Shown here: piece after piece, positions 1 through 64,000 of the stretch | Layout: each line of letters opens with the position of its first letter | Position numbering within the stretch: the first letter of the stretch is position 1 | Assembly: GCA_964016885.1 (NCBI GenBank) | Contig: OZ024757.1 | Span: 8,990,001 to 9,054,000 of the forward strand | Source: Eledone cirrhosa | Lineage: Eukaryota | Direction of reading: 5' to 3' | DNA length: 64,000 bases | Program-made: the position numbers and the translations under genes | Notes under the pieces: model-generated | The model's database searches: none | What the model was told of the DNA's origin: nothing | The model's input: only the letters and a program-made list of their open reading frames with translations

Positions 1-85
1 AGATATATATATATACATATATATAAACATATTACATATATACATATATATACATATACATATATACATATTCCATATATACATA

Positions 86-121
<36 letters not shown>

Positions 122-287
122 AAGAATTAATATCTAGTAACATATGTATACAGATGCATATCAATGCTAGCAAATATATAGGTTTTCTCTTAGTAACTTT
201 GTGGTTCAATGCATGGGGTTACAGAACAATAATATGAGAGACGTAAAATAAGAAAATTATAAAATTAACTTACTTACTAAAATTTCA

Positions 288-367
288 CTCCCAACTAATT
301 AGTTTCTGAAATGGAATAAATATACTTTCCGACGAAAATATTGAGAATCATTTCGTCGTCAGGGAAG
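288..367 (-). ncRNA. Type I hammerhead ribozyme motif, family A
   Basis: Minus strand: CTTCC-CTGACGA-C-GAAATG..CATTTC-A-GAAA-CTAATTAG-TT-GGGAG (stem I, core, long stem II, palindromic stem III, GUU site). Confidence 0.7.
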
Positions 368-512
368 ACTATTCTCAGCTAAGTGTCCAGGCAAAGCGAG
401 GACTCTGGAAACTTATACAAAAATAATTCAGTGGATAGAAAATAGCAAAGCGTGGACTGGATTCCTAGCCATTGAGAAAATCACTGCCTCTGCGTCGGTG
501 GCTGAGAATAGT

Positions 513-592
513 CTTCCCTGACGAGGAAATGATTCTCTATATTTTCTTCGGAAAGTATATTTATTCCATTTCAGAAACTAATTAGTTGGGAG
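513..592 (+). ncRNA. Type I hammerhead ribozyme motif, family A
   Basis: CTTCC 513-517 pairs with GGGAG 588-592; CTGACGA 518-524; GAAATG/CATTTC stem II with inner hairpin ATATTTTC-TTCG-GAAAGTAT; GAAA 574-577; predicted cleavage after GTT 587. Confidence 0.72.
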
Positions 593-638
593 TGAAATTT
601 TAGTAAGTAAGTTAATTTTATAATTTTCTTATTTTACG

Positions 639-738
<100 letters not shown>

Positions 739-942
739 TACATATATATATATATATATTACATATATATATATATATATACATATTACATATATATACA
801 TATATACATATTACATATATATATATACATATATACAGATTACATATATACATATATATACAGATTACATATATACATATATATATATATACATATTACA
901 TATATATACATATATATATATATATACATATTACATATATCT

Positions 943-1058
<116 letters not shown>

Positions 1059-1082
1059 CATATTACATATATATATACATAT

Positions 1083-1123
<41 letters not shown>

Positions 1124-2034
1124 TACATATATACACATATATACATATTACATATATACATATTACATATATATACATATAGATATACATATTACATATA
1201 TACATATATACATATTACATATATACATATATAAATATTACATATATATATATATATATACATATAACATATATATATATATAAATATTACATATATATA
1301 TATATACATATTACATATATATATATACATATTACATATATATATATATACATATTACATATATATATATACACATTACATATATATATATATACAAATT
1401 ACATATATATATATACATATTACATATATATATACATATTACATATATATATACATATTACATATATATATACATATTACATATATATATATATACATAT
1501 TACATATATATATATACATATTACATATATATATGTATACATATTACATATATATATATATACATATTACATATATATACATATTACAGATATATATATA
1601 TACACATATTACATATATATATACATGTAATATATATATATACATATTACATATATATATATACATATTACATATATATATATACATATTACATATATAT
1701 ATATACATATTACATATATATATATTACATATATATATATACATATTACATATATTTATATATATATATTTATATATATATATATATAAATATTACATAT
1801 ATTTATATATATATATATTTACATATATATATATATATATACATATTACATATATATATATATATACATATTACATATATCTATATACATATTACATATA
1901 TATATATATACATATTACATATATACATATATATATATTACATATATATACACATATTACATTTATACATATATACATATATATATATACACATATTACA
2001 TATATACATATTACATATATACACATATACATAT

Positions 2035-2070
<36 letters not shown>

Positions 2071-2249
2071 CATATAAACATATTTCATATATACATATAT
2101 ATACAAATACATAAACATATTACATATATACAAATATATACATATATATAGAGAGATATATATATACATATATATAAACATATTACATATATACATATAT
2201 ATACATATATATATATACATATTCCATATATACATATATATATATATAT

Positions 2250-2767
2250 AAAGAATTAATATCTAGTAACATATGTATACAGATGCATATCAATGCTAGC
2301 AAATATATAGGTTTTCTCTTAGTAACTTTGTGGTTCAATGCATGGGGTTACAGAACAATAATATGAGAGACGTAAAATAAGAAAATTATAAAATTAACTT
2401 ACTTACTAAAATTTCACTCCCAACTAATTAGTTTCTGAAATGGAATAAATATACTTTCCGACGAAAATATTGAGAATCATTTCGTCGTCAGGGAAGACTA
2501 TTCTCAGCTAAGTGTCCAGGCAAAGCGAGGACTCTGGAAACTTATACAAAAATAATTCAGTGGATAGAAAATAGCAAAGCGTGGACTGGATTCCTAGCCA
2601 TTGAGAAAATCACTGCCTCTGCGTCGGTGGCTGAGAATAGTCTTCCCTGACGAGGAAATGATTCTTTATATTTTCTTCGGAAAGTATATTTATTCCATTT
2701 CAGAAACTAATTAGTTGGGAGTGAAATTTTAGTAAGTAAGTTAATTTTATAATTTTCTTATTTTACG

Positions 2768-2777
<10 letters not shown>
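2250..2777. mobile_element. Near-identical duplicate of the family A element at 121-648 (hammerheads at 2417-2496 minus and 2642-2721 plus)
   Basis: Offset of 2129 bp; part of a local tandem duplication that includes the microsatellite mosaic. Confidence 0.75.
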
Positions 2778-2865
<88 letters not shown>

Positions 2866-3077
2866 TACATATATATATATATATATATTACATATATATA
2901 TATATATATACATATTACATATATATACATATATACATATTACATATATATATATACATATATACAGATTACATATATACATATATATATATATACAGAT
3001 TACATATATACATATATATATATATACATATTACATATATATACATATATATATATATATACATATTACATATATCT

Positions 3078-3178
<101 letters not shown>

Positions 3179-3197
3179 TACATATATATATACATAT

Positions 3198-3260
<63 letters not shown>

Positions 3261-4148
3261 TACATATATACATATATATACATATTACATATATACATAT
3301 TACATATATATACATATATATATACATATTACATATATACATATATACATATTAGATATATACATATATAAATATTACATATATATATATATATATACAT
3401 ATAACATATATATATATATAAATATTACATATATATATATATACATATTACATATATATATATACATATTACATATATATATATATACATATTACATATA
3501 TATATATACACATTACATATATATATATATACATATTACATATATATATATACATATTACATATATATATACATATTACATATATATATACATATTACAT
3601 ATATATATACATATTACATATATATATATATACATATTACATATATATATATACATATTACATATATATATGTATACATATTACATATATATATATATAC
3701 ATATTACATATATATACATATTACAGATATATATATATAAACATATTACATATATATATACATGTAATATATATATATACATATTACATATATATATATA
3801 CATATTACATATATATATATACATATTACATATATATATATTACATATATATATATACATATTACATATATTTATATATATATATTTATATATATATATA
3901 TATAAATATTACATATATTTATATATATATATTTACATATATATATATATATATACATATTACATATATATATATATATACATATTACATATATATATAT
4001 ACATATTACATATATATATATATACATATTACATATATACATATATATATATTACATATATATACACATATTACATTTATACATATATACATATATATAT
4101 ATACACATATTACATATATACATATTACATATATACACATATACATAT

Positions 4149-4184
<36 letters not shown>

Positions 4185-4287
4185 CATATAAACATATTTC
4201 ATATATACATATATATACAAATACATAAACATATTACATATATACATATATATACATATATATATATAAATAGATATATACATATAT

Positions 4288-5010
<723 letters not shown>

Positions 5011-5101
5011 TATATATATACATATATACATATATATATATATATACATATATTAAGAGAGTAAAACAAAGAAGCCTTCAATACATCAAAAGTCTTTATT
5101 A

Positions 5102-5139
5102 GCCGACAATGTTTCGTCCTATTAAGGACTCATCAGGGC
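5102..5139 (-). ncRNA. Minimal type I hammerhead ribozyme (canonical core)
   Basis: Minus strand: GCC-CTGATGA-GTCCT-TAAT-AGGAC-GAAA-C-ATT-GTC-GGC, followed by AATAAA. Confidence 0.9.
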
Positions 5140-5233
5140 AATTAAAACAACAAGAAGTAATATCGATATATATACATATATAAATATTACATAAATACAT
5201 ACATTCATATTACATATATATATATATACATAT

Positions 5234-5276
<43 letters not shown>

Positions 5277-6570
5277 TACTTTTTTATATATATACATATT
5301 ACATATATATATATACATATTATATATATATAAAGATATACATATTACATATATATATATTACATATATATATATATACATATTATATATATATATATAT
5401 ATATACATATTACACACATACATATATATATATACATACATATTACATATATATATACATATATACATATTACATATATATATATATACATATATACATA
5501 TTACATATATATATATACATATATACATATTAAATATATACATATATATATATACATATTACATATATATATATATACATATATAGATATATATATAGAT
5601 ATACATATTACATATATATATACATATATACATATATATATACATATATACATATTACGTATATATATATATACATATATACATATATACATATATATAT
5701 ATATACATATATACATATATATATATATATACATATATACATATATATATACATATATACATATTACATATATATACATATTACATATATATACATATTA
5801 CATTATATATATACATATTACTTATATATACATATATACATATTACATATATATATATACATATTACATATATATACATATTACATATATATATATATAA
5901 TATTACATATATATACATATACATATTACATATATACATATTACATATATATACATATATACATATTACATATATATACATATACATATTACATATATAT
6001 ACATATACATATTACATATATATACATATATACATATATATACATATATACATATTACATATATACATATATACATATTACATATATATATACATATTAT
6101 ATATATATATACATATTACTTTTTTATATATATACATATTACATATATATATATATATATTATATATATATATACATATTACATATATATATACATATTA
6201 CATATATATATATATATTACATATATATATATATACATATTACATATATATATATATATACATATTACACATATATATATCTATACATACATATTACATA
6301 TATATATACATATATACATATTACATATTTATATATATACATATATACATATTAAATATATACATATATATATATATATATACATATTACATATATATAT
6401 ATATATGCATATATACTTATATATATAGATATACATATTATATATATATATATACATATATATATATACATATATACATATTACGTATATATATATACAT
6501 ATATACATATATATATATATACATATATACATATATATATACATATATACACATATATACATATTACATA

Positions 6571-6602
<32 letters not shown>

Positions 6603-7116
6603 CATATATACATATTACATATATATACATATACATATTACATATATATACATATATACATATATATACATATATACATATATATACATATATACATATT
6701 ACATATATACATATATACATATTACATATATATATACATATTACATATATATATATATATATATATACATATTACTTTTTTATATATATACATATTACAT
6801 ATATATATATATACATATTATATATATATAAATATATACATATTACATATATATATATATATATTACATATATATATATATACATGTTACATATATATAT
6901 ATATATATATACATATTACACATATATATATATCTATAAATACATATTACATATATATATACATATATACATATTACATATATATATATATATATACATA
7001 TTACTTTTTTATATATATACATATTACATATATATATATACATATTATATATATATAAATATATACATATTACATATATATATATATACATGTTACATAT
7101 ATATATATATATATAT

Positions 7117-7172
7117 AGTTTTAATATAGATGAGATTCTACAGGACTGTAGAATCTCATCTATATTAAAACT
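7117..7172. repeat. Perfect palindrome, 27-bp arms with 2-nt spacer
   Basis: AGTTTTAATATAGATGAGATTCTACAG-GA-CTGTAGAATCTCATCTATATTAAAACT. Confidence 0.95.
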
Positions 7173-7238
7173 GTTATACTCTGCTATGTATTGAGTACCT
7201 TACTTACTGTGGTTACCTCCGATTCAACCCGGAATAAC

Positions 7239-7328
<90 letters not shown>

Positions 7329-8038
7329 TACACATATATATATCTATAAATACATATTATATATATACATATATACATATTACATATATATATATACATA
7401 TATACATATTACATATATATATATACATATATACATATTAAATATATTCATATATATATATATATATACATATTACATATATATATATATACATATATAT
7501 ATAGATATACATATTACATATATATATATACATATATACATATATATATACATATATACATATTACGTATATATATACATATATACATATATACATATAT
7601 ATATATATACATATATACATATATATATATACATATATACATATATATATAAATATATACATATTACACATATATACATATTACATATAGATATATATAT
7701 TACATTATATATATACATATTACATATATCAACATATATACATATTACATATATATATATATATATACATATTACATATATATACATATTACATATATAT
7801 ATATATACATATTACATATATATACATATACATATTACATATATATACATATATACATATATATACATATATACATATTACATATGTATACATATATACA
7901 TATTACATATATATACATATACATATTACATATATATACATATACATATTACATATATATACATATATACATATATATACATATATACATATTACATATA
8001 TACATATATACATATTACATATATATATATATACATAT

Positions 8039-8091
<53 letters not shown>

Positions 8092-8673
8092 GATGTAAAA
8101 TAAGAAAATGATAAAATTAACTTACTTACTAATATTTTCACTTCCTCTCATCTAAGTATCCAGGCAAAGCGGGGACTCTGGAAAGTTATTCAAAAATAAT
8201 TCAGTGGATAGAAAATAGCAAAGCGTGGACTGAATTCCTAGCCATTGGGAAAATCATTTATAATTTTCTTATTTTACGTCGCTCATATTATTGTTCTGCA
8301 ACCCCGTGCATTGAACCACAATGTAAATAAGAGAAAACCTATATATTTGCTAGCATTGATATGCATCTGTATGTATATATATGTTACTAGATATTAATTC
8401 TTTATAAGTATCTCCAAATTATTTGTCGAGCAATATTGGCCATGACTGCTGCTATGGTAGCAGGCAGGCCGCTGTCTTATTAGCAAACCACTTGCCACTG
8501 ATTGACCTCGATGTCACGTGATTGATTCTTTTTGAATTTGCCACCGACGCAGAGGCAGTGATTTTCTCAATGGCTAGGAATTCAGTCTACGCTTTGCTAT
8601 TTTCTATCCACTGAATTATTTTTTAATAAGTTTCCAGTGTCCACGCTTTGCCTGGATACTTAGATGAGAATAG

Positions 8674-8755
8674 ACTTCCCTGTCGACGGAATGCTTCTCA
8701 GTATCTTCTCCGGAAAATATATTTATTCCATTCCAGAAACTAATTAGTTGGAAGT
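8674..8755 (+). ncRNA. Family A hammerhead with mutated core (CTGTCGA)
   Basis: ACTTCC/GGAAGT stem I, GGAATG/CATTCC stem II, GAAACTAATTAGTT. Confidence 0.65.
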
Positions 8756-9169
8756 GATATTTTAGTAAGTAAGTTAATTCTCATATTATTGTTCTGCAAC
8801 CCCATGCATTGAACCACAAAGTTACTAAGACATAACCTATATATTTGCTAGCATTGATATGCATCTGTATGTATATATGTTACTAGATATTAATTCTTCA
8901 TAATTATCTCAAAATTATTTGTCGAGCAATATTGGCCATGACTGCTGCTATGGTAGCAGGCAGGCCGCTGTCTTATTAGCAAACCACTTTCCACTGATTG
9001 ACCTCGATGTCACGTGATTGATTCTTTTTGAATTTGCCACCGACGCAGAGGCAGTGATTTTCTCAATGACTAGGAATTCAGTCCACGTTTTGCTATTTTC
9101 TATCCATTGAATTATTTATTAGTAAGTTTCCAGTGTTCAAGCTTTGCCTGGATACTTAGATGAGAATAG

Positions 9170-9251
9170 ACTTTCCTGACGACGGAATGCTTCTCAGTAT
9201 TTTCTTCGAAAAATATATTTATTCTATTCCACAAACTAATTAGTTGGAAGT
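9170..9251 (+). ncRNA. Family A hammerhead with GAAA mutated to CAAA
   Basis: ACTTTC/GGAAGT stem I, CTGACGA, GGAATG/TATTCC stem II. Confidence 0.6.
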
Positions 9252-9419
9252 GATATTTTAGTAAGTAAGTTAATTTTATAATTTTCTTATTTTACGTCTC
9301 TCATATTATTGTTCTGCAACCCCATGCATTGAACCACAAAGTTACTAAGACAAAACCTATATATTTGCTAGCATTGATATGCATCTGTACGTATATATGT
9401 TACTAGATATTAATTCTTT

Positions 9420-9799
<380 letters not shown>

Positions 9800-9800
<1 letters not shown>

Positions 9801-10270
9801 TAAAACTGAGGTTGTCTGTCTGTCTGTCTGTGGGTCTGTCTGCCTGTCCGTCTGTCTGTGTGTCTATCTGTCTACTAAATCCGTCGGCACACATCTCCTC
9901 TTAAACCGTACGTTCAAATTTCGGTGAAATTGCTACACTCATAGATGAAGGTCCAGCGGAAACATCGGTCAAAAAAATATTCAAATCGACTCACGCCAAA
10001 TGCAAAAATCGAATTTGTAATATATTGATTTTTCAGTTCAAATGTATAAATAGAGATGCGAGACGAGTTATTTCCCTTTTCTGGCGTCACTTTCTTATCT
10101 CTTTATGTTACGTTATAAACGACGCGGTGGACCGAAGAACAATTTCATGCAAAGACGAGACCAAGTTTATGGTGTAAATGGAGTCGTTAGATTAATATTC
10201 TATTTAAAATAACCGAATGATTTCCAGCCCCGGAGTTTAAGAATGATGTAAATAAAATTTTAAACGAAAA
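9800..10270 (+). mobile_element. Probable 5' part of a non-autonomous Helitron
   Basis: TATATAAAACTGAGGTT followed by (GTCT)n, typical of non-autonomous Helitron 5' ends; no 3' end identified. Confidence 0.4.
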
Positions 10271-10294
10271 TGCCAGAGGTTATTAAAATAGTTG

Positions 10295-10360
10295 TTACTA
10301 CTTTTGGCATTACTGGTACTTTATTTATCGACCCCGTAAGGATGAAAGGCAAAGTTAACA
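10295..10360 (-). mobile_element. Nin/Deu-domain SINE fragment (another at 11431-11498)
   Basis: Matches GCCTTTCATCCTTACGGGGTCGATAAA..AGTACCAG of the fuller copies. Confidence 0.7.
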
Positions 10361-11584
10361 ATATTTCAGCGCATCAGCCTCGCCATCACCCGAGGCTACG
10401 CTGCCAGTGTGCTGGCTTGCCTCAAAATTAGAGAGGTTGCTCTGATCAGAGCAAATATCACGGACGCTCTATCTCAAAATTATTTTTGAAAAGCATTAGA
10501 AATGCGCAACCAGTAAAACTTAAAACCAAAACTGAATACTACCCAATACAATTACTAATTCTCACTTATTCCTAATTAAACTATTTTTCACTGTGAACAA
10601 TTTGTCAGCATTTTCTATTCCGTTTACCAATACATAATAACTTGTGTGTTACACGTCTATTCTTTTAAATATATATATATATTACTGTTGTGCGATAATG
10701 TGGTTTTTATTGGTTGTAACTTCTCTGTTTTTTAGCCTCAGAAAATATATATATGCCTATGTATATAATTACATGCATACATTTATTTTTTTAAATGAAT
10801 TGAGTTCTTTACACGAGGAATTGATATTAGTTTTGAAATAACTAATTAACCCGCGTGTGTTTTATATTTTACCCTTAATTCGACCGGAGATTTACATTCC
10901 CATTTGCACTTTAAAGCATAACATTCCGTATTTACTACGGTCACGAGATGCGGTTTCTCATTCAGGTACAACCTCTGATTTTAGCCTAAGAAAATATCTA
11001 TATGCGTGTGTAATTTATACACGCAAATATTTATTTTTTTAATTTCAATTGAGTTCTTAACACGTTGGATTGATAATGTTTTCGAAAAACTGATTAACCC
11101 GCGTGTATATTATGTTTTTCCTCCTTTTGAGGATCGTAGTTGTCTCCCCTTCCCGCTTAGTGACGCTATAATACTTCCTCAGTCAAAAACTGCTGGAATT
11201 TCAAATTTGCCGGTTATTCGATGCGTGAAGGAGCAACTTAACAGACACGATTTTTAACTGCGGTAAAAATCTTTTTTATACTTATTTTAATTTAATTTTA
11301 TTTTTTTTTATTTTATTTTATTAATACATTTTTACACTTCTTAATCCAATTTTTAGTATTTAAACCCAATATAGAATAATATACCCAGTTTCTATATTTT
11401 AGACCTCTAATATTTGAATACCATCTATAATTGTTTCTACTTTTGGCACAAGGCTAGCAATTAACCAGTGCATTACTGGTACTTTATTTTATCGACCCCT
11501 TTATTTTATCGCACATACACCTCTTCAATTTACTTTTTAACCGTTATTTACAGCTTGTTTCATTTTGACAGTGTACCTGATCCA

Positions 11585-11587
<3 letters not shown>

Positions 11588-11650
<63 letters not shown>
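11588..11650. repeat. (CT)n microsatellite; a (GT)n tract lies at 11925-11967
   Basis: Direct inspection. Confidence 0.95.
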
Positions 11651-11653
<3 letters not shown>

Positions 11654-11817
11654 CTTTCTTTTTCCTTTGTTTTCCCTCTCCTCTCTTTCTTTTTCCTTTT
11701 TTTCCTTCTTTCCTTCTATTTTCCTATCTTTTTCTTTCTCTTATATTTCTGTCATATGTAGACTTGACACTTTCCTGTTTACAAGTGCGATTAGGCCTGA
11801 TATCATGTTACCTTATT

Positions 11818-11876
11818 TTATCTGATGAGAACACAATTTTTGTCGCAGGATGATGTTGTTTTCGAAATGCGCATAA
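11818..11876 (+). ncRNA. Degenerate hammerhead motif
   Basis: TTAT-CTGATGA-GAACACAA..TTGTTTTC-GAAA-TGCGC-ATAA then AATAAA; cleavage triplet lost. Confidence 0.5.
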
Positions 11877-11922
11877 TAAAGTATATGGAACATTTTTAAC
11901 CATCTTTTAATTTCTTTTTTTA

Positions 11923-11972
<50 letters not shown>

Positions 11973-12792
11973 TCCGAGCTTAATGAGTTTATGTCATTTG
12001 AAATAGAAACAGAAAGTCATTAATATAATGGTACATCTATTTCTTTTTCCTAGGGTTTCTGAATCTAGAGCAATGTGGTAATCATATATAGTGATATCCA
12101 GAATTTGATATTTTGTTATCCTCTCTATTTTTTCTCTTTTCCCTAAATTAGAAATAACAGAGACATTACCATATATACTCAAATATCAACTGATCTAAAT
12201 ATAATCTAAACTCCTATTTTATGCCTGAGAAATGGGCAAAAATCGAAAACCCGTTTATAAGCTGAGGTAGCTAATCAACACATTATGTTTAGATTGTGTG
12301 GTTTGGAAATACTCATGAGTATTAAATATATTTATGAAGTTTTAATATTTTGATGTTTAAAATATTTTAAGTGTCGTTTAAAATATAGTTTTTGTTTCAC
12401 AACTCCATTATGTAATGCATTTTTACCATTTCATTCGTTTTATAGTTTCAACAAGTTTCTCAAACTTTTATTTACTTCTGCCCACTCACATACTGGAAGT
12501 AGTTGAAAGTAAACAATGGAATAAGAGAACCTTGTATAGGAATTCATTGAGTAGAAGTGGGAGAGAGAGTCAGCAAGAAAGAGAGAGAGGAGAGATAGAG
12601 CAAGAAAAAGAGAGGGAGAGATGCAATAAAATCAAATCAGATTTCTATCTAACGCCTTTTAGGGGTGCAGATGAAAACATGTTCATTTTAGTAGACTTGC
12701 TATCAAAGAAAATTATTTTTTCGTAACAAAGCAATTTATTTGTCTCTATTTTCCTCTAATAATATATAACAGAGTTGCCAGTCCACTCAAGG

Positions 12793-12841
12793 ATGCCAGA
12801 CAGTGTTGTTTCAAGATTTGTTAATCTTTCATCAGTGACAC
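12793..12841 (-). ncRNA. Type I hammerhead ribozyme
   Basis: Minus strand: GTGTCA-CTGATGA-AAGATT-AACA-AATCTT-GAAA-CA-ACAC-TG-TC-TGGCAT; GUC site. Confidence 0.85.
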
Positions 12842-12940
12842 ACATTCAATCCATACTGGCATGGAAATAGACTAAAGTCTATATAAAATTTTGCAGGTTG
12901 TTGTTTTAAATGTCCACTTTCCCTCCTAGCAAGAGTTGAC

Positions 12941-12969
<29 letters not shown>

Positions 12970-12986
<17 letters not shown>

Positions 12987-14116
12987 GAATGTCTGTGTAA
13001 ATTCCTAAAACTCGAGAAGTACCCAACCGACCTTTTTAAAATTTACACATACGTTAGTTATATTGCTTGAAGTGCAATAGGCTAAAAAAATGTTAACTTT
13101 TTCTGCCCTAGGCGAAAAACCGCATTTTTAAAGGTATTTTTAGTCTATTTTGAGGCGTTACTTAAAGATAATCCAACCGAATTCCTCGAAATTTGCAGCA
13201 CACATTCGGTAGTCCCCTCCCATTGCTCTGGACAAAAAGATCTCCGATTCCATTAATGGTTTCTAGGAAATTTACGAATTAGCATTGGGCATTATATGCC
13301 TTTTTAATTTTCAATATAAACACTACTTAAACATCGTAAGTAACCTATAATATTTCGTTAAAAAATTTGGTTTATTTAACAGAGGACACAACACTTACTT
13401 ACTTTTAAGCAGGATCATTTTCTTGGGGTTGAGGAAATGAGGAGGACCTTAAAATATTTGTCAGCACCCTGTTGACGCTTCGTACTTTCATCACGCACAA
13501 ATCCGGGCCCTGTGTACGTTGACGTGTTATTGACACCGTAAAACTCACGCCTGTGCTACTTCTACTAAGACCCCTTTTGTTGCACCTACACTGCAGTATG
13601 AACGTCCTGCGCAAGTACGCTGAACAGCGGTTGTGCTAATTCCACAGTGACCCCTTTTGTCGCACATTTGTTGCTGTGTAAACCAGTGCCGCCCAGTGTT
13701 TGTGCTAATTGCACTATGACGCCCTTCTGCTGCAGCTGCGTTGCCACGCGGATTTCGTCATCTCAATATCCCTACTTAATTGTACATCCCTACTTGGTTT
13801 TCACACAATTGACTACGTCGCTCCTTCAGACTGACGTGTGTTCCCCAACTGTGACGTAATTTGTGAACAGACTTACGACATACATCGCCCTACAACACTT
13901 ACTTACTCTTTTGGCATACAGGATTTCCGCAATCAGCTCACTGACACCGCTACTACTGGATTCTGCCTGCTGGTGTTCTACGTTTCCAGTAGATGAACAA
14001 TCATTCCCTGAGAATAAATGAATTCAAAAAGTATACAGCTACATTCCTCAATCTTTGCATATGCGTGTTGCTATTTCATGTTTCCTACCCCGTGCTACGC
14101 CGGGTCCTGCTGCTAG
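12970..14116 (+). mobile_element. Non-autonomous Helitron
   Basis: 3' hairpin CCCG-TGCTACGC-CGGG (14089-14104) then CTAG|T; 5' region shares CCTAAAACT..ACCCAACCGA with the mini-Helitron at 26693. Confidence 0.7.
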
Positions 14117-14696
14117 TAATAATTAAATATATGCATACACACATTTATACACGTGCATATGCGAAAACTCACGCCATGCATGCATATACATGCACGTACA
14201 CATAAACACGCGCACACGGACCTAAACCGGGGCGACACATATACCTGCACACGAACGTATACACCAAATACATATATAAATATATGTTTGTTTGTGTGTG
14301 TGTATATATATATAATTATATACACATATATAAATATACACGCATAAATGCGTATAGAACGCACACTCACACATACCTACAGGTAAATACACATATGTTC
14401 ACCAAACATACATATACCAAAACCTTATGTACACATATACACACCATACATACGTGCAAACACACAGACACACTCATACATACCCATATATATACATACA
14501 TACATATATGTGTGTGTGTATATATATACTCGTATATATTAAATACGATTGGACCTGTGTCTGAAGGTATTAAATTATATCAGGGACTTTTAAATAATGA
14601 CACCGTTAAGAGAGTTGAAACATTCTCAACGACACCGCGTACCTGCTGTCTTCATTATAACTTTAATTAATCAAATTATATCTTGTGTAACAATTT

Positions 14697-14731
<35 letters not shown>

Positions 14732-14800
14732 TAATTCCCCGACATCAGTCTTACACTGTCATATCTATTCTTACTTTACAATTGTGTCTACTAAGAGTTC

Positions 14801-14857
14801 CATTACAATCTGTAGTAGTAAAACTACGATTTCACCAGAACATCTGCTATCAGTCAT
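14801..14857 (+). promoter_or_regulatory. 57-bp motif, possible ZNF-gene promoter element; recurs inverted at 57852-57908
   Basis: 55/57 identity between the copies; contains ACTACGATTTCACCAGAA resembling a ZNF143/SBS site; candidate splice donor AG|GTAAGT at 15127. Confidence 0.35.
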
Positions 14858-15531
14858 TTATAGACAATATATATATTTTAGACCACATATCAACCTAATA
14901 TATATATATTTCCTATCTAATCTGTAGCTAAAGACATAAAGTCAGCCTCACTACTTCATTCTGACAAGATATCAATTTATGACTAAAGATGAAGAAGATA
15001 CACCAACGTTAATGTCGTGAAATAAAGCTGATAACATTGAAACTTCTAATTTGATAACAAAGAGATTATTTCTTTGGTTGTTTAGTAACAACTAACAACA
15101 CAACACATTGATTACATGTGAAGGAGGTAAGTTGACAAAGATTTACTTAATGTCTATATTAATGTGTGTAAATAATATAATTATGTGAAACCTACAACGA
15201 TCCAGTAATTAACCAGATTCCACTGTTACATGTGATATAAAATATATTGTTATCATGACTGTCTTTATTATTTAAATTACCTCCGGCTATTTAATTAACT
15301 TGTTCACTACCTTACATTATAAAATATAGTTTATATTTAGCTGTACCTTGTCATTGCTTTAAGTAAGTTAAAGATATCTTTATTATTTAAATTACCTCCG
15401 TCTATTTAATTATGTGGTTCACTACCTTACATTATAAAATATAGTTTATATTTAGCTGTACCTTGTTGTTGTTTCAGGGAAGTTTTGTTCGTTTTGGTCT
15501 AAATCTATCTTGATTTAATTCACTTCATCTA

Positions 15532-17125
15532 CATCATCATAGTTTTACGTCAGTTTTTCAATCCTGGCATGGGTTGGATGGGTTCTTTTAAGCACAACAT
15601 CTCCCCACTTGCTTGTTCCTTCGTCATCTGTGAGTCTCAGCAATTTGAGATCAGCTCTCACCACATCTACCCTCGGCTCCCTCTAGTATGGCTTCCCTTC
15701 TCTGGTTTTCCGTGGCACTTCTTTAACCAGTGATTACCAATTACTTCCTCATTTTATCCAAGCTCTGCCTTCCTCTCACATTTACGTTGCACATCCAACG
15801 AAGCATGGTTGCTCCATTTCTCTCCAGCTTATGCATGTCTTCTGCAGTTACTGCCCATGTTTCACTTCCATGCAATATTGCACTTTACACACAAGCATTG
15901 TACAGCCAACATCTTTGTACGTAGGGAGAAACCTGTATTTGCCAACAGTGGAAGTAGCTCTCTAAACTTCAATCCTATCCTCTCTTACGAGGCACCCTCC
16001 TCTGCTGCTAATTAGGTTACCTAGATAGCGGAAGCTATCATTGTGTACAGTTTATGCCTACTTCTTTCCTACATGCGCAGTAGGGTCACTTATTCTCTAG
16101 TTCTTTTATGGATTCACCTATAGGACTAGATCATTCACATAGACTGTTTCCCGTGAACAGCCAGTCTTAAACCCATTGGTTATGGCCTGGAGAACTATGG
16201 AGAACAGCAGTGGGTTGTGAACTGAACCATGATGAACACCTACCTGTACATTGAATTCCTTACTAAACTCCCTTCCTACACTCACTTTACTGACAGCTCC
16301 TCTGTACATGGCTTGCACTGCTCTCAAAAGCCATTCTCCACCTAATTTTCTGAAGGACCACCAGATAATAGAGTAAGGTACTCTGTCAAACGCCTGTTCT
16401 AGATCTAGGAACCTCTCTTGTAGTTGTGTCACTAACAAGTTTCATCAGCAATTCCAAAGAGAATGTCACTTATATGTGTATGTGTGTTGAACAATGAACA
16501 TAAAACAAAAGTCTAAGATTGCTTCTTAATTTATTCTCTACATTCATCAATCTCTCATAGTAACATTTCCAGGTCTCTTTCTTTTGAGCATCAGTGGTTC
16601 TAAGTGTACCAGTGTCATTTCTAACACACCTTTCCCTGTCTTGCAATGTGGAACACTTCACACCTCTCATTCTCATGTCTCAAGACATTGGCAAACTTTC
16701 TTTTTTCAGCCTCTCTCTGTGTTATGTATACCTGTCTTCTAGCTTCTCTCTTAGCTACCTGGTCCTGGTCTGATGCCCCTATTTTTCCAGTCTTTCCATG
16801 CCTGTCACTTGTCTTTAACCCTTTAGCATTTAAATTGGCCATATCCAGTCAGAATTCTCTCACTTCTTTCTGTTCAAACCGGCTGTAACTCGCTGCTCAT
16901 ATTGATGTTAATGTATTGTCCTCAAAATAAGTAATATCAAAGTCTCATAGATTCAATATTATGTGAGATAAAGACTTTACCATGAAAATATAATAGTAAA
17001 TATAGAGTAATGTAAATGCTACAGGGTTAATAGCTCTATCTACTGTGCTGTTTCACCACTAGGTCTCCCTCTGTCTGACTGGTACTTTGTTCCAGCCACA
17101 AGTCTTATCAATTATTCCAAAGAAA
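15532..17125 (-). mobile_element. Decayed, internally deleted RTE LINE
   Basis: DLEQAFDRVP, VGVHHGSV and KREARRQVY remnants; (GAT)n tail at the left end. Confidence 0.9.
16819..17026. mobile_element. piggyBac-type MITE with TTAA target-site duplication
   Basis: TTAA|CCCTTTAGCATTTA ... TAAATGCTACAGGG|TTAA; the interrupted RTE is continuous across it. Confidence 0.85.
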
Positions 17126-17127
17126 TT

Positions 17128-17444
17128 GTCAATTATATATGTCTGTTTGTGGGTATTGAACATTGAAAATAAAACAAAAGTCTGAGATATGGTTAATTGT
17201 TTTACAATCGTTTCAGAGGGTTGATTGATCATGGTAAATCAATATATTGATACAGTGTGATTGATCAGGGATTTTGAGACTAGAAATAGTTAGTGACATA
17301 ACAACTACCTGTTTGTCAATATATCAATCTACCATGATCAATCAAACCTCTGAAATGATTGTAAAACAATGAACTAATTAAGAACATATCTGTGTCTCTA
17401 GTTTTACTTTCATTGTTCCAAACACACACATATATATAAATGAC
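17128..17444. mobile_element. Fold-back/MITE-like element with long imperfect inverted arms
   Basis: TTGTTTTACAATCGTTTCAGAGGGTTGATTGATCATGGTA versus TACCATGATCAATCAAACCTCTGAAATGATTGTAAAACAA. Confidence 0.7.
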
Positions 17445-17590
17445 TGTAACTCTAGAAGAATCTTTGAAGGAACCTTATGTGATGAGATCCTACTACAAAA
17501 ACTATAACTTTCATCACCCAATCTTGTTGAAACCATCTCTTCAAGGCTGCAATGAGTTCTAACAATGTTATCTTGAATACTAGTATATAT

Positions 17591-19078
17591 ATCATCATTT
17601 TACATCCGTTTTTCCCTGCTTGCAAGGGTGGGACGGGTCCTATTCAGCACAGCAACTCCCCACTTGTCATCTCCTTGGTGAGTTTCAGCGATCTGAGGTC
17701 TTCTCTCACCACCTCCGCCCATGTTCTACGTGGTCTACCTCTTCTGCATCTTCCTACTAGTGGGATTATTTGGCACTTCTTTACCCAGTGGTCACATGTC
17801 CATACCATCTCAGTCTTCTCTCCTGCACACCACAACCTATCCCTCTTATACCCAGTTTCTTCATCAACTCATCTATGCTTGTTCGTTCACACACATTGAC
17901 ATTGCACATCCAACGGAGCATGCTTGCTTCTCTCCAGCCTTCACATCTTTTGCAGTTGCTGCCCATGTCTTACTACCATGTAGCATCGCACATTTCACAC
18001 AGGCATCATATAACCATCCTTTCGTATGCTGGGAGAAACCCTTCTTTGTCAACAGAGAAAGCAGCTCCCTCAACTTCTTCCAACCTGTCCTTTTTCTAGA
18101 TACTATGGCCTCGGAACACCCCTCCCATGCTAATCTGATCACCTAGGTACCGGAAGCTATCAACCACATCTCTAGAACCCACCTGTATTTGAAAAATGTG
18201 TTTATCACTGCGATTACTACTGCCAACTTTCCCTATACATCTACTGCATACATAGTTATCCCTACCTGTTGGTTTGCCTGCTATTCCACTACATCTCTTG
18301 TGTACCCAACATCTAAATTGCGTACATTTTATGGAATTTATGCCAGTTCCTTTCCCACATATCGAACATGGCCATTTCCATGATGGAATCAGAGTTTTGT
18401 CCTCTTTTCTACTCATCAACACTTTTGTTTAAGCTATGTTCATTCTCAGGCCTCTTGATTCCAACTGCTATTTCCATAGACAGAATTTATTCTCTAACCC
18501 CTCTACTGATTCAATGATTCTGCTATAAGAACCAGATCATCAGCATAGAGAAGTTCCCATGGGCATCCAGTCTTAAACTCCTCTGTTATGGCTTTTAGGC
18601 CTATAACGAACAAGAGTGGGCTGAGGACCGAACCTTGACGCACACCTACTTGTATCTGGAATTCCTCACTAAACTCCATTCCTACCCTCACTTTACTGAC
18701 AGCACCCCTGTACATAGCTAGCACTGTCCTCACAAGCCATTCCTCTACACCTAGTTTCCTTAGGGACCACCAGATGACAGATCAGGGTACCCTATCAAAA
18801 GCCCTCTCTAGGTCAACAAAAGATATGTATAGTGACTTATTCTTCTCTAAGAACCTCTCTTGTAGTTGCCTCACTATGAAGAGGGTTTCTGTTGTACTTT
18901 TACCGAGGCACAAAACCAAACTGCATCTCATCTAAATTGACCCTTTCTCTAATCAGCTGCGCTAATATTCTCTCTGCCACTTTCATAACCTGATCCATCA
19001 GCTTTATGCCCCTATAATTGCTCCTCTCTAGAGCATCCCCTTTACCTTTGTAGCAATTTATAAGAATACTGCTGTACC
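17591..19078 (-). mobile_element. 5'-truncated RTE LINE (family 1), disrupted
   Basis: QGSVLSPLLF, LLYADDLVL, PHD-like Cys cluster; same 3' end as 27811. Confidence 0.95.
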
Positions 19079-19130
19079 TACATTATATGCTTTCATTATA
19101 CCATTCTACTTAGATTATATATATTGCTTG

Positions 19131-19597
19131 TCATCATCATCATCGTTTAACGTCTACCTTCCACGCTGGCATGGGTTTAGATGGGAATTGTCCCACTTGA
19201 GGCAAGATTGGTCGGGTGACCGTATCTCACTTCTATAGGACTAGATGGCGGGTTTTCTATGGCTGGATATCCTTCCTAACACCAACCACGTTTACAGTGT
19301 GGACTGGGAGGTTTTTACCATGTTACCTACAAGGCCACATTACAGCGTGGACTGTGTGTTTTTTTGTCGTGACACCTACACAATCTCATTTATTTAGGAC
19401 TGGATGTTGTGGTACCAACATAACTTTACAGAGATAGGGTGGTGTTGATGGGGGTGGGGGTTGGATAGTGGGATGGGGGTGTATATTTGGTTAAGAAGTG
19501 CCTACTGACTGTAGGTTTCGCTTTGTACATAGGCAAGGCGGATCTTCTGTATTACTGAGTAGCGCCAAAGATCTCAGTCCAGTGACATTGTCTTAAT
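19131..19597 (-). mobile_element. RTE 3' UTR fragment (family 3)
   Basis: Homologous to 39547-39970; (GAT)n tail. Confidence 0.85.
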
Positions 19598-19794
19598 GTA
19601 TATATATATATATATACACACACAATTATATATATATAAATATAGATATATATATTGTTATACTTTGGGAGGGTCATGTTGCCAATAAGAAACACACGCA
19701 CCAGTTGCTTTCACTTCAATTTATTATATATTTATAAATTTATTTATAAATATATTTATAAATATATTTATAAATATATTTATAAATTTATAAA

Positions 19795-20466
19795 TTGGAA
19801 AAAATGGTAAATAATGACATAAATGGGTCCTGCCCCTTGTATAGGAGCACATTTTGGAATAGAATAGAAAGAACTAGGAACAAGGCCAATAGAATAAACT
19901 CATGGTATGATAGCAATAAATACCAGAGTGTAATGTTCATCAATACAACTCCTAGAGGCGAACTAGCCTACAAATTTAGAAGGGCCCTAAATAAACATAA
20001 ACTCAATATTAAGATAGTAGAAAGACCAGGTACCTCCGTAAAAACACTTATTAGCAAGACATACCCGTTCCAAAGACCCTCATGCATAGATAAGAAATGT
20101 ATAACCTGTAAAATAAGCCCCCATATTAACTGTAAAACTAGAAATGTAGTGTATAGCATAAGATGTACTGAAGGACAATGTAGAAACAAAAATATAGTGT
20201 ACATAGGTGAGACAGCTCGTAGTATAGGGGAACGGATAAATGAACACTGGCGAGACCTTCAAGATAATAAAGAATCATCTGTACTCTACCAACATGCTAA
20301 GATAGAACACAAGGGTAAATTAGAGAACATAGAAATAAAAATAGAATCCACACACAGAAAAGATGCAATGTTTAGGCAAATTACAGAGGCAGTAAGCATA
20401 AAAGAATTACAACCAAAATTAAATAGAAAATATGAGTGGAACAGCATCATCACAACTTACAATTAA
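19795..20466 (+). CDS. Penelope-like element C-terminus: Cys-rich linker plus GIY-YIG endonuclease (RT missing)
   Basis: NVVYSIRC..C..IVYIGETARSIGERINEH..SVLYQH..EH..RQITEAVSI..LNRKYEW; the supplied start is a TTG at the truncation point. Confidence 0.92.
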   Translation: MEKMVNNDINGSCPLYRSTFWNRIERTRNKANRINSWYDSNKYQSVMFINTTPRGELAYKFRRALNKHKLNIKIVERPGTSVKTLISKTYPFQRPSCIDKKCITCKISPHINCKTRNVVYSIRCTEGQCRNKNIVYIGETARSIGERINEHWRDLQDNKESSVLYQHAKIEHKGKLENIEIKIESTHRKDAMFRQITEAVSIKELQPKLNRKYEWNSIITTYN

Positions 20467-20670
20467 GGACAAAATGAAAACACACACACACATAGAACAA
20501 ACAACCAACCAATAACATGTAAATAAATAAACAAATAGATAAATGAACACAAACACACACAGACACCCGGATGTGGCGCATGCCCAAACTGAGCACACAA
20601 CACACACACAGAAACAAAATGGCATAGGACAGAAGAAAGGAAAGGCACAGAAACAAAGAAAGGAATCCCC

Positions 20671-20715
20671 AGTCACTAAAGAGGTCACAGAGTGTGTGAC
20701 GAAAGGACTATGACT
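20671..20715 (+). ncRNA. Penelope LTR hammerhead with G5A core mutation
   Basis: AGTCA-CTAAAGA-G-GTCACA-GAGTG-TGTGAC-GAAA-GGAC-TA-TGACT. Confidence 0.8.
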
Positions 20716-20933
20716 ATATATAAACAACTATCTGGTTGTGGAACCAACCAACCAACCAGAAACTTATAAGTTTGTAGATTTGTAAATTTATAAATTTATA
20801 AATATATAATAAATTGAAGTGAAAGCAACTGGTGCGTGTGTTTCTTATTGGCAACATGACCCTCCCAAAGTATAACAATATCGGTTTCAACACACAATTT
20901 CAGATAAAGAATCTTGCTAAACAAATTCAGAAA

Positions 20934-20981
<48 letters not shown>

Positions 20982-21004
20982 TAAACTGTTTATATACACG
21001 CATT

Positions 21005-21640
21005 ATTCAACCTGCCCTTTGTTTTGAGGAAAAAGCCTTTAGTAAGTTGCCATGGTAGTAGCATCCTGAACCTTTTCCATTCCATGTTCACTCAGGCTGC
21101 TCTACTTTCAGAACACCCACCTCCACTGATGATATCATCACCCAGGTAACAGAAGCTGTCTACCTCTTCTATGTGACCCACCAACAGTTTGTTAGGGCTT
21201 GTTTCCTGTGAAGGCATGTGGCTGAGTGGTTAGAGAATTGGATTCGCAATCGTGAGGTTGTGAGTTCGATTCACTGACCGGGTGATGCGTTATATCCTTG
21301 AGCAAGACATTTTATTTTACATTGCTCCTTCTACCTGGAGTTGTGACCGACAGATAGTATTAGCAATTGGAAAGACCAATGGAAACATTGTTTCCTCGGT
21401 CAAATTTGACGAGAGTCAATCGTTGCTTCCTGTGAATGTTTGCTGCTTACTGCTCCTGTGCAATGGCCACATGTAAAACCTATATTCTTAGCTAACTTAC
21501 CTGAGATCCCACTACATCTCTTGTGTACCCATTGTTTGTATTTTGGACAGAGAATGGAATTTCTACCTACACCTTTCTAGCACACAGAGCAAGGCGATTT
21601 TTCTGAGGGTATCAGGGCTCTGTTTTCCCTTCTACTGATA
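21005..21640 (-). mobile_element. RTE fragments interrupted by a plus-strand tRNA-CORE SINE (about 21210-21430)
   Basis: VDSFCYLGD and WVHKRCSG remnants; SINE head GGCTGAGTGGTTAGAG..GAGTTCGATTC. Confidence 0.75.
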
Positions 21641-22421
21641 ATTGGCTGGCTAACCCAGACATAGTCCTAAACAAATGAAACACTGGTGGAGTCGTAGGGG
21701 TACTCTAAGTGACATACAGTATTTCTCGGGCATATTTTAAAACCTGATGGAGCCCATCACCTCTCTCGTCTGAACACAATTGAGATCTGAATCAAATTTC
21801 AAGTGAAATCAGATATTGTATGGATTCATATAGACTCATAACTCCTGGTCTAAACACAGCCGATTTCTCCCAGAGAAAGATAGAAAAGAAGTAAGAAAAA
21901 GATATAGAGGAACAATTGACTCCTACTAATAAAAAGATGGAAGTTAAACTGGTGTTGACATGTCACCAGGAGAGGAGATGATTGCTATATTAGAGAGTCC
22001 TATCAGAATGAATTTTTCACTAAACTGCCATAGAGCAGACCTCTCTAGATATAGAAGGATAACATTTATAGAGAATGCTGGAATACTACTGTTTGCATTG
22101 GAGAGAATTACTCTGGACAGGAAAGTTGATATCTACAGTTTACCAATATAGAAATATAAAATTTCCACTGTTAAATCTATCTCTGCTTCTTAAGTATTCT
22201 GTATTATCTCATACTGTTTCTTTCTTATTACAGAATACCAGATCACATTGGGATAAATTATTATTTTCAATCTCGGATACATCACCTCTATTTATCATCA
22301 TTTGAAGACTATTAACTGAAATCACATTTGAGGGAAATATAGAAGATATATTTTTTAGGAATATAATCTAAAAAGAATTACAAGTAAAACATTTGTATAT
22401 TCGGTTGAAGAAAAAATTATT

Positions 22422-24020
22422 ATGGAAAATAAATTGAGTGAAAAGGTTAAATGCGAAACACAATCGAAAATGTTTAGTATTCCTGGTGAGATGACAAAGG
22501 TTGGAGAAAAGAAGCCATATCACTACAGTATCTGTGCTAAATCATTCATTAAACGTACCTTAACTACTCACAAAGTTATACATACGGGAGACATACCATA
22601 TCACTGTAATATCTGTGCTAAATCATTCTCTGGGAAAAGTAGCCTAACTAGTCACAGCCATTTACCTACAGATGAGAAGCCATATCGCTGTGAGATCTGT
22701 GGTAAATCATTCTCTCAAAGTAGTCACTTAACTAGACATAAACGTATACATACAGGACACAGGACATATCACTGTGACATCTGTGGTAAATCATTCAATA
22801 AAAGTAGTACCTTAACTACACACAAACGTTCCCATACAGGAGACAAGTCATACCACTGTGACATCTGTGGTAAATCATTCTCTGTAAGTGGTAACTTAAC
22901 TAGCCATAAACGTACCCACACAGGTGACAAACCATACCACTGTGATATCTGTGGTGAATCATTCTCTCAACATAGTACCTTAACTACGCACAAACATATA
23001 CATACAGGAGACAAGCCATATCACTGTAACATCTGTGGTAAATCATTCTCTGCATGTAATACCTTAACTAGCCACAAACATATACATACAGGAGACAAGC
23101 CATATCACTGTGATATATGTGGTAAATCTTTCTCTGCATGTAATACCTTAACTAGACACATACGTACCCATACAGGAGACAAGCCATATCACTGTGATAT
23201 CTGTGGCAAATCATTCTCTCAAAGTGGTCACTTAACTTTACACAAACGTATACATACAGGAGACAAGCCATATCACTGTGGTATCTGTGGTAAATCATTC
23301 TCTCAAAGTAGTACCTTGACTACGCACAAACATATGCATACAGGAAACAAGCCATATCACTGTGACATCTGTGGTAAATCATTCTCTGCATGTAATACCT
23401 TAACTAGACACAAACATATACATACAGCAGACAAGCCATATCACTGTGATATCTGTGGTAAAACATTCTCTGAAAGTAATGCCTTAACTAGCCACAAACA
23501 TATACATACAGGAGACAAGCCATATCACTGTGATATATGTGGTAAATCTTTCTTTCGAAGTAGTCACTTAACGAGACACATACGTACTCATACAGGAGAC
23601 AAGCCATATCACTATGATATCTGTGGCAAATCATTCTCTCAAAGTGATCACTTAACTTTACACAAACGAATACATACAGGTGAGAAGCCATATCACTGTG
23701 ATATCTGTGGTAAAACATTCTCTGAAAGTAATGCCTTAATTAGCCACAAACATATACATACAGGAGACAAGCCATATCACTGTGATATATGTGGTAAATC
23801 TTTCTCTCAAAGTAGTCACTTAACGAGACACATACGTACCCATACAGGAGACAAGCCATATCACTGTGATATCTGTGGTAAATCATTCTCTCTAAGTGGT
23901 ACCTTAACTAGCCACAAAAGTACCCATACAGGAGACAAGCCATACCACTGTGATATATCACTCTCTGGAAAAAGTAGCCTAACTACTCACAAACTCATAC
24001 ATGCAGAGGAGAAATCCTAA
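22422..24020 (+). CDS. Tandem C2H2 zinc-finger protein, 532 aa (14 intact and 4 degenerate fingers), single coding exon, no KRAB/ZAD domain visible
   Basis: Repeated [11 protein letters not shown]...LT.H.R.HTGDKP; candidate splice acceptor TTTCTTATTACAG at 22233; AATAAA at 25182. Confidence 0.95.
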
Positions 24021-24309
24021 CGCATTGACATCAGTGATAAATCCTCTCAAAATTGTGAATTAATGAGAATACAAATATATATCAGTGTAATATCTATGGT
24101 AAATCATTCTCTTTCAATGCTACATTAACCTCACACAAACATATACAGGTGGGAAGCCATATCACTTTGATATGTTTGGAAAATATATCTTATATATAAT
24201 TATATCCTATTCAGCAAAGCATCTCTTCACTTGTCACGGTCCTTTGTCATCTCCACCGTGAGCTTCAAACGTCACCTCCACCCATGTAAATCAATTTCTA
24301 ATTTTGGTT

Positions 24310-25080
24310 TCACTACACACTAACATACAGGAGAGGAACTATATCACTTTGATGTCTGTGGTAAATAATTCTCTAAATGTTGTGGCTTCCCTACACACTA
24401 ACATACAGGAGAGGAACTATATCACTTTGATGTCTGTGGTAAATAATTCTCTAAATGTTGTGGCTTCCCTACACACTAACATACAGGAGAGGAACTATAT
24501 CACTTTGATGTCTGTGGTAAATAATTCTCTAAATGTTGTGGCTTCCCTACACACTAACATACAGGAGAGGAACTATATCACTTTGATGTCTGTGGTAAAT
24601 AATTCTCTAAATGTTGTGGCTTCCCTACACACTAACATACAGGAGAGGAACTATATCACTTTGATGTCTGTGGTAAATAATTCTCTAAATGTTGTGGCTT
24701 CCCTACACACTAACATATACAGGAGAGAAACCATATCACTGTGATGTCTGTGGTAAATAATTCTCTAAATGTTGTGGCTTCCCTACACACTAACATATAC
24801 AGGAGAGGAACCATATCACTGTGATGTCTGTGGTAAATCCTTCTCTATATGTTGTGGCTTCCCTACACACTAACATATACAGGAGAGGAACCATATCACT
24901 GTGATGTCTGTGGTAAATCCTTCTCTATATGTTGTGGCTTTACTACACACTAACACATACAAGAGAGGAACCATATCACTGTGGTGTCTGTGATAAATCC
25001 TTCTCTATATGTTGTGGCTTCACTACACTCTAACACATACAAGAGAGGAACCATATCACTGTGGTGTCTGTGATAAATAA
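24310..25080 (+). repeat. 78-80 bp minisatellite derived from a degenerate zinc-finger unit (about 9-10 copies)
   Basis: Unit contains ACAGGAGAGGAACCATATCACTGTGATGTCTGTGGTAAATCCTTCTCT (TGEEPYHCDVCGKSFS). Confidence 0.92.
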
Positions 25081-25356
25081 TTCACTTGTAAAGGTTACAT
25101 GATGCAACACAAACACAATTAGACAAGATAAAAACCATGTCACTCACCTAAAATAGTGCCACCAATGTTGTTAATATTTTGAATAAAGCTGTTTTACTAA
25201 GAAATTATTCTCCTTTCGTTTTATTTGTAGAAGTTGTAACCAAGACTTGTGCTGACAAAACTGTATTGTTCAGAATTGACATATGCTATATATATGTGAA
25301 TGTATGTGTGTAGAAATTTGTGTCCATGTATATGTTTGTATATAAGTATGTGCATA

Positions 25357-25699
25357 TCATCATCATCATCTTCATCATTTTGCGTCAGCTTTTCCCTGCT
25401 TGCAAGGGTGGGACTGAACTGATTCTGGCTTGATTTCTACAGCTGGATGCCCTTCCTAACACCAACCTCATTTACAGAGAGTGCTGGGTGCTTTTTTGCC
25501 GTGGCACCTCCACGACCACTTTGCAGTGGAATGATATGAACCCCAGTCCCTATCATCTCATTTCTACAGCTTAGTAAACTGGAGCAATGTGAAATAAAGT
25601 GTCTTGCTCAAGGAAACAACACATCACACGGTCTGAGAATTGAACTCACAACCTTTCGATTGCAAGGCCAATGCTCTAACCACTAAGCCATGTGCCTCC
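25357..25699 (-). mobile_element. tRNA-derived CORE SINE with RTE-derived body and tail
   Basis: A/B boxes, CCTTGAGCAAGACACTT core, CCCACCCTTGCAAGCAGGGAAAAG(GAT)n tail. Confidence 0.9.
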
Positions 25700-25754
25700 A
25701 CTGTGCATATCTGTATTTGATTTATTTATTATGTATGTGTGTATATGTACATCA

Positions 25755-26280
25755 ACTTCATCAACATCATCACTGTTTTTATGTTCGTTTTTCTATGCTT
25801 CCTTGGGTTGGACATGTCCTTCTCAACATGGCATCTTTCAACTTGTCGTGTTCCTTTGTCATCTCCTCTGTGAGAGTCAGTTATTTGAAGTCAGTTCACA
25901 CAGCCTCTGTCCAGGTCTTTCTTGGTCTACCTCTACTATGGCTTCCTCCTACTGGGATGTCCTGGCACTTCTTCACCCAGCTGTCATTATCCATGTGTAT
26001 CACATGTCCATACCAATGCAGTCTTCTCTCTTACACATCTCTTAAGTTCCCTCTTACACCCAGCTTCTTCTTGAACTTGTCCAAACTCTGCCTTTCTCTC
26101 ACACTTAAATGGTACATCCAATGAAGCATGGTTGCTTCATTTCTCTCCAGTCTACACTTTATTTCTGCTGTCACAGCCCTTGTTTCACTACCATGCAGCA
26201 TCATATTTTATTGGCAGGTGTTATACAGTCATCCTCCACTGCTAATTAAGTCAGAGAAGCTATCAACCACTTCAATGTGT
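25755..26280 (-). mobile_element. RTE 3' fragment; a CORE-SINE head fragment lies at 26563-26673
   Basis: RRLHWYGHV..GRPRKTW remnants. Confidence 0.85.
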
Positions 26281-26692
26281 GTATAATTACATGTGTATCT
26301 TTATGTGTTTGTGTATATATGTGTATACATCTGCATAGATTTGCAGTATATGATACAGCCGGGAGAACATCTCATATTATCTGGGTCCTTCTAGCAGATC
26401 CAGCAAGTGACACATATATATATATATTATATATATATGTATAATATATATATATACATATATCGTCAGTCGATCAACTTTCGTCAAATTGGGCCGAAGA
26501 AACAATGTTTCCATTGGTCTTTCCAATTGCTAATACTATCTATTGGTCACAACTCCAGGTAGAAGGAGCAACGTGAAATAAAGTGTCTTGCTCAAGGACA
26601 TAACACATCACCCGGTCCGAGAATTGAACTCACAATCTTTCAATTACAAGCCCAATGTTCTAACCACTAAGCCATATATATTATATATATTA

Positions 26693-26861
26693 CTAGCAGA
26701 ATGGCCAGGAGATCGCTAAATGGCCTAATGCGGTCCCTAGAGCATTGAAAATTTGAAATTTTTCTTCTCAAAACACTCACAGGACTATACATATTACATG
26801 TCTAAAGTTTAAAGACAATCGGTTGGGTGGTTCTTCAGTTTTAGGCATTCTCTATTTTAGA
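26693..26861 (-). mobile_element. 169-bp mini-Helitron
   Basis: Minus strand A|TCTAAAATAGAG...TCTGCTAG|T: TC and CTAG termini inserted between A and T. Confidence 0.7.
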
Positions 26862-26863
26862 TA

Positions 26864-27450
26864 TCATCATCATCATCATCATCACTGTTTTACGTCCGTT
26901 CTTCCACGTTAGCATGGGTTAGACGGGTTGTCCTGTTCTGGGCAGTGTCTGGTCGGCTGACTATGCTTGCTCATAAAGGAACTGATTTGGCTTGATTTCT
27001 ACAGCTGGATGCCCTTCCTAACACCAACCTCAATTACAGTGAGTGCTGGGTGCTTTTTCGTGGCGCTTACACGTCCACTTTACAGTGTGGGCTGGGTGCT
27101 TTTTTGTCGTGGCACCTCCACGACCACCTTGCAGTGGGGAGTGTGGGGGAATATTGTCTATATGCTTCAGCTTGTACCCATGGGAGGTCGGGTACTCTGT
27201 ATTACTGCGTGACGCCAGAGGTCACGGTCGTGTGTCATCGCCTTTGAGAGGTGTAATTGGGTAAGGTTGGGTTTTATCTCCTCATCCCAGGTCATCTTGG
27301 GTCTCCCCACTCCGCGGCTTCCATTGACTTCTAGTGCTCTGCACCTTTTTATGCAGCTGTCATCCTTCATACGCATCACATGTCCATACCAATGCAACCG
27401 CCTCTCCTGCATACAGCATTTGATTCCTCTTATACTCAGTCTCTCTCTCA
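26864..27450 (-). mobile_element. RTE family 2 3' fragment; an inverted partner fragment lies at 27541-27763 on the plus strand
   Basis: QERRLHWYGHVMRM..GRPKMTW; nearly identical to 53600-54178. Confidence 0.93.
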
Positions 27451-27810
27451 GATATATATATTATATTATATATATATGTTATATATATTATATGATATAT
27501 ATATATATGTTATATATATATATTATATATATATATCAACCCACACTATAAAGTGGACATGTAGGCACCACGGAAGAAAAGTACCCAGCACTCACTGTAA
27601 ATAAGGTTGGTGTTAGGAAGGGCATCCATCTGTAGAAATCAAGCCAAAATAAGTTCCCATATGAGCAAGACAAGGTCAGCCAACCGGACACTGCCCACAA
27701 CAGGACAACCCGTCAAACCCATGCTAGCATAGAAGAACGGACGTAAAACAGTGATGATGATGATATATATATGTGGAACACGGACGTTAAACGATGATGA
27801 TGATGATATA

Positions 27811-30800
27811 TCATCATCATCATCATTTTACGTCCGCTTTTCCCTGCTTGCAAGGGTGGGACGGGTCTTATTCAGCGCAGCATCTCTCCACTCGTCACGG
27901 TCCTTCGTCATCTCCACCGTGAGCTTCAATCATCTGAGGTCTGTTCTCACCACCTCCGCCCATGTTTTTCGTGGTCTACCTCTACCACGTCTTCCTTCAA
28001 CTGGCATTTTCTGGCACTTCTTCACCCATCGGTCATCCTCCATGCGCCTCACATGTCCATACCACCTCAGTCTCCTCTCCCGTACACTACACTCTATCCC
28101 TCTCAGACACACTTTCTCTCTCAACACATTCATGCTGAGTCGTTCACGCACATTTACACTGCACATCCAACGGAGCATGCTTGCCTGATTTCTCTCCAGC
28201 CGTCACATATCCTCTGCAGTTGCTGCCCATGTCTCACTACCATGCAGCATTGCGCTCCTCACACAGGCATCATACAACCGGCCTTTCGTACGCAGGGAGA
28301 AACCCTTCTTCGTCAGCAGAGGAAGCAGCTCCCTAAACTTCTTCCAACCCATCCTTATTCTCAACACTATGGCCTCGGAATACCCTCATCCCATGCTAAT
28401 CTGATCTCCTAGGTACCGGAAGCTATCCACCACTTCTATAGCACCCTCCTGCATTTGAAAAATGTGTCTATCACTGCGACTTCTACTGTCTAATTTCCCT
28501 GTACATCTACTGCATACGTATTTCTCCCTACCTGTTAGTTTGCCTGCTATCCCGCTACATCTCTTGTGTACCCAGGATCTGCATTGTGCGCATTTTATAG
28601 AATTTATGCCAGTTCCTTTTCTGAATATCGAACATGGCCATTTCCCTGACGGAATCAGGGTTTTGTCCTCTTTTCTACTCATCAACACTTTTGTCTCAGC
28701 TAGGTTCACTCTCAGTCCTCTTGCTTCCAACTGCTGTTTCCATAGCCAGAATTTATTCTCTAGCTCCTCTACTGATTCTGCTATAAGAACCAGATCGTCA
28801 GCATAGAGAAGTTCCCATGGACAGCCAGTCTTAAACTCCTCTGTTATGGCTTGGAGGACTATAATGAACAAGAGCGGGCTGAGGACCGAACCTTGAGGTA
28901 CTCCTACTTGTATCTGGAATTCCTCACTAAACTCCATTCCTGCCCTGACTTTACTGAGAGTACCTCTGTACAAAGTTTGCACTGTCCTCACAAGCCATTC
29001 CTCAACACCTAGCTTCCTTAGGGACCACCAGATGACAGATCGGGGTACCCTATCAAAGGACTTCTCTAGGTCAACAAAGGCTAAGTATAGTGGCTTATTC
29101 TTCTCTAAGAACCTCTCTTGCAATTGTCTCACCAAGAAGAAGGCATCTGTTGTACTCTTCCCAGGCACAAAACCAAACTGCATCTCATCTAGTTTGACCC
29201 TTTATCTAATTAGTTGTGCTAAAATCCTTTCTGCCACTTTCATAACCTGATCTATCAGTTTTATACCCCTATAATTGCTCCTCTCCAGAGCATCCCCTTT
29301 ACCTTTGTAGCAATTTATGAGAATACTGCTGCACCAGTCTTTTGGTATGACACCACCATATATAGCCTGATTGATGATGCGTGCAACCAGTTTAGTGCCT
29401 ACGTCCCCTGATGCCTTCAGCATCTCAGCAACTATTCCCGATGGTCCGGCAGCCTTACCATTTTTCATTTCCCTAATCGCCTCTTGGACCCTATATTCGT
29501 CAATCTCAATAGCTGGTCCCTCTGTCGGATCTACCAAGGGTAATTTCTCTCTCTCCCATTTGTTCTCCACATTCATCAGTCTCTCATAATGACATTTCCA
29601 GGCCTCCTTTTTCTGATCATTCGTGACACTAAGTACACCGGCATCATCCCGGACACATTTATCTTCAACAAAATCCTGATTTGCATTGACACACTGCCTT
29701 GCAATGTGAAACAGCGCATGCCTCTGATCTTACCGTCGCAGAACATTGGCAAACCTCCTACTCTCTGCCTCCCTGTGTGCTATGTACACCTGACGTCTAG
29801 CTTCTCTCTTAGTGGCTGTATATTCTTCTCTAATCCCACCCTTTTTCCAAGCCTTCCATGCTAGTCTTTTTTCTTTAATAGCCTTATCTACTGTGCTGTT
29901 CCACCACCAGGTCACTCTCTGTCTGGTTGGAGCTCTGCTCCAGCCACAAGTTTCATCAGTAGCCTGCAGCAAGTTGTCACGTGAGAAATTCCAGTTATTA
30001 TCTATGTCATACGTCTCTAAATCGTCTTCTTTTTCGTCATATACATCTTGAAGGGCTTTCCTAAATTTGTATTTTAGTGAAAGGCCTTTTAGCTTCCAGA
30101 CCTTTCTTCTCCACACCTTCCTATATGTCTCATTCCATCTCTTGCTTACTGAGATATCACTAACAACTAACCTATGCTGTGGGGTACATTCTTCCCCAGG
30201 GTATGCCTTGGTATTTGACACCATCTGCCTGTCCCGCTGCCTAACTAGTAAGAAGTCAATCTGGCTTAAGTGCTCACCAGATTTGTAGGTTATTAGGTGA
30301 TTGGCAGGTTTCTGGAAGTTGTGTTGCAAATAGTCAATGTACCTGCATCACAAAATTCAAGAAGTCTCACTCCTTCATTTCTTGAACCGTAACCGTGCCC
30401 ACCATGTACCCCAGTGTAACCATCCTGGAGCTGTCCAACATGACCATTGAAGTCTCCTGCTAGCATAACGATGTCTCCGTCTTCTGTCATTGCGGTTGTT
30501 TGTAAAAGTTGCACATAAAAGCAGTCTTTCTCATCTTTGCCTAGGCCTGCTTGGGGAGCATAGACCGAGATGATTGTCAGTAGTCTCCTACCTACAACTA
30601 ATCTAAGCTTAATTATTCGATTACTAACTCGAACTACCTCTATTGTCTTATTGATCCATTTCTCAGCCAGGAAAATGCCTACTCCCCCTAACCCATCACC
30701 CTTACCTACCCAGAATAGCTTATAGCTAAGACGTTTGCCTACGACTAGTCTCGCAGAGGCACCTCCCCATCTCACCTCTTGCACGCAGCACACATCCACC

Positions 30801-31065
30801 TGCTTTCTCTCCAGCATCTCCGCTATTTCAGCAGATCTACCTCTGAGAGTGCCAACATTAAGTGTTGCAACTCTGAGATGCGACGTCTTCATATTTTGCT
30901 GTGCTGATAAACGTTTAGGCATTGATACACTGGTTGGATGCCCTTCCTAACACCAGCGCCACTTTACAGCATGGACTGGGTGCTTTTATTTGTGCCACCA
31001 GCACTAGTGAGGATGTCTTACTAAACTCAAGGGCCCTCTCTACCCCTCCATTTTACAGCATGGTC
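27811..31065 (-). mobile_element. Near full-length RTE LINE (family 1): APE endonuclease + RT + PHD-like finger, with stops and frameshifts
   Basis: TLNVGTL, VCCVQEVRW, SVYAPQ, AGDFNGHVG, QIDFLL; NYRGIKL, QFGFVPG, LLYADD; ORF from ATG 30922 runs into the (GAT)n tail; stops near 29730, 29202 and 27930. Confidence 0.97.
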
Positions 31066-31339
31066 ATTATAAAAAAAAAAAAAAAAAAAAACTTATTGAC
31101 ACGACGCACACACACTCACACACCAACACTCATGCATACAAACCACAACCACACACACGCCACTCACATACCAACACTCATTCATGCATACAATCACACA
31201 CACCACTCACAAACACACACGTATATATATATATTACCGACAGTACTGATACAAATACAAAATCAATATCATGTCAACTGTTGACCTTTCCCAGTCCAGT
31301 TCAGCTTATATAATAATAATAATTGTTTGCTTTACGCTG

Positions 31340-31438
31340 GTAATGGCGGTGGTGGTGGTGGTGGATGGTGTCAGTATGGTGGAGGTGTGTGGTGCTAGTG
31401 TGGTGGTGGTGGATGGTCAGTGATGGTGCTGTAGTTGC

Positions 31439-31481
<43 letters not shown>

Positions 31482-31501
31482 GCTGTTGCTGTTGCTGTTG
31501 C

Positions 31502-31575
<74 letters not shown>

Positions 31576-31660
31576 CTGTTGTTGCTGCTGCTGCTGCTGT
31601 TGTTGTTGTTCTTCATTTCACTGCTGCTGCAGACAATGGTGTTGATGCTGTTATTGTAGT
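31340..31660. repeat. (GGT)n/(GTT)n/(GCT)n trinucleotide microsatellite
   Basis: Direct inspection; poly-V/L/N ORFs are artefacts. Confidence 0.95.
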
Positions 31661-32114
31661 CGCATATATATAAATACATACATACACACACATTCAACAC
31701 AGACAATTATATACACTATATATATATATACTACATACATACACTATATATATATATACTACATACATACACTATATATATATATATATATATATATACT
31801 ACATACATACACTATATATATATATATATATATATATACTACATACATACACTATATATAATGTCCAGAGGAATGGCTGAAACAGCTTGACACCAACATT
31901 TATCATATATATATACACACTATACATACTGTGTATACACTACATATATATCATCATCATCACCATCATCGATTAACATCTATCTTCCATGGCTTACACA
32001 GGTCCTATTTTGAGGCAAGTTGTGTCAGGTGACCGTGACAGCTCATATAGGGGTGTTTCTGGCTGGTTTTCTATGGCTGGATGCTCTTCCTAATGCCAAC
32101 CACATTGACAATGA

Positions 32115-33300
32115 GGTGCCTGGAGTCCCTGGATGCCAGTTCCAGTGGGCAGCTGTTGAAGAACTGCCTGGCTACATGTGCGGCCCCCCCTCACACACAG
32201 ACACCCAGTTGCACCGGACTGAACTCCTCACCCACTTCAGGTGTTATGGACCTGCAGACCAGCTTGGCATCCAGCCCCTGGAAGACATTGCCCACAGATA
32301 TGGGGCCTATGCCACCCTCTTTCTTCCTGAGAGCGGTCAGGCAGACTGAAAAAGAGGCCTTGGGCGTGAGGGTCCAGGGCGCCATGGATTAGCCTATTGG
32401 TGAGTGCCACAATTGCACTCAGAAGGCAGCGCCTGGCCTCAGCGGAGTGGGGGGATAGCAACACCTTGAGGTGGCTAGGCCGGATACCATCAGCACCTCC
32501 GCTCCTGCTAGCTGGGAAGGACTTGATGGCGGACATGATGTCTGCATTGGAAGCCACAAGGAGCAAGTGGGGATCGGGTGGGGCTATGGGTATGAGATCA
32601 GCGAGTGGTTCACGGTGCTTGAGTCGCAGAGCAGCCAGGACCTCCTCAGTGGGTTGGAGGACAGTGTCCTCTGAGGCAACCCCTCTGACTGCAGCCGAGA
32701 CATCACCCCTGATTAATTTGGCGTTTACACGGTCACACAAACGCTTGGTGCTGGAGGATTGGGGGCACCCGAGAGCGAGTGGTGTGGTGTCCTTAGGCAC
32801 GCTCGGAATGGGCACTTACCCAAAGGACGAAACACTGGCCCTGGCAAAGGCTGCTGTCGACCGGCCGCCTCGGACAGCGCCAAAGAAGGGGAGGCTGAGG
32901 TCGAGTTGGGCGAATTAGAAGAGTCGCAACCAGTTGCTAGTGCGATTGGATTCCAGGGCACTCCCAATCGAGGACCCAAGGGCATCGGCTACCGGGCTGG
33001 TCTCAGTATCCTGAGTGGGATCTAGGCGATGATGACCAGTGACGCTTGGGCATCAGGCAAGGGTGCTGTCTCATCTGGTGATGTGCTAGATGGCCGTGGC
33101 TGGGTAGATGAGGTGAAGAGACAGTTTCTGCATCTCCAATATGCGAGGTGCTGCAGGTGTCGACTGGTGGGGATGGAGGATGGGGCACGAAGAGGCATCA
33201 GGGGTGAGTGGCTGGTTGCCACCAGCCTAGGTGCTAGGCACTAATGTGTGGGTGGAAGGGAAAGTGCTGATAAGCGGGCCTACTAGCTCACCTACATCAG
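32115..33300 (-). mobile_element. CRE-clade-like non-LTR retrotransposon fragment (N-terminal RT region), decayed
   Basis: AKLIRGDVSAAVR, AALRLKH, AIKSFPASRSGGADGIRPSHLK, LTALRKKEGGIGPISVG, PVQLGV; GC-rich island. Confidence 0.8.
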
Positions 33301-33381
33301 ATATGGAGGCGTCAGAAGACAAGAGAGAAAAGAAGGGGGTGCATGGAGGGGGGACACAAGAAGGTAGAATGTTAGATGTAT

Positions 33382-33719
33382 GGAGGCACATGGCTTAGTG
33401 GTTAGAGCATTGGCCTTGCAATCGAAAGGTTGTGAGTTCAATTCTCAGACCGGGCGATGTGTTGTTTCCTTGAGCAAGACACTTTATTTCACATTGCTCC
33501 AGTTTACTCAGCTGTAGAAATGAGATGATAGGGACTGAGGTCCCTATCATTCCACTGCAAAGTGGTTGTGGAGGTGCCACGGCAAAAAAAGCACCCAGCA
33601 CTCACTGTAAATGAGGTTGGTGTTAGGAAGGTCATCCAGCTGTAGAAATCAAGTCAGAATCAGTTCCCGTCCCACCCTTGCAAGCAGGGAAAAGTGGACA
33701 TAAAATGAAATGATGATGA
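33382..33719 (+). mobile_element. tRNA-CORE-RTE SINE, full length
   Basis: Same family as 25357, 50272 and 56689. Confidence 0.92.
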
Positions 33720-34909
33720 AGACCCAGAGTTCAGCACGCACACATGCGAGCATGTTAGCAGTTTCTCATAGAACCTTGTGGCTAAAGGTGAGTCTTTCAA
33801 TCCTGAAAACATGTGTTGTTGTTGTTATTGTCACTGATGATGGAGTTGGTTTCCTCTTGTTAATGGTAGTGGTAGTGTTTGTTGGTAAGTTGTTGGTGTA
33901 TACACATATATGTTGTTGTTATTGTCACTGCCTTCCTCTTGTTGATGGTGGTGGTAGTTGAAACTGCTCCCTATTTGGGCTGCCAGGCTGCTTACTGGGG
34001 CTCAAACGCCTTCTTTAACCGAAGATGCGGGGTCGTTGTTATTTTCACTGTTTCTGTCATTGCCTTCCTCTTGTTAATGGTAGTGATAATTGTTGGTGCT
34101 ACCTATATCAGCTGTCAAGCTGGCTGCTGTATCAGCTTCTGTGAGTGACGCTCCAATGGCCTTCTTGACCAAAGATGCAGGTCAATGGCTTTTGACATTG
34201 TTTGGCAACACAACGCAAATAAATATATACACTATCATCAATTGGAAAGACCAATGGAAACATTGTTTATTGGTCCAATCTGATGAGTTCCACTCCACTT
34301 GCTAAGAACTGAGATGTTGAGATTTATTACAAAAAAAATCACTAAAATCAGGATACTGGGTTGGTATAACTACCTGGTTTGTATGTGTTGTGGTGTGGTA
34401 TGTGGTGTGTTTTGGTCTTTTGATGTGGTGTATGTGTGTGTGTGCAGGTTGATGTGTTGTTGTGTGTAATGTAAAGAGGAAATTTTACACACGTAGGACC
34501 TAGAAGGGGTGTGTGAGGACTCTACCCCCTACAACCCTCTCAGAAATAAATGGCTGAAGAGAAAGAGAAGAAAGTTGTAAAGTATTTTCAAATGTGAATT
34601 ATTTTTTTAAAAAGTCAAAATTTCAACTGTCATGAAAGTACCATCCAACAAATATTAAAATTATGCAATTATTTTATTTACACGTGGATATTTTGTCATA
34701 AATATAAATATAAACCAGTTAAGGTTTACAAAATAAACACATGAACGTTTTTTTTTTTTTAAATGATGTAGTCATAGGGGTGTCACTGGACATTTGAAGC
34801 TTGGTGGAGCCCTTCACTCTCCAAGTTTGAACAGTTGATTTCTTCCAGAGAAGGAGAGAGAATAAGAGGGAGGAAGTGAGATAGAAATATAGAGAGGAAG
34901 AACAGACCC

Positions 34910-35272
34910 CAGTGGTAGACTGGTATTGTTTTTTATCAACCTTGAATGGAGGACAGAAAGTTGACCTCAGCAGGATTTAAACTCAGAGAGCAGAGAACCA
35001 GGATAAATATGGCAGAAAACATTCTATTTATTGTTTTATAGACTTTAAATAAATGTTTCTACTTTTGACTCAAGGCCAGCAATTTGAAGATAAAGGGGAA
35101 TGCCAATTAAATCAGGCCCAGTGCATTACTGTTACTGTTTTTTATCAACCTTGAATGGATGAAAGTCAAAGTTGACCTTGGCATGATTTAAACCCAGAAC
35201 ATAAAGGACTGTAACTTTATGACACAAAGCATATCGTATGACACTCTACTGATTCTGCAAATCCACCACCCT
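34910..35272 (-). mobile_element. Two decayed Nin/Deu-domain SINE copies
   Basis: GGATGAAAG..AAAGTTGACCT..GGATTTAAAC motifs. Confidence 0.7.
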
Positions 35273-35448
35273 CAACAATGAAATGAGATTGTGTCTCTGT
35301 AATAGCCCTTAATGACAAATAATATGAAGGGGTACTTTCTACAGGGTGTATTTGTTAATTACAATACAAAACCTCTGAGAATGATTTCCAACATATTTCA
35401 CCATAAAAAATGTTCATCAATATATATTAATATTATTATTATTTACTG

Positions 35449-35855
35449 CTAGCAAGTGTAGTGTGTATATTGATATTATACACAGGTATATACATGTAGA
35501 TATGATACTTCAAATAAAATTGTAATTGAATATATAATACATAGAAATTGAACAAAGACTGTGTTACACTGTTTTATTTAATCAGTAACGTAATCCATGG
35601 TACATTAAAAAAGACGATATTATATATAAACTGCATTAGGAGAAAATTAGTGACGGAAATATATGAATGTTTATTTAAGCGATGGCCAACCGGAAGTGTT
35701 GACATTTCAGAAATTTTAAAGAAGGGAATCTTTAAATAAACAAAATATATTTAATCAACAGCCACGAAATTTAGTAATGCAACTTATTTTACTAATCGGA
35801 TAAAAAATTATAAACCGTACACAATCCCGCGCTTCTTACTTTATTATAGTTTAGA
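35449..35855 (-). mobile_element. Non-autonomous Helitron, 3'-truncated copy
   Basis: A|TCTAAACTATAATAAA 5' end; homologous to 37800-38453. Confidence 0.65.
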
Positions 35856-35899
35856 TTTATTAGGTCAGGTGGATTGGCCAGAACAATTCTACTCTTCTT

Positions 35900-36135
35900 T
35901 TTTAGATGTCACGATCTTCCATGGCATTCCTGAGATCATTAATCTCCAGCTGGACATCCTGAGACATCTGATCTATGTAGGTCAATCTCAGTCATCCCAC
36001 TAGGGTCTTACAACATTTAGGTATCCACCACAATAGCCAGCTCATCCTACCCTCAGTAGCAATGTCCAGCATATCTTGTCCTCCGCTCCCTAGTTATTGT
36101 GGTAATCTTTGATATATGTCAGTATATTTCATCGC
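35900..36135 (-). mobile_element. Decayed LINE C-terminal fragment (RTE/RTEX-like)
   Basis: Minus-strand ISKITTITRERRTRYAGHC. Confidence 0.5.
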
Positions 36136-36298
36136 TGTGAGTAATGTATTAAAAACTAAAAATAAAAATATATAGATATACACACACACACAACATATAT
36201 GTTGAGATGTATAAGATGTCTCAAGCTTCACATTTTATATTCTGCCTTCCAAAGTGTGTCTATATATTTGTGTCTTTCACATTTCACAGTGATGGGGT

Positions 36299-36804
<506 letters not shown>

Positions 36805-37657
36805 ATTTCATAAAGGAATCTCACCACTTCCACTCATATATTAAGAAATGTAGCATTCAGTTGGTAAAGTAATAAGATGTATGAAAGCGTAAGACTGATC
36901 TTGGAAGAAGAAAAAGCAAGTGCTTATATATATATATATACAATAGCACTATATATATATGTGTGTGTGTGTATCTTTTATTTTTGTTAAAGTGAGATAA
37001 GCTCTATTTACAATAACAGCCTCAGCTCATAAAACAGACGAATAAGACTTCTATAGTTAAGGTTCTTGTTATTGAAGACAGTTCAGGTGACAAGAGAATT
37101 AATATCAATAATTTCAAAAGATGAAGGTTAATATATATACATATATATATATATACAGACATACAGTGTGTAGGTATGAGAGAGAAATAAATAAATAGAC
37201 GTGTGTGTAGAAATATGTGTGTAGGTGTTGTAATAAATCAAGATATTTCACTTCAGATAGAAAAGTTCACAATGTTTGTGTTGAGGTGGAAAACGAAATA
37301 ATACGTACTTTAGTTCTCAAGACCAAATATAAAGTCAAGAAAAGTTAGTAAAAACTAAATGTTCACTGATTTCTGATTAAAATAATATTTTCCTGTCCTG
37401 TAAAATGTTGAACAAGCACTTCAATATTTAATAATACAGGTGATAAAACAACAACTATAAGGTAAATAAGTCACCTTATGTTATTTACAAACATTAACGT
37501 CCACCTTAATATGAAATAATCACCATAAAAGATAAAATTAGATGAGGTTTAAGTTGTAACAATGGAGCTGATATAAATGGTAATACTTCACCGGTGTCAT
37601 AACTTAAAAGTCGCCCACATAATTTAATACATTCAGAAACAACTTCCGTTATATGAA

Positions 37658-38453
37658 CTAGCAGAAAACCACCCGAAGGTAGCATGTGTAGTGTGTATAT
37701 TGATATTATAAGCAGGTATATATGATACATGTATATATATATATACCTGCGTATAATATCAATATACACACTACACATGCTACCTTCGGGTGGTTTTCTG
37801 ATAGCATGTGTAGTGTGTATATTGATATTATACGCAAGTATATATATATACATGTAGATATGATACATCAAATAAAACCGTAATTTACAATATATAATTG
37901 TTTCTACGTTAGGCACAAGGCCAGCAAACACCAGTGTATTACTGGTACTTTATTTTATCGACCCGGTAAGGATGAAAGGCAAAGTTAACCTCGGCGGGAT
38001 TTGAACTCAGAATGGCAAGGGCCGTAACTCTATGCGTCAAAGCATGCCGTCCGACCCTCTACCAGTACTGCCAATCCACCGCCTTGACAATTTATAATAC
38101 ACAGAAATTGAACGAAGACTGTGTTACACTGTCTTATGTAATCAGTAACGTAATCCATGATACATTAAAAAAGACGATATTATATATAAACTGCATTAGG
38201 AGAAAATTAGTGACAGAAAATTAATAGTTTATTGAAGTGATGGCCAACCGGAAGTGTTGGCATTTCAGAAATTTTAAAGAAGTGAATCTTTAAATAAACA
38301 AAATATATTTAATCAACAGCCACGGAATTTAGTAGATAAATTATGTAATATTCATTCATTATTTATTGAAAGTAATCCAACTTATGTTACTAATGGGATA
38401 AACAATTATAAACCGTACGCAGTCCTGCGCTCCTCCTTTTATTATAGTTTAGA
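37658..38453 (-). mobile_element. Non-autonomous Helitron with internal inverted duplication (37662-37800) and a nested Nin-SINE (37897-38083)
   Basis: A|TC at 38453 and CTAG|T at 37658; paralog at 35449. Confidence 0.7.
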
Positions 38454-38615
38454 TTCCTACGTTCAATAGATATGCAAGTACTTTATTCAGATTTGAATAA
38501 ATAACGTTATTAATGTTATATAACTGTTCATATTAAACCAAAACACATTATTAAAGGTAATAAAATATTTAAGTAATGGAAAATAAATAAAAAACGAACC
38601 AAACAACGAAAATAA

Positions 38616-38770
38616 TTGTTTCTGCTTTTGGCACAAGGCCAGCAATTAAATCCAGTGTATTACTGGTACTTGATTTTATCGACCTCGTAAGGATGAAAGG
38701 CAAAGTTAACCCTGGCGGGATTTGAACTCAGATCATAAAGGGAGGTAACTCTGCTTACACTGCCAATCCA
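38616..38770 (-). mobile_element. Nin/Deu-domain tRNA SINE
   Basis: GAGTTCAAATCCCGCC..GTTAACTTTGCCTTTCATCCTTACG.GGTCGATAAAA. Confidence 0.85.
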
Positions 38771-39546
38771 ATAAAAATAACAGCGAGGGACAGACTTTAT
38801 ATTTCAGTCTGAGCTGTGATGTAGCCCCACCCTACAGACAAAATGGCAAACGTGTTACCACAGAGAATAGCCAGAGACACCCACTACAACATCCACCCCA
38901 CCTCATGGGACTACTTCCTCAAATGGGCTGCTGTCTTTCTAATTTTGAGGAGGAAATCAGTAGTGTGGGGACAAAGAGGAAGTGGTTTGTCAGGCCCCAG
39001 TATTTAACTATCTCCCTCTTCTCTCTATTACAGGTAGTAAAGCCTGGGTTTGTGGCCGCAGGGAAAATGTTGGAGGCAGAGAATGATCTAACCCATGCTA
39101 AACCTCCAACTAAAGATGCTACTTGTCTTTGTCAGCTGTGGAGATTAGAGACATGTGGAATGATGTGTCTTGCTTAAGGACACAATGTACCTCCCTAACT
39201 GAGAATTGAAAACATGATATTACCATATGTTGTATGACTTCACTATACAATTTATATGTTTGTATACATATATATAGTATATATTTGTGTGTATACATTG
39301 TCTCATTCCATGAGAGTAACTTGGTCAGCCTATGAACTCCTCATCTGACCCTTCTATATGTATATACATGTTTGTCAGTGTGTGTGTACATATGTATATA
39401 GAATATTGCCACAACTACTATATACACCACATATACACTATATATAATATTGTCCAATATATATAGACTATATATCATGTTGTCCAAGGGAAAGGCTGAT
39501 ATAGATCCGCACCAGTGACATTACAACTATTATATACACTATATAT

Positions 39547-41463
39547 CATCATCATCGTTATCATTTAACGTCTACCTTCCACGCTAGCATGGGTTAGACG
39601 GGAATTGTCCCACTTGAGGCAAAATTGATCGGGTGACAGTGTCTCGCTCGTATAGAACTGTATCTGGCAGGTTTTCTAAGGCTGGATGCCCTTCCTAACA
39701 CCAACCACATTTCCAGTATGGACTGGGAACCTTTTTGTGATGACACATACACTACCTCTTTAGGTTGGACTGGATGTTGTGGTACCAACATAACTTTACA
39801 GAGACAGGGTGGTGTTGGTGGGAGTGGGAGGATAGAACAGGGGTTGTGGGTTGGGTGTATATTTGGTTATGAGGGGCCTACTGACTGTAGGTTAACTTTG
39901 CACATAGGGAAGGCAGTTCTTCTCTGTTACTGTGTGGCACCATAGATCTCAATCCAGTGACATTGTCTAAGAGAGGTGTAAGTGTGCAAAGTTGGATTTT
40001 GTGTCGTCCCAGGTATTTATGGGTCTACCTACTCCATAACTTCCATCAAATTTGATCACCCTGCACTTTTTTTTAAAGCTGTCATCTTTTATGCGCATCA
40101 CATGACCATACCAACATAATCTTCACTCAAGTAAACAGCATCTGATCCCTCTTATTCCTAATTCTCACTTAGTTCATTCATGTTTTGCCGTTCATGTATA
40201 TTACAATTACACGTCCAATGTAGCATGCATGCTTCGTTCCTTTCCAATCTGCGCAGGTCCTCTGCACACAATGCCCATGTCTCACTGCCATGTAACATTG
40301 CTGTTCATATGCAGGCATCATACAATCTGCCTTTCATTTTTAGAGAGAAACTTTTTGTGTCTAGCAGTGGTATTAGCTCTCTGAGCTTTTTCCATCCTGT
40401 TCTAACTCTGGCTACTACATTTTCAGAGCACCCTCCCCCACGGCTGATTTTATCATACAGGCAACTGAAAGTGTCCACTATTTCTATAGAACCATCTGGG
40501 CAGTAGAAGGTGCTAGTATCCTGTGGGTACTTGCTGCTTATTTCACATGAGCATCGGCCACATATAAAATCTAGATTCTTAGATAGCTTACTTGTGATCT
40601 CACTACATCTTTTATGTACCCATAGTTTGTATTTGGGACATAGAATGGAATTTCTACCTACTCCTTTCCTACACACTGACCATGGCACCGGTGCCCTATT
40701 TTCTTTTCTACATACTAGACCTTTAGTCTTAGACAAGTTAACTTTAAGGCCTTTTGATTCTAGGCCATGCCTCCATTTCTGGAATTTCTTCTCTAGTTCA
40801 GCCATAGATTCAGCTATGAGAGTTAGATCATCTGCATATAGAAGTTCCCATGGGCAGCTGGTCTTAAACCCCTCTGTTATAGCCTGAAGGGCAATAATAA
40901 ACAGGACGAAGCTAAGGATGGGGCCTTGGTGAACCCCTACTTTTACAGTAAATTCTTCACTATATTCATTGTTAATTCTAACCTTGCTGACTGTTCCTCT
41001 ATACATGGCTTGTATAGCTCTCACAAGCCATTCATTTACTCCTAGTTTTCTAAGGGTCCACCAGATAATGGATTGGGGGACTCTGTCAAAGGCTTTCTCC
41101 AAGTCAACAAAAGCTAAGTATAAGGGATTTACTTTTAACTGGGTACTTCTCCTGTAGTTGTTGTACAAGGAAAATAGCATCTGTGATACTTTTTACCTGG
41201 CACAAACCCAAACTGCATTTCATCTAGATCTATTCTGTCTTTGATTAGTTGTGCTATAACTCTTTCTGTGACCTTCATGACCTGGTCAACTACCTTAATT
41301 CCTCTATAGTTTCCTCTATTCAGAGCATCTCCTTTGCCCTTGTAGCAGTTAACGATGATGCTGCTACGCCAGTCATTTGGTATGACCCCATTCTGTATTA
41401 CTTGGTTTACTATCTGGGTGTCCATAGTATGTCCCACCATTCCAGATACTTTCAACATCTCAA
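39547..41463 (-). mobile_element. 5'-truncated RTE LINE (family 3), disrupted
   Basis: NYRGIKV, DLEKAFDRVP, LLYADDL, PHD-like cluster, (GAT)n tail. Confidence 0.95.
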
Positions 41464-41845
41464 AAGTGGCCCTGTTCAATATTTATAAAAGAAGTAGGCA
41501 TAAACTCTACAGAATGTACACAATGTAAATCTTGGATACACAAGTGATGTAGTGGGATATCAGGTAGGCTAACAGGAAGGGAAGAGTTTGTATGTAAAAG
41601 ATACACAGGGGTAATTGAGAAGAGCGTCAATGATATAAGCCTATTCCAATGACGGGAAGGATCCATAGAAGTGGTTGATAGCCTCTGTTATCTAGGTGAC
41701 TTAATTAGCAGCAGCGGAGGGAACCCTGAGAACATAAGAGCTAGAATAAGGAGAGGATGGGGAAGTTTAGAAAGCTACTCCCACTGTTGATAAAAGTTTC
41801 CTCCCTATGTACAAAAGGATGACTGTATGATGTTTGTGTGTGAAT

Positions 41846-42585
41846 GGTGGTGCTACATGGTAGTGAAACATGGGTTGTAACTGCAGAGGACATGTGGTGC
41901 TACATGGTAGTGAAACATGGGCAGTGACTGCAGAGGATGTGGTGCTACATGGTAGTGAAACATGGGCTGTGACTACAGAGGACATGTGGTGCTACATGGT
42001 AGTGAAACATGGGCAGTGACTGCAGAGGACATGTGATGCTACATGGTAGTGAAACTTGGGCTGTGACTGCAGAGGATATGTGGTGCTACATGGTAGTTTA
42101 AACATGGGTAGTGACTGCAGAGGACATGTGGTGCTACATGGTAGTGAAACATGGGCTGTGACGGCAGAGGACATGTGATGCTGCATGGTAGTGAAACATG
42201 GGTTGTGACTGCAGAAGACATGTGGTACTACATGGTAGTGAAAGATGGGCAGTGACTGCAGAGGCTATGTTGTGCTACATGGCAGTGACTGCAGAGGACA
42301 TGTGGTGCTACATGGTAGTGAAACATGGGCTGTGGCTGCAGAGGACATGTGATGCTACATGGTAGTGAAACATGGGCAGTGACTGCAGAGGATATGTGAT
42401 GCCGCATGGTAGTGAAACATGGGCAGTGACTGCCGAGGATATGTGATGCTGCATGGTAGTGAAATATGGGCTGTGACTGCAGAGGATATGTGATGCTGCA
42501 TGGTAGTGAAACATGGGCTGTGACTGCAGAGGCTATGTGGTGCTACATGGTAGTGAAACATGGGCAGTGACTGCCGAAGATATGC
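41846..42585 (+). repeat. 47-bp minisatellite, about 16 copies, derived from RTE coding sequence
   Basis: GGTGCTACATGGTAGTGAAACATGGGCAGTGACTGCAGAGGACATGT encodes VLHGSETWAVTAEDM. Confidence 0.95.
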
Positions 42586-43129
42586 ATTGTCTTGAAAGAA
42601 ATGAAGCAGCCATGCTTCAGTGGATGTGCAATCGAAATGTGGAAGAAAGACAGAGCCTGGATGAACTGAGGGAGAAACTGGGTTTAAGAGGAATCCGAAG
42701 TGGTGTGCAAGACAGAAGACTGTGTTGGTACGGACATTTGGTGTACATAGATGATGATCATTGGGTGAAGAAGTGCCAGGGAATCCCAGAGGAACAAAGC
42801 TACAGTAGAGGTAGACCAAGAAAGACCTGGACAGAGGTGATGAAAGCTGATCTTAAAAATGATGACACAGGATTGAGATAACTGGTGTTATGTAGTTATA
42901 CTGAGGACTTGCCCTCCAATAGGCATGGTTAACGTATTCATCTGGTATGCACATCCTACCATGCCTCCCCCTTTCCTCCAATTCCCACGGCCTAACACAC
43001 CTCCCTCTACCAATGTCCTAACACTCCACATGCACCCTAACACTCCACCCTTCACCAGGTAAGTGCCCCACATTAGATCAATCCCATGCACCTCCCCCAT
43101 CCCAGCCTATATTCTACAATATAATGTGG

Positions 43130-43555
43130 TCGTCTTGTTGCCACAATAAATAGTACCCAGTCCACACTGTAAACTAGTCATTTCGGTGCCACAATAAATA
43201 GTGCCCAGTCCACACTGTAAAGTAGTCATGTTGGTGCCATGATAGTATCCAGTCCACACTGTAAAGTAGTCATGTTGGTGCCATGATAGTGCCCAGTCCA
43301 CACTGTAAAGTAGTCATTTTAGTGCCACAACAAATAGTACCCAGTCCACACTATAAAGTAGTCATTTTGGTGACATGATATTGTCCAGTCCACACTGTAA
43401 AGTAGTCATGTTTGTGCCACAACAAATAGTGCCCAGTCCACACTGTAAAGTAGTCATTTTGGTGCCACAACAAATAGTGTCCAGTCCACACTGTAAAGTA
43501 GTCATTTTGGTGATACTGCAGAAAGCACCCAGTACACACTGCAAAGTAGTTGGCG
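43130..43555 (+). repeat. About 45-48 bp minisatellite, about 9 copies, in an RTE UTR
   Basis: CCCAGTCCACACTGTAAAGTAGTCAT repeated. Confidence 0.9.
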
Positions 43556-43789
43556 TTATGAATGGCATCCAGTCATGGAAACCAAGACACGGTCATCTGA
43601 TCTGAATTGTCTCACAATAGGACAACTCATCTAACCCATGCTAGCATGGAGAAATGGTCATTAAACAGTGATGATGATGATTATGATGATGAAAGTCTAC
43701 GGTGGTGAGACCACAAATCAAGGGAGTAGTCTATTGATGTGAAGAAGTAGAGTGGGTATAGAGGAAGGTAAAAACATACCTGTGACATG

Positions 43790-45215
43790 AGTGTGTAACC
43801 TAGTAGTTAGTGACTTTATAGTTATGACTAGAGCAACTCAGAGACAGAGGGCAACCTGGAGAAGAAGAATATGGAAGATAAAGGAGCCCTCAGCCAGGAA
43901 CAAATTTAGAGATATTTTGTTTGACACTTTTCACAGTAAAGAAGATATAGAGACTCATAAGATAGAGGAGGTGTTGGTGTTATATATATGTATGCTCTGA
44001 TGGATGAGCAGCATTAGGAAACTGAGGGAATAAGTTGGTATAAGAGAAAGTAGATGTAGTGTGCTAGAGAGAAGACTACGTTGGTATGGACATGTGATGT
44101 GTATGAAAGATAGCAGCTGCATAAAGAAATGGAGAAAAACTGATGTGGTTAGGACCATTGGAAGAGGCAGACCCAGGAAGACATGGGATGAGTGTGTGAA
44201 GACCTTAAAAGACCTCACAACAGAAATGACAAAGGACCACAAGGTCTGGCACTATGTTAAGATAGTGAAGACCTGGTCAACAGCATACACTGTGGCCTGA
44301 CCTATCCCCTTATCTTCCCTCTCCCTAGCACTCCCTAACAGGTATTTCTCACTACACCCCCCCCCCCCCCACTCCTTATCTGCTGCCCCCTTCAAAACCT
44401 CTAGAATCCCTCACATTTCACAATCTAGTAGACACTCCCCTCACTGTTATGTACTCCATCCATGCCCCCTCCACTAGTATTCCCTAGCAGCTCCCCTCAT
44501 CTCCACTAAATACCCCGACTCCATCCATGCCCCCCTCCACTAGTACTCCCTAGCAGCTCTCCTCATCTCCACAAAATACCCCCACTCCATCCATGCCATC
44601 TCCACTAGTACACCCTAGCAGCTCTCCTCATCGTCACTAAATACCCCCACTCCATCCATGCCACCTCCCTCTAGTATTTATCCCTTAGCTTCTGTCTCCC
44701 CCACTATAAACCCTTAGAACCCTTCACTATCACTCCTTAGTAGCTACCATGCCCCTTCCCTATCACTCTGCTATTCTCTCCATCACTACACCTCCCTGTT
44801 CCTGACATTGGTGAGTGCCACCCCCACCACTTTAGTGTTCTCATCTTCATGGAAAAAGACAGGAGACAGGTGAAGAGGACCCTTCAGTGGTGTCAAAGAC
44901 AGGACAATGTTCCTAGTGTTGGTGATCTACAAGATAAACACACCCACTACATGCTATAAAGTTGGTGCTAGGAAGGGTATCCAGCCATAGAAAGCTTGCC
45001 ATACAAAGTGCTGGGAGGACCCTTCACTTGTGTTAAAGACATGACAACCTCTCCTGTGCACTTGATAGTATGTGAGATCATACATAAGAGAGATAACAGA
45101 CTCCTAACCATCCTGGAAGACAGCAGCCGTGCATCAGTACTGACTTAGTCTATCTATACTCATCTATCCCTTACTAGCAAGGTAAGCAGACATTAAAATG
45201 ATGATGATGATAATA
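43790..45215 (+). mobile_element. Decayed RTE fragments and 3' UTR with a ~65-bp x3 repeat (44455-44680)
   Basis: ERRLRWYGHV..GRGRPRKTW; (GAT)n near 45200. Confidence 0.75.
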
Positions 45216-45647
45216 TATATATATGTCTTTGTAGTAAAAGAAATGTTTTCCCACAGTGTTCTCTTATGGACATGGCCACCACGAAGTGACCTGTGACCTC
45301 GCAGAGAAGACAACAGATATATTTTCTGGGGGCTAGGTTTTACAGCATCATTCCTACAAAGGAGAACATATTCTGGGGCCATCTGTTATTTATCAAAAAT
45401 AGCTAGCTGTCATTATAAATAGGCTGTCCTGTGGTCCTAACTCAGTCATCTTCCTCTTCATATAAACAACACAGCTCCCTTGCCACTGCTTACTACTACC
45501 TCTATTGGTACATACTGTCTGACTTCAACTTGTCAATGTTTAATCAAACATAGCATATTAAACAAAGATTCTCCAGCACAACACAGGAGCCTTATTATAC
45601 AACACTATATTCATTTGTAAATACTACAATCAAATATTTATGATATG

Positions 45648-45835
45648 AGGGTGGTGAATTGGCAGTATCGGTAGAGGGTTGGATGCCATGCTTTCTAGCA
45701 TAGTTACGTCCCTTTACAGTCTGAGTTCAAATCCCGCCGAGGTTAACTTTGCTTTTCATCCTTACAGGGTCGATAAAATAAAGTACCAGTAATGTACTGG
45801 TTAATTGCTGGCCTTGTGCCTAAAGTAGAAACAAT
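45648..45835 (+). mobile_element. Nin/Deu-domain tRNA SINE, full length
   Basis: GGTGGTGAATTGGCAG head, GAGTTCAAATCCC B box, Nin core, GGCCTTGTGCC tail. Confidence 0.88.
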
Positions 45836-46100
45836 TATATTTATGATTTGAAGTAATCAGATTTTTTTACCTTTTTGCTGATGTGAAGTAACTTATATCT
45901 AACCAGAATTATTGGCATTTGTCTTGTTTATCATCCTCTTTCATAATAACCACTAACTTCCCTTCATGTCTACACACAGCCACATGTCTAATTCTCTTAA
46001 TTTAAAATGTTTAAAAGTGAGTTGGCTGCTATTTCTAGCACATCGAGTAACAAGGTAAGAGACTGCTTCGTTGATATGTAATAATTATTTTATTGGGTGA

Positions 46101-47075
<975 letters not shown>

Positions 47076-47222
47076 TCATCTGCATATTCATCAAAATAAT
47101 TTGAAATATTTGTTTTTCCTTTTTTCCCTTTTTCTCTCTTTCCTTTCACTATCCAGGAGAAACTCGAACCGTTAAGGTATCATTCCTGGGTATGTCACTA
47201 TTTATAAAACAACCTTTGTATT

Positions 47223-47272
47223 TTATCTGATGAGAGCGTACAAAAGTTTTGGTACCCTTGAAATATGTATAA
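47223..47272 (+). ncRNA. Degenerate hammerhead motif
   Basis: TTAT-CTGATGA-GAGCGTAC..GTACCCTT-GAAA-TATGT-ATAA. Confidence 0.5.
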
Positions 47273-47323
47273 TAGAATAAATATGGTTTTATAAATATAG
47301 TTTCCATTTATTAATATCATCTC

Positions 47324-47363
<40 letters not shown>

Positions 47364-47465
47364 TTGCAAGAGATGTCAACATTAAAGGATTTGTTATTTT
47401 TATCTAAAGACATTTTTCCAATTCCATCCCGCCCATCCCCTCAATCTATTTTATTTCTTATTCTT

Positions 47466-47501
47466 TCTTCTGATGAAGGACTAGCGTCCGAAACGTTAAG
47501 A
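47466..47501 (+). ncRNA. Minimal type I hammerhead ribozyme
   Basis: TCTT-CTGATGA-A-GGAC-TAGC-GTCC-GAAA-CGTT-AAGA; palindromic AACGTT. Confidence 0.85.
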
Positions 47502-47828
47502 CCCTCTTCCTGCTATATCAATCGTTAACCTAATATATACCTTCCATATACTGTACCGATTGTGTTGTTATTTCTGTTTACCTTATATATATATATATAG
47601 TATGTATATATACTATATATATATATTGGTGTGTTTTTCATTATGTATTTCCCCTTCCTCAATGCTACTCTCTTTCATGCACCTTATATTGAGTACTACA
47701 TTCTTGTCAACATCACAACTGCCAGCTACAGTTATAAGCTGCAAAGTAGAAGTTTTAATCACGATTAGGTGTAGATTATATACATTATTTATTATATACA
47801 CACCTCTCTAACTATATATATATATATA

Positions 47829-49395
47829 CTAAAAGTAAGCCACTCTACTTGGCAGTTGTCGACCTTGAGAAAGCCTTTGACAGAGTTCGACGTGCTGTAA
47901 TCTGGTGGGCTCTTAGAAAACTAGGAGTAGATGAATGGCTCGTGAAAGCGGTACAAGCCATGTATAGGGGAGCAGTCAAAGTTAGGATTAGCAATGAGTA
48001 TAGTGAGGAATTTAGCGTACAGGTTGGGGTCCACCAGGTCTCTGTTCTTAGTCCCCTCCTGTTCATCATGGTCCTGCAGGCAATAATGGAGGAGTTTAAG
48101 ACCGGATGCCCATGGGAACTCCTGTATGCTGATGACCTCGCACTCATAGCTGAATCTATGGTAGAACTAGAGAATAAATTCCAAACTTGGAAGCAGGGAC
48201 TAGAAAGAAAGGGTCTCAAAGTCAACATGACAAAGACTAAAGTCCTTGTAAGTAGACGAGAAAACAGAACCCAGATCCCCTCAGGGAAATGGCCTTGCTC
48301 AGTATGTAGGAAAGGTGTAGGTAGGAACTCCATTCTCTGCCCCAAATGCAAACAATGGGTACACAAGAGATGTAGCGGGATCTCAGGAAGCTTAATTAAG
48401 AATGTAGGCTTCACATGCAGCAGCTGTGCTGAAAAAGCAAGCAGCAAACAGCCACAGGAAACAAGTACCACCAATCTCTGGGAGGGCTCTGTAGAAACAG
48501 TAGACAGCTTCTGCTACCTAGGTGACCGAATTAGCAGCGGAGGTGGGTGTTCAGAAAGTACAATAACTAGGGTAAGAACGGGATGGAAGAAGTTTAGGGA
48601 ACTACTGCCACTGCTAGCTGCCTGCAAAAGGCTTCTCCCTCAGAATGAAAGGCAGACTGTATGATGTGTGTATCCGAACAGCGATGTTGCATGGTAGTGA
48701 GACCTGGACGCTGAAGGTGGAAGACTTACGTAGATTAGAGAGAAACGAAGCCTGCATGCTCCGATGGATGTGTAACAGTAACATACGTGAACGACAAAGC
48801 ATAAATGAATTGAGAGAGAGACTGAGCATAAGAGGAATCAAATGCTGTGTGCAGGAGAGGCGGTTGCGCTGGTATGGACATGTGATGCGTATGAAGGATG
48901 ACAGGTGAATAAAAAAGGTGCAGAGCACTAGAAGTTGATGGAAACCGCGGAGTGGGGAGACCCAAGAAGACCTGGGATGAGGTGATAAAAGCCGACCTTA
49001 CCCAATTACACCTCTCAAAGGCGATGACACACGACCGTGACCTCTGGCGTCACACAGTAATACAGGGTACCCGACCTCCCATGGGTACAAGCTGAAGCAT
49101 ATAGACAATATGCCCCACACCCCCCACTGCAAGGTGGTCGTGGAGGTGCCACGGCAAAAAAGCACCCAGTCCACACTGTAAAGTGGACGTGTAGGCGCCA
49201 CGAAAAAGCACCCAGCACTCACTGTAAATGAGGTTGGTGTTAGGAAGGGCATCCAGCTGTAGAAATCAAGCCAAATCAGTTCCTGTATGAGCAAGGCATG
49301 GTCAGCCGACCAGACACTGCCCAGAACAGGACAACCCGTCTAACCCATGCTAGCGTGGAAGAACGGATGTAAAACGGTGATGATGATGATGATGA
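47829..49395 (+). mobile_element. 5'-truncated RTE family 2
   Basis: DLEKAFDRV..LLYADDL..PHD-like..WYGHV; nearly identical to 52618-54178. Confidence 0.97.
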
Positions 49396-49488
49396 TACAT
49401 ACACACACACATATATATACACACATACACACACACATACATATACACACACAGACACACATATACACACACATACACATACAAATAT

Positions 49489-49519
<31 letters not shown>

Positions 49520-49925
49520 TACACTCATATATATACACAAACACATATATATATATATACACACACACATACTATTTACCTTGTGCAACAGACTCTTTAT
49601 GAGGACTTGATCTGATTGGATTTGACCAGCTTTTAACATGACGTGTGCATTCTTCAGCATCTGGTGGATGTGGTATTTCAGGATGACGGTGTTGTGATCA
49701 TGATCTAGGAACTGGTATATGAAGGAACGGTAGACACAGGCATATATAGAGAAACAAATGGCTATGTTATATACACAAGATGTGGAGGTGGGCAGTAATT
49801 AAATTTAGACCAGCTAATCCCATATTCCTGGTTCGTGTCCTTAAGCTGCCAGATTTTATTGGCCAGCGTTGTCTACGGTTCTTCATAGAGTGTGTGAACA
49901 TACCATCTTTTTATCTTTTATGTAT

Positions 49926-50219
49926 ATCATCATCATCATCATCATCACCGTTTTACGTCCGTTCTTTCATGCTAGCATGGGTTATACAGGTTGTCCTGTT
50001 GTGGGCAATACCTGGTCGGCTGACCATGCCTTGCTCATACAGGAACTGATTTTGGCTTGATTTCTACAGCTGGATGCCCTTCCTAACACCAACCACATTT
50101 ACAGTGAGTGCTGGGTGCTTTTTTCCGTGGTGCCTACACGTACACTTTATAGTGTGGGCTGTGTGCTTTTTTGCCGTGGCACCTCCACGAACACTTTGCA
50201 GTGGGAGGGTGTGGGGGCA
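49926..50219 (-). mobile_element. RTE family 2 3' UTR fragment
   Basis: Inverted homolog of 49110-49395. Confidence 0.9.
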
Positions 50220-50271
50220 TATATATATATACATATATCTTTTATGTATATATATATATACATATATACAT

Positions 50272-50609
50272 GGAAGCACATGGCTTAGTGGTTAGAGCAT
50301 TGGCCTTGCAATCGAAAGGTTGTGAGTTCAATTCTCAGACCAGGTGATGTGTTGTTTCCTTGAGCAAGACACTTTATTTCACATTGCTCCAGTTTACTCA
50401 GCTGTAGAAATGAGATGATAGGGACTGAGATCCCTATCATTCCACTGCAAAGTGGTTGTGAAGGTGCCACAGCAAAACAGCACCCAGCACACAATGTAAA
50501 TGAGGTTGGTGTTAGGAAGGGCATCCAGCTGTAGAAATCAAGCCAGGATCAGTTCCCGTCCCACCCTTGCAAGCAGGGAAAAGCGGAGGTAAAATGAGGA
50601 TGATGATGA
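50272..50609 (+). mobile_element. tRNA-CORE-RTE SINE
   Basis: Same family as 33382. Confidence 0.92.
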
Positions 50610-50929
50610 TAGTTCTGGTGATAAACACAGTGAAGGAGGCAGAGACTGGGTCAAGTCTGGCCATAGTTGGCCCCATTGCGCTTTGCTCTGGTGAGGACTG
50701 TTAGGTATTTTATAACTGGAGGCCCTTCCTAACACCAACCACACAAAGCAAGGATATAAATAAAGGGAGACTTTACCTTGATGATCAGGGAAAGTATAGG
50801 GTCAGAGAAATCTGACAGTTTGTGACCCCTAAACAGGACATCAAGTAATACATGCTTCCATGGTTGAGAAAGGATCTGGCTTTCTAGAGAGAGAGGAAGA
50901 GAAAGTGTGTGTGAGAGAGAGAAGAAGAA

Positions 50930-51506
50930 GCTTTACCTCATAACATTTACATTACTCTATATATACCATTGTATTTCCATGGTAAAGGCTTTACCTCACA
51001 TAGTATCTCACATAACATTTACATTACTCTATATATACTATTGTATTTTCACAGTAAAGGCTTTACCTCACATAATATCTCACATAACATTTACATTACT
51101 CTATATATACTATTGTATTTTCACAGTAAAGGCTTTACCTCACATAGTATCTCACATAACATTTACATTACTCTATATATACTATTGTATTTTCACAGTA
51201 AAGTCTTTACCTCACATAATATCTCACATAACATTTACATTACTCTATATATACTATTGTATTGTCACAGTAAAGGCTTTACCTCACATAATATCTCACA
51301 TAACATTTACATTACTCTATATATACTATTGTATTTTCACAGTAAAGGCTTTATCATAAATAATATCGAATCTATGAGATTTTGAAAGTATTTATTTTGA
51401 GAACAATACCTTAACATCAGTTTCAATGACCAGTTTCAGCCAGTTTCAACAGAAAGAAGTAGAGAATTCTAGCCAGTTTGGGCCGGTTTGAACATTAAAG
51501 GATTAA
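50930..51506. repeat. 72-bp minisatellite (about 6 copies) within a relative of the TTAA MITE
   Basis: The unit and the following sequence align with the reverse complement of 16819-17020. Confidence 0.85.
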
Positions 51507-51829
51507 TAGGCTGATAGGACAATAGTTCCCACAATCAAGTCTGCTACCTTTTTTTAGAGTACAACTATCAATGCTTTCTTGAACATATTTGGGCTTTTTT
51601 CCTGTAGTGATAAAACAGTTAAAAAGATGTTGAAATACTTTGATAATTGGTTCACCTTCAGCTTTGATGGATATGTACTTACCTGTGAAAGGATTGTTGG
51701 TGTTGAGGTAGTCAACATATGAAGGAGACACTGTACTGAGTCTTGTCCAATGCAAAGTTTCTGTGGAAGAGAGAGGAATCACCAACAAATTCTTGCTTGA
51801 TATAAATATATATATATATATATATATAA

Positions 51830-54178
51830 GGTAGATGAAGCAGTCAAGGCCAAGAGACAGGCATGGAAAGAATGGAAGAACGGGGGGAGCAGGGTACATT
51901 ACATAGAGACCAAGAGGGAAGCTAGGCGACAAGTATACTTAGCTAGGAGGGAAGCAGAGGATAGAAAATTCAAGCATGTTTTACAACGTGAGGACCAGAA
52001 ACAGGAGGTATTCAAGATTGCGAGGCAGTGTGTCAGAGATAGTTGTGATGTCATTGGAGAGAAGTGTATCCGGAATGATAAAGGTGAGCTTGCCCTCACA
52101 AGTGCTGAGAAGAAAGATGCATGGAAGAGTCATTATGATAGATTACTAAATGAGGAGAAAAAATGGGAAGAAGAGACCCTACCCCATGTAGACCCTATAG
52201 AGGGACCAGCAGTACAAGTCAGCGGCAGCGTAGTAAGTAAGGCAATCAGAGATATTAAGATGGGGAAGGCAAGCGGTCCATCGGGTATAGCTGCCGAGAT
52301 GCTGAAGGCATCTGGGTCTGTAGGTCACACTATAACCACACGTATCGTTAACCAGGTAATACTAGAAGGGGCCATACCAAAAGATTGGTGCAGTAGCATC
52401 ATTGTCAACTGCTACAGAGGTAAAGGCGATGCACTAGATAGAGGAAACTATAGAGGTATAAAGTTGATGGACCAGGTCATGAAAGTAACAGAAAGAGTTA
52501 TAGCACAGCTGATTAGGGACCGGGTGAATATAGACGAGATGCAATTTGGGTTTGTACCAGGGAGAGGCACCACTGATGCCCTCTTCCTTGTGAGGCAATT
52601 ACAGGAAAAGTACCTAGCTAAAAGTAAGCCACTCTACTTGGCATTTGTCGACCTTGAGAAAGCCTTTGACAGAGTTCCACGTGCGGTAATCTGGTGGGCT
52701 CTTAGAAAACTAGGAGTAGATGAATGGCTTGTGAAAGCGGTACAAGCCATGTATAGGGGAGCAGTCAGCAAAGTTAGGATTAGCAATGAGTATAGCGAGG
52801 AATTTAGCGTACAGGTTGGGGTCCACCAGGGCTCTGTTCTTAGCCCTCTCCTGTTCATCATGGTCCTGCAGGCAATAACGGAGGAGTTTAAGACCGGATG
52901 CCCATGGGAACTCCTGTATGCTGATGACCTCGCACTCATAGCTGAATCTATGGTAGAACTAGAGAATAAATTCCAAACCTGGAAGCAGGGACTAGAGAGA
53001 AAGGGCCTCAAAGTCAACATGACAAAGACTAAGGTCCTTGTAAGTAGACGAGAAAACAGAACCCAGATCCCCTCAGGGAAATAGCCTTGCTCAGTATGTA
53101 GGAAAGGTGTAGGTAGAAACTCCATTCTCTGCCCCAAATGCAAACAATGGGTACACAAGAGATGTAGCGGGATCTCAGGAAGCTTAATTAAGAATGTAGG
53201 ATTCACATGCAGCAGCTGAAACAGCAAGCAAACAGCCACAGGAAACAAGTACCACCAATCTCTGGGAGGGCCCTGTAGAAACAGTAGACAGCTTCTGCTA
53301 CCTAGGTGACCGAATTAGCAACGGAGGTGGGTGTTCAGAAAGTACAATAACTAGGGTAAGAACGGGATGGAAGAAGTTTAGGGAACTACTACCACTGCTA
53401 GCTGCAAAAGGCTTCTCCCTCAGAATGAAAGGCAGACTGTATGATGCGTGTATCCGAACAGCGATGTTGTATGGTAGTGAGACCTGGGCGCTGAAGGTGG
53501 AAGACTTACGTAGATTAGAGAGAAACGAAGCCTGCATGCTCCGATGGATGTGTAACAGTAACATACGTGAACGACAAAGCATAAAGGAATTGAGAGAGAG
53601 ACTGAGCATAAGAGGAATCAAATGCTGCGTGCAGGAGAGGCGGTTACGGTGGTATGGACATGTGATGCATATGAAGGATGACAGCTGCATAAAAAGGTGC
53701 AGAGCACTAGAAGTTGATGGAAACCGCGGAGTGGGGAGACCCAAGATGACTTGGGATGAGGTGATAAAAGCCGACCTTACCCAACTACACCTCTCAAAGA
53801 CAATGACACACGACCGTGACTTCTGGCGTCACGCAGTAATACAGGGTACCCGACCTCCCATGGGTACATGCTGAAGCATATAAATAATATGCCCCCACTC
53901 CCCCCACCGTAAGGTGGTCGTGGAGGTGCCACGGCAAAAAAAAAGCACCCAGCCCACACTGTAAAGTGGACGTGTAGGCGCCACGAAAAAGCACCCAGCA
54001 CTCACTGTAAATGAGGTTGGTGTTAGGAAGGGCATCCAGCTGTAGAAATCAAGCCAGATCAGTTCCTGTATGAGCAAGGCATGGTCAGCCGACCAGACAC
54101 TGCCCACAACAGGACAACCCGTCTAACCCATGCTAGCGTAGAAGAACAGACGTAAAACGGTGATGATGATGATGATGA
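51830..54178 (+). mobile_element. 5'-truncated RTE family 2 (RT + PHD-like finger), one stop and one frameshift
   Basis: GKASGPSG, NYRGIKL, QFGFVPG, LLYADDL; TAG at 53082; (GAT)n tail. Confidence 0.97.
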
Positions 54179-54448
54179 TCAACTAGAAATTGATTGACAT
54201 ATATATATCTAAAATAAACATAGGAAACAATCACAGGGGACAATCTGTAAAAGTGTATAAGCACACAGGAGCTATGTGGGTAACTAATTAAAGTTTAACT
54301 AGAACTTCAAAAATAGATACCTTATAACTATTTTTGAAGTTCTAGTTAAACTTGAATTAATTACCCACACTTTTTACAGATTATCCCCTGTCATTGTTTC
54401 ATATGTTTATTTTAGATATATATATATGTCAATCAATTTCTAGTTGAT
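54178..54448. repeat. About 270-bp imperfect palindrome
   Basis: ATCAACTAGAAATTGATTGACAT... / ...ATGTCAATCAATTTCTAGTTGAT with an 11-nt central spacer. Confidence 0.9.
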
Positions 54449-54570
54449 ATAAAATGCTCGGATCTATTCATTGGAATCTTGGAGCATATTTTGCAGTGGA
54501 TATGGCGCATGTCTCTCTGACATGACACCCTTACTTTAATTTAAATTTTGGATATATATATATATATATC

Positions 54571-56649
54571 TAAAGTCTGTCTTAAGCCAGAAGGCTCATT
54601 TGGCCGGAGCTTATCCCGGTTTCATGGTGTGAAGCGACTGAGAGTACAAGATCCCCCTGGACAGGACACAGTCCATCACAGGGTTATGTAAGGTATATAT
54701 TAAATGACTGAGAGTATAAGACTCCCCCTTGGACAGGACACAGTCCATCACAGGGTTATGTAAGGTATATATTAAATGACTGAGAGTCACCCTGGACAGG
54801 ACACCAGTCCATCGCAGGGTTATGTAAAGTATATATTAAGCAACTGAGAGTACAAGACTCCCCCCTGGACAGGACACCAGTCCATCGCAGGGTTATGTAA
54901 GGTATATATTAAGCAACTGAGAGTACAAGACTCCCTCTGGACAGGACACCAGTCCATCACAGGTTATGCAAAGTATATATTAAGCAACTGAGAGTACAAG
55001 ACTCCCCCCTGGACAGGACACCAGTCCATCGCAGTGTTATGTAAAGTATATATTAAGCAACTGAGAGTACAAGACTCCCCCTGGACAGGACACCAGTCCA
55101 TCACAGGGTTATGTAAGGTATATATTAAGCAACTGAGAGTACAAGACTCCCCCTGGACAGGACACCAGTCCATCACAGGGTTATGTAAGGTATATATTAA
55201 GCAACTGAGAGTACGAGACTCCCCCCTGGACAGGACACCAGTCCATCGCAGTGTTATGTAAAGTATATATTAAGCAACTGAGAGTACAAGACTCCCCCTG
55301 GACAGGACACCAGTCCATCACAGGGTTATGTAAGGTATAAATTAAGCAACTGAGAGTACGAGACTCCTCCCTGGACAGGACACCAGTCCATCACAGGGTT
55401 ATATAAGGTATATATTAAGCAACTGAGAGTACAAGACTCCCTCCTGGACAGGACACCAGTCCATCACAGGATATGTAAAGTATATATTAAGCAACTGAGA
55501 GTACAAGACTCCACCCTGGACAGGACACCAGTCCATCACAGGTTATGCAAAGTATATATTAAGCAACTGAGAGTACGAAACTCCCCCCTGGACAGGACAC
55601 CAGTCCATCACAGGGTTATGTAAGGTATATATTAAGCAACTGAGAGTACGAGACTCACCCCTGGACAGGACACCAGTCCATCACAGGGTTATGTAAGGTA
55701 TATATTAAGCAACTGAGAGTACGAGACTCCCCCCTGGACAGGACACCAGTCCATTGCAGGGTTATGTAAGGTATATATTAAGCAACTGAGAGTACAAGAC
55801 TCCCCCCTGGACAGGACACCAGTCCATCACAGGATATGTAAAGTATATATTAAGCAACTGAGAGTACAAGACTCCACCCTGTACAGGACACCAGTCCATC
55901 ACAGGTTATGCAAAGTATATATTAAGCAACTGAGAGTACGAGACTCCCCCCTGGACAGGACACCAGTCCATCGCAAGGTTATGTAAAGTATATATTAAAC
56001 AACTGAGAGTACAAGACTCCCCCCTGGACAGGACACCAGTCCATCACAGGTTATGCAAAGTATATATTAAACAACTGAGAGTACAAGACTCCACCCTGGA
56101 CAGGACACCAGTCCATCACAGGGTTATGTAAAGTATATATTAAGCAACTGAGAGTACAAGACTCCCCCCTGGACAGGACACCAGTCCATCGCAAGGTTAT
56201 GTAAAGTATATATTAAGCAACTGAGAGTACGAGACTCCCCCCTGGACAGGACACCAGTCCACCGCAAGGTTATGTAAAGTATATATTAAGCAACTGAGAG
56301 TATAAGACACCCCCGGACAGGACACCAGTCCACAGCAGGGTTAAGTAAAGTATATATCTAGCAACTGAGGGTATAAGACTCCCTCCTGGACAGGACACAA
56401 GTCCACCGTAGGGTTATTATGTAAAGTATATATTAAGCAACTGAGAGTACAAGAATCCCCCCTGGATATGACACCAGTCCATCGCAGGGTTAAACCTCCA
56501 GCTATTGCTGGTATTCATTTTCAGCTGAGTATACTGGAGCAATGTGAAGTGAAGTGTTTTGCTCAAGAACACAACACGCAACCGAGGAATCGAGCCCACA
56601 ACATTATGATTGTAAGTCCAACACCCTTACCACTAGGACACGTGCCTCC
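54571..56649 (-). mobile_element. tRNA-CORE SINE expanded by an internal ~72-73 bp tandem array (about 25 copies, 54635-56490)
   Basis: Head and CORE at 56500-56649; tail AAACCGGGATAAGCTCCGGCC..GACAGACTTTA at 54571-54630. Confidence 0.9.
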
Positions 56650-56688
56650 ACACGCACACTTATATATACATATATATATATATATACA

Positions 56689-57032
56689 GGAGGCACCTGG
56701 CTTAGTAGTTAGAGCATTGGCCTTGCAATCGAAAGGTTGTGAGTTCAATTCTCAGACCGGGTGATGTGTTGTTTCCTTGAGCAAGACACTTTATTTCACA
56801 TTGCTCCAGTGTACTCAGCTGTAGAAATGAGATGATAGGGACTGGGGTCCCTATCATTCCACTGCAAAGTGGTCGTGGAGGTGCCACGGCAAAAAGAAAG
56901 CACCCAGCACTCACTGTAAATGAAGTTGGTGTTAGGAAGGGCATCCAGCTGTAGAAATCAAGCCAGAATCAGTTCCCGTCCCACCCTTGCAAGCAGGGAA
57001 AAGCGGACGTAAAATGATGATGATGATGATGA
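56689..57032 (+). mobile_element. tRNA-CORE-RTE SINE
   Basis: Same family as 33382. Confidence 0.92.
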
Positions 57033-57230
57033 TATATGTATATATGTATGTAGACCACCTGTGATCTGTTGAGTAACGTTCACCTCAAAATAATTTTACA
57101 CAAACATGTATATATACGTGTGTGTGTATATACATATATATATGTATGTGTGTATATATATATATATGTGGGTGTCTGTGATCTATATATACTGGTCATA
57201 GACACATATACATATATATCCACACACACT

Positions 57231-57321
<91 letters not shown>

Positions 57322-57648
57322 CCACCAGCTCTCTCTCTCCTTCTCTCCTTCTCTCTATGTCTCTCTTTCAATCTATTCTGTCACAACCACTCTCTCTTCC
57401 TCTATCTCTCTCTCTATTTATTAAGGTACCCCAGAAACCCCATATCTCGGGAACACCTGCTCCGATTTACTCGAAACTTGTTTTATTCCATTTGTATTCC
57501 CATTTCAGGGTCAACTTCCTTTCGAGGTATTTTCCCATTATCTGCCCTTTTGGCTGTATTACATTACGTTACATAGATATTTTTATTTAAAGACATTTTT
57601 CCAATTCCAACCCGCCCGTCCCCTCAATCTATCTTATTTCTCATTCTT

Positions 57649-57684
57649 TCATCTGATGAAAGACTAGCGTCCAAAACGTTAAGA
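57649..57684 (+). ncRNA. Mutated copy of the 47466 hammerhead, within a ~175-bp repeat (57588-57762 about 47406-47580)
   Basis: CTGATGAAAGACTAGCGTCCAAAACGTTAAGA; GAAA mutated to AAAA. Confidence 0.65.
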
Positions 57685-58062
57685 CCCTCTTCCTGCTATA
57701 TCAAGCGTTAACCTAATATATCCCTTCCATATACTGTACCGATTGTGTTGTTATTTCTGTTTAGCTTTTATATACATATATACATGTATATACATATATG
57801 TATGTATATACATATATATATGTATATATATATACACATGTATATACATATATGACTGATAGCAGATGTTCTGGTGAAATAGTAGTTTTACTACTACAGA
57901 TTGCAATGAAGACGTTTCTTTCGTATTCGCCTCATTCGGGAAACCTCTGGTAATGAGGTAATTATATTGTATTGATTTTTATATATTAAATTCTGCTCTG
58001 GTACTTACATAGAGCACACTTCACTTCTAAGAACTTTTCTGTTTTCAACGGAAATTTCAATA

Positions 58063-58105
<43 letters not shown>

Positions 58106-58146
58106 GTTACACAAGATATATAATTAGATTAATTAAAGTTATAATG

Positions 58147-58360
58147 GTTTCTTATATAGGCACAAGGCCTGCAATTTGGGGGGAGGGAAAAGTCGATTAA
58201 ATCGACCGCAGTGCGTGACTGGTACTTTATTTTATCGACCCCGTAAGGATGAAAGGCAAAGTTAACCTCGGCGGGATTTCAACTCAGATCATAAAGGGAG
58301 GTAACTCTATGCTTCAAAGCGTGGCGTCCGACCCTCTATTATACTGCCAATCCATCGCCC
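58147..58360 (-). mobile_element. Nin/Deu-domain tRNA SINE
   Basis: Same family as 45648. Confidence 0.88.
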
Positions 58361-58366
58361 GAGGTA

Positions 58367-59357
58367 TCATTATCTATAAAAGGCAGATTTTTGTGTCTGT
58401 ATGTATGTTTCAATTTTATACATTTACACAATTCCAAAAATATTGAATGAATAATTAAGCAGAATGTTTACAAATATTCTAACTTGGGTCATGGGCGAAC
58501 TTATTGGGTAAAAAATGCCACAATTACGGAAAAATCGATTTATTTCAACAATCGATGATTTCTCCTCTCTCATATGATATACGTTTCCTATATCTACTCC
58601 CCTCATCACCTCCCCTTACAATTGCTACCTTCTCTCATAAGTGTTTGTGAAAAAGAGAAACATTGAAAAAAAAACATATACACACATATATGTGGGTGCA
58701 TACACACACATATATGTTGGTATGGTTACGATTGACGTCATAGAAACAGGAACACGGGAATTTCAATCAATCAACGCATACACAGTTTGTTTTAAAAATA
58801 ACAATAGCATATTATGATAAAGAGGGAGAGAGATACAAACAGACACACTAAAAGACGGATATATGTGTGTGTGTTTGTATTAGCGCGTTCAAACTCCATT
58901 TCGAAGCTGACTTTCATTTATTAAACTGGGACTTTCAATTACTAAACTGTAAGTTTTTCAGTTGCAAATATTTTTCTAAACACATTTGCTTACTAACATT
59001 TGTGTCAATACAACAATAACAATATACATAGACATACAGTACATATACACACATACATACATATACACACATACAGGCAATATACACACATACATACATA
59101 TACACACATACATACAAATACCTGTCACTTAATTTACACACACATCGGCCTTACACTTTCAAAGTAAATTTTTCTGTAAAAGTAACTTTAACCCTTTATT
59201 TTCGACATAAAAATACACACATACATATAAAGACCTGTAAATTTTTTTTGGGGGGCCTTTCTTATCAATCTTTTTACATTCAATTATCAGCATTATACTT
59301 TCAAAGTCAATTTTTATGTTGAAGTAACTTTCAACCTTTAATACATACATACATACA

Positions 59358-59389
<32 letters not shown>

Positions 59390-62300
59390 CACACATACAT
59401 ACAAATACCTGTCACTTATTTTACACACACATCGGCCTTACAACTTCATACACACATACATACAAATACCTGTCACTTAATTTACACACATATCGGCATT
59501 AAACTTTCATACTATATTTTTTTGTAGAAGTAACTTTAACTCTTTCTTTTCGACATCAAAATACACACATACATACAAATACCTGTACATGTTTTTTTTT
59601 TTTTGGGGGGGGGGGGGGCCTTTATCATCAATCTTTTTACATTCAATTATCAGCCTTATACTTTCAAAGTCAATTTTTATGTTGACGTAACTTTCACCCT
59701 TTATTTTTCGATACCTATTTACTTACTAACATTTGTATCCCAACAACAATAACAATATTCATAAACAAACAGTAGATTTTCAAAGTAAATTATTCTGTAG
59801 AACTAACTTTCACCCTTTCTTTTGGACATAAAATGCCACCTAAAAAGAGAAGTCGCCTCAGTCGACATACCGCGTCAGCAGTGGCGCAAAAGGCTACTAT
59901 AACAAACGAGTCCTCTGAGGAAAATGCTTCAAGACTTTCACAGACAGCCTTACGTTCAGCAGAATGTCGAGCCGCTGAAAGTTTCCAACAGCGCACCGCA
60001 CGCCTAGCCAAAATGGCTTCATACCAGGCTTCTTCCAGGGCTTCAGAGAGCCGTGAACAAAGGTCGAAGCGCCTGGCTAGAAACGATGCGACTAATGCTG
60101 CTTCCAGGTCTTTGGAACGTTTAAAACAACGGACGGCTCGCCTTCCTACGAACGCTGCGGCTATGACTACTTCCATGGCTTCTGAAGATGCAGACGGGCG
60201 GTCCATTAGCATTGCAAATATTGCTTCTGCTATTGCTGCCAGACCTTCCCACCAACCACACGACCAATGTTCTACGTTCAACCGTAACAGTCGAAGGCGA
60301 AGAGCTGCACGCGGTGTGACGAGCCCCAACAGCCCTTACTGGCACCCACGGGCTTTCAAGTATGAGCAAAACGTTAATTACTCGATGCGCTCTGACATAA
60401 ATATAGGCGAGATGCGCTTCAATTGCCAATTCTGCAATGCTACAAAGTGGGCTGGGGAGCCACCTGCAATGTGCTGCTTAAACGGAACCGCCAGAGCCTT
60501 TGAAGGAACTACTGACTGGTTATACCTCAAGGTCATCCAAATTCCTTCAGATCATCAGGAAATACAATTGTGCGTTTCAGATGACTTCTTTCGGGGCTAA
60601 CGTTGTCAGAGAAAGTGGTTGGATGCCTACTTTCAAGGTCCAGGGGCAGGTGTACCATCTTATTGGGTCGCTCCAGCCACTACAAAATTGCAAGCCTTCG
60701 TTCCTTCAAATTTACTATATTTCGAACTACAGTAGGCAAGTTGATGTGCGGTTTGGCGTTATTCCACCACCTGCAAACACTGGCGCTGACAACGTAGACA
60801 GGGACGTGCTGCTCAGTCTGCAAAACATGCTTCATGAGCACAACAGCTATATTCGCAGTTTTAAATACGCCTTGGAAACAGTTCCTTCACCAAACTTCAC
60901 CATTGTCATCGATGCTGACAAAAGACCTTCTGGAGAGCACGCACGCCGTTATAACGCTCCTTCGTGCAATGAAGTGGCTGTAGTTCTCCATGGTGAACAG
61001 CACAATAAACGAGACATAGTTCTTCAAAGCCGTGACAGTGGTCTTCAACGTATTAATGAGACACATCGTTCCTACGACGCCCTGCAGTATCCCCTTCTTT
61101 TTGCATACGGAGAAGACGGCTACCATTTCGGCATTCCTCAGTGCAAACCAAACGAGCCCACTGCTGCGACATCTAAAACTGTTTCATGTATGGCTTTCTA
61201 CTCATACCGCTTCATGACGAGGCCTAATGATTTTAGCCCCCTGCACAGATCACGGGAACTGTTTCACCAGTTTGCCGTTGACATGGCTGCAAAGATGGAG
61301 TCGGAGAGACTGTGCTTCATAAAATTGAATCAGAAGCAGCTGCGCTCAGACTCCTACATCCATTTGCGTGACGGCATCAGGAATGACACTGACCCCCGGA
61401 ACATCGGCAAAATGTGCATTCTACCTTCAACATATACAGGGGGGGCCACGGTACATGCACGAGCGATCACAAGACGCTATGACTTTCATTCGGCATTATG
61501 GGCGCCCCGATTTATTCATCACGTTTACGTGTAACCCGAAGTGGGTTGAGGTAACGCGAGAACTTCTCCCAGGGCAGCAGTACTGCCACCGCCATGATAT
61601 TATTGCCAGGGTTTTTAGACTGAAGCTGACTAAGATAATTGATTTAATCAAAAAGGGGCAGGTTTGGGGGCCTGTTAAGTGCCACATGTATACTGTTGCG
61701 TGGCAGAAGATAGGGTTGCCACACGCGCACATTTTGGTTTGGTTGGTCACCAAAATAGACCCTACAGTTATAGATGACATCATCGCAGCAGAAATCCCCG
61801 ACCCCTCTGTTGACAGGCAGCTGTACGACATTGTGAAGGCACACATGATGCACGGTCCGTGCGGTCGCGGTTTTCAAGAGTTCTCCTCATGCCACAAAAA
61901 CCATGTGTGCACTAAACGATACCCAAAGAGGTTCGTGGACGAGACACAGACCGGCGGCGACGGATACCCACTGTACAGACGAAGGGGCCCTGAGAATGGT
62001 GGATTCACTATGACGTTACGGGGTCATCGTGTTGATAATCGGTGGGTGGTCCCGTACTGTCCATTTCTGATGAAAACTTTCAACGCTCATATAAATGTTG
62101 AGTTCTGTCATTCAGTAAAATCGATAAAGTACATATGTAAATATGTTAACAAGGGTTCCGACGCTGCCATGTTCAGCCTTCAAAAGGACAATAGCATGGA
62201 CGAGGTGTCGCAGTACTTGGCAGGTCGATATATCAGCAGTGGTGAAGCTTTTTGGCGCATATTCGGGTTTCCAATTCACCAAAGGCAACCCGCCATCATA

Positions 62301-64000
62301 CAACTAGCGGTTCATTTGGAAAATGGCCAGCGGGCCTACTTCACTGAACAGACTGCTGCCCAATTGGTGGCCAATCCTAAAGAAACAACTTTGACTGGTT
62401 TTTTTAAGCTTTGCCAAGTTGACACATTTGCCAAAACACTTTTATACCCTCAGGTCCCGTCCTACTACGTGTGGTCTAACAACACTTGGGTGCGTAGGAA
62501 GTCGGGTCAGGATGTTGAAGGACATCCTGGTGTCAAGTTTAACAGTTGTCTAGGAAGAGTGTACACTGTACCTTCCAACCAGCATGAGTGTTTTCATCTG
62601 CGCCTCTCCTCCATGATGTTTTCGGCCCACAAAGCTTTCGGGACATAAGAACTGTTAATGCTGAATTATGTGATACTTTCCGGGAAGCATGCTTTAGGCG
62701 TGGCCTTTTGGAGGACGATTCACAATGGGCCGCCACAATGGCAGAGGGCGTTTTGTTAAAATCTCCTAAAAGACTAAGATCACTTTTCGCTATTCTACTC
62801 CTATGGTGCGACTTGGGTGATCCGGCCTCTTTATGGATTACCTACAAAGATTACATGTCTGAAGATTTCCTGCGTCACGCTCGGGTGCTAAATCCATCAA
62901 TGGAAGTCGAGTACAGTGACCTCATTTACAACAGGGCGCTGCTTGAAATTGAAGATACTGTTCTCAATATGGGCGGTAGTGCGTTGCAAGTGTATGGCCT
63001 AACTTCTACAAACCGGGAAGGCGCAAACACTCTGTCTTCGGATTTGCTGTGTGAGACATGTTATAATGTTGACGAGCTTGCCCACTACATAGCGGAGAAT
63101 GAGCCAAAGCTCCTTCCAGAACAGAAGTTTGCTTACAACTCCGTTGTTAATTCTGTCCGGGGCAAAGCTGGGGGGATATTTTTCCTGGACGCTCCTGGGG
63201 CAGTGGGAAAACTTTTGTCAACAAATTAATATTGGCTGAGATTAGGCGAACAGAAGGCATTGCCTTAGCTGTGGCATCTTCTGGAATTGCAGCTACTTTG
63301 TTGCCAGGCGGCAGGACAGCTCACTCCACTTTCAAGCTCCCGCTTGACTTAGCGAAGACTGAGACACCAACTTGCAACATCAGTAAGAGCTCCGATCAGG
63401 CAGAAGTGTTCAGACGATGCAAGCTTATCGTTTGGGATGAATGCACGATGGCCCACAGAGGTGCTCTTGAGGCGCTAGATAGATCTCTGAGAGACATTAA
63501 AGACTCTACGACTCCCATGGGAGGCATAACACTTCTTCTCTCAGGGGACTTCAGGCAAACACTTCCCGTTATTCCAAAGGGGACTAGAGCTGATGCAGTA
63601 CGTGCGTGTCTTAAGTCATCCAAATTGTGGCCCCTGGTGAAGACTCTGAAACATCACACTAACATGCGTGCTCATATGCGAGATAACATCGCATCAGCAG
63701 CATTTTCTCAGACCCTCCTTGCACTTGGCGAAGGCAAAACACCATCGGATGAAAAGGGTAATATTGCCATTGACTCACTTTGTACCGTGGTTAATTCGCC
63801 TTCTGATCTCAGGGATGCAGTGTTCCCAGATCTAAAAGCAAATTATCAGAATATGGATTGGATTGGCCAAAAGGCTATTCTGGCCCCGAGGAATAAAACT
63901 GTTCAACATATTAACGATCAAATGCTAATACTCATTCCTGGAGATTGCTATGTATATAAGTCTATTGATAGAACTCCTGACCCCGAGGACATCATCAACT
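58367..64000 (+). mobile_element. Autonomous-type Helitron that continues beyond the window
   Basis: Probable 5' end A|TCATTATCTATAAAAGG, repetitive 5' leader, RepHel coding region. Confidence 0.92.
59833..64000 (+). pseudogene. Helitron RepHel (HUH Rep + Pif1 helicase), split by 4 frameshifts
   Basis: DLFITFTCNPKW, GLPHAHIL, KYICKYVNKG; FLDAPG-GSGKTF, VASSGIAATLLPGGRTAHSTFKLP, IVWDECTM, GDFRQTLPV. Confidence 0.96.

Follow-up and report, generated by a model that had tools for sequence, protein, structure and literature searches.

A non-coding hammerhead repeat of Eledone cirrhosa with the insertion layout of Penelope-like elements: a probable non-LTR retrozyme

Analysis of a 64,000-nt stretch of the Eledone cirrhosa genome (henceforth referred to as the 'window'; G000:C18:8990001-9054000, contig OZ024757.1 of assembly GCA_964016885.1; genome of 3.0 Gb in 1,796 contigs) indicates that a repeat given as retrozyme-like in a preliminary description does belong to such a family: its hammerhead core and stems are conserved, it has no open reading frame (ORF), and in none of the loci sampled does it form the terminal repeat of a coding Penelope. 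We consider it very probable that the family is a non-coding element mobilised by Penelope-like elements (PLEs) and under selection for its hammerhead. The full model, that of a non-LTR retrozyme copied by a Penelope-like reverse transcriptase (RT)-endonuclease from a monomer circle, is the reading that we favour, with reasonable rather than high confidence.

The insertion in the window and its superfamily

Positions 8084-9422 of the window are a single head-to-head insertion inside (TA)n, set between an (AT)n-derived tract on the left (645-8087), which also carries other hammerhead-bearing elements, and a (TA)n tract on the right (9419-9802). The direct arm on the plus strand (8257-9422, 1166 nt) comprises 2.2-2.3 units by sequence and repeat analysis (TRF gives a period of 496 and 2.2 copies); numbered from the cleavage site, its first base is unit +30 and its last lies at a fixed end at +175 to +179 (henceforth referred to as the 'long' end), followed by (TA)n. 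The inverted arm on the minus strand consists of an inner piece (8146-8256, unit +332 to +442) and an outer piece (8084-8145, unit +1 to about +57), the latter running into (TA)n at a different fixed end (the 'short' end). In this arm +442 is fused exactly to +1, so that the inner piece abuts unit +1 directly and the arm is without a hammerhead; the junction is one event and fits a jump at a cleaved end. The preliminary description of about 2.3 direct copies plus an inverted fragment, set in (AT)n, is accurate. The stretch between the two fixed ends (the 'tail'; 9303-9422, plus strand, ~118 nt) has two hairpins, a short one that is conserved and a long one that covaries. A GTCACGTGATTGATTC box (8513-8528, second copy at 9009-9024, plus strand) is near-invariant in an alignment of 15 units; we take it to be E-box-like and a candidate internal promoter element.

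A sister insertion of subfamily B lies at 118-648, with a minus arm (118-502) that reaches the long end and a plus arm (503-648) that reaches the short end, and holds two hammerheads with intact cores. A second copy of this insertion (2247-2777) is identical to it at 525 of 526 bases; the four copies previously listed at 288-2721 do have intact cores, but they are not independent, being the two arms each of one duplicated insertion. The insertion at 8087 in turn has its odd junction and its flanks in common with three other loci (L014, L021 and L029), and is therefore a segmental duplicate and not an independent insertion. Likewise, the reported 496-nt spacing of cleavage sites holds for the window copy but not as the family unit, which is 522 nt, the window copy having a deletion of ~26 nt. 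The window repeat is confirmed as a real, mutated, non-coding copy of a superfamily.

Several other elements were observed in the window. An unrelated tandem family with a unit of ~490-510 nt and its own hammerhead occupies 4288-5013 and recurs elsewhere as four tandem copies (L187:7500-9901); its hammerhead at about 4572-4610 has a 6-nt palindromic stem III and a GUA site, and an inverted piece is present too. A ~120-nt insert within the AT tract carries a compact type I hammerhead on the minus strand (5098-5142), which is the sole Rfam hammerhead match in the window (RF00163, 31.7 bits; gathering threshold 34), and a short foldback insert at 7117-7230 matches the end of another hammerhead-bearing family (L016, L059 and L195). 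Apparently, the AT tract is a hotspot into which PLE-type elements insert. Further afield are a PLE fragment with a GIY-YIG domain (19786-20463), C2H2 zinc-finger arrays (22359-24017 and 36302-36807; a 553-codon frame, Pfam zf-C2H2), a 73-bp minisatellite of about 23 copies (54632-56492), arrays of 47, 48, 72 and 80 bp, and several long open frames at 59776-63999 that resemble a Helitron Rep-helicase. The genome size of 3.0 Gb, the zinc-finger arrays and the AT microsatellites are in keeping with the cephalopod host named in the preliminary description. Outside the window, tandem families with one hammerhead per unit and a spacing of 459 and 466 nt were noted at L181:6700-7200 and L203:1258-1724, and further long-stem-II hammerheads at L132, L196, L199, L205 and L206; it appears that retrozyme-like families are numerous in this genome.

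Across the genome, an exact 29-nt hammerhead pattern covering two subfamilies gave 2,681 matches, a core-to-site pattern gave 9,518 intact-core hammerheads of the superfamily, and exact junctions of one fixed end with (TA)n numbered 3,734; the reversed control of each gave 0, and matches in the thousands against none are not due to chance. There are at least five subfamilies, with stem II reading GGAATG/CATTCC, GAAATG/CATTTC, GCAATG/CATTGC, GTAATG/CATTAC or GAAAGG/CCTTTC. Whole units are mostly 510-558 nt long with a GC content of 35-37%, neighbouring cleavage sites lie 522 or 548-557 nt apart, which gives one type I hammerhead per tandem unit, and the best-scoring copies are ~95-98% identical to the query (in best-hit samples). 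The monomer had been called non-coding, and we agree: its longest Met-start frame is 28 aa, its longest stop-free frame is 59 codons (in a natural dimer) and the arms are pure unit sequence. One tandem array (satellite) of ~60 kb consists of the subfamily B unit (G000:C9, about 18,403,000-18,464,800; L034, L043-L044, L053-L057 and L124-L125); many of its hammerheads are mutated, and a higher-order period of five units is indicated. Among contigs from four sequencing runs of unrecorded kind, three runs, all with one organism code, contain the unit, and the run of another code has just short, low-depth pieces of it. One run contig of 587 nt spans the whole unit and fits a tandem array and a circle equally; a loose-end motif taken from the run contigs had 0 matches in the genome.

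The hammerhead motif and the predicted fold of the unit

The first hammerhead of the direct arm (8674-8755, plus strand) has a stem I of ACTTCC (8674-8679) and GGAAGT (8750-8755), a core CTGTCGA in which A6 is mutated to U, a stem II of 6 bp (GGAATG/CATTCC) with a capped hairpin, an extra C after A9 opposite an extra A before G12, and ACTAATTAGT as stem III; the predicted cut falls after 8749 (GUU). In the second (9170-9251, plus strand) CTGACGA is intact, G12 is changed to C at 9232, stems I and II contain one G-U pair each, and the predicted cut falls after 9245. The stems, the GUU sites and a core mutation in each array copy can be read off the sequence as they were first described; judged by these mutations, both hammerheads of the 8084-9422 insertion are probably inactive. 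The copies at 288-592 and 2417-2721 have intact cores and a stem II of GAAATG/CATTTC; the compensatory change that had been pointed out between this and GGAATG/CATTCC is seen, and further double changes occur across the subfamilies. The C(UUCG)G loop reported for the 513 copy is there but is not universal, subfamilies C and E carrying other loops.

That core and stems are conserved had been put forward as a check on the retrozyme reading, and both are kept, with compensatory changes, across subfamilies that align at roughly 70-80%. Covariation was scored in 53 copies hand-chosen from 116 distinct ones, the satellite array and most core-mutated copies being left out. In this set 99.3% of 689 hammerhead cells are paired, against merely 27-53% in slid controls (a shuffle control is inflated by relatedness). 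Double-sided changes occur at 4 of the 13 pairs, all four Watson-Crick combinations are found at one stem II pair (AU20/GC16/CG11/UA5), and the 10-nt stem III palindrome is without variation in 53/53 copies. The core position that differs between subfamilies is N7, the free one. Short-stem-II variants (23 copies) were considered as a separate class and rejected as sporadic deletions.

The family has the CUGANGA and GAAA boxes, the UH site and the three stems of a type I hammerhead, which the copies at 8674 and 9170 do not have in full, and it lacks the base pair 10.1-11.1 next to the core. An atypical base of stem II had been described, and in all main subfamilies a C does follow A9 and an A precede G12, either as a C.A apposition or with both bases bulged around a G-C pair. 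This apposition, the GUU site and the ability of A14-U17 to extend stem III mean that activity may be low. By analogy, the C.A lowers the expected activity and does not preclude it: a natural hammerhead with a U-U mismatch at the same position is on record (PMC3088659), PLE hammerheads typically carry an additional 5' base and have a lengthened stem II (PMC4209133), and U.U appositions at this position occur in other hammerheads of the same genome. Folded in isolation, 7 of 8 family hammerheads are no better than their shuffles (z -0.55 to -1.37), and one reaches -2.12. Stem III is predicted at -9.0 kcal/mol as a duplex versus +1.5 kcal/mol as a hairpin; metazoan motifs that act as dimers likewise have a palindromic stem III that favours the duplex. 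Rfam RF00163 (Hammerhead_1) has in common with the family the type I topology, the CUGANGA and GAAA boxes, an NUH site and a stem I internal loop after 5-6 bp. It gave no match to the family copies of the window at E <= 1, probably because of the ~49 nt between the core boxes and the extra junction bases. Rfam miRNA matches in the window scored under the gathering threshold and were discarded as AT-repeat noise.

The fold of the whole unit was predicted as well. One unit folded as linear RNA gave a z of -5.0, and circular folds gave -3.6 to -5.1 in 4 of 5 units and -1.3 in a deleted unit. Aligning 15 units over their first ~290 nt gave 57 pairs, 6 of them with double changes; the covarying helices outside the hammerhead include a long-range helix and the long hairpin of the tail. 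The 3' strand of stem I has a predicted partner about 265 nt downstream, and as the RNA is extended to +290 the predicted probability of stem I falls from 0.98 and 0.91 to 0 in subfamilies A and C. In the subfamily B fragment stem I is weak throughout, and in the subfamily A fragment stem II is not favoured. Overall, these models suggest a ribozyme that may act during transcription and be off in the finished unit.

Insertion layout, coding Penelope elements and the nature of the template

In the best-hit loci, two diverging arms end at +57 to +61 and at +175 to +179 past the cleavage site, and subfamily C has counterparts of both sites. The three locus sets obtained first are such best-hit samples, which are biased and were not used for layout counts; these were made on junctions in chromosome order, namely the first 90 of the 3,734 minus one member of a duplicate pair, with one place skipped (n=89). 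An inverted arm is present in 63 of the 89 insertions, and 61 of the 63 end at the long site, about 120 nt past the short one, that is, with a tail at one end of a tandem or inverted insertion. The other 26 consist of one arm each, and in 18 of these AT is present at the opposite side. The short end is AT-flanked by design of the search; at the long end (AT)4 lies within 60 nt in 56 of 60 cases, a bias towards microsatellite targets. The positions of the inner ends vary, and in most cases there is an overlap of a few bases (microhomology). Published PLE insertions have an inverted 5'-truncated partner, a 30-40-bp tail at one end and a microsatellite bias (PMC8557442); in vitro, reverse transcription was shown to begin at two internal sites that delimit the tail, with cleavage and extension of each target strand (PMC11167929). 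By analogy with these systems, the two fixed 3' ends of a head-to-head insertion are the Penelope two-start 'tail' signature, here on a purely non-coding unit.

This layout bears on whether the repeat is a satellite or MITE-like foldback that spread at the DNA level and whose hammerhead is a relic. The inverted arms, the one long satellite array and the segmental duplicates of the window copy are what such an element would leave. Unlike terminal inverted repeats, however, the outer ends are two different fixed sites and the inner ends vary, the end junctions are dispersed in their thousands, and both the hammerhead and other parts of the unit show covariation of the RNA type. We regard DNA-level spread as very improbable.

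The unit and the sampled arms contain no ORF for an RT with GIY-YIG endonuclease, and identity with an autonomous PLE was rejected on this ground. Coding elements that could provide these activities are plentiful in the genome. A young coding family (L121-L123, G000:C1) has two overlapping frames of 476 and 775 codons, the second with RT and GIY-YIG domains. Its intact copies are numerous, it is found in head-to-head insertions, and its hammerhead bears a U.U at the stem II base. On account of a cysteine linker motif of the kind reported in PMC8557442, we call this family Neptune-type. In the family with 775-aa frames, all 3 opposed pairs examined share the two-ended layout and have a tail of ~60 nt. 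Other coding PLE families (L180-L188, L198 and L150-L157) were seen to have hammerheads with a U3-A8 core variant, which is on record (PMC4209133).

The preliminary description had named one outcome that would undo the retrozyme reading, namely that the monomer is the LTR of a coding Penelope, its copies being 5'-truncated insertions of that element. The ends, inversions and target site are as in PLEs (PMC8557442), coding PLEs are many, and at one locus (L260, G000:C1, about 56,517,200) a Neptune-type 3' region is fused to a retrozyme arm in the same orientation. The parent was sought among 28,343 candidates for a Neptune-type protein query and 10,597 for Pfam GIY-YIG, of which 150 of each were scored, a small part of the whole; 46 stretches were retrieved and sensitive blastn was run on their ends, and the search covered about 100 PLE-containing loci. 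No terminal repeat homologous to the unit was found at the ends of coding families in these about 100 loci, and none of the 55 arms that reach >350 nt upstream of the cleavage site continues into an ORF. The L260 junction has no second instance in the genome and is either a template switch or a later deletion. Moreover, the length of 40 of the 150 arms is greater than one unit, and these arms re-enter unit sequence. For the bulk of copies, the reading of the unit as just the pseudo-LTR of a coding element is largely refuted, and we hold it to be highly unlikely.

What remains to be weighed is the template, for which our preferred reading is a circle. The cleavage junction is crossed by 113 of 150 arms, twice by 28, and the longest arm is 1665 nt. 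Recurrent variants (those seen in three or more insertions; 23, 19 and 28 best-hit loci) are common to units of one arm in 84-90%, of opposite arms in 78-89% and of different insertions in 30-32%, and in 8 of 10 insertions with at least two whole units the closest distance within the insertion is smaller than that to the nearest outside unit. Such sharing is predicted by rolling-circle copying of one monomer; later duplication, conversion or homogeneous tandem donors can also be its source. Variants private to one insertion are mostly unshared within the arm (18/78, 22/63 and 24/118 shared). Of the 5' ends of arms, 17 fall within +1 to +16, where 6.8 are expected (P 7e-4, 2.5-fold), but the stem II hairpin shows an equal enrichment, with 15 where 6.0 are expected, so that RT stalling explains the near-site ends as well as run-off does. 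Since, in addition, only 1 of the 17 near-site ends lies exactly at +1, we rejected run-off as proof of cutting in vivo.

The main alternative to the circle is the same non-autonomous Penelope parasite copied from uncleaved linear multimers of tandem donors, with no circle and a hammerhead that is weak or serves for trimming. An Anolis PLE assayed in vitro used uncleaved RNA, hammerhead cleavage being dispensable for insertion (PMC11167929), and an uncleaved RNA accounts as well as a circle for the unbroken cleavage site in the 113 arms. The hammerhead has an atypical junction (C.A, GUU), the satellite at about 18.40-18.46 Mb of G000:C9 offers long tandem donors, and a few insertions (L008, L009, L019 and L083) mix variants. 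Other insertions argue differently: at L012, L017, L072 and L084 the units within an arm show 0-2 differences, versus 3-7 to other insertions, and near-identity within an arm that sets it apart from other insertions means that some step copies one unit repeatedly. Also against linear donors, the termination hazard is alike before and after the first junction (0.0027 and 0.0025 per nt) and mildly higher later (0.0041 and 0.0060), and core and stems are conserved across subfamilies. On balance we think linear multimers a rather unlikely template, albeit one with real points in its favour.

Proposed life cycle and comparison with known systems

In the circular model that we prefer, a tandem copy would be transcribed, perhaps from the conserved internal box. 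The hammerhead is predicted to fold in the nascent RNA and to cut after GUU, most likely as a dimer via the palindromic stem III; the released unit would then be ligated into a circle, in which a downstream strand is predicted to sequester stem I and so prevent re-cutting. A Neptune-type protein might nick both strands of (TA)n and start reverse transcription at the internal sites +57 and about +176. The arms, with fixed 3' and variable 5' ends, would be joined head-to-head, often at short microhomology, after running through the cleavage junction up to three times, an outcome that is seen in the genome. Some copies are later multiplied by segmental duplication or satellite expansion, as the duplicates and the array described above document.

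A bolder version is speculative, and we doubt it as a whole: viroid-like circles with no coding Penelope parent would mimic the two-site start, a dimer of the enzyme would copy the circle in both directions by rolling-circle reverse transcription, and each insertion would be the fossil of one circle. Its hammerhead, with a long stem II, would be gated by the C.A, act as a dimer and be off in the finished circle, and several unrelated families of ~460-550 nt would follow the same course. If true, the insertions would document, directly and for the first time from a genome, the way in which retrozyme circles of animals integrate. A 2026 preprint links retrozymes to Penelope elements by homology and co-occurrence and describes the mechanism as still to be elucidated (10.64898/2026.07.22.740005). 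With thousands of young insertions and intact candidate enzymes in one genome, it becomes testable which protein moves retrozymes and, with defined RNA, whether the circle is the template. The family also adds a natural hammerhead architecture missed by Rfam, with a C.A junction and a long capped stem II.

As to earlier reports, neither a cephalopod retrozyme nor a two-ended PLE signature on a retrozyme was found in open-access text; the supplements of PMC7229834 and 10.64898/2026.07.22.740005 may list one of the former. The main text of an Octopus vulgaris repeat annotation does not mention ribozymes or retrozymes (PMC13282606), and the giant squid paper merely counts Rfam hammerhead matches (PMC6962438). 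The Neptune and Poseidon PLEs (PMC8557442, PMC11167929 and PMC4209133) resemble the present family in their partial tandems, inverted 5'-truncated partner, tail at one end and microsatellite targets, and in a hammerhead upstream of the RT starts with one additional base separating A9 from G10.1 and an elongated stem II. In contrast to them, the present family has no RT/endonuclease ORF and has a 10-nt palindromic stem III where theirs is a minimal motif, and its tail is ~118-125 nt, compared with 30-40 bp in print and ~60 nt in the main coding family.

The vertebrate retrozymes derived from PLE pseudo-LTRs (pLTRs; Li, Clavereau and Pollet 2026, 10.64898/2026.07.22.740005) are similar in size range, in having few units per locus and in their proposed dependence on PLEs. 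They differ in that a homologous pLTR was not found here in the sampled loci and that the present insertion ends carry the PLE signature. The preprint proposes pLTR derivation without making it universal: 24 of 57 Xenopus retrozyme families match known elements, and 1 of 9 dimers of Xenopus retrozymes cleaved. The present repeat had been called larger than usual for a retrozyme, which is correct when invertebrate retrozymes are the yardstick (~170-400 nt; PMC7229834) but does not hold for the 51-972 bp range given in the preprint.

It is to the metazoan non-LTR retrozymes of coral, mussel and axolotl (Cervera and de la Pena 2020, PMC7229834) that the family is best compared. In these, cleavage and circles have been demonstrated; in the present family both are predicted. 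The units of the present family are 510-558 nt long, beyond the 150-450 bp criterion used there; it has a long stem II with an internal loop and a capped hairpin and the C.A at its base; and it occurs mostly as arms of 1-3 units, head-to-head and with two fixed ends (the word 'inverted' is absent from the main text of that paper). The likenesses are non-coding tandem units with one type I hammerhead each, low GC, a predicted self-paired RNA, a palindromic stem III and coding PLEs in the same genome. The unit has neither coding capacity nor an LTR-type frame, it is small with a GC content below 50%, and its RNA is highly self-paired by prediction. On these testable features the family is a metazoan non-LTR retrozyme, a class that is already established.
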